The notes under the pieces are model-generated. The model was not told the origin of the DNA. It was given only the letters and a program-made list of their open reading frames with translations, and did not search any database. This document shows positions 1 to 64,000 of a stretch of 64,000 nucleotides of DNA, one piece after another. Positions within the stretch are counted from its first letter, which is position 1, and each line of letters opens with the position of its first letter. A program made the position numbers and the translations under genes. The DNA lies in NCBI GenBank assembly GCA_050246755.1, contig JBFWVL010000001.1:1568001-1632000 (forward strand), in the 5' to 3' direction. The stretch comes from Bacteriovoracia bacterium. Its GTDB lineage: Bacteria; Bdellovibrionota; UBA1018; CAIPTA01.

Positions 1-1214
1 CCGGCTACGGCGGTTCCATTCGAAGTAGCATAGGTAACCGCGGTGGCCGAGGCGGAAGGCCTATCTAAATTTACCGTGAATACTAAATTAGATCCTTCGT
101 TGGCGGACACATTGCTCGAGCTCGCGATCGGTGCCGCATCGGTGTTGACCACCGTGCCGGTAGCCGTATTGGTAGTGGAGTTCGCCGTGAGATTGAGTGA
201 AAATATTAAGCCGGCTGTGTAGGTGCCATCGTTTTGGGTTGGTACGGTTACGGTTTTGGAGGTTTCGCCCGCCGCGAAAATAAGGGTTCCCGAGGTGGAC
301 GTATAGTTCGTGCCGGCTACGGCGGTGCCATTGGCCGTGGCGTAGGTCACGGAGGTGGAAGTGGTGGAAGCGCGGTTCAAGTTCACCGTGAAAACGAGAT
401 TCGACCCTTCGCTGGCGGAAACGTCCGCCGCGCTGGCGGTAGGGGCCGCATCGGTGTTCACCACGGTTCCCGTGGCGGTGGCGTTCACGCCCACGGCGCT
501 TACACTCAGGGAAAAATTTAAATTCGGCGCATAAATAGAATCGTGAATGGTGGGCACGTTCAGCGTTTTGGAGGTTTCTCCCGGAGCGAATACTAGGCTG
601 CCGGAGGTGGCCGTATAGTTCACCCCGGCGATCGCGGTTCCGTCCGAAGTTGAGTAGTTAACCGTTTTAGGAAGCGGAGAGGCTTGCGTGAGGTTCACGG
701 CAAAGCCCACGTTGCTTCCTTCGTTCGCCGAAGCATTGCTGATCACCGCGATAGGATTTCCTTCGAGCACGGTGAGCGTAAACGTAGAGAAAGCAGAATT
801 GCTGCCGTCGTATACCTGCACGCGCACGGTGCTGGTTCCCCAGTATCCCGAGGAGGGCGTGAGTCTCAGGCTGCACCTCGGGGCCGCACCCCCGCGAACC
901 ATGTTCATCGGCGTGAGCAAAGTGGGATTGGAGGTGGTTAGAAAGATAGAGCTTTGGCAATTCAGCGGGCTGTCGGGGTCGGCAATCGTGAAATCTACCG
1001 TAGTGCTGGCATCTTGGTTGATTGTCACGTTGCTGATTGAAGAAATCGTGGGAGAGCCGGCCGTATTCTTCGGGGCGGAGGGGGAAGGAGTGCTTTTTTC
1101 GATTTCTTTATCGATGGGATTTGCGCAGGAAGCGAGCGCGAGCAAAGCGAGGCCGAGCCACAACATACGTGCGAGCGCGCTAACAGGGCCCAATAGTAGA
1201 TTCGGTTTATCCAT
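1..1214 (-). CDS. Calx-beta repeat lipoprotein/adhesin (partial, runs off the left edge)
   Basis: Not in the ORF track because it has no stop in the window. Manual translation from ATG 1214: lipobox LALLALASC, then repeats such as ...SANEGSNLVFTVNL...VTYAT.NGTAVAG.NYT.TSG.L.FA.GETSKT..., with a 312-nt DNA period (positions 1, 313, 625). Confidence 0.85.
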   Translation of the reverse strand, partial: MDKPNLLLGPVSALARMLWLGLALLALASCANPIDKEIEKSTPSPSAPKNTAGSPTISSISNVTINQDASTTVDFTIADPDSPLNCQSSIFLTTSNPTLLTPMNMVRGGAAPRCSLRLTPSSGYWGTSTVRVQVYDGSNSAFSTFTLTVLEGNPIAVISNASANEGSNVGFAVNLTQASPLPKTVNYSTSDGTAIAGVNYTATSGSLVFAPGETSKTLNVPTIHDSIYAPNLNFSLSVSAVGVNATATGTVVNTDAAPTASAADVSASEGSNLVFTVNLNRASTTSTSVTYATANGTAVAGTNYTSTSGTLIFAAGETSKTVTVPTQNDGTYTAGLIFSLNLTANSTTNTATGTVVNTDAAPIASSSNVSANEGSNLVFTVNLDRPSASATAVTYATSNGTAVA

Positions 1215-1352
1215 AAACCTTCTTCTAGAAATCCGTTTCCTTTAGACGCATCGGGTTTAAGGGAGAAACTCCTTAGAATTCATTCTATTTTTTGGGAAAA
1301 AAGCGCGTAATAGCGAAGTAATTTACTCTATGAGAAATACACGGTTATCGGA

Positions 1353-2258
1353 TCAAAGGTAGAGCTGCAGTAGGGCCGAGTGAGAATAGCGGTAAAGGCC
1401 ATATTCGTAGCCTACGCCAAACCGTGTGCCTAGGCGCCGTTGGATGCCGAAACGATGCCAGGTATCGGGATTTCCCCGGTGATCTCGCTGGAATTTCATG
1501 TTTCCGTATAGGGTCCATTTGGCTTTGGTGAAGCGCAGGCCAACTACGTCGGCGAAGCTCCGTGCGACCGAACTGGAAACCGCGATCCTCGAATAACCTA
1601 GGTAGAACGGGCCGACAGGAAAACCAACGGCGAGGGTGGAAACGGTAATTTTCGGAAGCAGCGTGGAAATGCGCTCGTAGCTTTCCGAATATCCCAGCCC
1701 AATCCCAAAAATCCGTAAAAGAACTCCGGCCTGTGGGGACCAATCTCCGTGCGTGCGCCCCTTTCCTCCAGAGACGCCTACGCTGAGACGTATTCCTTTA
1801 GGAAATAATTTTTTTGGAAAGGCCACGCTAGTCCCGAGGCGAAGACCGAGCGAGGAAGGGGGATTCATTTCGTATTGTTTATATTCTTCCAGCGAAGAGC
1901 TGCCGAGAAAGTGGCTGGGAAGATCGGGTGCCGCGAAGCTGCCTTCCGACCACGACCCGATCCCGAAGCCGATTCCCTCGAATGCCTTGATCGTAGATCC
2001 GGAGAACTTCGCCTTTCCCGCTGGGAACGAGCGATCGGTATACATTCCTTCCACGCCGAAAGGAGTGGGAATGGTGGGTAGGGCCGCCGGATTCGATTCC
2101 ACGGAGTCACCCAGGCGAGAAGAGGAGCCTCCGACCGATGCGCTGGAAAAAGATCCATCGCAGCTCCAGAAAGATTTATCGGCGTTCCAGCCGCAATCTT
2201 CGGCGCCGAAAGCAAGGGGAGAGAAGAAAAATAATAGGAGATAGGCCCGCGGGTGCAT
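1353..2258 (-). CDS. Hypothetical exported protein, probable outer-membrane beta-barrel
   Basis: Signal peptide (AFG/A); amphipathic beta-strands rich in G/Y/F; C-terminal strand LLQLYL. Confidence 0.6.
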   Translation of the reverse strand: MHPRAYLLLFFFSPLAFGAEDCGWNADKSFWSCDGSFSSASVGGSSSRLGDSVESNPAALPTIPTPFGVEGMYTDRSFPAGKAKFSGSTIKAFEGIGFGIGSWSEGSFAAPDLPSHFLGSSSLEEYKQYEMNPPSSLGLRLGTSVAFPKKLFPKGIRLSVGVSGGKGRTHGDWSPQAGVLLRIFGIGLGYSESYERISTLLPKITVSTLAVGFPVGPFYLGYSRIAVSSSVARSFADVVGLRFTKAKWTLYGNMKFQRDHRGNPDTWHRFGIQRRLGTRFGVGYEYGLYRYSHSALLQLYL

Positions 2259-2442
2259 TCCGAAAACAATACTGGGAATCTCGGGATCGGAACAGATTAT
2301 TTCGCTACTCGATGGCGTGGAGGATGAATTTTGCCATCAGCCGGTAGCTCTCGGCGTTTGGATGTTTATCGGGCGATAAGCGGCCGCGGTAGCCGCTGCG
2401 GAGACGTAGTTTCAAAGAAACAGAACCTTTTTAATCATTGCG

Positions 2443-3756
2443 ATGGTACGAATTATAGGGATGGATAAATGGAAAGCCTCCGGCAAAACTTCCGTACTCG
2501 CCGTTTTTTTCTTTTTGCTCTGTTATTTCGTTCATTTCGGGGCAATCTGGAAATACGCCGTGAATATTCCCTCCATGGATGAATGGGAGGCGCTGAATGA
2601 CAACGCCTTGATTGCACCCTCCTTTCGCTGGTTCTTTGCCAAGCACAACGAGCACATGATCGCTCCAACTAAATTGCTGGCTTGGCTGCTCCTTCACCTG
2701 AACGGCTGGAATATCCGAAGCTCTATTCTGCTGAGCTTTGGAATTTTTGGGCTATTGGTGGCCTCGGTGGTAGTGGTGGGCCGGAGACTGATGTTTGCCC
2801 TTCCGCTTTGGGCCGTGCTTGCCTTTTGCCTATTTTTACTTTCCACGCTGCCGAGCGAAAATCATATGTGGGGGTTTCAGTCTCAGTTCCATTTCTTTCT
2901 TCTATTTAAAGTGATCGCCATTTTATTTTTGTTCGATTCGCGTCAGGGCTGGCCCGCGGTTTTCCTCGGCACGCTGGCGCTGGCCGCTTCGATCGTTTCA
3001 TTTTCGGCGGGCGTGGCTTCCGCCGCTGCGCTACTGGCGATTTTCGTACTTTTCAAGTGGCATCGTTTTTCGAAAATCAGAGGATGGGATAAGCGGGAGC
3101 TTCAGCAGCTGGTTTTTACCGTGACGATTACCGCGGTGGTTATGTTGTTTTGGTGGAGCGTGCCAGGCCCATCAGTTCCTTTCAGTTACCCCACGGGGAT
3201 GATTTTTTGGCGCATGCTGTTTCGGATGGTCGGATGGGGATACGGTCTTTTCGCGGTCTCCCCATTTCCAGTATTTCTGGGTTTTTTATTCGCTGGCGCG
3301 CTGCCGCTGTTGCTGATCTGGCGGCGAAGCGAGATTGGTCTCACGGAGAAAGCCATGATCACGGCCTGTATTGGCTCCACCCTGGCCGAGCTGTCGGCTA
3401 TCTCCTTGGGGCGCGGATATTTCGGCCAGCTATTCGTGATCTACCGCTATACCGAGGTCGCCTTCCTCCTTGTGCCCTGGAGCGCTTTCGCCTGGGCCAT
3501 GGCGCTGGAGAAAGAAAAAATCGCGCGTTCATTCGTGCTTGCAGGTTTGTGGATTTTTTTCGCGGTTAACTTTTCCGCTTATCTAGGAACCGAGGCCTAC
3601 GAAGGGATCCGAAATTGGCGCCGGCACGGAGTCGATTGCCTTGAGTCCGCGAACCGGCGCGGTGGAGAAATTCGCTGCGAAGCCCTCTACCCAGGCCCGC
3701 TCAATCATCGCCTAGAAAATGCCCGTGTGTTGAATATCTCTTTTACGCGCCGCTGA
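2443..3756 (+). CDS. Polytopic membrane protein, GT-C-fold glycosyltransferase-like
   Basis: About 10 TM segments; acidic P.MDEW motif after TM1; HNEH motif. Confidence 0.55.
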   Translation: MVRIIGMDKWKASGKTSVLAVFFFLLCYFVHFGAIWKYAVNIPSMDEWEALNDNALIAPSFRWFFAKHNEHMIAPTKLLAWLLLHLNGWNIRSSILLSFGIFGLLVASVVVVGRRLMFALPLWAVLAFCLFLLSTLPSENHMWGFQSQFHFFLLFKVIAILFLFDSRQGWPAVFLGTLALAASIVSFSAGVASAAALLAIFVLFKWHRFSKIRGWDKRELQQLVFTVTITAVVMLFWWSVPGPSVPFSYPTGMIFWRMLFRMVGWGYGLFAVSPFPVFLGFLFAGALPLLLIWRRSEIGLTEKAMITACIGSTLAELSAISLGRGYFGQLFVIYRYTEVAFLLVPWSAFAWAMALEKEKIARSFVLAGLWIFFAVNFSAYLGTEAYEGIRNWRRHGVDCLESANRRGGEIRCEALYPGPLNHRLENARVLNISFTRR

Positions 3757-4477
3757 GTTTCAACAGGCGCAGCACGTGGATTTCGCCGCCGCGCACCTGC
3801 CACTCCACGTCGAAAATAGAAACGCGAAATCTAAAAATCGCGCCTTCGGTTTTCGCTCCCTTCAGCGGCATGGTTTTTCTTTGGGAAATCGGCCGCGGGT
3901 CGAGCGAAAGAGTTTCGGCGAGAAATTCGCGAAATCGCGGCATGAGAAGTTGGCTCTGCTCCGCGATCGTTCGCAGGCTTTCCGCGGAAAAATGTACCGG
4001 AAAGCGTTGGATTTCTTCCGAGGCCCAACCAGCAATGGCTTCGGGTATGGAATCGGCATAAGGAATATACGGTTTGATATCCAGCACGGGCGTTCCATCG
4101 AGCAAATCCACGCCGCTAAGGTGAACTTCGATTCCTCCTTCGGCAGATAGATCGATTCGATCCAGTTTCACCGCCGAGATCCCAATGGGATTGGGCCGGT
4201 GCGGGGCGCGCGAAGCAAATACGCCTACTTTGTCTATTTCCAATCGCGGAGGGCTAATTTTGGGCCGCCAAGCCTGACCAAGGTGCTGGTGAAAAACAAA
4301 AACAAGCCATACATGGCTGAAACCTTCGAGCTGGTTCAGGGCATCCGGATACAGAGGATCGGGGTTCAGTTTTAGGATTCCCTTGGCCTCGGAAACCAGC
4401 AGGGACTGCCGGGGCGTGCCGAATTTTTCTTTAAAGCAGGTGCTCACGAACCCAATGGGGGGATAAACGTCTTTCAT
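3743..4477 (-). CDS. trmO: tRNA (N6-threonylcarbamoyladenosine(37)-N6)-methyltransferase
   Basis: KFGTPRQS, GVFASRAPHRPNPIG and DLLDGTPVLDIKPY motifs. Confidence 0.93.
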   Translation of the reverse strand: MKDVYPPIGFVSTCFKEKFGTPRQSLLVSEAKGILKLNPDPLYPDALNQLEGFSHVWLVFVFHQHLGQAWRPKISPPRLEIDKVGVFASRAPHRPNPIGISAVKLDRIDLSAEGGIEVHLSGVDLLDGTPVLDIKPYIPYADSIPEAIAGWASEEIQRFPVHFSAESLRTIAEQSQLLMPRFREFLAETLSLDPRPISQRKTMPLKGAKTEGAIFRFRVSIFDVEWQVRGGEIHVLRLLKLSGA

Positions 4478-4568
4478 CTGGAAGAATCGACTCTAGTTCA
4501 CCTAGGTAGACTTGCAATGGAAGAATCATCCGTTACGTGGATTCCGCCCGCTTTGCTAGTTTTGCCTT

Positions 4569-5414
4569 ATGAGATACGATTGGGCGATTATGACAAGCCG
4601 CTTCGCCTGGATGCAGCGCCCGCTGGCCGTTTTGATGGTTTCCATCTTCGCGTTGGCCGCTCCGGCCAAATTTGTGGATTATGCGGCGATCGGCGGCTTG
4701 TTAGCGCATTACTTGCTCGCTTTTTGGTTTCACCCTTGGGCGAAGGTAAAGAACGCGGGAGTGCTTGCACCCCATATCTTCTTGATTGGCATTTTGGCGC
4801 TAGTGGCTCTGCTCCAGAACTTTTATCAATTTCCCCATATTATTCTATTTTTTGGGATGCATTTCGTGCTGACGGAAATGTATGAGCGCAAGCAGGCGGA
4901 AGAGAGCGTGGTAAAGCTGGCGCGCGCTATCTATTACGCTGCCGCCTACCTTTGTTTCATGAAGTTCAATCTGGGCCTTGGGGAAATCGGATTTCCTCTG
5001 CTAGCCGCCGCCGCTGTGGCCCTCGCTTTTCTGTTGGTTAAGCTAAGGAGTTGGAAGCAAGCGATACGGGAGCTGGCGTTTTTCATTCCGATTGTTTTAA
5101 CGTTTCGTGAGCCTACGCGATTTAATTATATTTTACTCTATCATGTGGCCATCTGGTGGGCGATTCCCCTGCTGAATCCTTCGGGAGTTACGAAAAAATA
5201 CGTAAGAGACTCGGCGCTCGTGACCGGAATTTTCTTGGCCCTGGTATTCATCAGCTGCGCCTGGCAGGAATCGCTTTATTGGGCCTGGAACCGGGAAACG
5301 ATGCGGCTCGGCTATATCCATGTAGCCATCAGCCTGGTGATGTCGAGTTCGAATCCGCTGTTCGTGCGAACCGCGGCGCTGCGTGCGCAGGGATTTTTTC
5401 GCAATGTTCTCTAG
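4569..5414 (+). CDS. Hypothetical multi-pass membrane protein with intramembrane His motifs
   Basis: 281 aa hydrophobic ORF; overlaps the next gene; LAHY, MHF, YHV and IHV motifs. Confidence 0.6.
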   Translation: MRYDWAIMTSRFAWMQRPLAVLMVSIFALAAPAKFVDYAAIGGLLAHYLLAFWFHPWAKVKNAGVLAPHIFLIGILALVALLQNFYQFPHIILFFGMHFVLTEMYERKQAEESVVKLARAIYYAAAYLCFMKFNLGLGEIGFPLLAAAAVALAFLLVKLRSWKQAIRELAFFIPIVLTFREPTRFNYILLYHVAIWWAIPLLNPSGVTKKYVRDSALVTGIFLALVFISCAWQESLYWAWNRETMRLGYIHVAISLVMSSSNPLFVRTAALRAQGFFRNVL

Positions 5415-6450
5415 GTTGATTTCCGCCTGGCGCTGGCCCGTAATTTTTCTTCTGGTCTTTTTTTCGCTGGATGCGTTCGTGGCGCGTTCGGGGACGGCTG
5501 CCCGCTTCTTAACCAAATATTCCGACATCGCCTTCGACAATCCATTGCGATTTTTCTATAAGTTTAGCCGCACAGTGCGAGATCCGGCGAAACCGCTGGC
5601 TATTTTTTTAGGGTCTAGCGTGGCCCGCGAAGGCTTCGACGAAGAAATCGTCCAAGCCGAGTTACGGCAGAGTGCGCAGGTAATCAACTTAGGTTTTTTT
5701 CATGGAAGGCCAGTGGATCTCTGGATGCTTTCGGATCAGCTCATGAGGCTTCAGCCGGATCTAGTGGTGCTGCCTATGAATCCAGGAGATATCCTGCTGG
5801 AATATAGTTATCGCCTCACGATGCCATATTATTTCAGCGAAAAAATCTTCGAGCTCGTAGGAACCCGGGAGGTTATCGGTAACTGGCGGGAGTTTTTTTA
5901 TGCTGGGGTGTCCCGCGCTTCGGTGATTTTTCGTTACCGGGATTCTATCGGCTCGGCGCTGCTTAGGTTCGGCCAGGATCAGCTTGGCTTGGAGCCGTGG
6001 AGAAAAAACGAAGAAAAATTCCGCTTTTATCAGGAGATGGAACACCTGCCGGATCTGGACCCTTCCTTTTCCTTCTTCGGGCAGGATTTCCGGCCGGACT
6101 ATGACCTGAGCGTGCGGGCGATGGAAAGGCTTTTGCGGTTTTTTTCTGAACGGCGCGTGCGGGTGGTATTCGTACCCATGCCCAACCACCCTAAGTTAGA
6201 TTCTGAATTGTTACGGCTGCAGCGCCGCGATCTAAGTGATTTCAACCGGGTCGTATTTCCGCGCTTCCTTAGTGGCTGGGCCGCGGCACCGGGGGTGAAC
6301 GTAGCGGCGCTGCCGGTAAGCCTCATACATAATTCCGACTTCAGCGATTACGTGCACGTGAATGCCGGTGGCCGGGAAAAATTGTCACGCTGGTTCGCGA
6401 AGTGGCTAAGCGAGAGCAAGCTTCTCGAAACGAAGGTGCCGGGGCCATGA
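5404..6450 (+). CDS. SGNH-hydrolase-like acyltransferase (DltD/AlgJ/PatB-like)
   Basis: N-terminal TM anchor; block I FLGSS; C-terminal DYVH (DxxH); ATGA overlap with the MBOAT gene. Confidence 0.75.
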   Translation: MFSRLISAWRWPVIFLLVFFSLDAFVARSGTAARFLTKYSDIAFDNPLRFFYKFSRTVRDPAKPLAIFLGSSVAREGFDEEIVQAELRQSAQVINLGFFHGRPVDLWMLSDQLMRLQPDLVVLPMNPGDILLEYSYRLTMPYYFSEKIFELVGTREVIGNWREFFYAGVSRASVIFRYRDSIGSALLRFGQDQLGLEPWRKNEEKFRFYQEMEHLPDLDPSFSFFGQDFRPDYDLSVRAMERLLRFFSERRVRVVFVPMPNHPKLDSELLRLQRRDLSDFNRVVFPRFLSGWAAAPGVNVAALPVSLIHNSDFSDYVHVNAGGREKLSRWFAKWLSESKLLETKVPGP

Positions 6451-7865
6451 CCTTTAACTCCATCGAATTCTGGGTATTTTTCGCCGCCGTTTTCTCGCTC
6501 TATTTACGCTTGGGCCAGAGAAAGCAAAATTGGCTTCTTTTGGCGGCTAGCTATGCTTTCTATTTTTCCATCGCTCGCTTTTTTGTGCTGTTGCTTTGCT
6601 TCACGACCATATTCGATTTTTTCTGCGGAAAAATGATCGCGCAAGCCTCTACCCCAGGCCGCCGGCGCCGGTATTTGCTGCTAAGTATTCTTAGTAATAT
6701 TTCCGTCTTGCTCGTATTTAAGTACCTCGATTTCTTTTCCGCGCATGTGTCACAGATCTTCGGTACCGGCACCTCGGGTGTGGTATTTAATCTGGCCGTC
6801 CCGATTGGCTTGTCGTTTTATATCCTGCAATCGATTAGCTACGTGATCGATGTGTATCGCGGCGATTGCAAAGCCCACGAGCGGATCTCCGAGTATGCGC
6901 TCTACATCGCGTTTTTTCCGCAGTTACTGGCAGGCCCAATTGAGCGAGCGTCTCGTATGCTTCCGCAGTTCGGTTCGGCCCGCGCCATCACGGGTGAAAG
7001 CTGGAAAGCCGGCCTTTGGCTTTGCTTCTGGGGACTGATCGAAAAATGCGTGGTGAGTGATAATCTCCAGGCCCGGATTATTACGCCCTATTTCCAGTCG
7101 GGGGGCGATAGCAACGGATTGAGCACTTTACTGGTGCTGTGGTCTTGCAGCATGCGAATTTATTTGGATTTCGACGGATATTCCAATATTGCTCGCGGGG
7201 TGGCACGGCTCATGGGCTTCGATTTATCGGCCAATTTTTTCCTGCCGAACTACGCCGTGAGCTCCAAGGATTTGTGGCGCCGCTTTCACATCACTTTCTA
7301 TCGTTGGGCCCGCGACTATATTTATATTCCGCTCGTAAAAAATTTACGTCTACCCGTGTGGGTGGCGTTGCCCGTAGTATTTATTCTTTCTGGTTTATGG
7401 CATCAGGTGAGCTGGACCTTCGTTTGCTGGGGAGCATTTGAAGCGACGGTAATTTTATTATCGGAAATTCCCGGGCGCTTTCTCGCTCCCATTTACGCGG
7501 CCACCCGCGGCTTTCCTAAGTTTCTTCTTACCGTGGCGGGTCTGATGAGCACGAAGTTTTTCCGCGCCATCAGCACGGCCTTTTTCGTGGCCGAAAGCGT
7601 GCCCACCGCAATGGACAGCATCCGCCCCGTTCTGCAGTTGGCTAGCTGGCGCCTGGATCGTGAATTCTTAGGCCTCTTATTTCTCTTCCTTTTTTTTACC
7701 CTTCCCCTTCGTCCCGTTGAGTTCTTGCAGCTGCGTAAAAATAAACTATTGGCGCCGCTAGAGCTAAGCCCTCCGCTTTTCGCCGGTCTATTGTTTTTCT
7801 TGGCTATTTTCTGGGTGGTCTACGGGGTAAATGCTGCCCAGCGTTTCGTTTACTTTCAGTTCTGA
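6447..7865 (+). CDS. MBOAT family O-acyltransferase (AlgI/DltB-like)
   Basis: MTFNS.EF start; PIGLSFYILQSISY, FFPQLLAGPIER, LWRRFHIT and GLWH motifs; ends FVYFQF. Confidence 0.92.
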   Translation: MTFNSIEFWVFFAAVFSLYLRLGQRKQNWLLLAASYAFYFSIARFFVLLLCFTTIFDFFCGKMIAQASTPGRRRRYLLLSILSNISVLLVFKYLDFFSAHVSQIFGTGTSGVVFNLAVPIGLSFYILQSISYVIDVYRGDCKAHERISEYALYIAFFPQLLAGPIERASRMLPQFGSARAITGESWKAGLWLCFWGLIEKCVVSDNLQARIITPYFQSGGDSNGLSTLLVLWSCSMRIYLDFDGYSNIARGVARLMGFDLSANFFLPNYAVSSKDLWRRFHITFYRWARDYIYIPLVKNLRLPVWVALPVVFILSGLWHQVSWTFVCWGAFEATVILLSEIPGRFLAPIYAATRGFPKFLLTVAGLMSTKFFRAISTAFFVAESVPTAMDSIRPVLQLASWRLDREFLGLLFLFLFFTLPLRPVEFLQLRKNKLLAPLELSPPLFAGLLFFLAIFWVVYGVNAAQRFVYFQF

Positions 7866-7925
7866 TGAAGGTTTACATTTCGCCCCGCGCAAATTAATAT
7901 TCTCTCGGATCTTGGGTGGGGGCCG

Positions 7926-9332
7926 ATGCTGAAAAATTTACTTTTATTGTTGTGCTTATTGGGGGGTTCTCAAAATTCGCGGGCCGATTCTTTGCCCGAT
8001 GAAGATGTACTTGCCCAGCTCAACTCTCTGCCGGGAGTGGAAGCCACCGAGAAAACCACTCGCGACGACGCCGCCAAAAATGTGCGCCGTTTTTCCGCCA
8101 CGATCGAACAGCCCGTGGATCACTTCAATCCGAAATCGGCCAAGTTTCGCCAGAAGCTGGTGATCTTTCACCGTGGTTATAAAGAGCCAATGGTTCTTCA
8201 GACCAGCGGTTATATTATTTTTGGCGAACGGCTTTCCCGCTTGGCCTCGGTATTTGGCACGAATCAAATTCAGGTGGAGCACCGCTACTTCGGAGAATCT
8301 ACTCCGGTGCCCACCGACTGGAGCAAGCTCACGGTGCGCCAGAGCGCCGAGGATTTTCATCACATCGCGGAAACGTTTAAATCCACCTATTCCGCTCGTT
8401 GGGTAAATACCGGCGCGAGTAAGGGCGGAATGACTTCGGTTTTCCATCGGCGCTTCTATCCCAATGATTTGGCCGGCACCGTGGCCGACGTGGCGCCGTT
8501 TTCCTACGCACTCGACGACGACAGGTACGTGGCTTTCGTGGACGCCGTGGGGGGCGCTACATACGCGGACTGTCGAGAGCGGCTCTATGATTTGCAGCAG
8601 GCGCTTCTTCGGAGAAGTGAAGAAATTCTTCCCGAGATCGAGGGGAGTTACGAAAAACTGGGAGACAAGCTGATCGCCTACGAATCCGCGGTGGTAGAAA
8701 TGCCCTTCGTGTTCTGGCAATACGGCGATCCCACGAATGCGCAGTGGGGTTGCGGGGCGCTGCCTGCTGCGTCTGCTTCGGCGCATACTCTCGCGAATTT
8801 CTTGAAGGTGGCCAATAATCCTAATAGTTCCGCCGACGCCGGCCTTGAAATTTTTCAGCCCTACTTTTTTCAGGCCGCAGCGGAGCTCGGCGGGCCGGGC
8901 GCGAAGCTCTCCCACCTGCGGGGACTGCTGAAGTATCCCTACGTGCTGGATCCATTTTTACCTAAGGGCGTGAGGACTCCTTACTCCAACGGTGTGCTTC
9001 TCGATATGCGTGGCTGGGCCGCGGAATCGGCGAATAAGTTACTTTTTATTTATGGGGAATTCGATCCCTGGACGGCCGGCTCTTTCCCTCGCCTGCAGAC
9101 CGGCGAAAAAGCGGATAACCATCAGTTCGTGGTGCCGAGGGGAAATCACAGTGCCAATTTTATGATGCTGCCGGGCACCCAGCGGTCCGAAGCTATCGCT
9201 ACGCTTAGCCGTTGGCTAAATAAGGCACCGGTGGCGAGCGAAACATCGCTGCAGGCGTTCGGGCCCACCGCCGTTGACGATTCCCTCGAAGCACTCGAGC
9301 TTCGTGCCTTGCGTTCCTACCGGCCTCGCTAG
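7926..9332 (+). CDS. Secreted tripeptidyl aminopeptidase (peptidase S28/S37 family)
   Basis: Signal peptide; QPVDHFNP, EHRYFGES, nucleophile elbow GASKGG, YGEFDPW and GNH motifs. Confidence 0.88.
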   Translation: MLKNLLLLLCLLGGSQNSRADSLPDEDVLAQLNSLPGVEATEKTTRDDAAKNVRRFSATIEQPVDHFNPKSAKFRQKLVIFHRGYKEPMVLQTSGYIIFGERLSRLASVFGTNQIQVEHRYFGESTPVPTDWSKLTVRQSAEDFHHIAETFKSTYSARWVNTGASKGGMTSVFHRRFYPNDLAGTVADVAPFSYALDDDRYVAFVDAVGGATYADCRERLYDLQQALLRRSEEILPEIEGSYEKLGDKLIAYESAVVEMPFVFWQYGDPTNAQWGCGALPAASASAHTLANFLKVANNPNSSADAGLEIFQPYFFQAAAELGGPGAKLSHLRGLLKYPYVLDPFLPKGVRTPYSNGVLLDMRGWAAESANKLLFIYGEFDPWTAGSFPRLQTGEKADNHQFVVPRGNHSANFMMLPGTQRSEAIATLSRWLNKAPVASETSLQAFGPTAVDDSLEALELRALRSYRPR

Positions 9333-9438
9333 GCCCCCTGTCGATCTCCTATACAGCCAACCTCTCTTTGGCCACGCCTGGGGGCCCATCTAGGTCTAAT
9401 GCGAATAGGGCTGGCTTTCCCCCGGCAAAGTACTTGCA

Positions 9439-10677
9439 ATGCTTGGTGAAATGCCATTTTTTCTCTTCAAGAATAGATCCAAAATAGTAGCCGTATCGAG
9501 CCTATTTTTCCTCTTATCGCTCAGCCTGCTTGCGGGTTGCGCGAAGGACAAAAACGACGAGCCGCCCACGCCGAAGGTGACGGAGCGGTCTTCCGTGCTC
9601 GCGGGTTCTCTCACCGAAAACGTGACTGCGATTCATAAAGAAGCGGCTTACCAGGATCCCTGCGAAGAACAGTTTCGGGACGCGCAGCTCGAAATAGCCA
9701 AAGTTTTGGATGCAAAGGCTTCCGAGATCACCGCGTTCACCAAAAAAAAATCGGAGAATACCGCCGCTTCGTACCGCCGGGTACGGCTTGGGTCCATCCA
9801 AGTTCGGGAACTCGTAAACCCGGTTTCTCCCAAGCCGGGCTGGCAGAGCTATCGTACTACTTGGAAGACGATACTCGAAGATTACCATGCCATTAAGGGT
9901 ACGCCCGTGAACGACTATTGGGTTCAGCTAAATGCCGATGTCCGAGGCATTTTGTTGGACGACGTGGATCGCGTGGTTCATTCGTATAATATTTACTTGG
10001 ACAAAGACTCCGGCCCAAAGATCGAGCGCATGGTGGCGGCGATTCAAAAGTGCGTTGATGTCCCGGGATGCGCGTCGATAGAGTGGCCGCCTGATGTTTC
10101 GGATTTTGTGATCCAGCAGCCGTATTACGGCTCGTATCATCGCGGCATTGAGAGAAAAGAAAGCTTGGTCGAAAAGCGCAAGATGATGCAAAGATTTTTG
10201 TCCTACGCACTCGGCGATCTAAAAAGTTACCGATTCGAGCCCACTCCAAAAATGCAAAGAGTGAGCACGGGTCGCTATTACCTCCAGGTAGACCCAGGGC
10301 CCCTGGAGGAAGTTTCCGATCAGCTCCGCGGATATATCGAGAGCGTATGGCGCTCTTCCCAAGAGCAGGTTTCCATCAAGTGGAAAGACGCGCGCAGCGC
10401 TTCGGATATCTACCGCATCGTTATCGGCGCCACCGTGGGCGACCGTGCCTTCGTAACGAGGAAAAATAAAACGATCACGCTATTTTCCGACGTGCGCGCG
10501 AAGTCCATCGCCCACGAGTTTGGCCACGTGATGGGATTCAACGATCGATATTTCACCATTTGGCACCCTGAGAGCTGCGAATATGTGGTTCAGTACAGCG
10601 CCGAAGATATCATGTCGGATCCTTCCACCGGCGTGGTGCTCCAGGAACACTGGGACGACCTGGCCCGTTACTACTGA
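9439..10677 (+). CDS. Lipoprotein with C-terminal zinc metalloprotease (metzincin-like) domain
   Basis: Lipobox LLAGC; HEFGHVMGFND zinc motif followed by a Met-turn (DIMS). Confidence 0.75.
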   Translation: MLGEMPFFLFKNRSKIVAVSSLFFLLSLSLLAGCAKDKNDEPPTPKVTERSSVLAGSLTENVTAIHKEAAYQDPCEEQFRDAQLEIAKVLDAKASEITAFTKKKSENTAASYRRVRLGSIQVRELVNPVSPKPGWQSYRTTWKTILEDYHAIKGTPVNDYWVQLNADVRGILLDDVDRVVHSYNIYLDKDSGPKIERMVAAIQKCVDVPGCASIEWPPDVSDFVIQQPYYGSYHRGIERKESLVEKRKMMQRFLSYALGDLKSYRFEPTPKMQRVSTGRYYLQVDPGPLEEVSDQLRGYIESVWRSSQEQVSIKWKDARSASDIYRIVIGATVGDRAFVTRKNKTITLFSDVRAKSIAHEFGHVMGFNDRYFTIWHPESCEYVVQYSAEDIMSDPSTGVVLQEHWDDLARYY

Positions 10678-10686
10678 AGAATCCCG

Positions 10687-10733
10687 AAAAAGAAAAAAGC
10701 GAGCCCCTCCCGGGAGCTCGCTTTTTTCTTTTT
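10687..10733. terminator. Bidirectional intrinsic terminator
   Basis: aaaaagaaaaaagcgagc-loop-gctcgcttttttcttttt between convergent genes. Confidence 0.85.
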
Positions 10734-10746
10734 CTATCCTAACCGA

Positions 10747-12321
10747 CTAGTCGATGTAGGGGCGGGCTTGTTTCAGGAAGACCGTGGGAACGCCATTGTC
10801 TTCCGAGTCCACTTTGAACTCCAGGTCGAGGGCGAAGTCCGCTTTGTCCGCGCCGAAGATCGGCTTGAAGTGAGCGTGGGCCTTCATCACTTGGTAGGCG
10901 AGGTCTTTGGCCTGTTCTACCGAGAGAATTTCCTTCGGATTGTCGTGATCGAGGATGGTCTCGTTGTCGTCGGCAATATTGGATTTCTGCAAGTAGCGCA
11001 CTTCGTACTGGGCTACGTTGAGGGGGTCGCGGTCGTTGAAGAGGATCAAAACCTTCTCGGGCTTGATTCCTGATTCAGGGTTCATCACGCTGAATTTATC
11101 GCCGCGCTGGGCTTCTACGTATACGCCCGGAGCGGTGAGATTAGGATCTTTCGAAACGTTTTTCGTCACCACTACGCCGCTGGCACCTTCATCGCTGAAG
11201 GAGGGATTCACTTGGATGCCCATTTTCACATCGCCATGAGGGATACGGAAGAAGGCTCTCTCTTCGTAGGCACGCAGGTTCCAAACCGAGGCCCATACTT
11301 TGCGCAGGGTTTCACTGAGGGCGGCCACTTTTTTCTCCCGCTTCTTCTCTTTGCCGTCTTTCGCAGGCTTATAAGAGTAAGAGTCGTAGAGGCCAGCGCC
11401 GTTGAAGTTCGGCAGGTCTTCCGAGTTGGTAGAGGAGCGCAGCTTCAGCTTACGGGGAACTCCGTCCTTCGTCACTTTCTTGTCGAAGAGCTCGATCAGG
11501 CGGTCGATCAAGGCCGGGCTGATCACGGCGGTTTCGGCCATCATCAGGTCTTGCAGGGCCTTGAGCTTCTCTTCACGGTAGCTCACCTTGGAAACGCGCT
11601 TCATGAGGGGATCGCGGAGGATTCCTTCGATAGAGGCTTTGATTTTTGGGTTACTGTCGATGAACTCTTGGTAGAAGTAGAAGGGGATACCGAAGCCCGT
11701 GCGCACCACGGTGCGATCCGCGGTATTAAGGGCTTTAGCGAGCTCGCCGCAGTTGGCGGCTTTCGATCCTACTTTGTCGGCATCGGCAGAGGAAAGATCT
11801 TCGGTGCGAATCACGTCGCGGGCACTCATGTCGGCCTTTAGCTTAACGTCTACGCCTTTTTTAGCTTGGTAGAACGCGGTGGCTTCGGCTTCGGTGGATT
11901 TCTCGAGAAGGATCTGCCCGTCTTTCGAAAGCACCATGCGAACCCAGTCTCCGTCTTTGAAGGGCTTCATCAGCGAGCTGCTGAGGCCGCCGTCGAGCTC
12001 GGAAATATCGAGGTTCGGGGTTCCGCGCGCGCGGGATTTCAGCTGAACGTGCGAGAGCAGGTTCTGCTGCTTGAGGGTGATCGATCCCGTTACCACGGCG
12101 AGATCCATGGGGAGCTCGGCGAAAACGGGCAAGGAGAGAGGGCTCAGGGCTTTGAACTTAGGAGACAGCTTCTGAACGTCGTCCACGGAAAGGTAAACGA
12201 GCTGTCCTTTCGCTTCACCCGGGTTCATCACGCGGGCGGCCGCGAAGGTTATATTGGGGATCAGGTTCAATAGGAGTGTAAGGGTAATCACTCTACGTAC
12301 GTTGCTTCCGATATTTTTCAT
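10747..12321 (-). CDS. Exported PEP/pyruvate-binding-domain dikinase-like protein (His-swivel plus ATP-grasp)
   Basis: Signal-like N-terminus; LLSHVQLKSRARGTP phospho-His motif; VGSKAAN, RSSTNSEDLPNFNGAGLYDS, VWASVWNLRAY and KQARP motifs. Confidence 0.8.
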   Translation of the reverse strand: MKNIGSNVRRVITLTLLLNLIPNITFAAARVMNPGEAKGQLVYLSVDDVQKLSPKFKALSPLSLPVFAELPMDLAVVTGSITLKQQNLLSHVQLKSRARGTPNLDISELDGGLSSSLMKPFKDGDWVRMVLSKDGQILLEKSTEAEATAFYQAKKGVDVKLKADMSARDVIRTEDLSSADADKVGSKAANCGELAKALNTADRTVVRTGFGIPFYFYQEFIDSNPKIKASIEGILRDPLMKRVSKVSYREEKLKALQDLMMAETAVISPALIDRLIELFDKKVTKDGVPRKLKLRSSTNSEDLPNFNGAGLYDSYSYKPAKDGKEKKREKKVAALSETLRKVWASVWNLRAYEERAFFRIPHGDVKMGIQVNPSFSDEGASGVVVTKNVSKDPNLTAPGVYVEAQRGDKFSVMNPESGIKPEKVLILFNDRDPLNVAQYEVRYLQKSNIADDNETILDHDNPKEILSVEQAKDLAYQVMKAHAHFKPIFGADKADFALDLEFKVDSEDNGVPTVFLKQARPYID

Positions 12322-12322
12322 A

Positions 12323-13705
12323 TTATTTCTTTCTCAGTTTTTCGATAACGTTGGAGGCGGTATTAAGCGCCGAACTTTTGATGGTGCTGTCCATGAAGTA
12401 AGACATCTTGGGTTCGATCGAAACCCATTGGTCGTACGTTGGGCGGAATGCTTCCGTGAGAGTAGCCGTGGAGGCATCCACGATATCTCCGAGAAGAGAG
12501 GCGGCGTCACCGGCGGTAGTGGCTTCCTTCTGGAAGTAAACCCAGTTGTCCTTGATCAAGAAACCTTCCACATAGATCGTGTTCACAACCGTTTCGGTGA
12601 TCTTGTTGCTAAGGGTCTTCACGGTGGCGGAAGAGATTCCGCTGATTTCTTTGTTCAATACTTTGGTGGTTTCCGCGAGCAACGCGAGGGTTAGTCCGCG
12701 TTTCTCGTAGGGAACCCGGGCGGTAGCGATATCAGAGCGCAGGTTGGCGGCAGCACGCGAGAGCTCGAGGAGTCCGTCGGTGAAGGTCGCCTTTTTGGCC
12801 ACTTTATCGGCCGCCGCTTTGATCTCGGGGTAGCCGAGTTTCTTGGCGGTATTACTGATTTTCCCTACGCTGATCCCAAAGTATTCCACGAGGATTCTGC
12901 GAAGCTCCGGGAAGTAGGAATCATTGCGGTAGCTGGGATAGCTTTTCAGGAACTGATCGAGCTGGCCGACCACTTCTTTGCTCAGCTGGTTATGGATATT
13001 ATTGCGGAGCTTATACATCTCCTGCAGCCCGCTTTGGTCCACGCCCCAGCCGCCGGCGTTATAGTAGTCGAAGGCCTGGGCGATCAGATCGCGAGCGCGT
13101 TCGAGCGAGGCCGAGGCTACGATCGGGCTTTTATTCACGAGGATGAAAGCCGGAAGATACTGGAAATCTTCCGTGATGGAGCTGAGGTAGAAATTGAAGA
13201 AATACTGAGCGAAGGTTTGTTCGTTCACCACGTCGCTGATCCCACGGTAGGCGAAGGCCATTCCCATCTGGGATTGCGGAAATTGGTTCAGGTACTGCTT
13301 TTCCAGCACCCATCCGCGCACCATGGCCGCCGCTTTCGGCATCGCCTTGGCACCCACGTCGGCCAGGCGCTTATGCTCGAGAGGGTGATTGCTCATCGGA
13401 TCTCCGAACACGTATTCACCCATGAGCTCGTAGTAGTTCGTGGTGAAGAGATTGCCCAAGTAGAACGTGTCTTGAGCGATCATGTCGCGGGCGATTTTGT
13501 TGCGGTAAGCGGCCTGGAACAAGGCGCCGCCGTCCACGTGGGTGCCATTTTTTACGGCCACACGCGAGCGGGCACCCTGGATATAGTTCAGCTCAAAGGG
13601 ACCTTTATTGGTCGAATTGATCTGGGCCCAGTTCTGTTTCAGGTTCGCCGCATGCGCCGTTAAGGCATAGGTGGCGAGAAAGAGCGTAATAAAGAAGTTT
13701 CTCAT
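12323..13705 (-). CDS. Exported hypothetical alpha-helical protein
   Basis: Signal peptide ending AHA; 460 aa; 1 nt from the downstream gene; host-like codon usage. Confidence 0.75.
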   Translation of the reverse strand: MRNFFITLFLATYALTAHAANLKQNWAQINSTNKGPFELNYIQGARSRVAVKNGTHVDGGALFQAAYRNKIARDMIAQDTFYLGNLFTTNYYELMGEYVFGDPMSNHPLEHKRLADVGAKAMPKAAAMVRGWVLEKQYLNQFPQSQMGMAFAYRGISDVVNEQTFAQYFFNFYLSSITEDFQYLPAFILVNKSPIVASASLERARDLIAQAFDYYNAGGWGVDQSGLQEMYKLRNNIHNQLSKEVVGQLDQFLKSYPSYRNDSYFPELRRILVEYFGISVGKISNTAKKLGYPEIKAAADKVAKKATFTDGLLELSRAAANLRSDIATARVPYEKRGLTLALLAETTKVLNKEISGISSATVKTLSNKITETVVNTIYVEGFLIKDNWVYFQKEATTAGDAASLLGDIVDASTATLTEAFRPTYDQWVSIEPKMSYFMDSTIKSSALNTASNVIEKLRKK

Positions 13706-13716
13706 GATTCAAATCC

Positions 13717-15546
13717 TCAGCGGGCTTGGTTAATGATCTGATTGGCTTCGCGGTCGAAAGCGTTTTCTCCGCAGGCTTCTTTATCTGAGAATGGTGCGCA
13801 GCCGCGGATACGTCCCATGAGGCGAACGATACGTTTGCTGAGCGCCGAGTTGCTGATCTCTTCGAGGCCCGAGGTGTCGCTGGGAAGATAGAGCTGGATC
13901 TTGTCGCGCTCATATTCCTGTTCGTAGAGCGGAAGCACGCCGTTCACTACCATGCGCGTCTTCATTCCACGCTTCTGGAAATCCAGGTACGAAGGAACCG
14001 AAACGCCAGGGTTGTTGAAAAGGTAAGTTCCGTCTTCCGTTACGGTGAATACGTTCTTCGCGCCGTAGAGAGTGGTGTAGAACTTCAGTTTTCCGCGTTC
14101 GGCGATGTCGAGATCTTTTCCCTCACGATTTGCGAGGCCGCTGGCGGCCTGCGTTCCGTAGGAGATAGAGTATTTCACGCCCATTACTTCGGGTTTGCCG
14201 TCGCCGTCGATGTCGTATACGTCGAAATCCTTAGGGTCTTGCATGAAGGTATATACTTGGGTGGCAACGCTGTTCTGCGAGGGCAGAATGGAGCGCATTT
14301 CCCAGGCGTGGCCCGAAGCGAGCCGCGAGCAACCGTGGGAAACTCCGCCGCGCATTACGGCCCAGAGAGTCTGGTGATTGGCAGGAATGTTCAATGCCGC
14401 GCGCACGGCTTTCGAAGTCCAGTTGCGCACGCCTGGATTGTGGAAGCCGTTTCCGATGCCTTCGTAGTCCATCTTGGGGATCCAAGCGTAGTAAGGCTCT
14501 TGGCGGATATTGTCGAAATCGGCGTAAGAGCGCGAGAGGAATTTCCAGAGACCGGTGGTGCCGAAGCTCGAAATCGAGTTTCCGAATTGATCGCGAGTTT
14601 TTTCCACTACGGTGCCGGTGGGATATATCGTGGTGAATTCAGTATAGGCAAGCAGGCAGCTGGCCGCGCTGGTGCACTGGATGAGATTTTCCCAGCGTCC
14701 GTTCACAAACTGACGCGTCTGGTATTTGTTGCCAGTGAGGGTCTTGAAGAGGTCGAGGGCGTTGAGTACGAACTCGTCCTCGTTGCCGTCAAGCTTCGCC
14801 ATTTCGGCTAGAGTTACGAGTTTGGCCATCACTTCGGGCGTAGGCTTGGCGATATAGTTCACGCGTCCCCATACGAGGCTATCGATCGCGATCACGGTCT
14901 GGCCGGGATTTTTCGCGAAGAAGGCCGTGGTATCGGCCTGATTGGCGAGCATGGCGCGGATCTGAGATTTCCATTTGCGGAATTCATTCGTGAGGTTTAG
15001 GCGGATAGTATAGATGCGGCCGGGGTTCAGCGCGGTGATGGTGGCCAAGCCCTTGGCGTAGATTTCTTCACGAGACGTTGCGCCTGAGTTCGCACGCTCT
15101 ACGAAGGGGAGGATGCCATAGGCATCGGACTCGATGATTTTGTTAAAATTGGAGAGCTGGGGTAGGAAGGCGGCGCTTTTTGAGTCGATCGCGGTGTTCA
15201 CGATCGTGGTGGCGCCCACGCGGCTCGTTACGTTCTTGTAAAACTTATAGCGTTTCACGAGATCGAAGAGGTAATCGCTCGCGGTTTGCTCATCAAGAAT
15301 CACGCTGATGCGGGTATTGTTTCCGCGCGCGAGGCGGATATGAATCCGGGAAGGGGTGCTCACGCGAGGAGCGAAGCCGGTATAGAAACTGGGATAGTAA
15401 CCGCCAATGGCGTTGTTACCGGCGGTCCAGGTGGTTCCCCACACTGGCAAAGAGGCGTTAAGATCGTCAATGGTGAAGGCGGCCTGAGCGTTGCTTAGCC
15501 AGCCAGCGGAGAGCGCGAGAGCGCCTACGAGCGATACGAATTTCAT
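13717..15546 (-). CDS. Exported protein with L,D-transpeptidase (YkuD)-like catalytic motif
   Basis: True start ATG 15546 after a GAGGT RBS; signal peptide ending AQA; GFHN...VSHGCSRL motif; DIDGDG Ca-binding loop. Confidence 0.65.
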   Translation of the reverse strand: MKFVSLVGALALSAGWLSNAQAAFTIDDLNASLPVWGTTWTAGNNAIGGYYPSFYTGFAPRVSTPSRIHIRLARGNNTRISVILDEQTASDYLFDLVKRYKFYKNVTSRVGATTIVNTAIDSKSAAFLPQLSNFNKIIESDAYGILPFVERANSGATSREEIYAKGLATITALNPGRIYTIRLNLTNEFRKWKSQIRAMLANQADTTAFFAKNPGQTVIAIDSLVWGRVNYIAKPTPEVMAKLVTLAEMAKLDGNEDEFVLNALDLFKTLTGNKYQTRQFVNGRWENLIQCTSAASCLLAYTEFTTIYPTGTVVEKTRDQFGNSISSFGTTGLWKFLSRSYADFDNIRQEPYYAWIPKMDYEGIGNGFHNPGVRNWTSKAVRAALNIPANHQTLWAVMRGGVSHGCSRLASGHAWEMRSILPSQNSVATQVYTFMQDPKDFDVYDIDGDGKPEVMGVKYSISYGTQAASGLANREGKDLDIAERGKLKFYTTLYGAKNVFTVTEDGTYLFNNPGVSVPSYLDFQKRGMKTRMVVNGVLPLYEQEYERDKIQLYLPSDTSGLEEISNSALSKRIVRLMGRIRGCAPFSDKEACGENAFDREANQIINQAR

Positions 15547-15891
15547 ATTTTTTACCTCAGTTGAAAGCGAAAAAAATCTCAGTTGGCCGGAACCTACCCG
15601 ACAACAACGCGCCAAGTCAATATGCTTTAACGCTGAGCGCAAATTATTTTCCACCGAGAAAAAGAGGCCTGCGCAAAGAGTGACCAAGTAACGCAGCAAG
15701 GTGAGGATGTAAGAGAAACGCGTGCATTGTAGGCTGGATTCCGCTTTCCGGGTACCGTTGCAAGCAAATGAAAGAAAAAAGCTTATAAAAACTACACACT
15801 TAGCTTGGTCAATGGGGCGCGGCACATTATCCTAAATAGACCACGCCATTGGTAATTCTATTCGTTTCAACGGTTCATGGAGGAGCTGTAA

Positions 15892-16836
15892 ATGAATGTA
15901 TCTCTCGTGTTTCTGTCCTTATTAGTCTTCGCTTCATGCGGCCAAACGACACCTGGACAAGCGCAGGTACCTGTCACTCCCGTGACCGATCCGAACTTCC
16001 TGGTGCTGGCCAACGGGACAGATTTGAGAACAATCAAAGTATCCGGCGCGGCTCTCTCCTTGGCGCGCGGAACGGGGAACAGTTTTGGGGCAAGCCAGCA
16101 GGCGCAGTATATGGCGCTGAAATCTCGTTCGAAGGCTGGGGATCCTAAGATTCAGTGGGTGCTCATGGACCTCGATAGCCACGTGATCGTGGACCAAAGT
16201 GCCAATACGGAAAAACGAATGTTTGGGGCTTCAGCCTCAAAAATTTTCGTGGCCGGAACTCTGTTGGATAAGCAGAGGGGGGAGCTTAGCTCCAAGCAAC
16301 TGCAGCTGATGTCGGACATGCTGGTGATTTCTTCCAATACAGCCTGGGTGGAATTGCAAAGCCAGATAGGCGACGGCAACTCAGACCGCGGCCGCGAGCT
16401 GAACTACCAGTTTACCCAACGGATGGGGTACAAAAATACCCGCGGTTTTCAGGGGAACTGGGGCTCTATGCATGGCAATGAGCTGTCCTCAGCCGACGTA
16501 GCCGAATTCCTCTACGATACCTACCAGGGCAATTATCCTGGGGCAGATACGATGTGGAAAATTATGCATACCTCGCGGACGGGAGCCGAGCGGGCAAAAA
16601 AATATATGCCGGCGGATCTGGTGCTGGGCGGAAAAACTGGAACCTATGCCGGAAGCACCGTGGATCCCGATACCGGGAGAGGGATCAAGGTAGACGTGGC
16701 CCACCAAGAGATCGTGTTTAATATGGGCGGGCGTCAATACGCGCTGGTGGTGCTTGCCGATACGGGCACGAACGAAACCGCCGCTTTATTGGCCGGTGGC
16801 TTATTGCGCGAATACACCACGTATCGCGGGAAATAA
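15892..16836 (+). CDS. Serine hydrolase lipoprotein, class A beta-lactamase/PBP-like fold
   Basis: Lipobox FASC; SxxK (SASK), SxN (SSN) and KTG motifs; GGAGG RBS. Confidence 0.82.
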   Translation: MNVSLVFLSLLVFASCGQTTPGQAQVPVTPVTDPNFLVLANGTDLRTIKVSGAALSLARGTGNSFGASQQAQYMALKSRSKAGDPKIQWVLMDLDSHVIVDQSANTEKRMFGASASKIFVAGTLLDKQRGELSSKQLQLMSDMLVISSNTAWVELQSQIGDGNSDRGRELNYQFTQRMGYKNTRGFQGNWGSMHGNELSSADVAEFLYDTYQGNYPGADTMWKIMHTSRTGAERAKKYMPADLVLGGKTGTYAGSTVDPDTGRGIKVDVAHQEIVFNMGGRQYALVVLADTGTNETAALLAGGLLREYTTYRGK

Positions 16837-16851
16837 ATTGAGTCCTGAGGG

Positions 16852-16881
16852 AGGCAGCTTGGAAACGGGCTGCCTTTTTTT
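16852..16881 (+). terminator. Intrinsic terminator
   Basis: aggcagc-loop-gctgcct followed by a T-run. Confidence 0.75.
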
Positions 16882-16891
16882 GCGCCTAAAA

Positions 16892-18487
16892 TTATAGGCG
16901 GGGAGAAGTTTTGAGCCGCATCTCTTCGAGATCCAGTTCCTGCACGAGGGCGTGAAAAATTTCGTCGTGTACTTCGCCCTTTTGGCGCATCTCATTTAAA
17001 GACTTTCTTTCGAGGGCAAGCGCTTCGTGCGTGAGGCGGCGCAGCTGTTGGTCGTCATCAATAAGACTAGAAAAAGGGGTAGGGTCGAGATTGGAGCGCA
17101 CCGTTTTTAGCCGGCGCTCGTATCTTTCTTGTAGCTGAATCAGGTGGGGCTTCATCGGCGTGGGCACCTGGCGCTTGCGGAAATGCTCCACCACGGCTTC
17201 GGTGGAACGAACGCGCGCCTTTGCTTCTTCTCTCTGGGGCCCGCCGTCGTCTTTCAGCCCAAAGAAGCGAATCATTAGGGGAAGCGTAGCCGCCGGAATT
17301 AGGAGGGTGGCGAGCACCACGCTGTAGGTGAGGAATATCAGCAAGTCGCGGTTGGGGAAGGGCGCTCCGTTCTCCAGGGTGATAGGGATAGCCAGCGCCG
17401 CCGCCAGCGAGACAATCCCCCGCATGCCGGTCCAACTCAGCAATACCACTACGCGCCAGGGAGGCGAAGGGTCTCGCTTGGCTACGCTGGAAATAAGGTA
17501 ACGCGGCAAATAGGTGGCCGGAAATACCCAGAGGATCCTCACTCCCATCACCACTGCTACGGTAACGGCCGCGTAGCCGAGCAAGGTGGCCGTGATGCCG
17601 CCGCTGAGATTGCTCAGGATGGTAGGAAGTTGAAGGCCGATCAGGGTGAAAATGAGGCCATTGATCACGAAAAGCACGAGCTCCCAGCTGGCGCGCGATT
17701 CAATTCTTGTTTTGGCCGAAGCCGCGCCGGAAGAAGGCAGCATGCGGCCGAAGTAGAGACCGCCCGCCACCGTGGCGAGCACTCCCGAAAAGCCTAGATG
17801 CTCGGCACCGAGGAAGCAGGCAAAGGCGGTGAGGAGCGACCACAGCGTTTCGGCGCGCGAATCCCGCAAGCGGAGGAGGATGGCATAGGCGCCGAAGCCG
17901 ATCGCCAGGCCAAAAATGATCCCCCCCGAGGCAATCCAGAAGAAGCTCGTTACCGCGCGGCCGGCGGAAAATTCTCCGGTGGCCACGGCCGCTAGGGCGA
18001 AACGGTAGCAAACGAGCGCGGTGGCATCATTTACCAGGCTTTCCCCCTCGAGCACGGCCACGAGCCGGCGGGGAATAGGAAAGTTTCGGATTAGCGCGGA
18101 AGCGGCCGAGGCATCGGGCGGTGAAACAATGGCGCCGAGCAGGAGCGCCTGGGTTAACGGAAGGCCGGGAATCAGCCAATGCAGCAGAAAGCCCAGCGAG
18201 AAAGTAGTGCACAGGACGAGGCCGATGGCGAGCAACGCAATCGGGCGCATATTGAATTTTAAGTCGTGCCAGGAGGTAAAATAGGCCGCCCCGAATAAAA
18301 TAGGAGGCAGGAAAACTTCAAAAATCAGCTCGGGATTGAGATCCAGATGGGGAAGATGAGGGACGAAGCTAAGCAGCAGGCTGCCGAGCAAGAGCAAAAC
18401 TTCCAGCGGAACATGCAGCTTGCGGGTAAGTGAAACGCCCAGCGTGGCGAAAATTAAAACGCAGATTGTGATTTCAACGGTATTCAA
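16892..18487 (-). CDS. Na+/H+ antiporter (CPA1, YjcE/NhaP type)
   Basis: FLPPILF, GAIVSPPD, EGESLVND and GMRGIVSLAAAL motifs; ends ELDLEE. Confidence 0.9.
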   Translation of the reverse strand: MNTVEITICVLIFATLGVSLTRKLHVPLEVLLLLGSLLLSFVPHLPHLDLNPELIFEVFLPPILFGAAYFTSWHDLKFNMRPIALLAIGLVLCTTFSLGFLLHWLIPGLPLTQALLLGAIVSPPDASAASALIRNFPIPRRLVAVLEGESLVNDATALVCYRFALAAVATGEFSAGRAVTSFFWIASGGIIFGLAIGFGAYAILLRLRDSRAETLWSLLTAFACFLGAEHLGFSGVLATVAGGLYFGRMLPSSGAASAKTRIESRASWELVLFVINGLIFTLIGLQLPTILSNLSGGITATLLGYAAVTVAVVMGVRILWVFPATYLPRYLISSVAKRDPSPPWRVVVLLSWTGMRGIVSLAAALAIPITLENGAPFPNRDLLIFLTYSVVLATLLIPAATLPLMIRFFGLKDDGGPQREEAKARVRSTEAVVEHFRKRQVPTPMKPHLIQLQERYERRLKTVRSNLDPTPFSSLIDDDQQLRRLTHEALALERKSLNEMRQKGEVHDEIFHALVQELDLEEMRLKTSPRL

Positions 18488-18532
18488 AAAAATCCCCGGA
18501 GCAAAGATAATCTAAGCCCCGGGGCGGATCAA

Positions 18533-18973
18533 TTATTTGCTGAGCTGCCCATCCATGGAGGCTTTGCCGCCGCCGCGAAGCATGAGGGCGATCGCGATAC
18601 CGATCGCCAGCAAATGGTATTCGAATCCTTCGCCAGATTGCTGGCCAGACCAGTTCATGAAGAATCCCACGTTTAGGTGAGCGGTAAGTACGGCCACCAC
18701 CATTACGGAGAAAATACCGAAAGCCGCCACCCGCGTGAGCAAGCCCACGATCAAGCCGAGCGCTCCGAGAAACTCCGCCGCGATCGCGAGCAGGGCAAAA
18801 AGCGCGGGAATATGCATCATTTCGGTGAAGAACTGCATGGTGGCCGAAAAGCCGTGGCCACCGAACCACCCAAGCGTTTTCTGCAAGCCGTGGGGAAGCA
18901 TTACGATTCCGAGGGTGAGGCGCAGGGCGAGTTGGGTGAAGCTTTGGTCGGTTCTGATTAGCTTATTCCACAT
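18533..18973 (-). CDS. DoxX family membrane protein
   Basis: LRLTLG.VM.PHG.QK, AEFLG and GEGFEYHLL motifs. Confidence 0.9.
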   Translation of the reverse strand: MWNKLIRTDQSFTQLALRLTLGIVMLPHGLQKTLGWFGGHGFSATMQFFTEMMHIPALFALLAIAAEFLGALGLIVGLLTRVAAFGIFSVMVVAVLTAHLNVGFFMNWSGQQSGEGFEYHLLAIGIAIALMLRGGGKASMDGQLSK

Positions 18974-19001
18974 GGGTTCTCCTAAAATTTATTTGCTGTT
19001 A

Positions 19002-19054
19002 TACTTACTTTAGAACAGTTACTTACTTATTAAAAGTAGGTACCGAAAGGTAAC
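19002..19054. promoter_or_regulatory. Probable HxlR operator in the divergent doxX/hxlR promoter region
   Basis: Imperfect dyad TACTTACTT-N5-AAGTAGGTA (19020-19042) and a direct repeat of TACTTACTT at 19002. Confidence 0.55.
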
Positions 19055-19088
19055 TATATCGACCCGTAGCGGTGATATAAGAGGACGC

Positions 19089-19478
19089 ATGAAGATACGG
19101 CCAAATCCCAAAAAAGTGGCGGACCCCGCCCCGGACTGCCCACTAAATGATTGCCTGAACCTAATGGCCGGCGCGTGGACGGCGGAAGTGATCTGGTACC
19201 TGCAAAAAGAACCACGACGTTTTGGCGATTTGCAGCGCGATTTGGCGGGCGTTTCCTCTAAAGTGCTCACCTCCCGTTTGCGGGAGCTGGAAGAGCGAGG
19301 CGTAGTGGCACGGGCCGTATTTCCCACCAAGCCCCCCACGGTGGAATATTCCCTTACGGCCATCGGCCGCCGGCTTTTGCCCGTACTCGATGCGGTGGTG
19401 GAGGTAGGAAAAGATTTGCGTAAGCGCGGAGAGGTTTCCCGGCGCCCCATCGTAAAGAAACGAACGAGTTTCGCATGA
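19089..19478 (+). CDS. HxlR/DUF24 family winged-helix regulator
   Basis: DCP N-terminal Cys; RRFGDLQRDL, SKVLTSRLRELE and PPTVEYSLT motifs. Confidence 0.9.
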   Translation: MKIRPNPKKVADPAPDCPLNDCLNLMAGAWTAEVIWYLQKEPRRFGDLQRDLAGVSSKVLTSRLRELEERGVVARAVFPTKPPTVEYSLTAIGRRLLPVLDAVVEVGKDLRKRGEVSRRPIVKKRTSFA

Positions 19479-20056
19479 GCCAAATTCCGTCGAAAAAAGG
19501 CGCCGCGGTTACTTTCTTGGTGGGTGGGCTTCTGCCAGTGGTGGCATTCACGGTGGTGGAACAGTTTTATGGCCCAGTCGGTGGTGCCATCGCCGGGATC
19601 GTTTTCGGGGTGGGGGAAATTTGCTGGGAATTATGGCGCAACGGGCGCGTGCAAAAGATAACCTGGCTTTCCAATCTCTTGGTATTGGTGTTCGGAGTGC
19701 TTTCTTTGTGGGAGAGCGATGGAACGTTCTTTAAGCTCCAGCCCGCGGCTTTGCTGCTGATTTTTGCGGCGCTGCTCTTCGGCTCGTCTTTTCTGAAGAA
19801 GCCCTTCCTAACCGCCATGGCAAAAAAGCAGAATCCTACCCTCCCTCCCGAGGCCGAAGCGCTTTTGACTCGCATGAATTTCCGTCTTGGTTTTGTCTTC
19901 CTGATTCTTACCGCCATCTCTGTGTATGCGGCCTTTTATTGGAGTACCGTAGCGTGGGCCACGCTCAAAGGCGTAGGTTTACCGGTTCTCCTGGCGATTT
20001 ACATGGCGGGCGAATTTATTTGGCTGCGGATCCAGCGCGGCCGGGCTAAGAAATAG
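19475..20056 (+). CDS. Intracellular septation protein A (YciB/IspZ) family
   Basis: Five TM segments; LVLVFG.LSL...D.TFFK.QP and W...K..G pattern. Confidence 0.8.
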   Translation: MSQIPSKKGAAVTFLVGGLLPVVAFTVVEQFYGPVGGAIAGIVFGVGEICWELWRNGRVQKITWLSNLLVLVFGVLSLWESDGTFFKLQPAALLLIFAALLFGSSFLKKPFLTAMAKKQNPTLPPEAEALLTRMNFRLGFVFLILTAISVYAAFYWSTVAWATLKGVGLPVLLAIYMAGEFIWLRIQRGRAKK

Positions 20057-20058
20057 AA

Positions 20059-20742
20059 ATGTCTCGCCTGAGCTACCTATTCTTCGATTTTGGCGGCTGC
20101 ATCGATGCTCCGGGAATCCACACGCGCATTTTATTCTGGGATGCGTATCGCCACCTCGATTTGCGGCCCGCCGACACGCGGGAGGAATTCCAGGAGGCCT
20201 ATACGATGGCTGACCAGCGCATGATGGCCACTGGCGAAGCGAAGGCGATGGGCCTCCAAGAATTTAATCGGCATAATAGCCGGCTAATCGCGGAGAAGAT
20301 CGGCGTGAGCGAGGCCGATGCGGAGCGGGCGGCGGATCGCGTGACGGGCCAAATGCGGGCTTATATCGAGAGCAGCAAGAAAATTCTCACGCAGCTAGGT
20401 GAAAAATATCCGCTGGGGCTAATTTCTAATTTCACCGGCAATCTCGAGGTAATTCTGGCGGAATTTGGCATGCGGAGCCTTTTCGATTCCGTTACCGAGT
20501 CTTTTTACGTGGGGTATTCGAAACCGTCGCCGGAAATTTTCCGGGCCGCATTGAAGAAACAGGCGTTTCCCACCACGGAATGCCTTTACGTGGGCGATAA
20601 TCCCAAAAACGACATCATTCCCGCGAAAGCACTAGGCCTACGTACGGCGCTGATTCATCGCCCGGGGGAAAAAAAGGAATGCGGCGCGGATTACTACGTG
20701 GAAACCCTGGAGGGTTTAGTGCCTTTCATCCAGAGCAAATAA
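20059..20742 (+). CDS. HAD family hydrolase
   Basis: FFDFGGCID motif I; ISN; KP.PEIF; YVGDNPKND. Confidence 0.88.
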   Translation: MSRLSYLFFDFGGCIDAPGIHTRILFWDAYRHLDLRPADTREEFQEAYTMADQRMMATGEAKAMGLQEFNRHNSRLIAEKIGVSEADAERAADRVTGQMRAYIESSKKILTQLGEKYPLGLISNFTGNLEVILAEFGMRSLFDSVTESFYVGYSKPSPEIFRAALKKQAFPTTECLYVGDNPKNDIIPAKALGLRTALIHRPGEKKECGADYYVETLEGLVPFIQSK

Positions 20743-21650
20743 CCTAAGGCCATCCAAAGAATTTCCACGAGCCGGTAGAGCACGGCCACGCTTACGGCGG
20801 AGTCCGCACCCATGCGAAGCACGTTTTTGCACAGAAGCAGCAGGCTCGCTTCACGGCTGCCCACCTGATAGGGAATGAAAAAGAACACATTGTCCATAAG
20901 CGCGCGTCCCACGTCCAGCAGCGCGCAGTAGAAAAGGGAAATCGGCTCGCCAAGGGCGCGGAAGGCGATGTAGAAAGTGAAGCCCTCCACGAAACGCGCG
21001 AGGGTCTCCACGAAGACCGCCAGCCAAAAGCGCCAGGGATGCACCTGGGAAAAAACATGGATCTTCGCGAGCCCCCAGCGGATCCCAAACCCGATTTTCC
21101 AAAGCATGTTTTTTTGCGCAGGCTTCTTTCTTCCGCCCACGCGTAATCGCGGTAGGAAATAGGCGAGGAGAAATAGCGCCGAGAACACAAAGATCAGCGA
21201 AACGAAGCCGATCCGGATCGGCGCGGACACCGGAAAATGAAAAAGAATGATGAACGTGCCCACTAAGAAGGCGAGCAGGGTTCCCAGCGTGTGCACCAGG
21301 TTATAGAGCACAACGCTTTTGATGGCGGTCTTGCGGGAAACCAGCTGCTCGAGCATGACCACGCGCACTGGTTCGCCTAAAACTTTCACGAAGGGGCTCA
21401 GGTTATTCCAGGCGATGCTCGCGAGCATATAGCGGAATAAACGGGGAAAGCGCGAAGGCGGAAGCTCGGGCAGTGTGAGTTGCCAGGCCAGCGTATAGCA
21501 GAGAGCTACCGGTATGAAGGAGAGGGCGAGGGGCAGCGACCACCATCCAAGGCTGGCGATATCGAAATATAGTTTTTCAAAGCCGAAGCTATAGAGAATC
21601 GAGCCGAGGGATAATAGCCCGAGCACGCTGAACAGGGCTTTCCAAATCAA
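20694..21650 (-). CDS. Lysylphosphatidylglycerol-synthase TM (flippase-like, UPF0104) protein
   Basis: NNLSP...GEPVR, FFIP.Q.G.RE and LYRL motifs; probable TTG start overlapping the upstream stop. Confidence 0.75.
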   Translation of the reverse strand: MIWKALFSVLGLLSLGSILYSFGFEKLYFDIASLGWWSLPLALSFIPVALCYTLAWQLTLPELPPSRFPRLFRYMLASIAWNNLSPFVKVLGEPVRVVMLEQLVSRKTAIKSVVLYNLVHTLGTLLAFLVGTFIILFHFPVSAPIRIGFVSLIFVFSALFLLAYFLPRLRVGGRKKPAQKNMLWKIGFGIRWGLAKIHVFSQVHPWRFWLAVFVETLARFVEGFTFYIAFRALGEPISLFYCALLDVGRALMDNVFFFIPYQVGSREASLLLLCKNVLRMGADSAVSVAVLYRLVEILWMALGYLLWMKGTKPSRVST

Positions 21651-22558
21651 ACAATCCCCCGCGCTTTTAGGGCGGCATTGAATTTTGCGTCCACGCGCGA
21701 CTGGAAAAATCGCAGGGCGAGCAGCGCAAGCGTGAGGCAAACGATATCTACGGCGATCAGGTAGAGATCGAAGCGGCGCGCGAAGGCGAACACGATGATC
21801 ATGATGGTATGAAAATTGGCGCCCATTAGCCGCCAGCAGCGAAGCATGAAGCGATTTTGCTCGCGGTAAAGATGCTGGAACTCTTCACCCCGAGGGCCGC
21901 TCGTGAGTGCGCGCCAGGCGAAACGTTCCGCATCGCCCCGGCTCGTTAGCTTATTCTGCTGCCAGATCCAGGAGAAACGCAGATTCCAGAACAAGCGCTC
22001 GGAACCCTTGGCGGCCTCACACTCACGGGTCGCCTCGGTGATGGTCGGATTCCAGTAATCTCCTTTTACTTTTCCGTAGCCGAAATAAAGGTACTCACGA
22101 TTGTAGAAATCCAGCATCGAGCTTTGCAGGGAATGGCAAACGCCCGCAAAGATCGCGATCGGCCAGATCTCGGCCCCCCAATTGGACAGCGCAAGCGTGG
22201 AGCCGATATAGGCGGCGGCGAACACGATATTATCGCAGAGGCCGTCGAGCACGAGCCCGAGCTTGGTGGATTTGCCCCCCAGCCGGGCTAATTGGCCGTC
22301 GGAGCTGTCGAAGATTCCCGCTAAAACGAAAAGCACGCTGGCGATTGTGAGCGAGAGATTGGTTTCATTGAGGTAAAAAAAGCGCCCGGAAATGAGGCCG
22401 AGCACGAGTCCGATCAGGGTGAGCTGAGTGGGAGTGGCGCCTATGGCCCAGGCAATTTTCGCGATCAAGAAGCCCACCGGACGGTACAGGTAGAGATCGA
22501 GCTTTTCTTCGGTGTCGAAGCTCTTAATGCTCTTCCAGTATTCCTCTTTCCAGGACAT
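21647..22558 (-). CDS. CDP-alcohol phosphatidyltransferase
   Basis: D-x2-DG-x2-AR-x7-G-x3-D-x3-D signature (DSSDGQLARLGGKSTKLGLVLDGLCD). Confidence 0.92.
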   Translation of the reverse strand: MSWKEEYWKSIKSFDTEEKLDLYLYRPVGFLIAKIAWAIGATPTQLTLIGLVLGLISGRFFYLNETNLSLTIASVLFVLAGIFDSSDGQLARLGGKSTKLGLVLDGLCDNIVFAAAYIGSTLALSNWGAEIWPIAIFAGVCHSLQSSMLDFYNREYLYFGYGKVKGDYWNPTITEATRECEAAKGSERLFWNLRFSWIWQQNKLTSRGDAERFAWRALTSGPRGEEFQHLYREQNRFMLRCWRLMGANFHTIMIIVFAFARRFDLYLIAVDIVCLTLALLALRFFQSRVDAKFNAALKARGIV

Positions 22559-23425
22559 CTAGATTCCGCTGGCGGAAACGGCCGTTACTTTTTTGGAAGA
22601 AAGCATTTTGGCGAGATGCTCGGAGGCAAGGGTGGCGATGGCGTTAGAGGCATCGTCGCGGCAGATGCGGAATGAAGGCCAGTCGTTTACGTCGATTAGG
22701 TGGAAATTCCCGTTGGCATCGAGGATTGCATCGCCGCCGTAGATAACGAGCCCGAGGGCTTCCGCGGAAACGGCCGCCGCGCGCTCGAGCGAAGCGAGGT
22801 TCGGTGCCGAGGCGTCGGTGAGGAAGGTGCGAACTTTAATGGGACGGAAAAACTTTCCCTTAACGCCGTAGAATTTATAGATATCGCCGGCAATATGCTT
22901 TTGAATAATCACTTCGCGCACGCCGCGCTCGCGGAATTTCACCAGCTTGGACTCCGCTTCGGCGGTGCTCTCGGCGAGGCTCACGTCGTCGTCGCAAATG
23001 GCGTGAAAATCACTGCGTTTCAGCCAGTAGGATTCTCCCTCAGAAAGGCGGGGCGTTCCGTCGGTGGCGAGAATCTGGAAGGGCACGTAATTCACGGGTA
23101 GGCCTACCAGGGTTTCCGACATCGTCTTGCGGTAGCAATTGCGGATGGCTTGAGTGCTGTTCCACACGATATTTTTCGGAAATAGCTTATCCAGGGCCGC
23201 TAGGGTTTCTTCGCTTTGGCTCATGGTGAACACTAAATCGTAGTGGGTGGAGACGCTGGTTTTCGCCTTCGCTTCTCCCTCTTCCCAGAAATCCAATTGC
23301 ACTTGGCCCGGATGCGCGCGCTGAATTTTCGCGAGGGACTCCTGCAAAATCAAACGGTCCGCTTCGATGGCGTTATTGGAAAATTTGGGGTCTCGGTAAA
23401 TCCCGAGAATCTTCAGTGGTTTCAA
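22559..23425 (-). CDS. ATP-grasp fold protein (resembles the ITPK1-type inositol phosphate kinase fold)
   Basis: WLKR, IIQKHIAGDIYKFYGV, IYGGDAI and LIDVNDWPSF motifs. Confidence 0.65.
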   Translation of the reverse strand: MKPLKILGIYRDPKFSNNAIEADRLILQESLAKIQRAHPGQVQLDFWEEGEAKAKTSVSTHYDLVFTMSQSEETLAALDKLFPKNIVWNSTQAIRNCYRKTMSETLVGLPVNYVPFQILATDGTPRLSEGESYWLKRSDFHAICDDDVSLAESTAEAESKLVKFRERGVREVIIQKHIAGDIYKFYGVKGKFFRPIKVRTFLTDASAPNLASLERAAAVSAEALGLVIYGGDAILDANGNFHLIDVNDWPSFRICRDDASNAIATLASEHLAKMLSSKKVTAVSASGI

Positions 23426-24132
23426 GGGGAAGATCCTTTGGCGCCGCGCAAAAAATGTTCGGCCGATTCGAGGTCAGAAGGATGGTCTACATCAATTGTC
23501 TTCTCTACTACAAATGTTTTTATGGTCAGCCCCTGCTCCACTAAGGCCGCGAGAAAATTACGCATTTTTTGCATCCCCTGGCCCGTAAATTTAGGTGCCA
23601 GCGCCATGGCGGGGGGGGAGAGGAAATACATGCCCGAAGTAACGAGGTGCGCGCCTTCGGCCCCGAATTTTTTTACGTAGCCTTCGTCATCTACTTGTAC
23701 CCAAAGAGGTTTCTCATCTTCCACGAAAGGCGTAACCAGCAGCGCAGATTCGCCGGCGGGCAAATCTGCGCAGAATTTCCAGAAACCAGCCAAATCGGAA
23801 TCTCGGAGGATGGTGTCCACCATGCTGAAAAGCACGGGCCCCTGAGGTGGGCTTAGGGCTTCTACTAGGGCGGCCAGGGTGTGGAGAGAGCTCTCGGTAT
23901 TCACAAATAGGTATTGCGATTGTGGAGGGAGGGTCTGTTTGTCTGCGGGATCAAGCAATTCCTCGCGCAGGGCAAAGAGAATCTCGCTGGCCCCGAGGGC
24001 AAGAAATTGATTTTGCAGGCGGTCCACTAGAGTTTTCCCGGCGATCCTGGCCAGGGGTTTTGCTTTCGCCAGGCCTTGCATCCGGGAGCCGAGGCCTGCC
24101 CCTAGCACTGCCACGCGTATTCCGCTTTTCAT
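23422..24132 (-). CDS. NTP transferase (sugar/polyol-phosphate nucleotidyltransferase)
   Basis: LGAGLGSRM...KPL motif; VDT; IDVDHPSD. Confidence 0.85.
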   Translation of the reverse strand: MKSGIRVAVLGAGLGSRMQGLAKAKPLARIAGKTLVDRLQNQFLALGASEILFALREELLDPADKQTLPPQSQYLFVNTESSLHTLAALVEALSPPQGPVLFSMVDTILRDSDLAGFWKFCADLPAGESALLVTPFVEDEKPLWVQVDDEGYVKKFGAEGAHLVTSGMYFLSPPAMALAPKFTGQGMQKMRNFLAALVEQGLTIKTFVVEKTIDVDHPSDLESAEHFLRGAKGSSP

Positions 24133-24146
24133 GGGGCCAAACTAGC

Positions 24147-24183
24147 AAAAAAAGAAAAGGCCCGGAAGGTGATTCCGGGCCTT
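24147..24183 (-). terminator. Intrinsic terminator after the 24207-24713 gene
   Basis: aaggcccggaa-loop-ttccgggcctt with a T-run on the minus strand. Confidence 0.75.
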
Positions 24184-24206
24184 AATCAGGAAGTGAGGGA
24201 TACTTC

Positions 24207-24713
24207 CTAAAATAGTTGGGGAAGGGGGCTAAGCGCAAACTCTCCCGAGGCGGTTTCATCGGCCGCGCGGCGATACTGCACGCTAAGGGTGCCATCGTTG
24301 CGGGGAATCACGGCAAATTCGAATTGGTCTCCGGGGCGCGTTTCGGAGAAGTAGCCTACGGTAGGCTGGCCATTCATCACCACGGTGCGGCTCTGCAGGG
24401 GAAAGCTAACGCGCAGATTAGCTTGGTCTTTCGCCACCAGTGATAGACGGAAAGAGGCGCGCTTTACGGGAGCAAGGGGAACGAGGGTTTGGATACGCGC
24501 GGCCATGTGATTGGGGATGCTGAATTCCTGTTCTGATTTTTCGAGGGCGGCAACGAGGTCCACTCCGTCGAGCTGGGTGGTGCCGATATAAATCGCCGAC
24601 CAGTTGCCGCGCTGGAGTTGCACCGAGGTTCCGTTATTTTCCAAGGTGGCCGCCTGGGTGATCACGGTATTGGCGAGAATGAAAGTTAGACAGGTGAAGA
24701 GAAGGCGGCTCAT
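24207..24713 (-). CDS. Exported hypothetical beta-rich protein
   Basis: Signal peptide ending TQA; GGAG RBS. Confidence 0.65.
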   Translation of the reverse strand: MSRLLFTCLTFILANTVITQAATLENNGTSVQLQRGNWSAIYIGTTQLDGVDLVAALEKSEQEFSIPNHMAARIQTLVPLAPVKRASFRLSLVAKDQANLRVSFPLQSRTVVMNGQPTVGYFSETRPGDQFEFAVIPRNDGTLSVQYRRAADETASGEFALSPLPQLF

Positions 24714-24920
24714 AAAGACTCCATTTGGCGAAAGCTATTTGCCCTCCTAGTGCAGTTGGAGTGCCAGTTAATCCGAGCGTTTTGCTTTCATTTGTTAATT
24801 TGTAATTCACTGAAATCAAAGAGGTTTCTTGTGGGCGGAGAGGTGTTTTGTTTTCGAATGAGGATTTTGGTGCCAGAATGGTTCCAGTCTCCTGGTTTCA
24901 ATCTTGGGCTCAGCTCCACA

Positions 24921-26525
24921 ATGGACCTCCGTAGTAAACGTCTGGAACCTATTCTCTTCTTCCTGCTCTACGTGGCAGTGGGAAGCATTTTTCTGGGCGT
25001 GCTCACCGATTGGGTGAGCTTTGCGGTGGACGAAGGATTCACCAGTTACGGCGCCCAGCGGCTACGCGAAGGGGAATGGCCGCACCGAGATTTTTTCTTC
25101 CTTTGGACTCCCGGAATCCTGGTCTGGCACGCATTTTTGCAGGAGCTAGGGTTCAGCTGGCTCGGAGAAAGAGCTTCCGCCCTCGTGGCTGCGGCTTTCA
25201 CCGGCGCCTTGCTCCTTCGGCAAGCTCACGACTGGAACTTCCGCGCCACCCAGCGCGCCCTGCTAGCGCTCGGCATTTTACTCTGGGGATTCTCTCTCTG
25301 GAATATTCCCTATTCCTCCTGGTATGCGCTGCCATTTGCGCTTCTGGGGGCACGCTTGGGGCCGACCCGCTCGATTCTCGCGGGCCTCTGCTTGGCGGCC
25401 GCTTTTTGGTTTAAGCAGAATATTGGCATCCTTGCGTGCGTGGGCTCGCTGAGCGCGCTTTACTTGGCCGGGGAAAAGAAGAAAGCTTGGCGCGTGGGAA
25501 TGCTTTTCGCGCTCGGATTGGCCATTCCCTTCGCCGCGATTTTCATCTTCGGTGGTGAGGTTGCTTTTACCCGGGCTTTTTCCCAGATATTTCTTTTCCC
25601 GCTGCGATACCCCGCCTTGATGAGCGAGTGGCCGCAACGGCAGTGGTTCGCTTCGCCCTTGATGCTGTTTGGTCTGTGGATACTTGGGCTCTTCAGCTTA
25701 CGGCCTAACCTTGTGGGTGGAGCTCCGCGCCTGCTGAGGATCGCGCTCGTTCTTTTTCTCGGCTACGCCGCTTTTTTTGGCGGGCAAATCTTTTTTCTCG
25801 GATCCTTCCTGCTTTTTTCTTGCCTGGCCTGGGGGCTGAGTTTGGGAGTCGCACTCACTTTGCCCGCGGAAGAGAAGAAATCTTTTTGGCTCTATTTTCT
25901 TCCGGCGCTCGGCGCGTTCCTGCAAGTTTTTCCGCGCGTGGATTTTCAGCATTTTCTCTTCGTGTTTCCGCCCGCGTTCATCTTGTGGATCTGGAGCATC
26001 GAAAAGCTTCGCCTTCGCTATCCCTGGCTGCGTGGCGGCCTGCTTTTTATTCCGATACTGGTTTTGCTTTGGGGTGGGTTCTTTTTTCAGTCCCGGCTGA
26101 TTTCTCTTCGTGCCTACGGAGTGAAGGACTCGCTGGGGATGATCAGTTATGGCTGGGCTCACCGGATGAATAACGAGCTCGCGGAAGTAATTCATGCGCT
26201 GGAAGCGCGGGGACTAAAAAGGGGCGATCCTATTTTGGTGCTGCCCAACGCCACTTCTTTTTACCGCGTTTCGGGGTTTCGCAATCCCACCGCCCATAAC
26301 CAATTTTTCCCCGGCTACGTAGAGGCTTTCGGCGAAAGCCCGGTAGAAGTGCTAGCCGGATACGAGAAGGCCGGCGGCCGTTACTTGGTTTGGCAGTATA
26401 AGAGCGGTCTGAAGAATCCGCCGGCGATAGAGAAGGAAATTTCGGAAAATTATCGCATGCTGGAACAATTTCCCGAGCATTTCAGTGTTTGGGAGAGAAA
26501 AACAGCCCAGGCGCCTATTCACTAG
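24921..26525 (+). CDS. Polytopic membrane glycosyltransferase (GT-C/ArnT-like)
   Basis: DEG motif after TM1; G..PHRDFF...TPG; FKQN.G; start position uncertain. Confidence 0.65.
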   Translation: MDLRSKRLEPILFFLLYVAVGSIFLGVLTDWVSFAVDEGFTSYGAQRLREGEWPHRDFFFLWTPGILVWHAFLQELGFSWLGERASALVAAAFTGALLLRQAHDWNFRATQRALLALGILLWGFSLWNIPYSSWYALPFALLGARLGPTRSILAGLCLAAAFWFKQNIGILACVGSLSALYLAGEKKKAWRVGMLFALGLAIPFAAIFIFGGEVAFTRAFSQIFLFPLRYPALMSEWPQRQWFASPLMLFGLWILGLFSLRPNLVGGAPRLLRIALVLFLGYAAFFGGQIFFLGSFLLFSCLAWGLSLGVALTLPAEEKKSFWLYFLPALGAFLQVFPRVDFQHFLFVFPPAFILWIWSIEKLRLRYPWLRGGLLFIPILVLLWGGFFFQSRLISLRAYGVKDSLGMISYGWAHRMNNELAEVIHALEARGLKRGDPILVLPNATSFYRVSGFRNPTAHNQFFPGYVEAFGESPVEVLAGYEKAGGRYLVWQYKSGLKNPPAIEKEISENYRMLEQFPEHFSVWERKTAQAPIH

Positions 26526-26553
26526 TGCGGGCCAGGCGTGGTATCCAATTTTC

Positions 26554-26787
26554 ATGAGCGGTAAAAAAGAAGAAAAATTTGAAGACGCGCTAGAGCGATT
26601 ACAGGGCCTAGTGCGCGAGCTCGAATCGGGAGATTGTGCTCTCGAAGATTCGATCAAGAAATTTGAAGACGGCATGGCGCTCGCCCGCAAATGCCAGGAT
26701 CGCCTGAATCAGGCGGAGCAAAAGATCGAAATTTTGCTGAAAGCCGATAAGAACGGCGTGAGTGCGGAACTTTTTGACGAAGAGTAA
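26554..26787 (+). CDS. xseB: Exodeoxyribonuclease VII small subunit
   Basis: FEDALERLQGLVRELESG...LEDSIKKFEDGM.L...C...L..AEQKI. Confidence 0.93.
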   Translation: MSGKKEEKFEDALERLQGLVRELESGDCALEDSIKKFEDGMALARKCQDRLNQAEQKIEILLKADKNGVSAELFDEE

Positions 26788-27538
26788 CGAAAAAAAACGC
26801 CTTGATTTGCTCTTGCTTGCCCTCGGTCTCGCCTCTACCCGCACCAAGGCACAGGATCTTATTGCGGGCGGCCACGTGACCGTAGACGGCGCGGTGGTGG
26901 ACCACGCGGGCGCGAAATTTTCCGCCGAAAGCGTCGTTCAGCTCAAAGAGCCGGAGAATCCTTACGTTTCGCGCGGCGGGCTTAAGCTGGCCGCGGCACT
27001 CGACGCTTTTCGCGTGCCGGTAAAGGGCATGCGCGCCCTTGATATAGGTCAGTCCACAGGGGGATTCACGGACTGCCTGTTGCAGGCGGGTGCCGAAGAG
27101 ATCGTGGGGGTGGACGTAGGTATTGGCCAGCTGGATCCGCGCCTGCGCGATTCGCGGCGGGTAAAGTTTCTCGAAAAAATGGATATCCGCCAGCTGGATC
27201 CCGTGACCGTGCGGGCGCCTTTCTCTCTCTTCGTGGCCGACCTTTCTTTTATTTCGCTTACTTTGGTATTGCCCACGATCACACGCTTCCTGGCGAAGCC
27301 GTCCGATGGAATCATTCTGGTCAAGCCGCAGTTCGAGCTCAGTCCAGATGGAATTGGCTCTGGCGGGATTGTGCGCAATGCGGCGTTGCGGGAATCCGCG
27401 TTGGCGCGGGTACTAGGGGCCGCTAAAGACCTTGGATTCACGGTAGCGGGATCGATTCCTTCTCCCGTGCATGGCGGCGACGGAAACCAGGAGTATTTAG
27501 TTCATCTGCGGTGGCACTCGCAAGCCACCCGGATTTGA
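26762..27538 (+). CDS. tlyA: TlyA family rRNA 2'-O-methyltransferase
   Basis: S4 domain RLD..L; YVSRGGLKL, DIGQSTGGFTD, DLSFISL, LVKPQFE and GNQEYL motifs. Confidence 0.93.
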   Translation: MRNFLTKSNEKKRLDLLLLALGLASTRTKAQDLIAGGHVTVDGAVVDHAGAKFSAESVVQLKEPENPYVSRGGLKLAAALDAFRVPVKGMRALDIGQSTGGFTDCLLQAGAEEIVGVDVGIGQLDPRLRDSRRVKFLEKMDIRQLDPVTVRAPFSLFVADLSFISLTLVLPTITRFLAKPSDGIILVKPQFELSPDGIGSGGIVRNAALRESALARVLGAAKDLGFTVAGSIPSPVHGGDGNQEYLVHLRWHSQATRI

Positions 27539-27556
27539 TTTATTCTCAATCAATCC

Positions 27557-28600
27557 ATGTTTGCGAAAAAGATCACCCTCGTCGTAACCCTCCTCGCGCT
27601 TTCGCTTAGCGGATGCGCGGCCATTAAAGAACGCCAAGCCTCGCAGGAGGAAAACGAGATCTACGACGGCGTGCCCGTGGAAGAAAAAACCATAGACCAG
27701 CAAGTGGCGGAAGGTGACCCTTACGGCCCTCCCGCCAGCGATGCTCCCGCGCCTTCCGCGGAAGTGGCGGGTCCGCCGCCTCCTCCGCCCGGTTCCGAAG
27801 TGCCTCCGGCTCCAGCCGAAGCGGCTAAGCTTTGTTTATTGCTCGGGCCGGGCATGGCGAAGGCCCTGGCCGAAGCCGCCGTGCTCGAAGCTATTAAAAA
27901 AGCGCAAATTCCGGTTCACTGCGTGGTGGGCACCGAAATGGGCGCGGTAGTGGGAGCGCTCTACGCATACGCCAACGGCAGCACGAACACGATGCAGTGG
28001 CAGCTGTTTAAGTTTACTAAGGACATTTATTTTAATTTCCCGGTGCTTTCTTTGCGGGACCCGAAATCCAGCGGGAAGAAGCTGCATGACTTCTTGCGCG
28101 GGATATTTCGCGATAAGAAAATTGAAGAGTTGCCGGTTCCCTTCGCCACCGCGGCCCTCGACAGCGATCGCGACAGCCTCTTTTTTTTCGAGCGCGGAGA
28201 AGTGGCCGACGCGTTGAGCGCGACCCTGGCCGTTCCGGGCATTTTCGAGGCCTGGAAAATCGGATCCGCTTCTTACGTAACGGGTGCGGTATCGTCTCCG
28301 GCCCCCATAGAGCTGGCGCGGAAGCTTGGCGGGAATTTTTTCGTATTGGTCGACGTTACCGCGGACAATTCGGGAGCGAAGGCCGGGGCTCGTTTCCAGA
28401 AAGCCTTTTCGCCCGTTCGCAATTTGATGAGGCTGCAGAAAAAAGAAGCCTCCTTCGTGATCGAGGTGAAGGCCGGAGCGATCAGCTACGATGATTTCGA
28501 TCGTCAGGGAGAAATTCTGGCGGCCGGAGGGCGCGCTGCGGAAAAATCTGTGCCGGAGTTGAAAGCGGCCTGGGAGAAGTGGAATGCTGGCACGCATTAG
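27557..28600 (+). CDS. Patatin-like lipoprotein with degenerate catalytic motifs
   Basis: Lipobox LSGC; Pro-rich linker; patatin fold pattern (LLLGPG...VVGTEMGA.VGALYA...A.PGIF). Confidence 0.75.
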   Translation: MFAKKITLVVTLLALSLSGCAAIKERQASQEENEIYDGVPVEEKTIDQQVAEGDPYGPPASDAPAPSAEVAGPPPPPPGSEVPPAPAEAAKLCLLLGPGMAKALAEAAVLEAIKKAQIPVHCVVGTEMGAVVGALYAYANGSTNTMQWQLFKFTKDIYFNFPVLSLRDPKSSGKKLHDFLRGIFRDKKIEELPVPFATAALDSDRDSLFFFERGEVADALSATLAVPGIFEAWKIGSASYVTGAVSSPAPIELARKLGGNFFVLVDVTADNSGAKAGARFQKAFSPVRNLMRLQKKEASFVIEVKAGAISYDDFDRQGEILAAGGRAAEKSVPELKAAWEKWNAGTH

Positions 28601-31229
28601 CCAATTGAAAGCCAAACGTCTCGGCTATGCCATCGTGGGCGGAGCGTTGGCATGTGCCGTGCTCGCGGTTTTGATTTTCGCTTGGGCGATCCTGAATCTT
28701 CCGAAGCTCGACAATATGCAGGACTATCGCCCCTCACTCGGCAGCGTGGTGCTGGCGCGCGACGGAAAAGTGCTCGGTGAGTTCTACGATAGTGAGCGTC
28801 GCTACCTCGTGAGCATGGACGAGATTCCCGAGGTGGTGGCTAATGCCTTCATCGCGGCCGAGGACGATCATTTCTACCAGCATTCCGGCGTGGATTTTTC
28901 CGGTATCGCCCGCGCCTTTTGGGCCAACCTCAAAGCCGGGGGAGTGGTGCAAGGAGGGAGTACGATCACGATGCAGGTTTCGAAGGGACTCCTGCTCACT
29001 TCGCAGCGCACTTTCGGTCGTAAGCTCCGCGAGCTATTGCTGGCCCAGCGCGTGGAGAAAAATTTTTCCAAGCGGCAGATTCTTTATCTTTACCTAAATC
29101 ACGTCTATTTCGGCCAGCGCGCCTACGGCGTAGAAGCCGCCTCCCGCTCTTATTTCCATAAAAAGGTGAAAGACATTTCGATCGCCGAGGCCGCGCTGCT
29201 GGCGGGTCTCGTGAAGGCTCCCTCCAGCTATGCTCCTACGCGCGATCCCAACCGCGCGCGCGAACGCCAGCTCTACGTGCTGCGCCGGATGCACGAGACG
29301 AATAAGATCACCGCCGAGCAGTACAAGGCCGCGCTAGCCGAGGAGGTGCGCGTGTATCCGGAAGACAATCCGAACGCAATGATCGCGCCCTATTACCTGG
29401 AGCATCTGCGCCAGATCTTGATCGCGAAGCATGGCCAGGACGTGCTCTACCGCGGGGGCCTCGTGATCGAGGCCGCGGCCGACGCCGATCTTTCGCTCAC
29501 GGCGATGAAGGCCGTGCGGGCGAACGTGGACGAACTTGATAAGCGCCAAGGCTACCGCGGGCCGGTGGGCCATGTGTCCACTCCCGAGGGCATGGCTGAC
29601 CTACAAAAAGAAATTCACGCCGAGGTTTTCAATCGCCGCTTCGGATTCCACGTGATGCCGCTCAACCCCGAAGAGAAAATGAGCAAGGGGGTGTGGGAAG
29701 ATTATACTCGCGCCCGGCTCGCGCTTCAGGACCCTTCGCTTACCGACGAGCGGCGCCTGCTCCAGCCCTGGGAGAAGTACCGAGCCATCGTGACCAAGGT
29801 AGAGGCCGACGGGAAAAGTGCGCAGCTCATGATCGGCACCATTCCGGCTCGTCTCTCGATCGGCAATATGCGTTGGGCAAAGCGCATCAAGCCGCCGGAA
29901 ACCGCCAACTACGCCCAGATCGCGCACGTGGGAGAGGCGATCAAGGCGGGTGACGTGATTCTCGTGAAACCGATTTTGCCGCTTTCGGAAAAAACCGAAG
30001 ATCCCGTGAATGTTTCGCTCGAGCAGCATCCAATTGTGCAAAGCGCCCTGCTTAGCATGGAGGCGGCTACCGGCCACGTGGTGGCGATGGTGGGCGGTTA
30101 CGAGTTCAGCGGGTCGGAATACAACCGCGCCCTGCAGGGAGAGAGGCAGCCCGGCTCTTCGTTCAAGCCCCTGCTCTACGCGGCCGCGCTGGACAAAGGT
30201 TTCACTCCTTCTTCGATCATCGTGGATTCTCCGCTCATCTTCGAAAATCAGGGAGGCTCGAACCTGAAGTGGATTCCGGAAAACAACAGCGAGAAGTTTT
30301 ACGGCGATACCACGCTTCGCACCGCGATCATCAACTCGCGCAATATCCCGGCGGTAAAGCTTCTCCAGGAAATCGGGCTCACCTATTTCGTGAAGTACCT
30401 GCGTAGCGTGGGCATCGGGGGAGATATCAGCCCGGATCTTTCACTGGCCCTCGGATCAAAATCCATTTCCCTGCTGGACCTCACTAAAACCTACGCCCTA
30501 TTCCCTCGGCTCGGGATGCGGATCGAACCCGTATTTTTGCTCAAGGTTACCGATCGCGACGGCAAGGTTTTGGAAGAGTATTCTTATAAGGAGTTTCAGC
30601 GGGAGATGTCGGCTAAATGGCTGGCTTGGAAAGAATCCCAGAATCCCACTAAGCCTACGGACACCACAGTGACGGCGAATACCCAAACCGCCACGGCCAC
30701 CGCGACCGAGGTGACCAAAAATCCCGATCAGCCTCCTACCTTCGATGATCCTCTGCGCGCGATGGATGAGCGCACGGCTTTCGTAATGGGCAATCTCCTG
30801 CAGGAGGTGGTGCTCTACGGAACCGGAACCGGCGCCCGCACCCTGAAGCGTAAGGTGGGTGGTAAAACTGGCACCACCAACGATTTCGTGGACGCTTGGT
30901 TCATGGGGTTTTCGCCCGAACTCGTGACCGGTGTATGGACCGGTTTCGACAACCCCCGTTCCCTGGGAAAAGGCGAAGTGGGAGGCCGGGCTTCGCTGCC
31001 GGCCTGGAACGAATACATGGCCGCCGCGCTCGAGCACTATCGCGCCGATGAATACGCCGTGCCTAAGGGGATCGTTTTTGTGAGGATCGACCCTAAAACT
31101 GGCTCGCTCGCGAAGGCCGGAAATAGCGCGGGTGTGAAAGAAGCCTTCGTGGAAGGTACCGAGCCCACCCTGGAACGGCAAAATCAGCAAGCTCCTGATT
31201 CCAGTGACTTTTTTCGCGAAGACCTTTAA
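28584..31229 (+). CDS. mrcA: Penicillin-binding protein 1A
   Basis: GT51 motifs EDDHFYQH and GGSTITMQ; transpeptidase motifs SSFK, SRN and KTGT; OB-like insert. Confidence 0.93.
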   Translation: MLARISQLKAKRLGYAIVGGALACAVLAVLIFAWAILNLPKLDNMQDYRPSLGSVVLARDGKVLGEFYDSERRYLVSMDEIPEVVANAFIAAEDDHFYQHSGVDFSGIARAFWANLKAGGVVQGGSTITMQVSKGLLLTSQRTFGRKLRELLLAQRVEKNFSKRQILYLYLNHVYFGQRAYGVEAASRSYFHKKVKDISIAEAALLAGLVKAPSSYAPTRDPNRARERQLYVLRRMHETNKITAEQYKAALAEEVRVYPEDNPNAMIAPYYLEHLRQILIAKHGQDVLYRGGLVIEAAADADLSLTAMKAVRANVDELDKRQGYRGPVGHVSTPEGMADLQKEIHAEVFNRRFGFHVMPLNPEEKMSKGVWEDYTRARLALQDPSLTDERRLLQPWEKYRAIVTKVEADGKSAQLMIGTIPARLSIGNMRWAKRIKPPETANYAQIAHVGEAIKAGDVILVKPILPLSEKTEDPVNVSLEQHPIVQSALLSMEAATGHVVAMVGGYEFSGSEYNRALQGERQPGSSFKPLLYAAALDKGFTPSSIIVDSPLIFENQGGSNLKWIPENNSEKFYGDTTLRTAIINSRNIPAVKLLQEIGLTYFVKYLRSVGIGGDISPDLSLALGSKSISLLDLTKTYALFPRLGMRIEPVFLLKVTDRDGKVLEEYSYKEFQREMSAKWLAWKESQNPTKPTDTTVTANTQTATATATEVTKNPDQPPTFDDPLRAMDERTAFVMGNLLQEVVLYGTGTGARTLKRKVGGKTGTTNDFVDAWFMGFSPELVTGVWTGFDNPRSLGKGEVGGRASLPAWNEYMAAALEHYRADEYAVPKGIVFVRIDPKTGSLAKAGNSAGVKEAFVEGTEPTLERQNQQAPDSSDFFREDL

Positions 31230-31281
31230 ACGCCGCAGTTTGCTCTCAGATTACCTGGAAAATGATAGGATGAAGTCAAGA

Positions 31282-31309
31282 GAAGCGGTTCTCGAGTGAA
31301 CCGCTTTTT
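31282..31309 (+). terminator. Intrinsic terminator after mrcA
   Basis: gaagcggttc-tcgagt-gaaccgcttttt. Confidence 0.7.
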
Positions 31310-31393
31310 CTGCAAGATCACGGCGTTTTTTTTGCATCGTTGTGATCAGATTGCCGATACGTTTTGAAGGAGGGGCATTTGTACCCTACGAGC

Positions 31394-32278
31394 ATGGAAG
31401 CAAAAAGAAATCGTGAAGCACTGACGCTATTTTTAGCGCTCTCTTTGCTCGCTCATTTCGCTTTCGTGCTCACGATGTACTACGCGCGCTGGGAGCCATC
31501 GGCGCGTGCTCCTGAGGCCGTATACGTAGATCTCAATGCGCTTCCTCCCTCGGCACTCACTCCTGAGCAAGAAAAGGCCAAGCAAGTGGCCGAATCCGAC
31601 GTAGCGCCCAATACCGATATTCCTAAAGACGCGAAGTATCTTGGCGAGCGCAGCCAAACCGTAGAGGAAGAGACCAAGGCCAAGACTGTGGATCGTTTCC
31701 GCAAAGGCGGAGCCACTTCGATTGCCGGCGACGGCAAACAGCTCAGCTTGAAGGATCTCGCGCCTCCCACGAAGGCCGTAGCTCCTCCTACTAAGCTCGA
31801 GATGGAAGGCTATAAGCAAGAACAGCAAAAGCTGGCCCGCACCGAATCCGGCCGGGGCGGCACGATCGCTCCCGATAGCCAGGGTGCGGCCACCAATGAT
31901 TATTTGAAAGAAGTAAAAGACGGCGACAAGACCATGCTGAGCACGAAGGAGTTCGTGTACTTTGGTTACTACCGTCGCATCCGCGAGCGCCTGGAAGTAG
32001 CCTGGAGCACCCGCCTGCGCGCCGCGATGGAAGGCTATGTCTATGGCGGGCGCCAGCTAGCCAATAACCGTGATTACGTGACCGGCGTGGTGGTGGTACT
32101 CGACCGCAATGGAAAAGTTACGGGCGTGCAGCTGCTGCAGGGATCTGGAGCGCGGGATCTCGACCAAGCCGCCATCGATGCTTTTCAGTCTGCCGGGCCT
32201 TTTCCGGATCCGCCTTCGGGCTTAGTGGATGAAAATGGGGAAATTAAAATTCCCTGGAGCTTCGTGCTGCAGAGCTAG
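31394..32278 (+). CDS. TonB/TolA C-terminal domain protein
   Basis: TM segment with SLLAH; C-terminal YYRRIRERL...SG...LDQAAI.A...AGPFPDPP; start could be TTG 31364. Confidence 0.8.
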   Translation: MEAKRNREALTLFLALSLLAHFAFVLTMYYARWEPSARAPEAVYVDLNALPPSALTPEQEKAKQVAESDVAPNTDIPKDAKYLGERSQTVEEETKAKTVDRFRKGGATSIAGDGKQLSLKDLAPPTKAVAPPTKLEMEGYKQEQQKLARTESGRGGTIAPDSQGAATNDYLKEVKDGDKTMLSTKEFVYFGYYRRIRERLEVAWSTRLRAAMEGYVYGGRQLANNRDYVTGVVVVLDRNGKVTGVQLLQGSGARDLDQAAIDAFQSAGPFPDPPSGLVDENGEIKIPWSFVLQS

Positions 32279-32625
32279 TGAAATTGCTGGCTCAGCCGGG
32301 CCAAGCCTTCCTTCAATAAAACCTGATTCCAGAGCTTATCCACTTCTTGCAAGTTCATGATGATCTGCTGAAGGGCTTCGTGCGGAGCCATGCCGTGGCG
32401 TTTCGCGTAGAGGGTGGCGGCGTCCAGCAGAGCACCCACGGGAGAAGAGTGCATGAGCTCGAGCAGGCGCGTGTGCGGATCGGATTTTGCGTCCTCTTGG
32501 TTCGTTTGTGCAAGCTTTACGTTCACGAGAACGGAAGAGAGCACGCGCGGGTCGAGAGTATCTTCGGCGGATTCGGAATTATTGGATTCCATGGTCGCCA
32601 TATTTCGTTGCAGGACGTCGATCAT
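32275..32625 (-). CDS. Hypothetical protein
   Basis: 116 aa helical ORF with host-like codon usage; start uncertain. Confidence 0.6.
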   Translation of the reverse strand: MIDVLQRNMATMESNNSESAEDTLDPRVLSSVLVNVKLAQTNQEDAKSDPHTRLLELMHSSPVGALLDAATLYAKRHGMAPHEALQQIIMNLQEVDKLWNQVLLKEGLARLSQQFH

Positions 32626-32717
32626 AAGTTTTTGGTTTCGGAGTAGTTCGGAAGTTCTATTGTGGTAGCGAAATCGGAAGCGCTTGTCAAAACGCTTTGA
32701 AGAAAATTTTTTTGACG

Positions 32718-32759
32718 AAAAAAATTTCGGCTAAGTGCTTGTTCTGCAGCTTAGCCGAA
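32718..32759 (-). terminator. Terminator of the folD-gcvT-gcvH operon
   Basis: ttcggctaag...cttagccgaa stem with a T-run on the minus strand. Confidence 0.7.
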
Positions 32760-32787
32760 CATTGACGCTTGACAGTTTTTTATGACG

Positions 32788-33177
32788 CTACAGAGATTCA
32801 ACCAGCTTTTTATAGTCAGTCGCCGAGAGCAAATCGCTCGTCTCGCTCGAATTCGTTAGTTCCAGCTTGATCATCCACGCCTTTTGGTAGGGATCGGAAT
32901 TGGCGAGCCCTGGCTCATCTACCAAACTGGAATTTACGTCGAGAATTTTTCCGCTCAGCGGCGAATACAAATCGCTCACGGCTTTAATGCTCTCCACTAC
33001 GCCGAAAGTATCGCCGCGCTTCAGCGTTTTTCCCTTGGCGGGGAGCTCCACGAACACTACTTCCCCCAGTGCATCTTGCGCGTGGTGCGTGATTCCGATG
33101 GTAGCGATCTTTCCTTCCACGAGCGCCCACTCATGATCCTTGGTAAATTGGAGGGTGGGGGGAATTTTTTCCGACAT
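32788..33177 (-). CDS. gcvH: Glycine cleavage system H protein
   Basis: HEW; GIT..AQ..LG; lipoyl motif VESIKAVSD. Confidence 0.96.
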   Translation of the reverse strand: MSEKIPPTLQFTKDHEWALVEGKIATIGITHHAQDALGEVVFVELPAKGKTLKRGDTFGVVESIKAVSDLYSPLSGKILDVNSSLVDEPGLANSDPYQKAWMIKLELTNSSETSDLLSATDYKKLVESL

Positions 33178-33199
33178 ATTATTCTCCTTTTGAAATCTC

Positions 33200-34315
33200 T
33201 TATTCTTTTCTCTTATAGAAAGGCGTTGCCACCACTTCCGCAGGAAAGAACCGGTCGCGAATTTGTACGCTCAGCTTCGTTCCTGGTTTTTGCCAGCCTT
33301 GCTTTACGTACGCGATCGCAATTGGCACCCCTAAAGAGGGGGCCAATGTGCCACTGGTTATCTTACCTAATTTTTCGGCGCCATCGGCACTAAAGACCTC
33401 GTAACCTTGCCGCGGAATCCCGCGGTCCTGGGTCTTAATGCCCACCAGGGCGCGGGTAAGGCCGGAGGCTTTTATTTTAAGCAGGGCTTCTTTGCCCAGA
33501 AAGTCGTTGGGCTTATCGAGCTTCACTACCCAGCCCAGTCCGGCTTCGAGCGGATTGGTTTCGGCGTCGATTTCGTGGCCATATAGAGGAAATTTCATTT
33601 CGGTGCGGAGCGTATCCCGCGCGCCGAGGCCGGCGTGCAGGAGCCCAAGCGGTTTTCCTGCCTCCCAGATTTTTTGCCAGATTGTGCTGGCGGCGGCGGC
33701 GGGCGCGTAGATTTCAAAGCCGTCTTCGCCGGTATAGCCAGTGCGGCTCATGATTACCTTGATCCCGAAAAAATCTATCTCGGCGAAATGGTAATATTCG
33801 ATGGCCTGGAGATTGAAATCAGTCAGTTGCGAGAGGATTTTTTCCGAGAGTGGCCCCTGGAGCGCGATCTGGCAGAATTCGTCGGAAACGTGTTTGAGGG
33901 AAAGCCCGGGGAACTTTTTCCCCTGACGCGCGATCCACTCCCAGTCCTTATCGATATTTCCCGCGTTGATGCAGAGGAGATATTTATTGGCGGCGCGCCG
34001 GTACACGAGGAGATCGTCCACCACGCCGCCGTTCTCGTAGCACATAACCGTATACTGGGCTTGGCCGTTCACGAGGCGCGAAACATTATTCGTAACCAGA
34101 TAGTTAAGGAATTCTTCGGCGCGTTCACCTTCCACCAGCACTTCACCCATATGGCTTACGTCAAAGAGGCCGGCCTTCGTGCGCACGGCTTGATGCTCCT
34201 GAGAGAGGCCGGTGTACTGCACGGGCATATGCCAGCCGCCGAAATCCACCATGCGTGCGCCGGCGTCGATATGCGCTTGATTGAGAGGAGTTTTTTTCAT
34301 GGACGATTTATTCAT
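33200..34315 (-). CDS. gcvT: Glycine cleavage system aminomethyltransferase T
   Basis: FGGWHMPVQY, FDVSHMGE, SRTGYTGEDGFE and GLGARDTLR motifs. Confidence 0.96.
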   Translation of the reverse strand: MNKSSMKKTPLNQAHIDAGARMVDFGGWHMPVQYTGLSQEHQAVRTKAGLFDVSHMGEVLVEGERAEEFLNYLVTNNVSRLVNGQAQYTVMCYENGGVVDDLLVYRRAANKYLLCINAGNIDKDWEWIARQGKKFPGLSLKHVSDEFCQIALQGPLSEKILSQLTDFNLQAIEYYHFAEIDFFGIKVIMSRTGYTGEDGFEIYAPAAAASTIWQKIWEAGKPLGLLHAGLGARDTLRTEMKFPLYGHEIDAETNPLEAGLGWVVKLDKPNDFLGKEALLKIKASGLTRALVGIKTQDRGIPRQGYEVFSADGAEKLGKITSGTLAPSLGVPIAIAYVKQGWQKPGTKLSVQIRDRFFPAEVVATPFYKRKE

Positions 34316-34358
34316 ACCTTGGGGCCTTCGCGCGGAGCAAGTCGGAAGGTGGTTATCG

Positions 34359-35213
34359 CTAAGCGTTACGCGCGTTCGCGGCGCGCACGGTATTGCGGAT
34401 CAGCATCGCGATCGTCATCGGTCCCACGCCGTTGGGTACGGGAGTGAGGAAAGAAGCGATTCCCATCACGGACCTCGCGTCTACGTCGCCCACTACACGC
34501 TTCCCGTCGCGATTGATGCCCACGTCAATGATCACGGCGCCTGGCTTCACGAATTCTTTGGCCACGAAGCGGGCTTTTCCCACGGCCACCACCAGAATGT
34601 CGGCGCCGGCGCAGAGCTCAGCGAGATTTTTCGTTTTGGAATGGGCGATGGTGACGGTGGCGTCGGCACCGAGCAGCATCAATGCCATGGGTTTTCCCAC
34701 GATCGAGGAGCGGCCAAGAACCACCGCGTGTTTACCGGAGGTGGGGATTTTCGCTTCCCGGAGAATTTCCATCACGCCGGCGGGGGTGCAGGGCGGGAGG
34801 CCGCTGGCTAGGGTCTGTTTTGCGTCTATGAGGAGGGCTCCGGCATTCTGGGGATGAAAGCCGTCTACGTCTTTTGCGGGATCGATGAGGGCCTGGATTT
34901 TTCGCTCGTCCCAACCGCTGGGGAGGGGGGACTGCACGAGAATTCCATCGATATCTTTGCGGGCGTTCAGCTGGAGGATAGTTTCTTCGAGCTTCGCGAA
35001 GCCTTCGCTGGGCTGGAGGTGGAAGTCTTCGGCGTGAAGGCCATATTTGCGGCAGGTTTCGGTCTTCTTTTTCACGTAGATGCTGGAGGCGGGATCATCG
35101 CCCACGAGGACCACGGCGAGGCCGGGCTTGCGCTGGAGTTTCGCGGCGCCGGCGCGCGCTTCGCTAAGGGTTTTTTCGGCCAGCTCGGGGGTTTTGAAAA
35201 GGAGGGTTTCCAC
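34359..35213 (-). CDS. folD: Methylenetetrahydrofolate dehydrogenase/cyclohydrolase
   Basis: YVKKK, KDVDGFHP, PCTPAG, GRSSIVGKP and TPVPNGVGPMT motifs. Confidence 0.96.
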   Translation of the reverse strand: METLLFKTPELAEKTLSEARAGAAKLQRKPGLAVVLVGDDPASSIYVKKKTETCRKYGLHAEDFHLQPSEGFAKLEETILQLNARKDIDGILVQSPLPSGWDERKIQALIDPAKDVDGFHPQNAGALLIDAKQTLASGLPPCTPAGVMEILREAKIPTSGKHAVVLGRSSIVGKPMALMLLGADATVTIAHSKTKNLAELCAGADILVVAVGKARFVAKEFVKPGAVIIDVGINRDGKRVVGDVDARSVMGIASFLTPVPNGVGPMTIAMLIRNTVRAANARNA

Positions 35214-35228
35214 CTGGAAGAGAATAGC

Positions 35229-36128
35229 TTAGCTCTTCCAGTGTTCGGACATCTTTTTTTCGCCAAATTCCTCGAGGGCATGGAGCTGATTGTGCGCGGG
35301 GCAGCGGAGCCGAAGGTTTTCTACGGTATTGAGGCCGCCCTTGGCGAAAGGGATGACGTGGTCGAGCTGGAGGGAGAATTGGCTGCCGCAGCTAGGATAG
35401 GTGCAAAGGGCTTGGTCGCGCAGCCAAACGGCGTGGCGGACTTGGGCGGGGATGTGGCGGGAGTGTTTGGGGTGGGGATTTACTTGCGACGTGATAGAAG
35501 CATTGCGTCGTTTCGCAACTCGCAAATTTCGTTCAGCTTTTTTTATGGGGTCGTACTTTTGTAACGCAACATCGGCCAATTTTTCGACGAGTTGTTCGAT
35601 GGACTTGGCAGCGAAGATTTCTTTCAAACGTTCTAACTTTTGAAAAAGTTCCCTAGTGGCAGCAAATCGAATCTCAGTATGAGAATTGGAAATCGGACGG
35701 ACCAGCTCCCGAAAATTAGTGGGATCAAGTGACCGTAAGATTTTTTGAATGTCGCGAGCCGATTTGTTTTCGATTTGCATTAAAATCTCGATTCGTTTTT
35801 CGCGCGGTAATTTCTTTTTGTGGAAAAATACTTGAGCCTGTCCGGCCGCGCTTAGGGTTAAATCGCCCTTCTGAAGCTTCTCCTCCATCTCCGGAAACTC
35901 CCGCATTAGTCGGGCCGCACAAATTCTCCGCTGTGCCTGCGATTCCGAAAACCGCAGCACCCGCACGCAATACTCAAATAGCGAAGGGTAACTCTCCTTC
36001 GCGTAGAGCCGTCGCAAGGCAATTTCATTCAGGTGATGCAGCAGTGCTGTCACCAGCCGGCGCTCGGCCCGCGCCAGCTGCCAGGTACTCTCAAGCAATT
36101 GATCGTCGGAAAATTTTCGTAGGTCCAT
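35229..36128 (-). CDS. HNH endonuclease with N-terminal helical (DUF222-like) region
   Basis: C-terminal RD...C..PSC......DHVIP.AKGG.N...NL...C..HN; N-terminal Y.SLFEYC...L..SE..A.RR. Confidence 0.85.
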   Translation of the reverse strand: MDLRKFSDDQLLESTWQLARAERRLVTALLHHLNEIALRRLYAKESYPSLFEYCVRVLRFSESQAQRRICAARLMREFPEMEEKLQKGDLTLSAAGQAQVFFHKKKLPREKRIEILMQIENKSARDIQKILRSLDPTNFRELVRPISNSHTEIRFAATRELFQKLERLKEIFAAKSIEQLVEKLADVALQKYDPIKKAERNLRVAKRRNASITSQVNPHPKHSRHIPAQVRHAVWLRDQALCTYPSCGSQFSLQLDHVIPFAKGGLNTVENLRLRCPAHNQLHALEEFGEKKMSEHWKS

Positions 36129-36214
36129 GCTTGTGAGCGAGCAATTCATGCGCCCGTTCGCTCATCGGCAACTCCTTGGAATCAAATCGCGACTCCACAC
36201 GGCGTCCGGAATCC

Positions 36215-36230
36215 CGTCAACAAACTGACG
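36215..36230 (+). promoter_or_regulatory. Palindromic upstream activator site for a sigma54 enhancer-binding protein
   Basis: CGTCA-ACAAAC-TGACG dyad about 85-100 nt upstream of the flgF sigma54 promoter. Confidence 0.55.
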
Positions 36231-36312
36231 TTTTCTGTCCACCCCGTCAAATCCGCCGCCCACCCAAACCAAGAGCCGAGAAAATTCCTAAACGATTTCG
36301 CGCGCCACGAAA

Positions 36313-36328
36313 TGGTACGAGCCTTGCT
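36313..36328 (+). promoter_or_regulatory. sigma54 (-24/-12) promoter of the flgF operon
   Basis: TGGTAC-GAGCC-TTGCT matches TGGCAC-N5-TTGC with correct GG-N10-GC spacing. Confidence 0.8.
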
Positions 36329-36352
36329 CTTCCGTGGTTGGGAGAGAATCAG

Positions 36353-37192
36353 ATGAGCAAGGGTTTCTGGCCAGCCATATCCGGAGCAGTCGCGCAGAGC
36401 GAGCGCATGGATACTATCGCCAACAATCTAGCCAACTCCGATACCACCGCCTTTAAACGGGATCAGGTGGCCTTCCAGCAAGTTCTCAGCAGCGCCACAG
36501 CCGCCGCCCAGAAAGAAGAGATTCCCCACAAGCCGTATACCGAAAAAGATTTTCATCGCCTCGACGGCAGAGACTCCACGTTCGTGGCCGTAGAGGGTTC
36601 TTTCACCGATTTCTCCCAAGGCCGCGTGAAGGTAACCGGCTCGCCCCTCGATCTCGCCGTAGAGGGGAAAGGTTTTCTCGAAGTGCTCGCGCCACAAGGC
36701 TTGCGTTATACCAGGCAAGGAAGCCTGAAGATGAATGCCGAAGGCGGCCTCGTGACCACCGAGGGCTTTCCCGTGCTGAATCCGGGCGGGGCCCCCGAGC
36801 CGGGAAAAATTCCTACCCGCGAAGAGCTGATGGCGCGGGCGATCCGCCTCGACAGCGCCAAAGATCCCAAAATTACGATCACCAGCGACGGAAAGATCTA
36901 TCAGGGCAAACAGGAAGTGGCCCAGCTTTCCGTGGTGGAGTTCGTGGATGCAAAGTTGCTGACGAAAGACGGCAGCTCTCTGTTCAATAATAACGAGCTC
37001 TCGGCCAATATTTCGCAGGACGATAAGTCCACGACGATTCGCCAGGGGGTACTAGAGACTTCGAACGTAAACGCGATAGCAGAGATGAGCGAGCTTCTGA
37101 AAGCCACGAGGCTCTTCGAGGCCAATGAAAAAATAGTGAAAACGTACGGCGACCTCGAAGGCCGTGCGGTGAACGATTTAGGCAAGCTCTAA
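36353..37192 (+). CDS. flgF: Flagellar basal-body rod protein FlgF
   Basis: IANNLAN..T..FK; TG.PLDLA; YTR.G; LETSNVN. Confidence 0.88.
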   Translation: MSKGFWPAISGAVAQSERMDTIANNLANSDTTAFKRDQVAFQQVLSSATAAAQKEEIPHKPYTEKDFHRLDGRDSTFVAVEGSFTDFSQGRVKVTGSPLDLAVEGKGFLEVLAPQGLRYTRQGSLKMNAEGGLVTTEGFPVLNPGGAPEPGKIPTREELMARAIRLDSAKDPKITITSDGKIYQGKQEVAQLSVVEFVDAKLLTKDGSSLFNNNELSANISQDDKSTTIRQGVLETSNVNAIAEMSELLKATRLFEANEKIVKTYGDLEGRAVNDLGKL

Positions 37193-37221
37193 CTCTGAAC
37201 TGATTCCATGGAGGGAACAGT

Positions 37222-38007
37222 ATGCTGAGAGCAATACATACGGCCGCAACGGGCATGGAAGCCATGCAGAATAACTTGGACAACGTGGCCAACAACTTGG
37301 CCAACGTAAATACCACCGGCTACAAAAAGAGCACGGCGGAGTTCCAGGACCTCTACTACCAAAATATCCGCGATCCCGGCACCCAGGTTACCGCCGACAC
37401 GAATACGCCCACCGGCGTGCAGATCGGAACGGGCGTGAAAACCGTGAGCGTGCACAAGGATTTTTCCCAAGGCTCGGCCAAACAAACCGGAAATAGCTGG
37501 GATCTTCTCGTAGACGGAGAAGGTTTCTTTTCGGTGCAAAAAGAAAACGGCGAGTTGATGTATACCCGCGACGGCAGTTTCAAGATCGACGGGACCGGAC
37601 GCGTAATGACCAGCGGGGGCTACCTGCTTCAGCCGGCGATTACGGTGCCCGCCAATGCCGCCACCGTTACGATTTCCCGCTCTGGGATCGTTACCGCCAT
37701 CGACAGCGAGGGCAAGCAATCGCAGATCGGGCAGCTCGAGCTCGTGAATTTCGTGAACGCCCAGGGCCTCAGGGCTGCGGGCGGAAATCTTTACCAAGTA
37801 AGCGAAAGCTCCGGCGCGCCGGTGCAGGGCACGCCCAGCAATAATGGGCTCGGTGGCATCGAGCAAGGAAAGCTCGAGAGCGCCAACGTGAACGTGGTGA
37901 GCGAGATGGTGAATATGATCCAGGCGCAGCGGGCCTACGAGATGAACTCGAAGGTGATGCAGGCGGCCGACCAAATGCTGCAGGTTTCGAACAATGTCAT
38001 TAAGTAG
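37222..38007 (+). CDS. flgG: Flagellar distal rod protein FlgG
   Basis: ANNLANVNTTGYKK; FQDLYYQ; EMVNMIQAQRAYEMNSK. Confidence 0.96.
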   Translation: MLRAIHTAATGMEAMQNNLDNVANNLANVNTTGYKKSTAEFQDLYYQNIRDPGTQVTADTNTPTGVQIGTGVKTVSVHKDFSQGSAKQTGNSWDLLVDGEGFFSVQKENGELMYTRDGSFKIDGTGRVMTSGGYLLQPAITVPANAATVTISRSGIVTAIDSEGKQSQIGQLELVNFVNAQGLRAAGGNLYQVSESSGAPVQGTPSNNGLGGIEQGKLESANVNVVSEMVNMIQAQRAYEMNSKVMQAADQMLQVSNNVIK

Positions 38008-38998
38008 CCGTAATTTCCTATTCCTGGCTTTCGTGTTTCTGATGCCGCTCGAGGTATGGGCGGCGATTCCCGTGCCCACGAAGGATATCGAAGTGCGCAT
38101 TGAATCCGCGGTGCCCGTCAGCAGCCAGCGGATCGTGCTCGGCGATGTGGCCACCATCTACGCCAAGAGCATGCGCGATTTCCGTGAGCTATCCGAGCTC
38201 GTGATCTCGCAAATCCCCGAGGATAAATCGGAGTTGCGGTTGCCGCAAAACTATCTCGAGCGTCGGATCAAGGAAGTTATTCCCGCGGGCACCGAGTTCG
38301 CGCTCCACGCCCCGAATGAAATTATTTTCCGTCTGCAGCGCATTGGGATCACGCCCGTGGATTTCGCGGCCGAAGTGGAGCGTCAGGCGAAGGTGGGCGG
38401 AAAGTTCCCCCAGGGAATCGAGACCGAGATCGAGGTTATTTCCGGCGCCGATCAATTGAAGTTATATAAGCCCGATGCCGTGCGCATCGAGCCGGCTGCC
38501 GAAATGGCGCAGTGGCGCGGCGAGCTCGCGTTCAAGGTGGTGGCTAAAGACAATTCCGCGCAGATCTCGTGGGTAAAAATTAAGTTGCGCTGGTTTGCCA
38601 ACGTATGGGTGGCCACCAAGACCATGGGCATCAACCAGTCCCTCGATGCCGCCGCTTTCACGCAGGAGCGCCGTGAGCTCACGGGCCTCCGCGAAGAAGC
38701 CTTCGTCGCCTCCGGACTCGAGGAGCTGAGCACTAAATTAAGTTCCGCGCGCGCGCGCCGGAGCATAGGCACGAATGCGGTGCTCACTTCCGCCATGGTG
38801 GAGCGCAAGCCCGACGCCGGTCCGGGGCAGATCTTGAAAGTAGTATTCGTTTCGGAAAGCGGGATCCGCGTTTCCACCGATGGCGCCCTCATCGGCGCCA
38901 GCTCCATCGGGAGCGAAGCGCGTGCCAAGCTGAGGTCTTCTAGAAAAATTGTCACCGGCAAGCTCGTTTCGGGCGGCGTGATGGAGGTTAGCCTATGA
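37994..38998 (+). CDS. flgA: Flagellar P-ring chaperone FlgA
   Basis: Position between flgG and flgH; signal peptide; SAF-like C-terminus. Confidence 0.75.
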   Translation: MSLSSRNFLFLAFVFLMPLEVWAAIPVPTKDIEVRIESAVPVSSQRIVLGDVATIYAKSMRDFRELSELVISQIPEDKSELRLPQNYLERRIKEVIPAGTEFALHAPNEIIFRLQRIGITPVDFAAEVERQAKVGGKFPQGIETEIEVISGADQLKLYKPDAVRIEPAAEMAQWRGELAFKVVAKDNSAQISWVKIKLRWFANVWVATKTMGINQSLDAAAFTQERRELTGLREEAFVASGLEELSTKLSSARARRSIGTNAVLTSAMVERKPDAGPGQILKVVFVSESGIRVSTDGALIGASSIGSEARAKLRSSRKIVTGKLVSGGVMEVSL

Positions 38999-39849
38999 AG
39001 TTTGCTCTTTCGATGATGTTGGGTTTGTGGGCCCTGTATTCTTTTTCCGGCTGCGCGATGATCGATTCGCTGCGCGATGAAAGCGCCACCATCGATGCCG
39101 AAGCCGGTACCGATCATGATCGCGAAGGAAATACTTCCGACATAGAGCGCCCTGTGCAAAGGCAGCGCGGGCTGAACGGCCTGAGCGCCAATAATGTTCC
39201 CAGCTACGAGCCCTCCGTGGCGCGCGGCTATGGGCGCCGGCTCTCGAGCCTCGCCAACGACGACGCTCCCGCCGCCATCAGTTCCGCGCAGCAGGAATTC
39301 CGCCGTGCGACCCGCGAGGATTTCATCGATAAGCAGGCCCACGAAAACAGCCTTTGGGACGGACAGGGCCAAGGCAACTACCTCTTTTCCAATAACCGTA
39401 AGCGCGAAGTGGGCGATCTCATGACCGGCGAAGTGGAAAAGGATCTCAAGCGCGAGATCCAATACCAGCTCTGGATGACGCTCCCGCCGGAACAGCGCAA
39501 GACCAAGCGCGCTCCGGCTAGCGTGGCGGGTGCGGCCACCGATCCGGCCGCGAAGGCCGCCGCGGCCGCCGAAGCCGGAAAATCCGCCGAGGAAAAGGGC
39601 AAGGACGCTGCCGCCGAAGCCGCGAAAACCAATATGGCCGATACCAAGGACGACGACGTGGTTCGCATGGAAGTGGTGGAGAGCCTCGGCAACGGGCTCG
39701 TGCGCGTGGTGGGCCAGAAGCGCGTGATCTACCGCGGAGTGTCCCGCGTGGTGGAAGTGATGGCGCTCGTGAACAACAAAGACGTCGACGACAATAACCG
39801 CGTGAAGAGTTCTAACTTCCTCGACATGAAGACCCAGGTGATCCAATGA
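38995..39849 (+). CDS. flgH: Flagellar L-ring protein FlgH (divergent)
   Basis: Lipobox FSGC; SLW, VGD, V.E.LGNG...V.G.K and D.D.NN.V.S motifs. Confidence 0.8.
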   Translation: MKFALSMMLGLWALYSFSGCAMIDSLRDESATIDAEAGTDHDREGNTSDIERPVQRQRGLNGLSANNVPSYEPSVARGYGRRLSSLANDDAPAAISSAQQEFRRATREDFIDKQAHENSLWDGQGQGNYLFSNNRKREVGDLMTGEVEKDLKREIQYQLWMTLPPEQRKTKRAPASVAGAATDPAAKAAAAAEAGKSAEEKGKDAAAEAAKTNMADTKDDDVVRMEVVESLGNGLVRVVGQKRVIYRGVSRVVEVMALVNNKDVDDNNRVKSSNFLDMKTQVIQ

Positions 39850-40853
39850 AAAATTTAATTGCCCTCGCTCTCGCCCTCGCCTTTCTTCCGCAGCCGGCCG
39901 ACGCCGCGCGCCTGAAGGATATCGTGCGCATCAAGGGCGTGCGCGAAAACCTTCTCATCGGGTACGGACTCGTGGTGGGCCTCAAGGGCACCGGGGATTC
40001 CAGCGCCGAAGTAACGGGCAAAGCCTTGCTGCGCATGTTCAGTAAGATGGGAATGAATATCGAAACGGAAGTGAAATCCAAGAACGTGGCTTCCGTGGTG
40101 GTGACCGCAAAGATTCCCGCGTTCTCGAGAGCTGGGCAGAAGCTCGACGTTACCGTATCCAGCGTGGGCGATGCGGGCAGCCTTGAAGGCGGCACGCTCC
40201 TGATCTCGCCGCTGCGAGCGGGCGACCAGCAGGTATACGCCGTGGCGCAGGGACCGGTGAGCCTGGGTTCGGCGACGGACGGCAGCGGAAAGTTCGCTAC
40301 GAACGGACGCGTGCCCATGGGCGCGATCGTGGAGAAGGAATTGGCGGGCGATTTCGCCAATAAGAAGGCGCTCCGTCTGAATTTAGACGAACCCGACTTT
40401 ACAACCGTGGCCCGCGTCAGCCGCGTGATCAATACGGAGCTCGGCGGCAAATACGCAACCTCCGTGGACCAGAACACCGTGGACCTGATCGTTCCATTTT
40501 CTTACGACGGGAACGCCGTCGAATTAATGGCGGTGCTGGAAAATTTGACGGTGAATACCGACACGCGCGCACGCGTGGTGATTAACGAGCGTACCGGAAC
40601 CGTGGTAACCGGCGGTAAAGTACGCATCAAAAACGTGGCTCTGTCGCATGGCGACTTATCCATTCAAGTGGCCGGCGCCAAGAATGCGAAGAAGGGGGAG
40701 GGGAAGAAAGTGATGGAAATTCCAAGCACTACGAACGTCTCCGAGCTCGCCACGATGCTTAATGAAATGGGGGTGGGGCCCAAAGACCTCACCGCAATTT
40801 TTCAGTCGCTCAAGGCGGCCGGTGCTCTCGAGGGTGATTTAGAAATACTCTGA
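39846..40853 (+). CDS. flgI: Flagellar P-ring protein FlgI
   Basis: RLKDI...GVREN.L.GYGLVVGL.GTGD; SLEGGTLL; LKAAGAL. Confidence 0.96.
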   Translation: MKNLIALALALAFLPQPADAARLKDIVRIKGVRENLLIGYGLVVGLKGTGDSSAEVTGKALLRMFSKMGMNIETEVKSKNVASVVVTAKIPAFSRAGQKLDVTVSSVGDAGSLEGGTLLISPLRAGDQQVYAVAQGPVSLGSATDGSGKFATNGRVPMGAIVEKELAGDFANKKALRLNLDEPDFTTVARVSRVINTELGGKYATSVDQNTVDLIVPFSYDGNAVELMAVLENLTVNTDTRARVVINERTGTVVTGGKVRIKNVALSHGDLSIQVAGAKNAKKGEGKKVMEIPSTTNVSELATMLNEMGVGPKDLTAIFQSLKAAGALEGDLEIL

Positions 40854-40868
40854 GGCAATTTGCCGGCT

Positions 40869-40884
40869 TGGCAAGGAGCGTGCA
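40869..40884 (+). promoter_or_regulatory. sigma54 promoter upstream of the candidate sRNA
   Basis: TGGCAA-GGAGC-GTGCA with GG-N10-GC spacing; predicted +1 at about 40895-40896, where the closing stem begins. Confidence 0.65.
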
Positions 40885-40895
40885 TTAGGTTCAGC

Positions 40896-41070
40896 AGGTG
40901 CACGATTCTAGGATGGAATCATGTGGAACTCACGCAGGAAACAGGAAAAAGCTTCGTTTGCCATGGATGGCGTTCAAGAATTTCTAGTTTTGAGTTTCCG
41001 ATCGCAAGGATGCGAACTGCACCTCGGAGCAGGGAGACCCCGGAAGAATGGGTCTCCCCGCTTCTTTATT
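40896..41070 (+). ncRNA. Candidate CsrA/RsmA-sequestering small RNA (CsrB/RsmZ-like architecture)
   Basis: Ten GGA trinucleotides in about 170 nt; GGA-loop hairpins at 40904-40920, 40960-40971 and 41002-41015; 5'/3' closing stem AGGTGCA/TGCACCT; terminator hairpin at 41032-41058 with a T-rich tail. Confidence 0.7.
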
Positions 41071-41086
41071 TTAGAAGGGATTGCGC

Positions 41087-41446
41087 ATGAAAATCGATAG
41101 CCCGCGCCTCCCGGCTCCACCTCAACCCGTTGATCCCGAATCTCTCAGTAAAGATCATCCGCTCTGGCAAGCCGCGCAGGGAATGGAAGCGAACTTTATG
41201 AAAGAGATGGTACGCAATATGCGTAAGACCGTGCAGGAAAGCCCGGAGATGGAAAATAGCCGGGGGTATCAGATTTTTCGCGGCATGCTCGACGACCAGT
41301 ACGCCGAGACCGCGGTGAAAACTCAGGGCATCGGATTGGCCGAGCTTATCGTGCGCCAGGTATTGGAGATGCAAGAGAATGCCCGGGCTGCCAGCGCTCC
41401 GGTTCCGGTGAGAGAAGTAAATAAAAGTGATGTTCTCAAGAAATAA
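41087..41446 (+). CDS. flgJ: Single-domain rod-binding protein FlgJ
   Basis: L..AA..MEA.F...M...MRKTV; FRGMLDDQYA; GIGLAELIV.Q; no muramidase domain. Confidence 0.88.
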   Translation: MKIDSPRLPAPPQPVDPESLSKDHPLWQAAQGMEANFMKEMVRNMRKTVQESPEMENSRGYQIFRGMLDDQYAETAVKTQGIGLAELIVRQVLEMQENARAASAPVPVREVNKSDVLKK

Positions 41447-41537
41447 AGATTCAAGGCATTTTGGCAGGACGTGTTAAGATTGAGTTATGAGGTAAACTCT
41501 CGGTAAGCGAGGGTACAAGGTTCAGGAAGGACAACTC

Positions 41538-41864
41538 ATGAAGGTAAATAATCATAAAGATTCCGTAGAGCTCTCGCAGCTCTCTCGTTCCAAAAAAGGC
41601 GAAAAAGCCGGAGCAGCGAAGGCCCAAGAAGGCGGCGCCGATTCTCTCGCGAGCGCAATCGCTCCTGGATCCACGGCTAACGTGGAAATTTCCAGCGAAG
41701 CGAAAACGCTTTCCGCCGCGAACCAAGCCGCCCGCGCCGGCGGCGTAGACCAGGAAAAAATTGATCGCATCAAAGCAGCGATCAACGGTGGAACCTACAA
41801 GCCCGACTTCGGGAAAGTTGCAGATAAAATGATTAACGAGACCGTGCTCCAGGATCTCTCGTAA
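41538..41864 (+). CDS. flgM: Anti-sigma28 factor FlgM
   Basis: VEIS...; EKIDRIK.AI..GTY..D...VADKM. Confidence 0.9.
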   Translation: MKVNNHKDSVELSQLSRSKKGEKAGAAKAQEGGADSLASAIAPGSTANVEISSEAKTLSAANQAARAGGVDQEKIDRIKAAINGGTYKPDFGKVADKMINETVLQDLS

Positions 41865-41910
41865 CCGAGAGTTTTTCCGGGGCTCTCGTCATGGATGATG
41901 AGGGACGACC

Positions 41911-42432
41911 ATGGATGGCCTAGCTCCAGATCTAGAGGAACTTACTAAGAACCTCAAGCACCAGCTCACGCTGTACCGCCAGCTCGTGGATTTGCTGCGC
42001 AGCGAGCGCGAGCATATCGTGGCCGTTCGCCTAAAAGAGATTCGCGAATCCACTTATTCCAAAGAAGCCCTGCTCGATGAAGTGCACCGCGAAGAGTTTC
42101 GCCGCATGCGCTGGGTGAAGCAGGCGTCCACCTTTCTCGGCCTTTCCGAAAAAGAAATCACCATGGAGATGGTGGCTTCGAAAATCGGCGGCCCCGAGCA
42201 GTACGAGTCGATGTTCAGCCTGAAGCAAGCCCTTCTGCACATGGTGAAGAAGGCGCGCGACATGAATCACGACAATCAGCAGCTCGTGACCACCGCTCTC
42301 AAGGACGCGCAGCTCCTGAAGCGCAATATTTTGGGCCTCTCTTCGGACCAGCCGCAAGTCTATGGTCCCAAGGGCAGCATCGGATCGGCCGTGCGCGATC
42401 AAAGCGCCCGTTTCGTGAATAAGGAACTCTAG
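41911..42432 (+). CDS. flgN: Flagellar chaperone FlgN
   Basis: Helical protein between flgM and flgK; N..N..L and Y...G pattern. Confidence 0.82.
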   Translation: MDGLAPDLEELTKNLKHQLTLYRQLVDLLRSEREHIVAVRLKEIRESTYSKEALLDEVHREEFRRMRWVKQASTFLGLSEKEITMEMVASKIGGPEQYESMFSLKQALLHMVKKARDMNHDNQQLVTTALKDAQLLKRNILGLSSDQPQVYGPKGSIGSAVRDQSARFVNKEL

Positions 42433-43857
42433 ATGGGCAGTACCGTAAACATGTTCAATATTGGGAAGAGTGGCCTCATGGTCACCAAGCAGGCGTTGAC
42501 CACGACCTCCCATAATATCGCGAACGTGAATACGGAAGGCTACTCGCGACAAAACGTGGAACAAGGCTCTGCCCCTCCCACCACGAATGGGCGCCTTACG
42601 ATCGGCCAAGGAGCCTTCGCTAAAAAAGTTACCCGCGTCAGCGACGAGTACCTCGAGAAACGCATCCAGAGCGAACATAAGAACTTTGCCAATATGGAGG
42701 AAAAAGACGTTTACCTCCAGCAAACCGAGCAGATCTTCAATGAGTCGAATAACGATGGCTTGAATCGCCTCGCCACCCGCTTCTTCAACGAGTTCCGCCA
42801 GCTTTCCACGGATCCTTCCAATCCTGCGATCCGCGCGGCTGTGCGTGAGTCCAGTAGCCAGCTCTCTTCCGACATCAACCGCATGGACCGGGAGCTAAAA
42901 GAAGTTTCCCACAATATCGACGCTCGCCTTGAAGGCTACGTGCGCGAAGTGAACTCGCTGGCCCGCGAAGTGCGCGACCTCAATCTCTTGATCCAGAAGT
43001 CCGAGCTCGGCGGCGGCGAAGCTCCCGATCTTCACGACAAGCAAGATCTCGCGCTGAAAAAACTCGGCGCCCTCGCAGATATTTCTACCAGCAAAGACAA
43101 TAATGGGCGCGTGACGGTTACGCTCGCCGGCCAAGTGGCGATCGTGGCGGGCGAGATGGTGAAGGAGCTCGAAACGAGCCGCACGCCCGCGGATCCCGCC
43201 AGCGGCAAGCCCGAGGGCGCCATGGACATTTTCATCAGCGATCCGGTGCCCGCGAAAATGACCGGCTTTCTCAAGACCGGCCGCCTGGGAGGATTGCTCG
43301 AGGTGCGCGATAAGGATATCGGCGCCGCCCAGGACCGCATCAATACCATCGCCTTTACCATGGCGAACGAAGTGAACAATTTGCACCGTCAGGGCTTCGG
43401 CCTCGATGGCGCCGGTAACCGAAACTTCTTTGCGCAGCCGCTCAATAAAGAATCCGCGGCCGCCACGCTCAAAATCAGTGCCGATATCGCCGACAATCTC
43501 GACGCCATCGCCGCCGCCAAGGATCCTGCCGGGCAGAGCGACAACCGCATGGCAGTGGCCCTCTCCGGGCTGGGCGATCTCAAGGGCGTGATGGGCGATC
43601 AGAATTCGTCGATTCTCGATTCCTATAACTCGATGGTGTCGGAACTCGCGGTAAAGACCGGAGCCACGAAGCGTGGCCTCGTCTTCCAGAAAGACGTCCT
43701 CTCCCAGCTCGAGAACGTGCGTGAGTCTCTGGTGGGAGTGAACCTCGATGAGGAAACTGCGAACCTAATTAGGTTCCAGCACGCGTATGCGGCGAGCGCG
43801 AAGGTGATGTCGGTGGCCGACGAAACGCTGCAAAGCGTTTTGAATATGTTTAAGTAA
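42433..43857 (+). CDS. flgK: Hook-associated protein FlgK
   Basis: SHNIANVNTEGYSRQ; GVNLDEE.ANL..FQHAY.ASAK. Confidence 0.95.
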   Translation: MGSTVNMFNIGKSGLMVTKQALTTTSHNIANVNTEGYSRQNVEQGSAPPTTNGRLTIGQGAFAKKVTRVSDEYLEKRIQSEHKNFANMEEKDVYLQQTEQIFNESNNDGLNRLATRFFNEFRQLSTDPSNPAIRAAVRESSSQLSSDINRMDRELKEVSHNIDARLEGYVREVNSLAREVRDLNLLIQKSELGGGEAPDLHDKQDLALKKLGALADISTSKDNNGRVTVTLAGQVAIVAGEMVKELETSRTPADPASGKPEGAMDIFISDPVPAKMTGFLKTGRLGGLLEVRDKDIGAAQDRINTIAFTMANEVNNLHRQGFGLDGAGNRNFFAQPLNKESAAATLKISADIADNLDAIAAAKDPAGQSDNRMAVALSGLGDLKGVMGDQNSSILDSYNSMVSELAVKTGATKRGLVFQKDVLSQLENVRESLVGVNLDEETANLIRFQHAYAASAKVMSVADETLQSVLNMFK

Positions 43858-43873
43858 ACGGGGGCTCTGAGCG

Positions 43874-44857
43874 ATGAGAGTGGGCGAAAACACAACTTTG
43901 AACACCGTGCGGGATAGCCTGAACCGCTCGCGCTTGCGCATGAATGATTTGCAAAAAGAGAACTCCACGCTCAAGCGCGTGAATGCTCCTCACGACGATC
44001 CCGTGGGCAACGCGAAATTAATGTCGATCCGCAATGAGCAGCTCGATAATACCGAGTTCGAGCGCAATGCCAACCTCGCCAAAACTTTTCTTAATTATAC
44101 CGACTCCTCCCTTGAGGAAGTGACCAACCTGCTCGTGCGCGCCAAAGAGCTCGCGCTGGGGCAGGCCAGCTCCGCGGCGAATGGCGCTGAATCGCGCGCG
44201 ATGGTGGCCGAAGAGATCAAAAATATTCAGGCGGAAATCAGCTCGATCGCTAACCGCCGCCTCGGCGACCGCTTTATCTTTTCGGGCTATCGCACCGCCA
44301 CCACCCCTTTCGACGAAAGCGGCAACTACGCCGGCGACGACGGAAAGATCATGGTGGAAGTGCAAAAGGATGTATTCGTGGGAATGAACGTGCCCGGCCG
44401 CGAGATTTTCCTCGGCGCCGCTAAGGCTCCCGCGAGCCGTGATCCGGCCAGCATGGAGCTCCAGGCTGAACAGACCACCCAGGGGCCAGAAATGGCTACT
44501 AAGCAGAAAGCCGAGCGCCCGAACGAAGATATTTTTCGTACTTTAGACGCCCTCCGCGTGGGCCTGATGACGAACGATGTGGACGGCATCCGTGCCACTC
44601 TCGAGCCTCTTGATCAGGTACGTGACCGCGTGATCACCACCCGGGCCCAAGTGGGCGCCCGGATGTCCGGAATCGATTCTGCCCTCTCAAATATGGGCAA
44701 ACGTGGCGTATTCAACGCGGAGCTTCAGTCGAATATCGAAGACGCCGACATCATCCAAGTAGTGTCTGATATGGCACGAGAAGAGAGCGTTTTGCGGGCC
44801 AGCCTGCAGGCCTCTAATAAGCTCATCCAGCCCACGCTCTTAGACTTTTTGCGCTAG
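43874..44857 (+). CDS. flgL: Hook-associated protein FlgL
   Basis: DDP; RFIFSGY.T.T.PF; ends TLLDFLR. Confidence 0.92.
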   Translation: MRVGENTTLNTVRDSLNRSRLRMNDLQKENSTLKRVNAPHDDPVGNAKLMSIRNEQLDNTEFERNANLAKTFLNYTDSSLEEVTNLLVRAKELALGQASSAANGAESRAMVAEEIKNIQAEISSIANRRLGDRFIFSGYRTATTPFDESGNYAGDDGKIMVEVQKDVFVGMNVPGREIFLGAAKAPASRDPASMELQAEQTTQGPEMATKQKAERPNEDIFRTLDALRVGLMTNDVDGIRATLEPLDQVRDRVITTRAQVGARMSGIDSALSNMGKRGVFNAELQSNIEDADIIQVVSDMAREESVLRASLQASNKLIQPTLLDFLR

Positions 44858-44943
44858 GGCCATTGCTACAACCTCTGAAATCGGTTATTCACACCCTCAC
44901 TTAGGGACAGAGTCCCTCATAGGGATATGAGAGGTTTTGCAGT

Positions 44944-45204
44944 ATGCTAGTTTTGACCAGGAAACTCGGCGAATCTATCGCCATCGACGATCACATCAAA
45001 ATCATGGTCGTTCAGATCAAGGGTAAGCAAGTCCGTTTGGGCATTCAGGCTCCCAAAGAGACTAAAATTCACCGCCAAGAAGTCTACGAAGCTATTCAGA
45101 CGTCTAATAAAGAAGCTGCGGCTTCCTCCCCCAAATCCGTGAGCCAAGTAGCCGAAATGATGAAACGTGGCGGCTCCTCCGAAAACGACGGAAAAAATTC
45201 CTAA
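44944..45204 (+). CDS. csrA: Carbon storage regulator CsrA (FliW-binding type)
   Basis: MLVLTRK.GESI.I; VRLGI.AP; HR44.EVY; Asn55 and a C-terminal extension. Confidence 0.96.
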   Translation: MLVLTRKLGESIAIDDHIKIMVVQIKGKQVRLGIQAPKETKIHRQEVYEAIQTSNKEAAASSPKSVSQVAEMMKRGGSSENDGKNS

Positions 45205-45275
45205 GTTATTGTGCAATCTGCCACGGCAGGCTTACAATAAATAAGGTGACCCGCTGTGGAGCGTTGGGGGAATAA

Positions 45276-45827
45276 ATGAAAGTAAATACAAGCCGTTTTG
45301 GTGCCGTTGAAGTTGCTGATTCCGACATTATGGAATTTGCCGATGGCTTGCTCGGATTCGAGCAGTTGCAACGATTCTTCATCGTAGATCCCGCGGATGA
45401 AACTCTCATCCTATGGCTGCAGTCGATGGATTCGCCCGATGTGGCGTTCCCGATTCTCGAGCCGAGGCTCTTCAAGGCTGACTACAAAGTGCGGCTCTCG
45501 GCGAATGAGCTGCGCTCCCTGAAAATCGATTCCACCAAGAATAAAGACACCCTGGTGTACTGCATTCTCACCATTCCTGCCGATGTGATCTCGATGAGCG
45601 CGAACCTTAAGGCGCCGATCGTGATCAATACCGGAAGCCGCATGGCCCGCCAAGTGGTTCTGCAGGAGAATGAATACTCGGTGAAATTCCCGATCTACAA
45701 AGAGCTCCTTGCGGTGATGATGTCGGCTGGCGGCTCGGTGGCGAAAAAAGAGAAAACGCAAGACCTGCCGGTTTCGGCGCTCTCGCTGCGGGATACTTCT
45801 TCCCAAGTGGAAGTTTCGGCTCTTTAA
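45276..45827 (+). CDS. fliW: Flagellar assembly factor FliW
   Basis: T.RFG; F..GLLGFE; WLQS; ANLKAPIVIN; QVVL. Confidence 0.95.
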   Translation: MKVNTSRFGAVEVADSDIMEFADGLLGFEQLQRFFIVDPADETLILWLQSMDSPDVAFPILEPRLFKADYKVRLSANELRSLKIDSTKNKDTLVYCILTIPADVISMSANLKAPIVINTGSRMARQVVLQENEYSVKFPIYKELLAVMMSAGGSVAKKEKTQDLPVSALSLRDTSSQVEVSAL

Positions 45828-45849
45828 GGGAAGTCTGCTGAATCCAAAG

Positions 45850-45877
45850 AGGGGATGGCGAAAGCCGTCCCTTTTTT
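45850..45877 (+). terminator. Intrinsic terminator after fliW
   Basis: gggatggc-gaaa-gccgtccc followed by tttttt. Confidence 0.8.
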
Positions 45878-45879
45878 AT

Positions 45880-46584
45880 TTAGAGCGAGCTCTCGGTGGA
45901 TTGCCGGGTCATGTCCAAATACATCTTCACTTGGCGATTGGCGGGGTCTTTCATCTGCGCCTCCTGCAATTCGATCTGCGCATCCACCACATTGCCGAGC
46001 GCATGATAGAGCAGGGCGAGATGCACGCGCGCGTTCACGTGGTCGGGATTTTCGCGCACGAGATTTTCCAATTCTTGCTGAGCGAGCTTCATTTGCCCGC
46101 GCTGTCCGTGAGTTTTCGCCAACAGAATGCGGGCCTCGATATTCTCGGGGTCTACGCGGCCGGCTTTGAGGAATTCGTTGGCGGCTTCATCGAAGCGCTG
46201 GAGCTTACGGTAGAGGTTGCCGAGCTCGAGGTGTTTGGCGGAGATTTCTTTGCCGAGCATGATGCTCGGGGTGGGGCCGCCTGATTTGCGGTGCGCGCTT
46301 TTTTCCGCCTGCGCGAAAACCTGTGCGCCTTCTTGGTAGTGGCCGGTATCATTGTAGATCACGGAGAGGCTGATCGCGGCATCGGTGAAGTGGGGGTCGA
46401 GCTGGAGCGCGCGTTTGAAGCGGTCCACGGCTTCGCCAAGGCGATTTTCCCGGTGAAAAATCGTGCCGAGCACGTACTGGGTTTCAGCGGTGGCCGCGCC
46501 GGCAGAATCAATATCCAGCAGGAGATCCTTGGCGGCTTCCGAATGGCCTTGCGCAAGGAGGCGTTTGGCGTCGTCTAAATTCAT
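45880..46584 (-). CDS. Tetratricopeptide repeat protein
   Basis: Multiple TPR consensus repeats; translationally coupled to bamD. Confidence 0.85.
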   Translation of the reverse strand: MNLDDAKRLLAQGHSEAAKDLLLDIDSAGAATAETQYVLGTIFHRENRLGEAVDRFKRALQLDPHFTDAAISLSVIYNDTGHYQEGAQVFAQAEKSAHRKSGGPTPSIMLGKEISAKHLELGNLYRKLQRFDEAANEFLKAGRVDPENIEARILLAKTHGQRGQMKLAQQELENLVRENPDHVNARVHLALLYHALGNVVDAQIELQEAQMKDPANRQVKMYLDMTRQSTESSL

Positions 46585-47372
46585 TTCGTCTCTTCCTGGG
46601 TGCCGAGGCCAGCGATGATTTTTTTCCTGAGGGTCTTGCGATCGTTTTCGTCTTTCGGAAATTCTTTTTCGAGGCGATCCAGGGCTTGCTCAGCTTTGCC
46701 GTAGTCACCGGTGCGCTCATAAGAATAAGCCAAGCGGTACAGGGACTTTTCGGGGGTGCCCAGATCCGGATACTGAGTAAGCAAGTAGAGGTAGCGGCCG
46801 GCGGCGGCTTGATAGAGCTCGCGCTTAAAGTAGAAGTCGCCCACGTAGGTTTCTTTTTCCGCCAATTTCCCGCGCAGCTCGAGGATGCGTTTCTCGGCAT
46901 CTCCTCGCTGGGGGGCAGCCGGATATTCCGAAATTAGCTGTGAGAAAGCCTCGATCGCGCTCTGGGCGGGGTCGAGGTCCCGGTCGGTCGTAGAGGGCAT
47001 CTGGTTATAGAAAGATTCGCCGATGCGGTAGAGCGCGTAGGCCGCAAATTCATGCTTTGGGTAAAGTTCGCGGAAAATTTTATAGGCGGCGGCGGCCTCG
47101 AGGTAGGCCTCGTCTTTGAAGTGAGTGTCGCCAATTTTGAGGGTGGCGAGAGCGGCGTACTTGCTATAGGGGTAGCGGCTCTTCAGGATGCGGAAGCGCT
47201 CCACGGCCTCGAGGTAGCGGTCCTTGCTTAGGAGGCGCTCCCCTTCGGCGTATTGCACCTCCGGAGGGCTATCATTATCTAGGGTGGTGCTGCTGCAGCC
47301 GATGATCAAAACGTAGACAGCTACCAGGTAAAACCAAGGTAAAAATTTAGCGTACACGGTAGCGGGTCGCAT
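46581..47372 (-). CDS. bamD: Outer membrane protein assembly factor BamD
   Basis: Lipobox IIGC; YPYS.YA; DRD...A..A...F..L...YP; LAEKE..VG.FY. Confidence 0.9.
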   Translation of the reverse strand: MRPATVYAKFLPWFYLVAVYVLIIGCSSTTLDNDSPPEVQYAEGERLLSKDRYLEAVERFRILKSRYPYSKYAALATLKIGDTHFKDEAYLEAAAAYKIFRELYPKHEFAAYALYRIGESFYNQMPSTTDRDLDPAQSAIEAFSQLISEYPAAPQRGDAEKRILELRGKLAEKETYVGDFYFKRELYQAAAGRYLYLLTQYPDLGTPEKSLYRLAYSYERTGDYGKAEQALDRLEKEFPKDENDRKTLRKKIIAGLGTQEETK

Positions 47373-47452
47373 GTTTTTCTCTTTCCAATTGAAGCCTTAC
47401 CTTACGCAAGGAGGCTTGGGGGCGTCAATCGAAACTCAATAGTTGAGTAGTA

Positions 47453-47481
47453 TTGACGGAAATTGGCCAATGGCGTATCCT
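47453..47481 (+). promoter_or_regulatory. sigma70-type promoter of the vWA/FN3 gene
   Basis: TTGACG-N17-TATCCT. Confidence 0.6.
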
Positions 47482-47528
47482 GATAGTTAAGGATTACTAA
47501 CAGAGTGTTCCGGGCTTAAGGAGTCTTT

Positions 47529-50477
47529 ATGTTTTCCACCTCTACTCTCTATAAAGGCAGCGCCCGCTGGCTCACTTTCTTCCTAGCATTCAGTGTTTTA
47601 ACGGCCTGTGATCCGCAAGAGGCTGAAAAGCCTAGTGATTCTTGTAAGGATAAGAAAACCTCCAAGGATTCTAAGGGCAAGAAGGACGACGCCTGCGAAG
47701 CCGGTAACGACGGAGGAGGAACCACACCCCCTCCTGTCAATCCCAAGCCCTATCCGTTTCCTACGCTTCCCAACCGTGTTTGCACCATCGATAAGTTTAA
47801 GCAGGATCAAACCACCGGTGGCGGCGTGAAGAAGCTCGACGTTCTCTTCGTGATGGACCACTCGGGCTCGATGGCCGACGACTGGGAACGCGTGGCGAAC
47901 AATATTCAAGAAATGGTGCGTGAGCTTCCGGCGGATCTCGATATTCGTTACTCAGTTCTTCTCTCCGATGTGGGCACGCAAAAAGGCCGACTCTATGCTC
48001 CCGTGGGATACAAAGTAGTTCTCGATAATCAGAAGATGCGAGTTCAGGAAATTTCCAGCGCCCTCCATAAAACTTTCGTGGAAGGGATGAAGGTAAGTGA
48101 CCCAACTGGGGAAGCCGCGTTTTACAGCTTATATAAGGCGGTTACCGCCAATGCCGTGGACAACCAGCGTCTCGGCTTTTTCCGCGCCGACGCCGCCCTC
48201 TCCGTGATTTTCGCCAGCGACGAGCAAGAAGCCGGGTTTCCGTTTCCGAATCCCCAGGCTCCCGGTTTACCGAAGCGTTGCGATACCGACTACGAAGAGA
48301 ACATCAAAAAGACTTATTACGATAAGCAAGGCGTGAATCTCGAGGTTGCCTTTAATGCCGTGAAGAAACTTAAGGGAGACATGCCGGTAGTGACCCATGC
48401 CTTCGTGAATATTACGAAGGAAGATCTTTTCAAGCGCAATTCGAAGAATGCCAGCTGTCTCTACGATTCTCTCGGTTATGGATATTTCGAAATGGTGGCG
48501 AAAACCCAAGGGGTGCTTTTCAGCCTTCAGGCCAATCGCGCGGAAGGTATGGCCCGTTGCGGACAAGTTACTCGTGAACGCCTGCAGCTCGTGCACGACT
48601 TCAAGCTCTCGAAGCCCGCCGAAAAAGTGGATCCTGCCACCATCATCTCCGCGGTGGACGGTAAGCTCGCTCAGTATACCTACGCTGCCGCCAGCAATAT
48701 GGTTCACATCGACGAAGCCGGCGTGGGCGGAAGCATCATCGAAATTCGCCATTGCGAGCCGGACGGCCGCAAAGACTGGACCCTCGTGGATTTCGCCGGA
48801 ACCGCCGCGCAGTATTCAGTGAATCTCGCCTGGAAAACCCCGGAATACGCCACCGACGGAAAAGTATTGTGGGGCCTCTCGGCCACCGCACTCAATAACA
48901 CCACGCCAGTTGCCGCCAAGGACACGAACCACACCATCTCGGTTGCTTCGCTGACTCCGAATACGGTTTACTACTTCCAGGCCGTTTCGAAAGATGAGTT
49001 CGGCCAATCGAAGAGCAGCTCCGTGATCAGCGTGCGCACTCTTCCTGATTGGACGATTACCGGCGTGAGCGGACAGCCGTCACGCAATACCGCCACGGTA
49101 AAATGGCGCACGGCCGAGTATCCCACGAAAGGGAAAGTTCGCTGGGGCTTGGATTCCGCGGCCCTCGTGAATGAGAGCGCGCAAACCGCCGTATTGAACG
49201 ACCACACCGTGGCGATCACAAACCTTCAGGCCAATACCGACTACTACTACCAAGTGGTGTCGAGCGATGAATACGGCCTGGAAAAAACCAGCGCCGTGGC
49301 TTCCATGCGCACGGTTACCGACTGGGGCTTGATCGGTTTCGGCGGCACCGCGGCCCGTACCAGCGCGGCTCTCACCTGGCAAACTCCCGAGTACGCCACG
49401 AGTGGTAAAGTTATGTGGGGCACTTCGGTGAATAATTTGGTGAACCAAGCGGTAGATGGCGTGGTGGGAACTAGCCATGGCGTGAGCGTAACTGGTCTCA
49501 CCGCGAATACCACCTACTACTTCCAGGCAGTGGGCACCGACGATCTCGGCTCCGTGAAACGAAGCGAAGTGATCGCCCTCCGCACCGTTACGGACTGGAG
49601 CCTCACCGGTTTCTCCGGAACCTCCACCATCGACTCCGTTCACGTAGCTTGGCAGACCGCCGAATACGCCACCAGCGGCAAGGTGCTCTGGGGCCTCTCG
49701 GCCGATGCCCTCACCAACGCCCAGGGAGATGGCGTAACGGGCACTTCGCACGGCGTGGACATCAACGGCCTGAACGAAGACACCATTTACTACTTCCAGG
49801 CGGTATCGCGCGATAACTACGCTCTAGAGAAACAGAGCGCCGTGATCGCCATCCGCACCGCGAAGAAGCCCGTGGATCCTACGCCGCTGCCGGTATGGGA
49901 CATCTCGGATTTCAGCGGTTTCGCTACTACCACCTCGGTCACCATCAACTGGAGAACCGATGGCTACGCTACCTCCGGTGCCGTTCTCTGGGGAACCGCT
50001 TCCGGCGCGCTTCATAACGAAGTTCCGGAGACTGGTGCCGGTTTCGCTCACAGCGTAAACGTAAGTGGCCTCACCCCCGATACGCTCTACTACTTCAAAG
50101 TGGTAGCTCGCGATGACCAGGGCCAGGAAAAACAAAGCGTAGAAATCCCGGTTCGCACGATGGCCGTGGTTACCCCCGATCCGGATCCTACCCCTACGTG
50201 GTCGGTATCGGCTTTCGATGGTACTACCACTCCTAATTCCGCCACGCTGATCTGGCAAACTCCGGGCGCTCTCACTAAGGCCACGGTGAAGGTGGGCACT
50301 AGCCCCACGAGCCTCAATCTGCAGGCGGTGTCGGTAGATACTTTCGCGGAAACGCAGCTGATGTCCGTAACCGGTCTCAGCCCGAACACCGCCTACTACT
50401 TCCAGGTGATTGCCGTAGACAAAAACGGCCACACCGTGGAAAGCGTGGTGCTAATGAAGCGCACCAAGGCCCAATAG
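47529..50477 (+). CDS. Lipoprotein adhesin: vWA (MIDAS) domain plus six FN3-like repeats
   Basis: Lipobox LTAC; LDVLFVMDHSGS (DxSxS); six repeats of about 90 aa (W.....G...W.T.EYAT.GKV.WG...H.V....L..NT.YYFQ). Confidence 0.85.
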   Translation: MFSTSTLYKGSARWLTFFLAFSVLTACDPQEAEKPSDSCKDKKTSKDSKGKKDDACEAGNDGGGTTPPPVNPKPYPFPTLPNRVCTIDKFKQDQTTGGGVKKLDVLFVMDHSGSMADDWERVANNIQEMVRELPADLDIRYSVLLSDVGTQKGRLYAPVGYKVVLDNQKMRVQEISSALHKTFVEGMKVSDPTGEAAFYSLYKAVTANAVDNQRLGFFRADAALSVIFASDEQEAGFPFPNPQAPGLPKRCDTDYEENIKKTYYDKQGVNLEVAFNAVKKLKGDMPVVTHAFVNITKEDLFKRNSKNASCLYDSLGYGYFEMVAKTQGVLFSLQANRAEGMARCGQVTRERLQLVHDFKLSKPAEKVDPATIISAVDGKLAQYTYAAASNMVHIDEAGVGGSIIEIRHCEPDGRKDWTLVDFAGTAAQYSVNLAWKTPEYATDGKVLWGLSATALNNTTPVAAKDTNHTISVASLTPNTVYYFQAVSKDEFGQSKSSSVISVRTLPDWTITGVSGQPSRNTATVKWRTAEYPTKGKVRWGLDSAALVNESAQTAVLNDHTVAITNLQANTDYYYQVVSSDEYGLEKTSAVASMRTVTDWGLIGFGGTAARTSAALTWQTPEYATSGKVMWGTSVNNLVNQAVDGVVGTSHGVSVTGLTANTTYYFQAVGTDDLGSVKRSEVIALRTVTDWSLTGFSGTSTIDSVHVAWQTAEYATSGKVLWGLSADALTNAQGDGVTGTSHGVDINGLNEDTIYYFQAVSRDNYALEKQSAVIAIRTAKKPVDPTPLPVWDISDFSGFATTTSVTINWRTDGYATSGAVLWGTASGALHNEVPETGAGFAHSVNVSGLTPDTLYYFKVVARDDQGQEKQSVEIPVRTMAVVTPDPDPTPTWSVSAFDGTTTPNSATLIWQTPGALTKATVKVGTSPTSLNLQAVSVDTFAETQLMSVTGLSPNTAYYFQVIAVDKNGHTVESVVLMKRTKAQ

Positions 50478-50499
50478 TCAGCGATTTCTACGGAGCGGG

Positions 50500-51243
50500 T
50501 TAGCGCAACGACATTAGCGCGCCCGCTTCGATCCATCCGACCAGCTCTTGCTGATCTCCCGCTACGAAACGGATCTTAAGCCAGCCGTCGCGCTCTTCTT
50601 CCGCGTTCACCAGCGCGCCGGGCTCGAGCGCGATGATATTGGAGAAAGTAGCATTGGGGCCGCTCTTCACTTGGCCCGCTTTTACGAAGGCAGCCACGGG
50701 AGAATTCGATTGCTGATAACCCGTGAAACCCACCGCGAAGCAGAGCGCGAGGGCCGAGGCCCAGCCAATAATCCGCGCGCGCGATTCACCTGAGCCCGCG
50801 CTCCAAAGCAAACCCGCGGCGCACACCAGAATGGGCACCAGCCAGATGCCTTCCGGCAAAAAATGAAGCGGTACCGGCCAGGAAGAGAGCCAGGTACTCG
50901 GCCGAATCGCGCGCGTGGCTGGGCTCAGCTTGCTTTCCGTGAGCTTCAGGTTTTGAGTGATGTCGCTGTCTAGCGGTTTTTGGGAGAGGGCTTTTAGCAA
51001 ATAAGCGTACCCGACACCGGTTGATCCGGCGCGTGCAGAAGCGGTTCCTAAATTATAATAAAAGGCAGAAGTCAGATTTTCGGCTGGGCCGGCGGCCAAG
51101 ATTTCATTATATGCCTGGCGCGCTTTTTCCCATTCTCCGGTCAGGTAAAGCTTTTCTGCCTCGGCCAATTTTTCTTCGTTGGCTAACGCCACCAATGGGG
51201 CCAGGAGCATCACGAGCAGCAAGATTATGTTTCCAAATCGCAC
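50500..51243 (-). CDS. BatE-like TPR plus SH3 domain membrane protein
   Basis: YYNLG...AY..KAL...P...DI..NL; two TM segments; SH3b-like VKSGP...GW.KI....GW; start GTG 51243 or ATG 51267. Confidence 0.75.
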   Translation of the reverse strand: MRFGNIILLLVMLLAPLVALANEEKLAEAEKLYLTGEWEKARQAYNEILAAGPAENLTSAFYYNLGTASARAGSTGVGYAYLLKALSQKPLDSDITQNLKLTESKLSPATRAIRPSTWLSSWPVPLHFLPEGIWLVPILVCAAGLLWSAGSGESRARIIGWASALALCFAVGFTGYQQSNSPVAAFVKAGQVKSGPNATFSNIIALEPGALVNAEEERDGWLKIRFVAGDQQELVGWIEAGALMSLR

Positions 51244-51265
51244 GGCCCTAATTGTAGTATGAATC

Positions 51266-52768
51266 ATGGAATTTCTCGAACAAGCTCTGAAATTTCTCGA
51301 GATTAAAAGCGTATCGGAAGAGGGCAACGAAGAGGCCGTAAACTTCCTTATCCCGCTTTTCGAGCAGGCCGGCGCCAAATTAGTGCTGCAACAGGTGCCA
51401 CACTCGCTGAAAGACCATTCCAAGCGCCAGTATAATCTTTTAGCCATCTTCGGCGACGATCTGGTGGACAGCCGTACCCGCAAGGGCCTGCTGCTTACGG
51501 GTTCCGTGGACACCGCGAACCCCGGAAATGCGACCGATTGGACGGAGCTTGGCGGGAATCCATTCCGTCCAAAAGTGAACGGCGAAAATCTTTGCGGCCT
51601 GGGGGCCGCCGGCGCCAAAGTAAATTTTTTGGCCATGCTCGCGGCCGCCAATTCCGCCGCCGCTTCCCGCGCCCGTTTTCTGCAGCCGCTCTATTTGGCG
51701 GCCACGTGCGGGGGAGAATCGGTGCTGGCCGGTTCCCGTTATTTGATTCAGTCGGGGGTGGTGAATCCCAAGCACGTGATCGTGGCGCGCCCCACGAATC
51801 TTCGCCTGCAGAATACCGAAAAGGTGCAGCTCGTATTTCAGCTGCGTATTTCTTTTGTCTCCATCGAGCGCGATGCCCACGAGTTCAACGCTAAGGTTTT
51901 CATTTCGAGTAAGAGCAAAGGCATCCACGCCGCTCATCCCGCCGCGAATAAGAACGCGCTGGAAAACGTGCTCTTCTTCCTAGAGAGCCTTAAATCTTCC
52001 CCGATCGAAAATAAGTTGATGTCGATCTACGGAACTGGCAGCTTGAACCGAATGCCGGATACGGCTTCGGCCGGAATCGTGATCCGCTCCAAGGACCTCG
52101 ATTCCATCCGCGATCGTTTTCGGTCTATTTCTGCCAATAACCGCGATTGCCATTTTGAGATGCGCCTCGGCGGCACCGGCGATCGTGGCGTGCGCTTGCT
52201 ACCCGAGGAAGTTTATTCCGTGCTGAAGCGGATCCGGGAAGAAATCAGGTCTGTGAACGAGGCCATGCGCCCGATGGAAGACAATAGCTTCGAGCCCAAC
52301 CATTCGCGGGTAATTCTTAGCGGAATGGCGCAGGATCGCGATGCGCTAGAGCTCACCGTGCAGTTTGGCTTGGTGCCCGAACTCGGCTCTCTCGAGAGCC
52401 GTAAAGAAATTGAGCGGGATTTTAAGGAGCGCATCGCTGGAATCGCCCGGAATTTCGGGGCCGTTTCGGTGGAATGCCGCCGCACCCACGCCACCCAGCG
52501 TTTCTTTACCGACCCCGCTTCCACGTTCATGACCACCCTCCGCGCGGACATGCAGCGGGTCGGCCTTGCTTCCGATACCGTAGCGGGAAATTCTTCTTCG
52601 GAAGCGGCGCAGTTTTCGGAGCGCGGTTACGAAACGATCGGGTTCGGGGCGGGGGATAACGTGCATAACGGAAATTGCCCCAACGAAAGTTTGAAAGTGG
52701 AAGACCTGCAGGCCGCGGTGCGCTTCTATAGCCGGGCGATCGATGCCTTTTGCCTGCGTGGCATTTAG
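51266..52768 (+). CDS. M20 family (ArgE/DapE-like) metallohydrolase homologue with degenerate metal ligands
   Basis: S.S..E; LLLTGSVDT; NPF; GLGA...K; PT; FGAG; PNE. Confidence 0.75.
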   Translation: MEFLEQALKFLEIKSVSEEGNEEAVNFLIPLFEQAGAKLVLQQVPHSLKDHSKRQYNLLAIFGDDLVDSRTRKGLLLTGSVDTANPGNATDWTELGGNPFRPKVNGENLCGLGAAGAKVNFLAMLAAANSAAASRARFLQPLYLAATCGGESVLAGSRYLIQSGVVNPKHVIVARPTNLRLQNTEKVQLVFQLRISFVSIERDAHEFNAKVFISSKSKGIHAAHPAANKNALENVLFFLESLKSSPIENKLMSIYGTGSLNRMPDTASAGIVIRSKDLDSIRDRFRSISANNRDCHFEMRLGGTGDRGVRLLPEEVYSVLKRIREEIRSVNEAMRPMEDNSFEPNHSRVILSGMAQDRDALELTVQFGLVPELGSLESRKEIERDFKERIAGIARNFGAVSVECRRTHATQRFFTDPASTFMTTLRADMQRVGLASDTVAGNSSSEAAQFSERGYETIGFGAGDNVHNGNCPNESLKVEDLQAAVRFYSRAIDAFCLRGI

Positions 52769-53124
52769 CGCTCCAATAACTCGATGCGGTTATCGTCGGG
52801 GTCATAGACGAAGCGACGCTTCTTAAAGCCCGCGATAATTTTTGCCTCTTGCGAGCGCCCGCCATGCGCTTCCACGCGTCTTACCAGCTCTTCTAAGTCC
52901 GTAGTGAGCAGGGCGAGATGCTGCTCGGTTTTTTGCACGGAATCGCTGCGCTCCTGCAGGTGTAGCTCAAGCGCTCCCACCCGGAACCAGGCACCGCGGT
53001 TCTTGCTGATGCTTTCGGTGAGCCGCGGGATCGGCACTAGGCCGAAAGCTTTTTCGTAGAAATCTCTGCTGGCGTTCACGTTCGTGACGATCACGGCCAC
53101 GTGATGGATTCCCTCTACTAGCAT
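52765..53124 (-). CDS. VOC/glyoxalase family protein
   Basis: IHHVA; FY...FGL; HLAL; DPDDNRIEL. Confidence 0.88.
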   Translation of the reverse strand: MLVEGIHHVAVIVTNVNASRDFYEKAFGLVPIPRLTESISKNRGAWFRVGALELHLQERSDSVQKTEQHLALLTTDLEELVRRVEAHGGRSQEAKIIAGFKKRRFVYDPDDNRIELLER

Positions 53125-54248
53125 GGGCGCACCAAGATTTTCCCTTCGCTCTTTCGCTGATGGTTCAGCCTCTCCGCCGCTTCCGACAACGAAATGGTTT
53201 CGCGTACGAGTTTCTCGGCCCTTAGTTTTCCGGCGGCCATCAGTTCGATCACGCGCGAAAAGGTGGATTCTCCCGAATGCCCTTGCGAGCCAACCACGCG
53301 GGCGTTCTTCGTGATCAGTGCTTCCGGAAGGAGGGAGGCGGGCTCATCGGTGCGCGCTAGCAAGCAGAGCGTTCCGCCCACGGCGAGTCGCGCTCCCGCG
53401 ATTTCGAGCGCGAGGCGGGTGGCGCCGGCGGCGTCGATGATCCAGTCGAAGGTTCCGGTTAAAGAAGAGGAATCAGCGGAAGATACAGCTTTGGTTACGC
53501 CGATTTCGAGCGCGAATTTCTTTCTTTCCTCCACGTTTTCCACCGCGAGCACTTCGGTGGCGCCGGCGCAGAGGGCGAGGTCCGCGGCGGCGAGGCCGAT
53601 GGGGCCGCAGCCTAGGATCAGCACGCGATTTCCGGGAAGCCATTCGCCGCCGTGGGTTCCCTGAAAGAGCGCACGAAAGCTTACGGCATAAGGCTCCACT
53701 AGAGCACCGAGCCGCAGGGCTTTATCGCTGCCGAAACGAGCGGCGAGCTTATCCAGCTTCCAGCAATATTTTGCGGGCACGGTGATGAATTCCGCGTGGG
53801 CTCCGTCTTCGGTGAAGCCCAGCTCTTCCAGATTTTCGCAGTGATTTACGTTTCCGGCCCGGCAATGGTGGCAATCCCCGCACCATTGCATTTCTTCCGC
53901 GGTGAGCAGGGTACCCAGGGGGAAGTTTCTCATTACTGCCTCGCGGCTGCCTTCGCCGTGGCCGATTACTTCTCCGCTGAATTCGTGGCCGATCGTTACC
54001 GGCAGCGTGGCCAGCCCGGGATAAGAGAGTTTTTTGTCGTGGCCGGTTTCCGCCAGATGAAAATCGCTGCCGCAAAGGCCGCAGTAGCGCACGCGTATGA
54101 GCAGCTCATCGGGGCGGGGCTTGGGCACGAGGGCCTCCTCGAGGAGAATGCGGGGATTTAGAAAAGTTTGGCTCGCATTAGCGGTGCGCACGCGCGTAGC
54201 CGGCTTATTGCCGGTAGCCAGATCGGCATGCAGGCGAAGCGCCTTCAT
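53118..54248 (-). CDS. Zn-dependent alcohol dehydrogenase, scyllo-inosose 3-dehydrogenase (IolM)-like
   Basis: CGSD, YPGL..LPVT.GHEFSG, AEEM.WCG.C..CR.G..NHC.NLEELGF, GCGPIG and GSQGHSG motifs. Confidence 0.7.
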   Translation of the reverse strand: MKALRLHADLATGNKPATRVRTANASQTFLNPRILLEEALVPKPRPDELLIRVRYCGLCGSDFHLAETGHDKKLSYPGLATLPVTIGHEFSGEVIGHGEGSREAVMRNFPLGTLLTAEEMQWCGDCHHCRAGNVNHCENLEELGFTEDGAHAEFITVPAKYCWKLDKLAARFGSDKALRLGALVEPYAVSFRALFQGTHGGEWLPGNRVLILGCGPIGLAAADLALCAGATEVLAVENVEERKKFALEIGVTKAVSSADSSSLTGTFDWIIDAAGATRLALEIAGARLAVGGTLCLLARTDEPASLLPEALITKNARVVGSQGHSGESTFSRVIELMAAGKLRAEKLVRETISLSEAAERLNHQRKSEGKILVRPC

Positions 54249-54709
54249 TTTTTTGCCTTCGTCTTGCGCAGGGGAGACACGATCTCGAGCAGGATACCGT
54301 TTGGATCCTGCACGAACGTGATGGAATCGCCGCTATAGCCCTTCTTAGGTTTGATCCAGGGGTTGAGCCCCATTTTTTGCAGGGAAGAAACCGCGCCCTT
54401 AAATTTTCTGGTTCGAAAAGCGATGTGGCGAATTCCGGGCTCGAAGTAGCTGCGGGGCACTTTTGCTCCGTGCACCTGGCTCAGGCGCTTGGCGAAGGTC
54501 GGTTTGTCGCTGCGGTACTCGAAGAGCTCGAGGCGGCTGCCCTTGCGCTTGAGCACGATCGCCCGCACGCCCAGTTCGCGGTTGCCGAATTCCCGCTCGA
54601 TTTTAAAGCCGAAATATTTTTCGTAGAAGCGCACCGTTTGGCGCAGATTTTTCACCACGATCGCCACGTGATCGATATTTCCGAGCGGAAGTGAGGGGGC
54701 TTTAGCCAT
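54245..54709 (-). CDS. VOC family protein (methylmalonyl-CoA epimerase-like)
   Basis: IDHVAI.V; LELFE; GIRHIAF; DPNGILLE. Confidence 0.85.
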   Translation of the reverse strand: MAKAPSLPLGNIDHVAIVVKNLRQTVRFYEKYFGFKIEREFGNRELGVRAIVLKRKGSRLELFEYRSDKPTFAKRLSQVHGAKVPRSYFEPGIRHIAFRTRKFKGAVSSLQKMGLNPWIKPKKGYSGDSITFVQDPNGILLEIVSPLRKTKAKK

Positions 54710-54752
54710 TGGGCTTGATGCTAGTATGGAGGGCGGAGGCTGTAAAGGCGCG

Positions 54753-55280
54753 CTAGGCGACGAACTTTTTCTTTAGGGCCTCGGCTTCGGCGGCCTTCGC
54801 GTCCGCCACTTCGATCGAATCCAGATCGAGGATGCAGCCACTGCTTTTCTTGAATTTCATTTTTCCGCGCCTTTGTTCGGCGTAGCTGCCGTTTCCTTCG
54901 AGCCGCGTAAAAATACCCTTGGCCTTTTCGCAGATCTTTTTCTGGGTAACTAAAAGTTTTTCCCAGCCTAGGCTCAGGCGGATGAGGTTCTCGCCCTGCA
55001 CCGGAGTTTCAATGGCGTGGGCCAGCGGGCTTTCTTTGGCCTTTTCTTCCTCGGTGGTTTCTTGCTTTGGTTTTTTGCCGAAAAACTCGTAGCCGGGGGT
55101 GGATCCGTTGCCGAGGCTGTCATGGGATTTATCGGCCGCGGCGGTGCCGGGCACCTGAAACGACGACTTCGCCGAAGGCGTAGCGGCAGGTTTCGTGTCG
55201 GAGGCCTTCTTGCCTTTCCCGGCGCGGTCCGGGTTAAAGAGGGCGGCCATGCTTTGTCCTAAAGGACCGAGCTTGCTCAT
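54753..55280 (-). CDS. Hypothetical Lys-rich protein
   Basis: 175 aa ORF with an AGGGG RBS-like element upstream. Confidence 0.55.
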   Translation of the reverse strand: MSKLGPLGQSMAALFNPDRAGKGKKASDTKPAATPSAKSSFQVPGTAAADKSHDSLGNGSTPGYEFFGKKPKQETTEEEKAKESPLAHAIETPVQGENLIRLSLGWEKLLVTQKKICEKAKGIFTRLEGNGSYAEQRRGKMKFKKSSGCILDLDSIEVADAKAAEAEALKKKFVA

Positions 55281-55516
55281 AAAATCGTGGTTCCCCTATA
55301 ACTCTATTCGGTAGCAGGTAGGTTATACTTGAGAAAAATGATCATCAAATGAGATTTTTCTAGCCAAGGTGCGTAAAAAGCTGCTAAAGATCCCCTGAGT
55401 TTTCGCACCTTTGGCCATTCTTAGCTGGTACTGCGTAAAAGCTTACGCAGTAAAGCTTGCGCCCTGGGTTTACCGGCTTCTAAGATAGAAGGGCTCGGTT
55501 TGGAAGGAATAGAACT

Positions 55517-56707
55517 ATGGACCTTTTTGAGAAGTGTTACGCATTCCAGGACGCCAAAATGCTGCAGCAGGCAGGCGTATATCCTTTCTTTCGCGCGCTG
55601 GAGGGCGCCGCCGGCCCCCGCGTGGTGAGCGACGGCAAAGAGCGCGTGATGGTGGGTTCGAATAATTATCTCGGTCTCACGCAAAATCCGCGCGTGCAAG
55701 AAGCCGCCATCAAGGCGATCGAAAAATACGGCACGGGCTGCACGGGTTCTCGCTTCCTGAACGGCAACACTGATTTGCACGAGCAGCTCGAAGCCGAGCT
55801 CGCGAAATTCCTTCAGCGCGAAGCCGTGCTGGTATATGCCACCGGCTTCATGGCCAACCTCGGCGCGATTTCCTGCCTCGTGGGCCGCAAAGATATCATT
55901 TTCTCCGATCGTGAAAACCACGCCTCCATCGTGGAAGGCCAGAGCGCCGCGATCGGCGAAACCGTAAAGTACAAGCACAACGACATGCAGGAGCTCGAGC
56001 GCCTGCTTCGCGAATACGAGCACGTTCCTGGTAAATTAATTGTATTTGACGGCGTATTCTCCATGACCGGCCGGATCGTGAATCTTCCCGATATCGTGCG
56101 CCTGGCGAAAAAATACGGCGCCCGCACCTATTGCGATGACGCCCACGCCCTCGGCGTGATCGGTGCCGGCGGCCGGGGCACGCCTCATCACTTCGGCCTC
56201 AACGACGACGTGGACCTCACCATGGGAACCTTCTCGAAGAGCTTCGCTTCCCTCGGCGGCTATATCGCCGGGAAAAAAGACATCATTCACTATATCAAGC
56301 ACAAGAGCCGTTCGTTTATGTTCTCGGCCTCGCTTCCTCCGGCTTCCGCCGCCACCGTGCTCGAGTGCGTGCGCGTGATCCAGGAAAATCCTGGTCTCGT
56401 AGATAAACTTTGGAAGAACGCCCGTAAGATGAAAGCGGGCCTCGAGGCCCTCGGTTTCGACACCATGGGATCCCAAACCCCCGTGATCCCGGTATTGATC
56501 GGCGACGATCTCAAAGCCTTCATGTTCACGAAGCGTCTCTATGAGCTCGGCGTATTCGCCACGCCGGTGGTTTCTCCGGCCGTGCCCAAGGGCTACGCCT
56601 TGATCCGTACCAGCTACATGAGCACCCACGAAGATAAAGACCTCGATTTCGTGCTGGATGTGTTCGCGCAAGTGGGCAAAGAGTTCGGCATCATCCGCCC
56701 GCAATAA
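55517..56707 (+). CDS. spt: Serine palmitoyltransferase (alpha-oxoamine synthase family)
   Basis: GSNNYLGL, GSRFLNG, NHASI and DDAH motifs; PLP-lysine motif GTFSKS (SPT-type, not GTLGKA); adjacent to a ceramide synthase homologue. Confidence 0.8.
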   Translation: MDLFEKCYAFQDAKMLQQAGVYPFFRALEGAAGPRVVSDGKERVMVGSNNYLGLTQNPRVQEAAIKAIEKYGTGCTGSRFLNGNTDLHEQLEAELAKFLQREAVLVYATGFMANLGAISCLVGRKDIIFSDRENHASIVEGQSAAIGETVKYKHNDMQELERLLREYEHVPGKLIVFDGVFSMTGRIVNLPDIVRLAKKYGARTYCDDAHALGVIGAGGRGTPHHFGLNDDVDLTMGTFSKSFASLGGYIAGKKDIIHYIKHKSRSFMFSASLPPASAATVLECVRVIQENPGLVDKLWKNARKMKAGLEALGFDTMGSQTPVIPVLIGDDLKAFMFTKRLYELGVFATPVVSPAVPKGYALIRTSYMSTHEDKDLDFVLDVFAQVGKEFGIIRPQ

Positions 56708-56717
56708 GGTAGGGGTT

Positions 56718-57860
56718 ATGAGCGCCATCGAGTTAGTAGCCTTTACTCCCGCCGAGAACAAAGCCGAGCGCAAGCGCTTCATCGAGCTCGCGTGGACGAT
56801 CAATAAAAAAGATCCCGCTTGGGTTCCGCCGCTCCGCCTCACCGTCGAAGACTCTCTCGATACCAAGAAAAACCCTTTCTACCAACACGCGAAGATCCAG
56901 CTCTGGAACGCGTACCGCAACGGTGAACACGTGGGGCGCATCGGCGCCATCGTGGATGATCGCCACAACGAGTTTCACGGCGAGAAAACCGGTTTCTGGG
57001 GTTTCTTCGAGTGCGTGAACGATCACGAGGTTTCCACCGCGCTGTTTGCCAAAGCCCATGCCTGGCTCAAGCAGCACGGCATGCGGGTGGCCCGCGGCCC
57101 CGCCAATCCCAGCCTCAATCACGAGTGCGGTCTCGTGGTGAACGCGTTCAACGAGGCCCCCTTCGTGATGATGACCCACAATCCCGCCTACTATGTGGAG
57201 CTCGTGGAGAAACAGGGGTACCTCAAGACCAAAGATCTCTACGCGTTCAAGATGACGCCCGATGATTTCGATCCGCGCGTGGTGCGCATCGCCGAGAAGG
57301 TGAAAGCCCGTGGGAAAATGGAAATCCGTTCGATCAACATGAAGCGTTTCCACCAAGAAGTGCAGCTCATCCGCGAGATTTATAACGCCGCCTGGGAAAA
57401 GAACTGGGGCTTCGTGCCCATGGACGACGCCGAGTTCAAGCACATGGCGAAATCCCTGAAAGATATTATCTGGCCGAATTTCTGCCAGCTCGGTTTCATC
57501 AACGGTAAAGCCATCGGCTTCGCGCTCAGCCTGCCCGACATCAATCAGGTGCTGAAAGATATTCCCAACGGCAAGCTTCTCCCTTTCGGGATTTTCAAAT
57601 TGCTGAGTGGGATGAACCCCAAGGCGAAAAAAATCCGTGGCGTGCGCGTGATCACCCTCGGCGTGATTCCCGAGTACCGCGCAAGCGGCCTGGCGAGCGT
57701 GTTTTATTCCGAAGCGGCGCAGGAGGCGAAGCGCCTCGGCCTCGGCGACTGCGAGATGAGCTGGATCCTCGAAGACAATCGCGACATGGTGGCCGCCATT
57801 CAGGCATTCTCGGGCGAGCCCCCGTATAAAACCTTCCGGCTCTACGATAAGTCGCTTTGA
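56718..57860 (+). CDS. GNAT-fold N-acyltransferase, bacterial ceramide synthase (bCerS/YghO-like)
   Basis: WVPPL, GRI.A..D, G.WGFFE, RGP.N, HNP.YY, NWGFVPM, LPDINQ and SWILEDN motifs. Confidence 0.75.
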   Translation: MSAIELVAFTPAENKAERKRFIELAWTINKKDPAWVPPLRLTVEDSLDTKKNPFYQHAKIQLWNAYRNGEHVGRIGAIVDDRHNEFHGEKTGFWGFFECVNDHEVSTALFAKAHAWLKQHGMRVARGPANPSLNHECGLVVNAFNEAPFVMMTHNPAYYVELVEKQGYLKTKDLYAFKMTPDDFDPRVVRIAEKVKARGKMEIRSINMKRFHQEVQLIREIYNAAWEKNWGFVPMDDAEFKHMAKSLKDIIWPNFCQLGFINGKAIGFALSLPDINQVLKDIPNGKLLPFGIFKLLSGMNPKAKKIRGVRVITLGVIPEYRASGLASVFYSEAAQEAKRLGLGDCEMSWILEDNRDMVAAIQAFSGEPPYKTFRLYDKSL

Positions 57861-58026
57861 TCTGCCTCACGCTCGCCCTCGTGCACCTCTGCTCATCTAA
57901 GCCTTAGTCAAAATCTTTTCATCTTACACTCCAACCGGTGTCTGTAAGCATATGTTTGCGCGTTTACGTGGAAGACAGTCACGGAATGCGAATCCGCTTC
58001 CGAATAGCTCTTACTAAGGAGCTATT

Positions 58027-58968
58027 ATGACAACCGCTTTCTCTCTCGCACTCGCTTCCGTGATTGCCCTGGCGCTGAATGTTACCCCCGTATTCGCAGC
58101 CCAGCCCTCCAATCCGGTGATGGACCCCAACTTCGTGATTCTGCCCAACGGCAAAGATCTCCGCACTCTCAGTACGTCCAACGGAAAACTAGTTTTGAAG
58201 AAAGGCGACGGAAAAACCTTCACCGCCGCTCTTCAGGCCAAATACTTAAAGATCAAAAATGATTCCCTAACCAAGAAGAATACTCCCGTTACCTGGGTGC
58301 TGATGGATCTCGATGCTCATCAGATCGTGGCTCAAAGCGCCGAAGCCAGCCGCAAGCAGTTCGGTGCCTCGGTGAATAAAATTTTCATCGCCGCCACTCT
58401 ACTGGATAAAACGCGCGGACAGCTGAATTCCAACCAGCTTCACTTGATGGTGAAGATGCTGGCCGATTCTTCGAACGTAGCCCGCGACGAAATGGCCTGG
58501 AATGAAATCGGCGGGGGAAATAAAACCCGTGGCCGCCAAGCCATCCAGAATTTCACTCAGCGCATGGGGTACCTCCGCACCCGCGCTTATGGCGGATATT
58601 TAGGCAGCCTTCACGGCAATGAGCTCAGCGCCACCGAGACGGCCGAATTTCTCTACGATACTTACCAGGGCCGCTATCCCGGTGCCGAATACGTTTGGAA
58701 GCTCATGCATACCTGCCGGACCGGCGCGGGCCGAGCCCGCACCTATTTGCCCACGAGCCTCATCGTAGGCGGAAAGACCGGAACTTATTCCGGCGGCACC
58801 GTGGATCCCGAGACCGGCCGTAGCACTTCCGTGCGCGTGAAGCACCACACGATCATCTTCAACTACGATGGCCGTGAGTATGCGCTCTCGATCTACGCTA
58901 ATACCGGCCTCGACGAAACCACCGCCATCCTGGCCGGCGGTCTGGTGCGCGAATATATCATTCGGTAA
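58027..58968 (+). CDS. Secreted serine hydrolase, class A beta-lactamase/PBP-like; paralogue of 15892-16836
   Basis: SVNK, SSN and KTG motifs; long near-identical blocks shared with the other copy (e.g. AEFLYDTYQG.YPGA). Confidence 0.82.
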   Translation: MTTAFSLALASVIALALNVTPVFAAQPSNPVMDPNFVILPNGKDLRTLSTSNGKLVLKKGDGKTFTAALQAKYLKIKNDSLTKKNTPVTWVLMDLDAHQIVAQSAEASRKQFGASVNKIFIAATLLDKTRGQLNSNQLHLMVKMLADSSNVARDEMAWNEIGGGNKTRGRQAIQNFTQRMGYLRTRAYGGYLGSLHGNELSATETAEFLYDTYQGRYPGAEYVWKLMHTCRTGAGRARTYLPTSLIVGGKTGTYSGGTVDPETGRSTSVRVKHHTIIFNYDGREYALSIYANTGLDETTAILAGGLVREYIIR

Positions 58969-58982
58969 AAGTTGCCTAACTT

Positions 58983-59020
58983 AAGCCGGGCGCCCAAAGC
59001 TTCCGGCTTTTTCTTTTTTT
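58983..59020 (+). terminator. Intrinsic terminator
   Basis: aagccgg...ccggctt followed by a T-run. Confidence 0.7.
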
Positions 59021-59048
59021 GGTGCCCCGGTTTTGGTAGATTTCAGGA

Positions 59049-59657
59049 ATGAAGCTACCGCTCGATAACTACGAAGCCTTTCTCTTCGATCTCGACGGTA
59101 CTCTCGCCAATTCCATGCCCCTCCACAATGAGGCCTGGATCGGCACGCTGAGGGACCGTGGCCATCATATCACCGCCGAAGTTCTCCAGGAGTACGCCGG
59201 GATTCAAAACCCGCGCACGATCGAGCTCTTCAACGAGCGGTTCAGCTGGAAACTCGATGCGGACTCCGTGATAGCCGAAAAAGAAGCGCGCTTTTTAAGA
59301 AACCTCGCGCTCGTGAAGCCCATCGAAGCGGTATTGAAAATCGCGCACGAAAATTTCGGTAAGAAAAAACTAGCGATCGTATCCGGCGGACATAAAGAGT
59401 TGGTGAAGCAGATCCTGCATGCCCTAAAGATCGAGCAGCTCTTTCCCGTAGCGGTTTGCGCCGAAGATACCGTGCGCGGGAAACCGCATCCCGATCCCTT
59501 TCTGCAAGCCGCGATTCGTTTGCGGGTTCGGGCGGAGCAGTGTTTGGTATTTGAAGACGGGGAGGCCGGAATCCAGGGCGCGAAGGCGGCGGGGATGGGC
59601 GTGGTGCGAGTGGGATCGGGGCCGGGATTTAGGCTGGAATTTTTGTGTAAGGCCTAG
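59049..59657 (+). CDS. HAD family phosphatase (YqaB/beta-PGM-like)
   Basis: FDLDGTL.NSMPLH; GKPHPD; FEDG..G..GA..AGM. Confidence 0.9.
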   Translation: MKLPLDNYEAFLFDLDGTLANSMPLHNEAWIGTLRDRGHHITAEVLQEYAGIQNPRTIELFNERFSWKLDADSVIAEKEARFLRNLALVKPIEAVLKIAHENFGKKKLAIVSGGHKELVKQILHALKIEQLFPVAVCAEDTVRGKPHPDPFLQAAIRLRVRAEQCLVFEDGEAGIQGAKAAGMGVVRVGSGPGFRLEFLCKA

Positions 59658-59782
59658 AGAAGCTTAATAAGCGCCACAATAGAATTTTCGCCGACCAGCG
59701 TTCGAATATGGTTCTCGGGATGATCGAAAACTGCCCGCGTCACGAGCGCGCAATCGCGAAGCGGTTATGATATTCTTCACCT

Positions 59783-60328
59783 ATGAGAGTGCTCGGCATC
59801 GATCCTGGATCCAATTATATGGGGCTTGCCTGCGTGGAAGCGCGCGGCACCTCCGTGCAGTGGATCGGCCACCGCGTGATCAAGGTTCTCGATAAGAACG
59901 ACAAGGCGATCGCGCCCCGTCTCAAAACAATTCACCTAGCCGTGCAAGAAGCGATTGCGCTCTGGCGGCCCGCCTCTATTTCGGTGGAAGAAGTTTTCTT
60001 CGCCAAGAACGCGCAGAGCGCCCTGAAGCTGGGCCAGGCCCGCGGCGCCGCGATTGCCAGCGCGGCCATTTTAGAGATCCCTGTATTCGAATATCCCGCC
60101 ACCATCGTGAAGCAGGCTGTGTCGGGCTCGGGCCGTGCCGAAAAAGAGCAGGTGGAGAGAATGGTGCGCGCTATTTTGGGGAAATCATTGCCTTCCGAAG
60201 AGGATTTCGCCCGCGCCGACGCCTCCGATGCGCTGGCCGTTGCGATCTGCCATTTGCAGTACCGCCACCGGGCCGAATTATTACGTCCTTCCAAGCCGGA
60301 AAAAAGGCTTGGTATCGCCCCGCGCTAA
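59783..60328 (+). CDS. ruvC: Holliday junction resolvase RuvC
   Basis: LGIDPG; EEVF; LGQARG; VKQAV.G.G.A.K; DASDALAVA. Confidence 0.95.
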   Translation: MRVLGIDPGSNYMGLACVEARGTSVQWIGHRVIKVLDKNDKAIAPRLKTIHLAVQEAIALWRPASISVEEVFFAKNAQSALKLGQARGAAIASAAILEIPVFEYPATIVKQAVSGSGRAEKEQVERMVRAILGKSLPSEEDFARADASDALAVAICHLQYRHRAELLRPSKPEKRLGIAPR

Positions 60329-60344
60329 AGGATACAAATTACCT

Positions 60345-61001
60345 ATGATCGCTAGGCTCCGAGGATCACTCGCAGAAAAAACGGAAGAACGCCTGATCGT
60401 CGATGTTCAGGGCATGGGCTACGGTCTTTTCATTCCCTCTACCGTTTTCCATAAGCTTCCCGAAGTGGGCTCCGACGTTACCCTTCAGGTCCACACGCAC
60501 GTGCGCGAAGATCACATCATTCTCTACGGATTCCTTACCCAGCTCGAGAAAGACGTTTTTGAAATTCTCATGAGCGCGAGTGGGGTGGGGGCGAAAACCG
60601 CTCTCGCGATTCTTTCTTCGGTGGAAGCCGACCAGATCCTTGCCGCCCTTTCCCAGGGCAATACGGCCCTCCTCTCGGGAATCTCGGGCGTGGGCAAGAA
60701 GACCGTGGAAAAGCTCTTCATCGAGCTCAAAGAGAAGGCGGATAAGCGTCTGATCCTCGAAAAAGGCGGGACCCCTTCCAGAAAATCCGCGGGATCCATC
60801 CCTTCTTCCGGAAAAACTTCCTGGATCTCGGATCTCGAGCAGGCTTTACTGGGGCTTGGCTACCGCGATAGCGACGTGAGCACCATCGTGCGCGACGTGG
60901 CCGGAAAAACCGCTGAGCTTGGTGGCTTCGATGCCGCCCTTCGCTACGCCCTTTCGAATCTTTCACGTGGATCAACTAAATCCGCTAGGGGGAATGCGTG
61001 A
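60345..61001 (+). CDS. ruvA: Holliday junction branch migration protein RuvA
   Basis: MIA.LRG; VRED...LYGF; SGVG.KTA; GVGKKT.E. Confidence 0.95.
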   Translation: MIARLRGSLAEKTEERLIVDVQGMGYGLFIPSTVFHKLPEVGSDVTLQVHTHVREDHIILYGFLTQLEKDVFEILMSASGVGAKTALAILSSVEADQILAALSQGNTALLSGISGVGKKTVEKLFIELKEKADKRLILEKGGTPSRKSAGSIPSSGKTSWISDLEQALLGLGYRDSDVSTIVRDVAGKTAELGGFDAALRYALSNLSRGSTKSARGNA

Positions 61002-62035
61002 ACGAAATTTTTGAAGAATCCAGAATGGTTGCGCCCGACTTGGCCATGCCCGAGATGGTTTCCGAGCAGAACCTTCGTCCCCAATCCTTTTCCGATTTTA
61101 TCGGCCAGAAATCCCTCAAGGATAACCTCGCCGTTTATATCGAAGCCGCCAAGCGCCGTAGCGAAGCCCTGGATCATTGCTTGTTTGCCGGCCCTCCGGG
61201 CTTGGGCAAAACCACCTTGGCCTATCTCGTGGCCAAGACCATCGGCTCCGAGCTTTTCACCATCTCTGGCCCGGCCCTCGATAAAAAGGGCGACCTCGCC
61301 GCCGTGCTCACCAACCTCAAGCCCAACGATGTGCTCTTCATCGACGAAATCCACCGCGTGCCGATCGCCGTGGAAGAGGTGCTCTATAGCGCCATGGAAG
61401 ATTTCAAGCTCGATATCATTCTTGGCCAAGGTCCCGGCGCCCGGACCATGCGCATCGATCTTCCTCGCTTCACCTTGATCGGAGCCACCACTCGTTCCGG
61501 CCTCCTGTCCACGCCGCTACGCGACCGCTTTGGAATCAACTTCGTGCTCGAGTTCTATAAGCCCGAAGATATCCAGCAGATTTTAATGCATGGCGCTACT
61601 CGCCTGGGCGTGAAGCTTCTCGAAAGCGGAGCCAAAGAGTTGGCCCATCGGTCCCGCGGTACCCCCCGTATCGCCAACCGCCTCCTCCGCCGCGTTCGCG
61701 ACTTTGCCGAAGTGAACGGCAAAGGCGTGATCGATGAAACTATGGCGAAATCCGCTTTGACTAGCCTGGCCGTAGACCAGCGTGGCCTCGATGCGATGGA
61801 TAAACGCATTCTCCTAACGATTATCGAGAAGTTCGACGGGGGCCCGGTGGGCCTAGATACCCTGGCTTCGGCGATTGGCGAAGAAGCCCAAACGATTGAA
61901 GACGTGTATGAACCCTTCCTTTTGCAACAGGGCTTCATCCATCGCACTCCGCGCGGGCGTTTGGCGGCCCGACTTTCCTACGAACATTTTGGCTTGGAAT
62001 ATCAGCGAGAAGCGCAAATCGATCTAGAATTATGA
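60998..62035 (+). CDS. ruvB: Holliday junction branch migration helicase RuvB
   Basis: LRP; GPPGLGKTT; FIDEIHR; GATTR; RGTPRIANRLLRRVRD. Confidence 0.97.
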   Translation: MNEIFEESRMVAPDLAMPEMVSEQNLRPQSFSDFIGQKSLKDNLAVYIEAAKRRSEALDHCLFAGPPGLGKTTLAYLVAKTIGSELFTISGPALDKKGDLAAVLTNLKPNDVLFIDEIHRVPIAVEEVLYSAMEDFKLDIILGQGPGARTMRIDLPRFTLIGATTRSGLLSTPLRDRFGINFVLEFYKPEDIQQILMHGATRLGVKLLESGAKELAHRSRGTPRIANRLLRRVRDFAEVNGKGVIDETMAKSALTSLAVDQRGLDAMDKRILLTIIEKFDGGPVGLDTLASAIGEEAQTIEDVYEPFLLQQGFIHRTPRGRLAARLSYEHFGLEYQREAQIDLEL

Positions 62036-62098
62036 TTGACCCAAACCAGGGCCTAAGGTTATTACCAAGACCTTGGAAAATTCGGTGACGAATTTTAA

Positions 62099-62175
62099 GG
62101 GCCTATAGCTCAGTCGGCTAGAGCATCTCACTTTTAATGAGAGGGTCGGTGGTTCGAGTCCACCTGGGCCCACCA
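62099..62175 (+). tRNA. tRNA-Lys (UUU)
   Basis: Cloverleaf with acceptor GGGCCTA/TGGGCCC; anticodon stem TCTCA-CTTTTAA-TGAGA; TTCGA T-loop; encoded CCA. Confidence 0.96.
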
Positions 62176-62201
62176 GTTTTCCAAGAGAGTTTTGTTACTG
62201 C

Positions 62202-62279
62202 GTTCCCTTCGTCTAGCCCGGTCTAGGACACCTCCCTTTCACGGAGGTAACGGGGGTTCGAATCCCCCAGGGAACGCCA
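62202..62279 (+). tRNA. tRNA-Glu (UUC)
   Basis: Acceptor GTTCCCT/AGGGAAC; anticodon CCTCC-CTTTCAC-GGAGG; TTCGA T-loop; encoded CCA. Confidence 0.96.
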
Positions 62280-62303
62280 TTTTTCTATCTCTATAAATTT
62301 CAG

Positions 62304-62777
62304 TTACTTATTCACGGACTCCCCCAATAGATTCGAACCAATCCGAACTACTTTATGCGTAAAGAGGCGTTCCATTACTACGCCCATCAAGATGACGAAG
62401 GGGACGGTCACTGCGAGCCGCAGCAACGAAAATCTCAGGCCGAGGAAATGGCTTTCGATCAGTAGCATCGGGATCTTAATGGATGCCCACGAGCCTAAAA
62501 ATATGACGGTATTGGCTGTGCGTCCGCCCTTCTTAGAAAAGGTAGAGGCGATGGGGAACGCTGCGAATAGGGGGCCTGCTGCAAGGGATCCCAGCAATAT
62601 TGCTAGAAACATTCCTTTGGTCCCCGATTTTTTTCCAAGATACGCTTCCACTGTATTCGCAGGTAACCAAGCCTCGAGGAGTTTGAGAAACAGAAGAACC
62701 GGCGGAAATATACTGAGTACGCTGATAGAGAAGTGAAAAGCATTTATGCCTGTTTGTTCCAGCAAGCCCATTGTCAT
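62304..62777 (-). CDS. Small permease subunit (DUF318/ArsP-like), second half
   Basis: ATGA overlap with the upstream gene; GSLAAGP...AFP; KIPML..E..FLG.RF. Confidence 0.75.
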   Translation of the reverse strand: MTMGLLEQTGINAFHFSISVLSIFPPVLLFLKLLEAWLPANTVEAYLGKKSGTKGMFLAILLGSLAAGPLFAAFPIASTFSKKGGRTANTVIFLGSWASIKIPMLLIESHFLGLRFSLLRLAVTVPFVILMGVVMERLFTHKVVRIGSNLLGESVNK

Positions 62778-63247
62778 AGCAATACTCCCAGCAGCAGGCC
62801 GATTGAGACGGCAGCAACAAAACTCATTGATTGTCTCAGGAGCGTAAATCGCACTCCAAAATAAGATATTTCCATCGGCGCCGTGACAACGCCCACCATG
62901 GTCAACGTGGTAATAAACGAGGCTAGCAGAGGGAGAGGGGCCCCCATTTCTAAAAGCGTTCCCGCCAAAGGGAAGGCGATTGGCCCGGGGATTGTCACCA
63001 AGGCGCCCACCAGTGAAACCCCGATATGATTCCAAACACTATCTGCCTTGAATAGGCGGAGCAGAGTTTCTTGCGGAAAGAGCGCAAGGGTGAAACCTAC
63101 AATGGCGATCATCCCTAAAAGCCCGGGCGCGAGATTCTTCAAGGCACAGGCGCTTTTTTTCAGCGCCAGAAGCGTTCTCGCGCGGTCTTTGCGGTATGAA
63201 ATCAGCGTAGCTAGCAAAGACGCTGCCCAGATCAGCGCGAGCATCAT
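62774..63247 (-). CDS. Small permease subunit (DUF318/ArsP-like), first half
   Basis: IPG.IAFPLA..LL..GA; FITTLTMVG.VT.P.E..YFG. Confidence 0.78.
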   Translation of the reverse strand: MMLALIWAASLLATLISYRKDRARTLLALKKSACALKNLAPGLLGMIAIVGFTLALFPQETLLRLFKADSVWNHIGVSLVGALVTIPGPIAFPLAGTLLEMGAPLPLLASFITTLTMVGVVTAPMEISYFGVRFTLLRQSMSFVAAVSIGLLLGVLL

Positions 63248-63750
63248 AATTGCTCCCAGCGTTCCATGCGGCCGGCCCGCTCTTCTTCTTTAAGATCCAA
63301 GCTCGTGAGCCTTAGGATGACTGCGTCTTCTGAGCAGCACTTGGTGTCGTGAATCTCTCCGGGCAGGTAAAGGCGCGTATCACCGGCTGTAAGTGTTTCT
63401 CTGTTCTTTAGAATCAGATGATCTGAGCCATTAAGGCGAGTCGCGTTGAAATAGTTTCCCATCTCCACTTGTCCCGCTACCACGGCGTAAACGACCCAAG
63501 CGTCGCCGTGATTGTGTGGAATACGGTATTGCCCCTTTTTCTCGGAATAAGCCAAGAGAATGAAGCCTTCTTTGGGGGCCCGAAATAGTTCGACTCCTAC
63601 GGGAGGGGCGCGGGTAGCTTCTTCCAGTTGCTCCCTTACCTCTGGGTCGCTCGCCAGGCTTTTTAGGGCGGCTTTGATTGTGTTCACCGATTCCATTCTC
63701 AGGTTTTTCCAGAGTTCTTGTATCTCCAGAGCCGCATTTTTGATCCGCAT
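63244..63750 (-). CDS. Cupin protein, cysteine dioxygenase-like
   Basis: PHNHG..WVVY and PGEIH metal-binding His motifs; GGAGGA RBS before ATG 63750. Confidence 0.75.
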   Translation of the reverse strand: MRIKNAALEIQELWKNLRMESVNTIKAALKSLASDPEVREQLEEATRAPPVGVELFRAPKEGFILLAYSEKKGQYRIPHNHGDAWVVYAVVAGQVEMGNYFNATRLNGSDHLILKNRETLTAGDTRLYLPGEIHDTKCCSEDAVILRLTSLDLKEEERAGRMERWEQL

Positions 63751-63768
63751 ATTGTCCTCCTGGGTCCA

Positions 63769-63799
63769 GTAAGCCACTTAAAGTCAACTTGAGGTCAAT
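63769..63799 (-). promoter_or_regulatory. MerR/SoxR-type promoter with dyad in a 19-bp spacer
   Basis: Minus strand TTGACC-TCAAGTTGACTTTAAGTGG-CTTACT; the dyad resembles the SoxR box CCTCAAGTTAACTTGAGG. Confidence 0.75.
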
Positions 63800-63843
63800 A
63801 GAAAAAATGCATGGGTGTCTAACCGCTGGCATGGTAAGAAAAA

Positions 63844-64000
63844 ATGATGGATATCGGAGAGGTTTCCAAAAAGTCCGGCATTCTCCCTTCGGCGCTTCGC
63901 TATTACGAAGAGATCGGCTTGATCCGCTCAACTGCGCGGAAAGGATTGCGGCGCCAGTACCCAAAGAATATTTTGGACTTATTGGCGTTAATCACTTTGG
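63844..64000 (+). CDS. MerR family transcriptional regulator (partial, runs off the right edge)
   Basis: Manual translation MMDIGEVSKKSGILPSALRYYEEIGLI...RKGLRRQY. Confidence 0.88.
   Translation, partial: MMDIGEVSKKSGILPSALRYYEEIGLIRSTARKGLRRQYPKNILDLLALITL

Follow-up and report, generated by a model that had tools for sequence, protein, structure and literature searches.

The locus at positions 10747..16836 of the window, by which we mean the whole 64,000-nucleotide stretch analyzed (contig JBFWVL010000001.1 of a Bacteriovoracia bacterium), raises the question of whether a dikinase of the histidine-relay type can be built for work outside the cytoplasm and, if so, what it would phosphorylate. 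Known histidine-relay dikinases function in central metabolism, in starch turnover, in the catabolism of phenols or in resistance to rifampin, and to our knowledge all of them act within a compartment that holds ATP. ATP is expected neither in the periplasm nor in the extracellular space, and because the space beyond the cytoplasm is thought to lack it, an exported ATP-driven phosphotransferase would be odd. The locus nevertheless encodes an apparently intact histidine-relay dikinase with predicted Sec export, a new helical partner domain of its own and two companions that resemble cell wall enzymes. We consider it reasonably likely that the products of the four genes (A to D) are exported and work as one module, at the centre of which stands a swivelling-histidine dikinase of GWD-like build, cut into two polypeptides.

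Genes A, B and C follow each other on the minus strand, with gaps of 11 nt (A-B) and 1 nt (B-C) that agree between the sequence-only reading of this DNA and the ORF coordinates. The divergent lipoprotein with SxxK, SxN and KTG motifs described in that reading corresponds to gene D, which has the lipobox FASC. The features are the following.

13717..15546, minus strand: gene A, 609 aa, taken from the ORF 13717-15825 with the MKFVSL start
12323..13705, minus strand: gene B, 460 aa
10747..12321, minus strand: gene C, 524 aa
12241..12321, minus strand: gene C residues 1-27, signal-peptide-like N-terminus by a heuristic rule, with low pLDDT at 1-27
11827..12240, minus strand: gene C residues 28-165, domain of the phosphohistidine (swivel) type, with the His91 codon at 12049-12051
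10747..11826, minus strand: gene C residues 166-524 and the stop codon, nucleotide-binding domain of the PPDK_N-type ATP-grasp
15892..16836, plus strand: gene D, 314 aa, lipoprotein-type serine enzyme of the beta-lactamase/PBP fold
15547..15891, no strand assigned: 345-nt intergenic stretch separating the divergent genes A and D

The start at 15546 is most likely the true start of A, 17 homologues aligning there with signal peptides of their own. The intergenic region between A and D contains a single sigma-70-like site (minus strand, 15855-15826), which is at the chance level (1 versus 2.5 expected).

The evidence on gene C supports a His domain followed by an ATP-grasp domain, without the pyruvate barrel, an arrangement that had been claimed from the sequence. 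The Pfam model PPDK_N matches residues 182-521 (E 7.6e-22, 78.5 bits, cut-off 27), and the protein contains the motifs RSSTNSEDLPNFNGAGLYDS and VWASVWNLRAY, so that C carries the type of ATP-grasp that characterizes the swivelling-histidine dikinase superfamily (PEPS, PPDK, RPH, GWD). The PEP-utilizers_C barrel was not detected in C with Pfam, and the chain stops at residue 524 with the ATP-grasp domain. The predicted catalytic residue, His91, is located within QNLLSHVQLKS. The S90-H91 pair is invariant in all 16 close relatives, and the catalytic-type His in all 19 cross-phylum relatives, which come from at least 8 phyla; poor conservation of this residue would have spoken against the original proposal. 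In the structure model of C, which is poor at residues 71-91, His91 opens a short helix (88-99) that is followed by a strand, and PMC13553574 describes the His domains of GWD, RPH and PPDK in the same way, with a short helix that begins at the His and a strand after it. The His domain of the window's own C has no Pfam match, even at E 10, and its profile has none in the PDB. Sub-threshold matches of the His segment to GWD1_pHisD or PEP-utilizers were found for 4 of 13 and 4 of 30 C relatives, GWD1_pHisD being the Pfam model most often matched, and hhalign places His on His against the PPDK swivel domains without reaching significance (E 0.074, probability <1).

Some relatives of C are labelled 'pyruvate, water dikinase' in database records, as would be expected if this were an ordinary cytoplasmic PEP synthase-like enzyme wrongly read as exported. 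The PPDK_N nucleotide domain and, by prediction, the phosphohistidine relay are indeed common to C, PEP synthase and PPDK, but C lacks the TIM barrel, has the His domain before the ATP-grasp and is predicted to be exported. The absence of the PEP/pyruvate barrel contradicts this explanation, as do the low score of the NCBIfam PEP synthase model on C (73.6 bits versus a cut-off of 598) and the hydrophobic N-termini that are conserved across the family. Furthermore, a separate, canonical PPDK of 908 aa is encoded in the genome, so B-C is not the metabolic enzyme. This explanation is almost certainly wrong.

Gene B had been proposed to be the detached third domain of the enzyme, with reference to exported 'PEP-binding' proteins of about 1000 aa. 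Such proteins exist and have B as their N-terminal half, and natural fusions of B with C, which the same proposal had suggested looking for, were found at 6 genome loci, in frame. Three of these loci, with proteins of 1027, 1036 and 1014 aa, belong to MAGs labelled Chromatiales; the other three, with 965, 991 and 979 aa, belong to genomes from a second family of Bdellovibrionota. In the fused forms, the signal segment of C (residues 1-27) is swapped for a linker and only the signal peptide of B is retained; the domains are ordered B, His, PPDK_N. B-like proteins are rare, with only 89 in a scan of 1.84 billion representatives, yet C is located downstream in 16 of the 20 that are longer than 520 aa, and a full N-terminal B domain is present in 24 of the 69 longer C homologues. 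Fused to the His-ATP unit, B thus occupies the place of the third domain typical of the superfamily. The protein is all-helical, with a small N-terminal sheet, and fold and PDB sequence searches revealed neither a known fold nor likeness to any solved acceptor domain; hence it is the fusion that points to B as the third domain of the enzyme in detached form (an acceptor or 'central' domain), which would bind the acceptor.

The domain order of the fused forms is that of the GWD/PWD enzymes (EC 2.7.9.4, 2.7.9.5) as given in PMC13553574, where the His and ATP domains of GWD1 are immediately preceded by a central domain that is all-helical and unique in fold. The order helical, His, ATP domain is accordingly shared with GWD1 / phosphoglucan, water dikinase of plants and algae (StGWD1). 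The two also have in common a catalytic His, a predicted one in C, on a short helix, an ATP domain closer to RPH than to PPDK, and a helical domain without a PDB equivalent. No similarity of the B sequence to PDB chains was detected, and the GWD1 central domain (PDB 9HA9, 9QVI) was not among the fold or sequence matches of B in PDB copies that may lack both entries. Whereas GWD is plastidial, the proteins of this module are predicted to be exported; the enzyme is encoded by two separate genes, and the partners of B-C resemble wall enzymes, not starch enzymes; no carbohydrate-binding module, including the CBM45/CBM20 starch-binding modules that mark GWD/PWD, was found in A, B or C with Pfam (E<=0.1). 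Split dikinases are also represented by PpsAB, CreHI and HpeHI, which according to PMC12167813 are cytoplasmic, have phenols as substrates and have the ATP-grasp (I/B) cut from a swivel-plus-substrate protein (H/A). The cut in the present module, in contrast, separates the substrate-type B from C, and with swivel and ATP-grasp on one chain, it does not belong to that two-component type.

The companion genes bear on the substrate. Gene A contains the motif HNPxVR ... RGGVS[H/S]GCxR[L/M]..GHxWExR, together with pairs of conserved Cys residues and a DxDGDG stretch that resembles a Ca loop; in the alignment, H369, H391, G405, C406 and R408 are invariant in 18/18 sequences. A thus has the His ... 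(S/T)-x-G-C-x-R active-site motif of YkuD L,D-transpeptidases and shares H...S-H-G-C-x-R with them. The identification of A as an L,D-transpeptidase holds for this catalytic motif but not for family membership: the window's own A has no Pfam YkuD match, 5 of the 18 family members have sub-threshold ones (best E 0.0035), and the hhalign match to canonical YkuD domains extends over no more than 13 columns, those of the active-site motif (E 0.0015, probability 17). The fold matches of A in the Atlas are mostly to YkuD clusters but come from a poor model, and most of this 609-aa protein, unlike the YkuD-type enzymes, resembles no family. In D, the S114xxK117, S147xN149 and K248-T-G motifs, common to class A beta-lactamases and PBP-like serine enzymes, are invariant in 19/19 homologues, and together with the match to Pfam Beta-lactamase2 (E 3.5e-10, 40 bits, cut-off 22) they identify it as a penicillin-recognizing serine enzyme. 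It does not qualify as a class A beta-lactamase proper (25.5 bits versus the NCBIfam cut-off of 200).

The four-gene module is kept in Bdellovibrionota and in Chromatiales-labelled MAGs, and the order A-B-C recurs in other genomes, which implies that the grouping is more than chance. Of 28 close loci, 25 include B and 23 include A, and D lies within the flanks of 23, most of the missing partners being accounted for by contigs that end too early; the linkage with a YkuD-motif protein and a serine enzyme, anticipated in the sequence-only reading, is therefore conserved. No further neighbour recurs in more than 6 of the 32 module loci. At one locus (L013), neither A nor D accompanies B-C in the 4.7 kb upstream or the 2.8 kb downstream, and D was not seen near the three fused B-C loci from the second family of Bdellovibrionota. 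A polymer outside the cytoplasm, or a piece of such a polymer, is the probable acceptor, and given that the constant companions of B-C are a YkuD-motif protein and a penicillin-binding-type serine enzyme, a cell wall (peptidoglycan-related) substrate is the best guess.

The same companions could be accommodated by a periplasmic antibiotic defence, with B-C as an RPH-like drug phosphotransferase, D as a beta-lactamase and A as an L,D-transpeptidase that bypasses PBPs. Such a function appears improbable. In RPH (5hv1, 5hv3), the order is ATP-grasp, rifampin-binding domain, swivel, which is not that of B-C; B matches neither the rifampin-binding domain nor any other solved fold; and the NCBIfam rph model scores 27.5 bits on C against a cut-off of 999, in the ATP-grasp only. 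The beta-lactamase score of D is likewise far below its cut-off, and the fusion partners of distant His-ATP units are domains related to glycans or the cell surface rather than resistance genes.

Export had been suggested from signal-peptide-like N-termini, and a crude rule of our own (a hydrophobic core plus a small-x-small site), used in place of SignalP, is passed by 21/21 full-length homologues of A, 23/24 of B, 21/22 of C and 22/23 of D. Distant His-ATP units are found in proteins that contain a T9SS tail, RTX repeats, dockerin, LTD or FG-GAP domains, and further partner domains include Calx-beta, fn3, sulfatase and polysaccharide deacetylase. Such extracellular proteins are encoded in non-predatory phyla such as Dehalococcoidia, Acidimicrobiia, Planctomycetota and Bacteroidota, and the earlier idea that the ATP comes from prey is weakened by this distribution. 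The export-signal-like N-termini of all four proteins would also suit effectors that are passed into the cells of prey or competitors and use the ATP available there to phosphorylate a target; the host phylum is largely predatory, and the module is patchy within it, a C-like gene being present in 10 of 201 sampled genomes. Delivery of this kind is nonetheless quite unlikely, considering that the same module is found in Chromatiales-labelled MAGs, that the surface or secreted proteins of the non-predatory phyla carry the His-ATP unit along with anchoring domains (dockerin, LTD, T9SS tail), and that no linked injection-system gene was seen among the module neighbours.

In the mechanism that we favour for the exported dikinase, C would contribute the phosphohistidine domain as well as the ATP-grasp that binds the nucleotide. 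If PEP synthase, RPH, PpsAB/HpeHI and GWD are a guide, the beta-phosphate of the nucleotide at the ATP-grasp would be transferred to His91, which, once phosphorylated, would swing to a second site and hand the phosphate to the acceptor. This second site would be supplied by B, a new-fold all-helical domain placed like the all-helical 'central domain' of GWD, and the acceptor would be the extracytoplasmic polymer or polymer fragment. If the unit is active, then either ATP or another phosphoryl donor exists outside the cytoplasm or the unit performs chemistry not yet described, and in both cases an unrecognized phosphorylated component of the envelope or matrix should exist. A TLC-type ATP/ADP translocase had no match in this genome, in a search whose control also matched nowhere.

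The neighbourhood of a minority of the loci hints at a different donor. At 5-6 of the 32 module loci, the module directly precedes genes for DUF4956, an HlyD-like adaptor, an uncharacterized 407-aa protein, a VTC domain and an ABC ATPase, which suggests that no free ATP might be involved and that the phosphate might come from a high-energy compound such as polyphosphate, made and exported by this cluster, or that the reaction might run in the reverse, nucleotide-forming direction. In the genome analyzed here, a different contig carries VTC at about 3.3 kb from DUF4956, and in the 201-genome phylum sample, VTC is present in 4/4 genomes with the close split form versus 32/201 overall, although related genomes are non-independent samples. 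This explanation is rather unlikely: the VTC cluster adjoins only a minority of the loci, VTC had no match in the three genomes with the fused form (G019, G074 and G183), the nucleotide-site residues of C are conserved as in ATP-using dikinases, and no paper tying VTC to DUF4956 was found.

A speculative generalization, considerably less likely than the assignment of the module itself, is that bacteria across many phyla export a GWD-like dikinase whose substrate is a polymer outside the cytoplasm, in the present case the cell wall in concert with YkuD-like and PBP-like enzymes, and that the donor is deliberately supplied outside, as exported ATP or as polyphosphate from a VTC/DUF4956 export system. 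If true, this would amount to a covalent wall modification and a route of energy supply that are absent from textbooks; no paper describing an exported dikinase module was found in the literature. The B/C pair, available in both split and fused form, provides a clean experimental handle.

The module consists of three close-packed minus-strand genes, A, B and C, separated by gaps of 11 and 1 nt, and of a divergent gene, D:

13717-15546, minus strand: A, protein with a YkuD motif, 609 aa counted from the Met that is also the start of 17 homologues
12323-13705, minus strand: B, all-helical protein, 460 aa
10747-12321, minus strand: C, histidine domain (putatively swivel-type) followed by a PPDK_N ATP-grasp, 524 aa
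15892-16836, plus strand: D, serine enzyme, 314 aa, divergent from A across 345 nt

The longest ORF of A extends to 15825 on the minus strand. The tight spacing is as described in the sequence-only reading, and every motif quoted there was found, with the codon of His91, the proposed phosphohistidine, at 12049-12051. A promoter and terminator scan at the module gave no signal beyond chance. Just downstream of C, on the opposite strand, there are two genes for exported, hydrolase-like proteins, namely a Peptidase_S37 family protein (7926-9332, plus strand; E 1.5e-63) and a 412-aa lipoprotein with an HExxH-type motif (AHEFGH; 9439-10677, plus strand), neither of which is conserved beside the module in other genomes. 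The window also has a gene for a TrmO-type tRNA methyltransferase (3743-4477, minus strand) at a distance of about 6 kb from the module; in two homologous loci (L026 and L028) the distance is no more than about 1-2 kb. This is probably a coincidence.

The ATP-grasp of C is readily recognized, with a Pfam PPDK_N match on residues 182-521 (E 7.6e-22); the NCBIfam PEP synthase and rph models match over their first ~330 positions only, far under their cut-offs. Superposition of the ATP-grasp (residues 166-524) of the AF2 model (pLDDT 82.8, pTM 0.80) on known structures gave values of 26.8 for rifampin phosphotransferase (5hv1), 26.0 for PEP synthase (2ols), 23.4 for HpeI (9goj) and 17.8 for PPDK (1dik). 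Invariant among 16 C relatives are S90, H91, the Lys of VGSK, the Arg of LRSS, the acidic pair of SEDLP, D499, E501, Q518 and R520; all but the first two we take to be Mg-ATP ligands of PPDK-type domains. An ordinary 908-aa PPDK is encoded elsewhere in the same genome (3.55 Mb, 10 contigs), so that C cannot be taken for the metabolic enzyme. Over 868 proteins of 428-559 aa in the database are similar to C, the named ones mostly from Bdellovibrionota and Oligoflexia MAGs.

The preceding region of C, residues 28-165, may be a phosphohistidine domain, as weakly suggested by several concordant lines of evidence. It is modelled as a small sheet-and-helix domain in which His91 opens the helix 88-99, with low model confidence for residues 71-91. 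Across 19 sequences, which represent at least 8 phyla, His91 never varies. Pfam matches to GWD1_pHisD or PEP-utilizers fall exactly on the His segment, below cut-off, in 4/13 isolated domains and 4/30 full-length relatives; the segment from the window itself has no Pfam match. Alignment to canonical PPDK swivel domains with hhalign places His on His over 93 columns at an E-value of only 0.074, and the profile of the His-domain family retrieves nothing from the PDB at E<=10.

Protein B belongs to no Pfam family, and its AF2 model, which is confident (pLDDT 89, pTM 0.85), is nearly all-helical and shows a new fold, without a convincing PDB match by structure or sequence comparison. The best match of the B profile among PDB sequences, an LXG-domain chain (E 0.0012), covers a helical stretch and is taken as meaningless; an ESM Atlas search with B gave nothing usable, the stored model being poor. 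The B alignment contains many invariant polar residues, including K34, R68, N85, N90, E135, R234, N235, H238 and N239. The decisive result is the existence of natural B-C fusions, by which B is recognized as the missing third domain of the dikinase. The two proteins form a single ORF of 1027, 1036 and 1014 aa in three Chromatiales-labelled MAGs, with one N-terminal signal and a linker in place of the signal peptide of C, and of 965, 991 and 979 aa in three genomes of another Bdellovibrionota family, where an A homologue precedes each fusion and D is not found nearby. Among 69 longer C homologues in the database, 24 have a full B domain ahead of C, and the B profile, run against 1.84 billion representatives, has only 89 matches, with C downstream in 16/20 of those longer than 520 aa. 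Thus, the search for fusions of the 460-aa and 524-aa proteins proposed in the sequence-only reading was successful, and the exported 'PEP-binding' proteins of roughly 1000 aa that it mentions do exist. Two other candidate fusions were discarded: P0121 (944 aa) has a junction without the signal peptide of C and could come from a frameshifted contig, and a 976-aa open frame in the sampled genome G007 proved to be two ORFs with a stop between them. Separately, remote B-like proteins of 404-661 aa (P0246-P0262) combine a signal-like N-terminus with a KGPY/KGPF...CVC motif, the C module being absent from their chains.

The fused B-C proteins share the layout described for GWD1, that is, a helical domain followed by the His and ATP domains (PMC13553574). 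The central domain of GWD1 is reported to comprise 20 helices and to have no PDB equivalent (PMC13553574); the modelled B similarly lacks a convincing one. The known two-component dikinases described in PMC12167813 are cut elsewhere, with the ATP-grasp standing alone, whereas here B is the separate chain. A literature search covering main texts found no paper on exported PPDK_N-type or dikinase proteins; in the available text of an Omnitrophota giant-gene preprint, PPDK_N appears only as a domain abbreviation in one figure legend. Whereas the catalytic core belongs to a known type, the predicted location is new, as are B as its partner domain and A and D as its companions.

Among 80 loci fetched with the C alignment, the 28 closest (41-65% identity) come from Bdellovibrionota and the three Chromatiales-labelled MAGs. 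B is present at 25 of these, the three misses being contigs that start inside C. The suggested linkage with a YkuD-motif protein and a serine enzyme is largely retained: A is found at 23/28 loci (in four of the five misses the contig is too short on that side) and D also at 23/28, on either side and either strand. The true exception is L013, a locus with B-C and neither A nor D within its 10.5 kb. Apart from A, B and D, any given neighbour is shared by at most 6 of 32 loci. D matches Beta-lactamase2 (Pfam, E 3.5e-10) and retains SxxK, SxN and KTG in 19/19 sequences but scores only 25.5 bits against the NCBIfam class A beta-lactamase model (cut-off 200), which makes it a serine enzyme of the penicillin-binding type, with no assigned specificity. 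A has no Pfam family; the YkuD active-site pattern (H369, H391, G405-C406-x-R408) is kept in 18/18 sequences, and A can be called YkuD-like in motif, the case for family membership beyond it being thin. YkuD matches occur in 5/18 members, all sub-threshold, hhalign finds just 13 alignable columns between A and 13 canonical YkuD domains (taken from this genome and related ones), the A profile has no real match in the PDB, and the Atlas leads from A to YkuD clusters through a poor underlying model.

All four proteins are predicted to be exported. By a simple rule of our own (a hydrophobic core and a small-x-small site; not SignalP), signal-like N-termini are present in 21/21 homologues of A, 23/24 of B, 21/22 of C and 22/23 of D, and D carries a lipobox. 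Independent support comes from distant His-ATP units (25-35% identity) embedded in plainly extracellular proteins of Planctomycetota, Verrucomicrobiota, Dehalococcoidia, Acidimicrobiia, Myxococcota, Bacteroidota and Acidobacteriota. Their partners include a T9SS sorting tail, RTX repeats, dockerin, lamin-tail, FG-GAP/VCBS, CARDB, SprB, Calx-beta, fn3, sulfatase and polysaccharide deacetylase domains. A and B are absent from 52 distant loci (HMMs against 4152 ORF pieces; nothing at E<=1). Three giant ORFs of 3491, 2052 and 1833 aa in Dehalococcoidia and Acidimicrobiia MAGs (L044:3993-14468, L045:7017-13175 and L048:6951-12452) combine the His-ATP unit with fn3, polysaccharide deacetylase, sulfatase, cadherin-like and Calx-beta domains, and look like glycan-modifying surface proteins.

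The module is patchily distributed in its phylum, with a C-like gene (E<=1e-20) in 10 of 201 sampled genomes. Two genomes have a second, more distant C-like gene with a different N-terminal part, in open frames of 801 aa (G183:C16; L106:1540-3942, minus strand) and 1061 aa (G169:C54; L107:473-3655, minus strand), so that several architectures of the exported His-ATP unit exist in one phylum.

A mechanism can be proposed by analogy with dikinases that work by an established mechanism, namely PpsAB, HpeHI and RPH (PMC12167813) and GWD1 (PMC13553574). His91 would attack the beta-phosphate of the nucleotide bound in the ATP-grasp of C and would then pivot, so that an acceptor bound to B receives the phosphate. 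The constant companions, a YkuD-motif protein and a penicillin-binding-type enzyme, suggest that this acceptor may be wall-related. As to the donor, ATP would not be expected outside the cytoplasm. A TLC ATP/ADP translocase was not found in the genome carrying the module, a result that says little given that the search control matched in no genome. A suggestive and weak lead is that in five or six of 32 loci the module is directly followed by genes for DUF4956, an HlyD-like adaptor, an uncharacterized protein, a VTC domain of the polyphosphate-polymerase type and an ABC ATPase. In the 201-genome sample, VTC is present in each of the 4 genomes that have B and C as separate genes (the close split form), compared with 32/201 overall, and was not found in the 3 fused-form genomes. 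In the genome studied here, the VTC and DUF4956 matches lie on a contig other than that of the module and are separated by ~3.3 kb (G000:C5:101726-106138). The module-adjacent set itself (L019:10542-15255, also L007, L018, L021 and L029), in which DUF4956 is a membrane protein and the middle protein has 407 aa, looks like an envelope-spanning exporter built around the VTC domain.

What the first reader, a model, noticed from the sequence alone, without database searches (positions are those of the whole stretch)
40869..41070. Hidden sigma54-driven CsrA-sponge sRNA inside a flagellar operon that also encodes FliW
Seen: the 233-nt gap between flgI and flgJ holds a -24/-12 promoter whose predicted +1 coincides with the start of a 7-bp closing stem (AGGTGCA 40896-40902 / TGCACCT 41018-41024). 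It has three hairpins presenting GGA loops (GATTC-TAGGATG-GAATC, GCCA-TGGA-TGGC, TCGCA-AGGA-TGCGA), tandem single-stranded CAGGAAACAGGAAA, an inner stem (40925-40932 with 40991-40999), ten GGA in total against roughly three expected, and a terminator. Established: this is the CsrB/RsmY/RsmZ design, known mainly from Gammaproteobacteria under GacA/UvrY control, whereas CsrA proteins with Asn55 and a C-terminal extension (as here) are antagonised by the FliW protein; the two modes are usually viewed as alternatives. Inference: a dual RNA-plus-protein checkpoint, with a sigma54-timed sponge releasing CsrA-repressed flagellar mRNAs. Alternative: a CsrA-controlled attenuator leader for flgJ.
Basis: partly seen in the sequence, partly recalled or inferred. 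Interest (0 to 1): 0.88.

Follow-up and report, generated by a model that had tools for sequence, protein, structure and literature searches.

The report
Candidate CsrA-decoy RNA before flgJ
The gap between the flagellar genes flgI and flgJ holds a conserved, structured, non-coding RNA of about 177 bases whose loops display the binding motif of the regulator CsrA, so it is probably an RNA decoy or leader for CsrA in bacteria that also make the protein antagonist FliW.

Summary
Window 40869-41072 holds a sigma54-type -24/-12 motif, a domain closed by a stem with three GGA-loop hairpins and a CAGGAAACAGGA tract, and a -25.9 kcal/mol terminator whose loop also carries GGA.

The unit is single-copy and gave no Rfam match. 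It is present in 10 of 10 other genomes of its order. The promoter motif and the terminator occur in 22 of 22 sequences. Covariation supports the fold: 39 pairs, 94.5% paired, 0 of 500 shuffles. It is non-coding here.

The same hairpins recur after flgI across the class. In sister families they lie inside a small ORF coupled to flgJ. In genome G243, of another class, the published coordinates of the abundant, unexplained Bdellovibrio sRNA APsRNA1 fall exactly on a collinear element.

csrA and fliW lie downstream in the same gene row. CsrA binding, sigma54 dependence and decoy action are inferred, not shown. Because flgJ has no room for a promoter of its own, a role as leader or attenuator cannot be separated from a role as sponge.

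This scan found the same kind of RNA before on other DNA (e1-2212026, e1-2108097).

The parts
40869..40884 (+). sigma54-type -24/-12 promoter motif TGGCAAGGAGCGTGCA; predicted +1 about 40894-40896
   Evidence: TGGCAAG-N4/5-(T/C)GCA is found in 22 of 22 sequences of families f1 and f2, while the bases upstream of it are not conserved. The pattern is rare in the window. The genome has rpoN and 23 strong enhancer-binding proteins. Activity is inferred.
40894..41072 (+). predicted non-coding RNA of about 177-179 nt
   Evidence: Covariance model R1 finds a single copy in the genome, E 1.5e-51. Stops occur in all three frames in 11 of 14 relatives, and indels are not multiples of three. No Rfam match.
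40896..41024 (+). core domain closed by stem P1 (40896-40902 with 41018-41024)
   Evidence: P1 has 6 pairs, 3 of them with compensatory changes, and 95% of cells are paired.
40904..40920 (+). hairpin 1, GAUUC-UAGGAUG-GAAUC, GGA at 40911-40913
   Evidence: The GGA is invariant in 20 of 20 sequences. Two stem pairs show compensatory change.
40925..40999 (+). inner stem P2 (40925-40932 with 40991-40999)
   Evidence: 6 pairs, 3 with compensatory changes, 92.5% paired.
40935..40948 (+). CAGGAAACAGGAAA tract with two GGA (40937-39, 40944-46)
   Evidence: The second GGA is invariant in 20 of 20 and the first in 19 of 20. The core GCAGGAAAC(A) also stands after flgI in other classes of the phylum. Its pairing state is ambiguous.
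40960..40971 (+). hairpin 2, GCC-AUGGAU-GGC, GGA at 40965-67
   Evidence: The GGA is invariant in 20 of 20. The stem is 98.8% paired. The loop and stem match the flgN start hairpin CCAUGGAUGG.
41002..41015 (+). hairpin 3, (U)CGC-AAGGAU-GCG(A), GGA at 41008-10
   Evidence: The GGA is invariant in 20 of 20. The class-wide counterpart covaries strongly.
41026..41072 (+). intrinsic terminator: 14-bp hairpin 41026-41064 with GGA in the loop (41042-44), then TTTATTTT
   Evidence: -25.9 kcal/mol. 11 of 14 stem pairs show compensatory change. The loop GGA is invariant in 20 of 20. A hairpin plus T-run is present in 22 of 22 sequences.
41087..41446 (+). flgJ (rod-binding domain only), first gene behind the terminator
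   Evidence: Pfam PF10135, E 9.5e-15. The start lies 8-34 nt after the T-run in 14 relatives.
41538..44857 (+). flgM, flgN, flgK, flgL
   Evidence: Pfam. The flgM and flgN leaders carry GGA hairpins conserved in 12 of 13 relatives.
44944..45204 (+). csrA, the only copy in the genome, FliW type (Asn55, 86 aa)
   Evidence: A GGA-loop hairpin CUCAUA-GGGA-UAUGAG stands just before its ribosome-binding site.
45276..45827 (+). fliW, followed by a terminator-like hairpin and T-run (about 45852-45885)
   Evidence: Pfam PF02623, E 3.1e-37; sequence.

Best explanation
Window 40894-41072 encodes a non-coding RNA of about 177 nt. It is started by a conserved sigma54-type promoter and ended by a conserved intrinsic terminator.

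A closing stem holds together three short hairpins with A(N)GGAN loops and a CAGGAAACAGGA tract. A sixth conserved GGA sits in the terminator loop. These are the sites that CsrA dimers bind.

I propose that the terminated RNA sequesters about three CsrA dimers and so acts as a decoy, as RsmY and RsmZ do. It would lower free CsrA while the promoter is on.

The same element is unavoidably also the leader of flgJ-flgM-flgN-flgK-flgL-csrA-fliW. flgJ begins 15 nt after the T-run, so those genes can only be reached by read-through. Their own leaders (flgM, flgN, csrA) carry matching GGA hairpins. The RNA and FliW would therefore be two antagonists of one CsrA, both encoded beside it.

Shown here: anatomy, conservation, covariation, non-coding status, single copy and gene context. 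Inferred: sigma54 use, termination, CsrA binding and titration.
For: 1. Conservation exceeds that of the neighbouring gene. The gap is 66-80% identical in DNA in 8 of 8 other genomes of the family, while FlgJ protein is only 35-50% identical. A near-identical strain shows 0 differences in the gap against 9 in and just after flgJ and 2 in the end of flgI (run X2).

2. Structure. In 20 sequences the structure has 39 pairs with 94.5% of cells paired. Twenty pairs show compensatory change. None of 500 shuffles reaches the observed value on any of the five measures, and slid controls give 27-45% paired (RNAalifold).

3. GGA triplets are invariant in 20 of 20 at five places and in 19 of 20 at a sixth, while the stems vary.

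4. Model R1 finds one copy per genome in f1 (8 of 8) and f2 (2 of 2), always in the flgI-flgJ gap. The promoter motif and the terminator occur in 22 of 22.

5. Non-coding: stops in all frames in 11 of 14.

6. Partner genes. There is one csrA with Asn55, and fliW. The genome has rpoN and enhancer-binding proteins.

7. Mimicry. Hairpin 2 matches the hairpin at the flgN start. The flgM and flgN leaders keep GGA hairpins in 12 of 13 relatives.

8. A counterpart appears to be a discrete, abundant RNA. In genome G243, of another class, a collinear GGA-hairpin element follows flgI, and csrA and fliW lie about 5 kb downstream. The coordinates published for APsRNA1 of B. bacteriovorus HD100 are 499,375-499,581 on the + strand: 207 nt, 50,451 RPKM, kept only because its expression was not connected to the next gene (PMC3627812, passages). 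Laid on G243's numbering they start 6 nt after a TACAAT box and end in the T-run.
Against: - There is no transcript evidence for this organism. No RNA run holds the stretch, and the laid metatranscriptome contigs show nothing usable.
- CsrA binding is inferred from motifs alone.
- flgJ has no room for a promoter of its own, so the element must also serve as a leader. A by-product of attenuation would look the same.
- In sister families the homologous hairpins lie inside a small ORF coupled to flgJ, or in front of a hairpin that covers the flgJ ribosome site. That is cis regulation.
- Six sites are few beside CsrB.
- With the strict pattern, and judging the downstream ORFs by eye only, I saw no other flagellar operon of this genome with a sigma54 motif.
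- Model R1 does not reach the G243 element (E 0.84), so homology with APsRNA1 rests on position, shared motifs and collinearity.
- I did not establish that G243's numbering equals the published one.
Confidence: 0.55

Rival explanations
1. It is purely a cis-acting leader or attenuator. The element exists to make expression of flgJ-flgM-flgN-flgK-flgL-csrA-fliW depend on free CsrA. CsrA bound to the nascent RNA would change termination at 41026-41072, or the translation of flgJ. The short RNA would be a by-product without a role in trans.
For: - flgJ starts 8-34 nt after the T-run in 14 of 14 analysed relatives, and csrA itself lies downstream, which invites feedback.
- The class-wide counterparts are cis elements. 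A small ORF starts 4 nt before the flgI stop and ends 4 nt after the flgJ start in 23 of 25 loci. In family f5 the 3' hairpin covers the flgJ ribosome site, with the AUG in or next to its loop.
- The loop of the f1 terminator still holds an AUG at the same place.
- GGA is conserved in the terminator loop.
Against: - No conserved antiterminator was found. In folds cut before the 3' arm the core closes on itself in 20 of 20 sequences. The only alternative pairing (GGGGC-AGGGAA-GCCCC in the 5' arm) is limited to close relatives.
- The order has acquired both its own promoter and a strong terminator in 22 of 22 sequences, which is what an autonomous RNA gene needs.
- The G243 counterpart matches a published RNA that was scored as not connected to the downstream gene.
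- Six high-quality sites are more than the two usually found in CsrA-repressed leaders (the latter is recalled knowledge).
Confidence: 0.3
2. It is a structured RNA with another job. Examples would be a binding platform for a different protein, a processing or stability element between flgI and flgJ, or a base-pairing sRNA. The GGA loops would then be unrelated to CsrA.
For: No binding data exist. Rfam gives no family. The published Bdellovibrio sRNA was left without a function.
Against: What is invariant is exactly the GGA triplets in A(N)GGAN loops closed by short stems, while the stems covary. The same loop type sits on the ribosome sites of flgM, flgN and csrA nearby. csrA-fliW always follow in the same gene row.
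Confidence: 0.1
3. It is a protein-coding small gene: the 76-codon ORF 40860-41090, whose stop overlaps the flgJ ATG. It would be the counterpart of the small ORF seen between flgI and flgJ in sister families.
For: The ORF exists in the window and ends in an ATGA overlap with flgJ. Sister families keep an ORF over the same motifs.
Against: - An open frame across the element is kept in only 3 of 14 relatives, and 11 of 14 have stops in all frames.
- Indels within the order are not multiples of three.
- The two conserved motif halves fall in different frames here compared with family f4.
- A terminator and T-run would lie inside the gene.
Confidence: 0.03

Closest known systems
APsRNA1, an attack-phase small RNA of Bdellovibrio bacteriovorus HD100 (Karunker et al. 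2013, PMC3627812; passages and Table 2 seen, supplements not)
   Same: Laid on the numbering of genome G243, its coordinates fall on an element in the same place: directly after flgI, before flgJ...csrA-fliW. That element has 7 GGA, several in hairpin loops. It has the same order of parts: a GGA hairpin, then CGCAGGAAACAGGA, then further GGA hairpins, the last of them reading GC-AGGAU-GC, and a T-run at the end.
   Different: - A TACAAT-type -10 box stands there instead of a sigma54 motif.
- There the closing stem plus T-run seems to serve as terminator, whereas here a separate terminator hairpin does.
- My model R1 does not reach it (E 0.84).
- The paper gives no function and reports no homologues outside B. 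bacteriovorus. It is the only paper in the library that names it.
CsrB/CsrC/RsmX/RsmY/RsmZ, the CsrA/RsmA-sequestering sRNAs of Gammaproteobacteria
   Same: A non-coding RNA with several GGA motifs in hairpin loops and linkers, ended by an intrinsic terminator, in a genome with CsrA.
   Different: - No match to any Rfam family, even at E up to 10.
- A sigma54-type promoter stands in place of a GacA/UvrY-activated one, and no GacA-box-like site lies near it (the box sequence is recalled).
- It sits inside a flagellar gene row directly in front of a gene without its own promoter.
- It has six conserved sites, fewer than CsrB.
- Its CsrA is of the FliW type.
CsrA-FliW partner switch with flagellin mRNA leaders (B. 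subtilis hag; C. jejuni flaA mRNA, which also titrates CsrA: PMC4894983, search listing and start of abstract only; PMC7652899, passages)
   Same: The CsrA has Asn55 and a C-terminal tail and is encoded next to fliW. An RNA of the flagellar regulon binds CsrA. The flagellin leaders of this genome also carry GGA hairpins.
   Different: Those RNAs are translated mRNAs with about two sites. This one is non-coding, terminator-bounded and multi-site.
Sigma54-dependent flagellar sRNA of C. jejuni (CJnc230/FlmR; PMC11187230 and PMC8687705, search listings and starts of abstracts only)
   Same: A small RNA made from within a flagellar gene cluster under RpoN.
   Different: It is described as acting on mRNAs, not as a protein decoy, and shows no GGA-hairpin design as far as the abstracts say.

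Membership tests
Csr/Rsm-type CsrA-sequestering sRNA (by mechanism) | Several GGA motifs presented in hairpin loops or single-stranded linkers | tested here: met
   Six conserved GGA: three in A(N)GGAN loops, two in a linker and one in the terminator loop. They are invariant in 19-20 of 20 sequences.
Csr/Rsm-type CsrA-sequestering sRNA (by mechanism) | A discrete non-coding transcript with its own promoter and an intrinsic terminator | tested here: inconclusive
   The promoter motif and the terminator are conserved in 22 of 22, and the element is non-coding in 11 of 14. No transcript data exist for this organism.
Csr/Rsm-type CsrA-sequestering sRNA (by mechanism) | Binds and titrates CsrA | not testable with these tools
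   Needs a gel shift, RIP or genetics.
CsrB, CsrC, RsmX, RsmY, RsmZ families of Rfam (by descent) | Match to a family covariance model | tested here: not met
   No match at gathering score in the window. None at E up to 10 in 40000-42000 apart from two chance hits to unrelated families.
CsrB, CsrC, RsmX, RsmY, RsmZ families of Rfam (by descent) | GacA/UvrY-type upstream activating box (the sequence TGTAAG-N6-CTTACA is recalled) | tested here: not met
   Ten matches with up to 3 mismatches in the window against 10.9 expected, and none between 30589 and 45218.
Sigma54-dependent promoter | GG and GC elements ten bases apart (TGGCAC-N5-TTGCW), conserved, with rpoN and activators in the genome | tested here: met
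   TGGCAAG-N4/5-(T/C)GCA in 22 of 22 with invariant spacing. rpoN is present, as are 23 strong enhancer-binding proteins.
Sigma54-dependent promoter | Transcription depends on RpoN and an activator | not testable with these tools
   The activator and its binding site are unknown. The site would lie inside the end of flgI.
APsRNA1-like RNA of Bdellovibrionota | Lies between flgI and flgJ upstream of csrA-fliW | tested here: met
APsRNA1-like RNA of Bdellovibrionota | Detectable sequence and structure homology | tested here: inconclusive
   The two share CGCAGGAAACAGGA and a collinear order of hairpins. R1 gives E 0.84 on G243 but 7.1e-6 on a genome of a further family, f33.
CsrA-repressed mRNA leader (hag/flaA type) | A GGA site overlaps the ribosome-binding site of the gene that follows | tested here: inconclusive
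   The window has AAGGGA before the flgJ ATG. Of the seven f1 relatives I read by eye, five have GGA in the Shine-Dalgarno region and two do not. Such sequences often contain GGA anyway.

The most novel reading that the evidence does not exclude
Bdellovibrionota run a two-antagonist control of CsrA. A dedicated decoy RNA, encoded at the head of the flgJ...csrA-fliW operon, would work alongside FliW.

The lineages would preserve an evolutionary series. In sister families CsrA-binding hairpins are written into a translated leader ORF coupled to flgJ. In family f5 there is a shortened leader. In this order, and separately in the Bdellovibrio group (APsRNA1), there is an autonomous, promoter- and terminator-bounded sponge.

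That would be the first CsrA sponge outside Gammaproteobacteria. It would also be an example of an sRNA gene born from a coding leader.
Probability: 0.3. Interest if true: 0.85.

Novelty: new variant of a known kind. Interest (0 to 1): 0.7.

Why it matters
Reviews describe antagonism of CsrA by sponge sRNAs and by FliW as mutually exclusive, and say that no sRNA antagonist has been found in FliW-type systems (PMC7366521, passage seen). [quoted passage not shown]

A conserved multi-GGA RNA encoded in the same gene row as csrA and fliW would break that dichotomy. It would give a function to an abundant orphan sRNA of a model predator, where the idea can be tested genetically. It would also offer a case in which the same protein-binding hairpins are non-coding in one lineage and lie inside a reading frame in another.

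If it is only a leader, it is still a new CsrA-controlled gate in front of late flagellar genes and of csrA itself.

Tried and rejected
1. My first reading of the sister families was wrong. In one search I took ORFs that overlap the flgI stop for flgJ and noted 'no gap'. Searches showed that flgJ starts 200-340 nt later and that the interval holds the same motifs.

2. Antiterminator search. Folds cut before the 3' arm of the terminator show no conserved pairing between core and terminator. I judged an alternative hairpin GAUGCG/CGCAUC, between hairpin 3 and the 3' strand of P1, by eye on the sequences. It is not kept in the window or in L007.

3. Sigma28 or sigma70 promoters inside the RNA or before flgM. 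I found only poor, non-conserved matches by eye. The consensus scan lists none near them. That scan also missed the terminator, because its loop has 9 bases.

4. I considered reading the '-24/-12 motif' as one more GGA hairpin. The stem would be only 3 bp, and GGA is present in the spacer of only 14 of 22 sequences.

5. A genome-wide ranking of GGA-loop hairpins per 150 nt was uninformative, because coding regions dominate it.

6. RNA evidence. No RNA holder is listed. Laying two metatranscriptome contig sets gave one 114-nt contig under 90% alike and nothing else. I draw no conclusion from this.

7. R1 on other classes did not reach the genus g125 elements. I did not build a phylum-wide model.

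8. Three of the four outside-class pattern hits that I looked at are unrelated sequence. A fifth (G199) was not looked at.

9. The small ORF of sister families has no significant Pfam match and no NCBIfam match.

10. The supplements of PMC3627812 (structures, expression table) were closed. They may bear on the APsRNA1 comparison.

I resent the same report with the field filled.
Full report
What is there.

The window carries a flagellar gene row: flgA, flgH, flgI (39846-40853), a 233-nt gap, then flgJ (rod-binding domain only, 41087-41446), flgM, flgN, flgK, flgL, csrA (44944-45204) and fliW (45276-45827) (Pfam). A terminator-like hairpin with a T-run follows fliW.

- the -24/-12 motif TGGCAAGGAGCGTGCA (40869-40884);
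- a closing stem (40896-40902 with 41018-41024);
- three hairpins with GGA in the loop;
- CAGGAAACAGGAAA;
- an inner stem;
- a 14-bp terminator of -25.9 kcal/mol followed by TTTATTTT.

The minimum-energy fold reproduces this drawing (-64.5 kcal/mol, z -2.84). The 180-nt RNA holds 10 GGA. The genome mean is 3.2 (sd 1.8) per window of that size, and 0.19% of windows reach 10. TGGCA-N7-TGCW occurs 4 times in the window against 0.70 expected. CsrA is 86 aa long with Asn55 and is the only CsrA of the genome. Rfam has no family for the RNA.

Is it real?

The gap is conserved in DNA at 66-80% identity in 8 of 8 other genomes of the family. FlgJ protein is only 35-50% identical and FlgI 78-88%. Record titles place these genomes among uncultured Bdellovibrionota, labelled 'Bdellovibrionales' or 'Oligoflexia'. 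A pattern scan of metagenomes added 12 copies, 11 of them full-length.

I aligned 20 distinct sequences (A1). Five GGA triplets are invariant in 20 of 20 and a sixth in 19 of 20: hairpins 1-3, the linker and the terminator loop. For the 39 pairs I tested:
- 94.5% of cells are paired;
- 20 pairs show compensatory change;
- none of 500 shuffles reaches the observed value on any of five measures;
- slid controls give 27-45% paired.

A covariance model (R1) finds exactly one copy in the window's genome (E 1.5e-51). Among 127 genomes of the class it finds strong matches in f1 (8 of 8) and in the sister family of the same order, f2 (2 of 2, E 1e-18 and 4e-16), again between flgI and flgJ.

The motif TGGCAAG-N4/5-(T/C)GCA is present in 22 of 22 of these sequences, while the bases upstream of it are not conserved. 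In two metagenome copies about 30 nt carrying a hairpin are inserted between the motif and the closing stem. That fits a promoter followed by transcribed sequence. A hairpin plus T-run ends all 22.

The element is non-coding here. Eleven of 14 analysable relatives have stops in all three frames, and indels are not multiples of three. The 76-codon ORF of the window is therefore spurious. A near-identical strain in one DNA run has no difference in the gap, 2 in the last 254 nt of flgI and 9 in and just after flgJ.

Wider relatives.

I first misread the sister families. A pattern search then corrected me. The pattern CAGGRAAYRR-N10-24-GCYA-N0-1-GGAWGG occurs in 81 of 102 class genomes sampled, in 5 of 299 genomes of other classes, and its reversed control in 4 of 401. 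In the flgI-downstream stretches I had fetched, it is found in 51 of 61.

In families f3, f4, f7, f10, f13 and f14 the interval is spanned by a small ORF of 70-114 codons. The ORF starts 4 nt before the flgI stop and ends 4 nt after the flgJ start in 23 of 25 loci. It has no significant Pfam match and no NCBIfam match.

Apart from an N-terminal WKDF(V/I)LDD..GP.L motif, its conserved 'protein' motifs are the RNA motifs:
- MEDA is the AUGGAAGAU hairpin;
- IQET is CCAGGAAAC;
- ARMVG is the GCUAGGAUGG hairpin;
- GMEA is the GGC-AUGGAA-GCC hairpin.

That last hairpin changes its stem by paired substitutions that also change the amino acids, for example UCGAC/GUCGA, CAGC/GCUG and UUGGC/GCCAA. On 48 sequences, 86.8% of cells are paired, 46 cells show double changes, and 0 of 500 shuffles reach that. 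In family f8 the first motif is read in another frame. The constraint is therefore on the nucleotides.

Family f5 keeps a shorter frame that contains MIQET (NQET in some) and whose stop, in most, overlaps or abuts the flgJ start. Its 3' hairpin covers the flgJ ribosome site with the AUG in or next to the loop. The terminator loop of the window's order still carries an AUG there. CsrA is present in 119 of 127 class genomes (75 of 75 of high quality), about 4 kb downstream of flgI wherever both lie on one contig.

Beyond the class, genomes of other families also have GGA-hairpin RNA after flgI, with the core GCAGGAAAC(A). In one, G243, FlgI ends at 499,329, and csrA and fliW lie at 504.2 and 504.7 kb.

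Karunker et al. 2013 list for B. bacteriovorus HD100 an attack-phase sRNA, APsRNA1, at 499,375-499,581 on the + strand. It is 207 nt, reaches 50,451 RPKM and is 16-fold enriched in attack phase. It was found with mapped start sites after candidates connected to the downstream gene had been discarded, and no function is given (PMC3627812, passages). Laid on G243's numbering, that interval starts 6 nt after a TACAAT box, ends in the T-run and holds 7 GGA.

I do not claim which strain G243 is, and R1 does not reach this element (E 0.84). The link therefore rests on place, shared motifs and collinear order. APsRNA1 is named in only that one paper of the library.

How it probably works.

The invariant parts are A(N)GGAN loops on short stems. 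This is the CsrA site as described in the reviews I read in passages (PMC7652899; PMC7366521).

Matching hairpins sit elsewhere in the operon. They lie on the ribosome sites of flgM (UGUUC-AGGAAG-GACA) and flgN (two hairpins, one identical in loop and stem to hairpin 2), and both are conserved in 12 of 13 relatives. They also sit before csrA and before several of the five flagellin genes.

The simplest reading is an RNA that binds about three CsrA dimers. Two outputs follow from the anatomy. Transcripts that stop at 41072 give a free decoy. Transcripts that read through give the only route to flgJ...csrA-fliW, because flgJ starts 8-34 nt after the T-run in all 14 relatives analysed.

I could not separate the two computationally. 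There is no conserved antiterminator, and there are no transcript data for this organism. I put 0.55 on a decoy that is also the operon leader, 0.3 on a pure cis leader, 0.1 on some other RNA function and 0.03 on a protein gene.

The sigma54 assignment rests on the motif, its invariance, rpoN and 23 strong activator genes. The strict pattern gave 19 intergenic sites in the genome. Reading the downstream ORFs by eye only, I recognised no flagellar gene behind any other of them. 'Timed with the flagellar middle class' is therefore not supported.

Compared with what is known.

By mechanism it resembles RsmY, RsmZ and CsrB. By descent it is not one of them. It has no Rfam match and no GacA-type box nearby (box recalled). 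Its promoter type, its place inside an operon and its FliW-type CsrA all differ. It also resembles the C. jejuni flaA and B. subtilis hag leaders in belonging to a CsrA-FliW circuit, but it is non-coding and multi-site. Its nearest relative is probably APsRNA1.

My literature searches found no CsrA-binding sRNA described for Bdellovibrionota. [quoted passage not shown] For Geobacter only untested predictions elsewhere in the genome are reported, and the flgJMNKL-csrA-fliW operon was shown by RT-PCR (PMC11934962, passages; PMC5568370).

Earlier entries of this scan reached the same reading on other genomes (e1-2212026 and e1-2108097). I saw them after my own.

Verdict.

It is a new variant of a known kind. 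Interest 0.7.

Noticed in passing
Loci L052-L058, L066-L084, L111 (flgI-downstream stretches of families f3, f4, f7, f10, f13, f14): A small ORF of 70-114 codons fills the flgI-flgJ interval, with 4-nt overlaps at both ends in 23 of 25 loci. Its conserved 'protein' motifs (MEDA, IQET, ARMVG, GMEA) coincide with GGA hairpins whose stems covary. This looks like a doubly constrained leader ORF. It has no significant Pfam match and no NCBIfam match.
   Followed up: partly
csrA and fliW lie about 5 kb downstream.
   Followed up: partly
L044 (G064:C443:4056-4182) and L043 (G122:C39:19121-19226): The hairpin GAUUC-UAGGAUG-GAAUC, identical to hairpin 1 of the window RNA, stands in L044 before a gene whose product begins like FliQ (my reading of the first residues). 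A near-identical hairpin (loop UAGGAUU) stands in L043 before another ORF. Both are probably further CsrA-controlled leaders.
   Followed up: no
window 41515-41540, 41883-41920, 44905-44943: The flgM, flgN and csrA leaders carry GGA-loop hairpins over or beside their ribosome sites. Those of flgM and flgN are conserved in 12 of 13 relatives. This suggests that CsrA controls more than flagellin here, including its own gene.
   Followed up: partly
L023:620-860 and L028:4340-4584: Two metagenome copies have about 30 extra bases, forming a GC hairpin, between the sigma54 motif and the closing stem.
   Followed up: no
window 41046-41075: The terminator loop holds an AUG that opens a mini-frame of 8 codons. 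In all 20 aligned sequences (A1) an AUG stands in the loop, where families f4 and f5 have the flgJ start. It may be a relic of the former start.
   Followed up: no
L144 (G134:C1, after flgI): In a genome of family f22 the flgI-flgJ gap is short (about 90 nt). It holds a TACAAT box and just two GGA sites, one of them on the ribosome site. That is the classical two-site CsrA leader.
   Followed up: no
G000:C1:1439933-1441389, C1:1741524-1743032, C3:283497-283907: There are five flagellin paralogues. By eye, at least two have GGA hairpins in the 5' leader.
   Followed up: no
window 40600-41500: A 95-99% identical strain in DNA run X2 differs at 11 places in this stretch, none of them in the 233-nt gap.
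   Followed up: no
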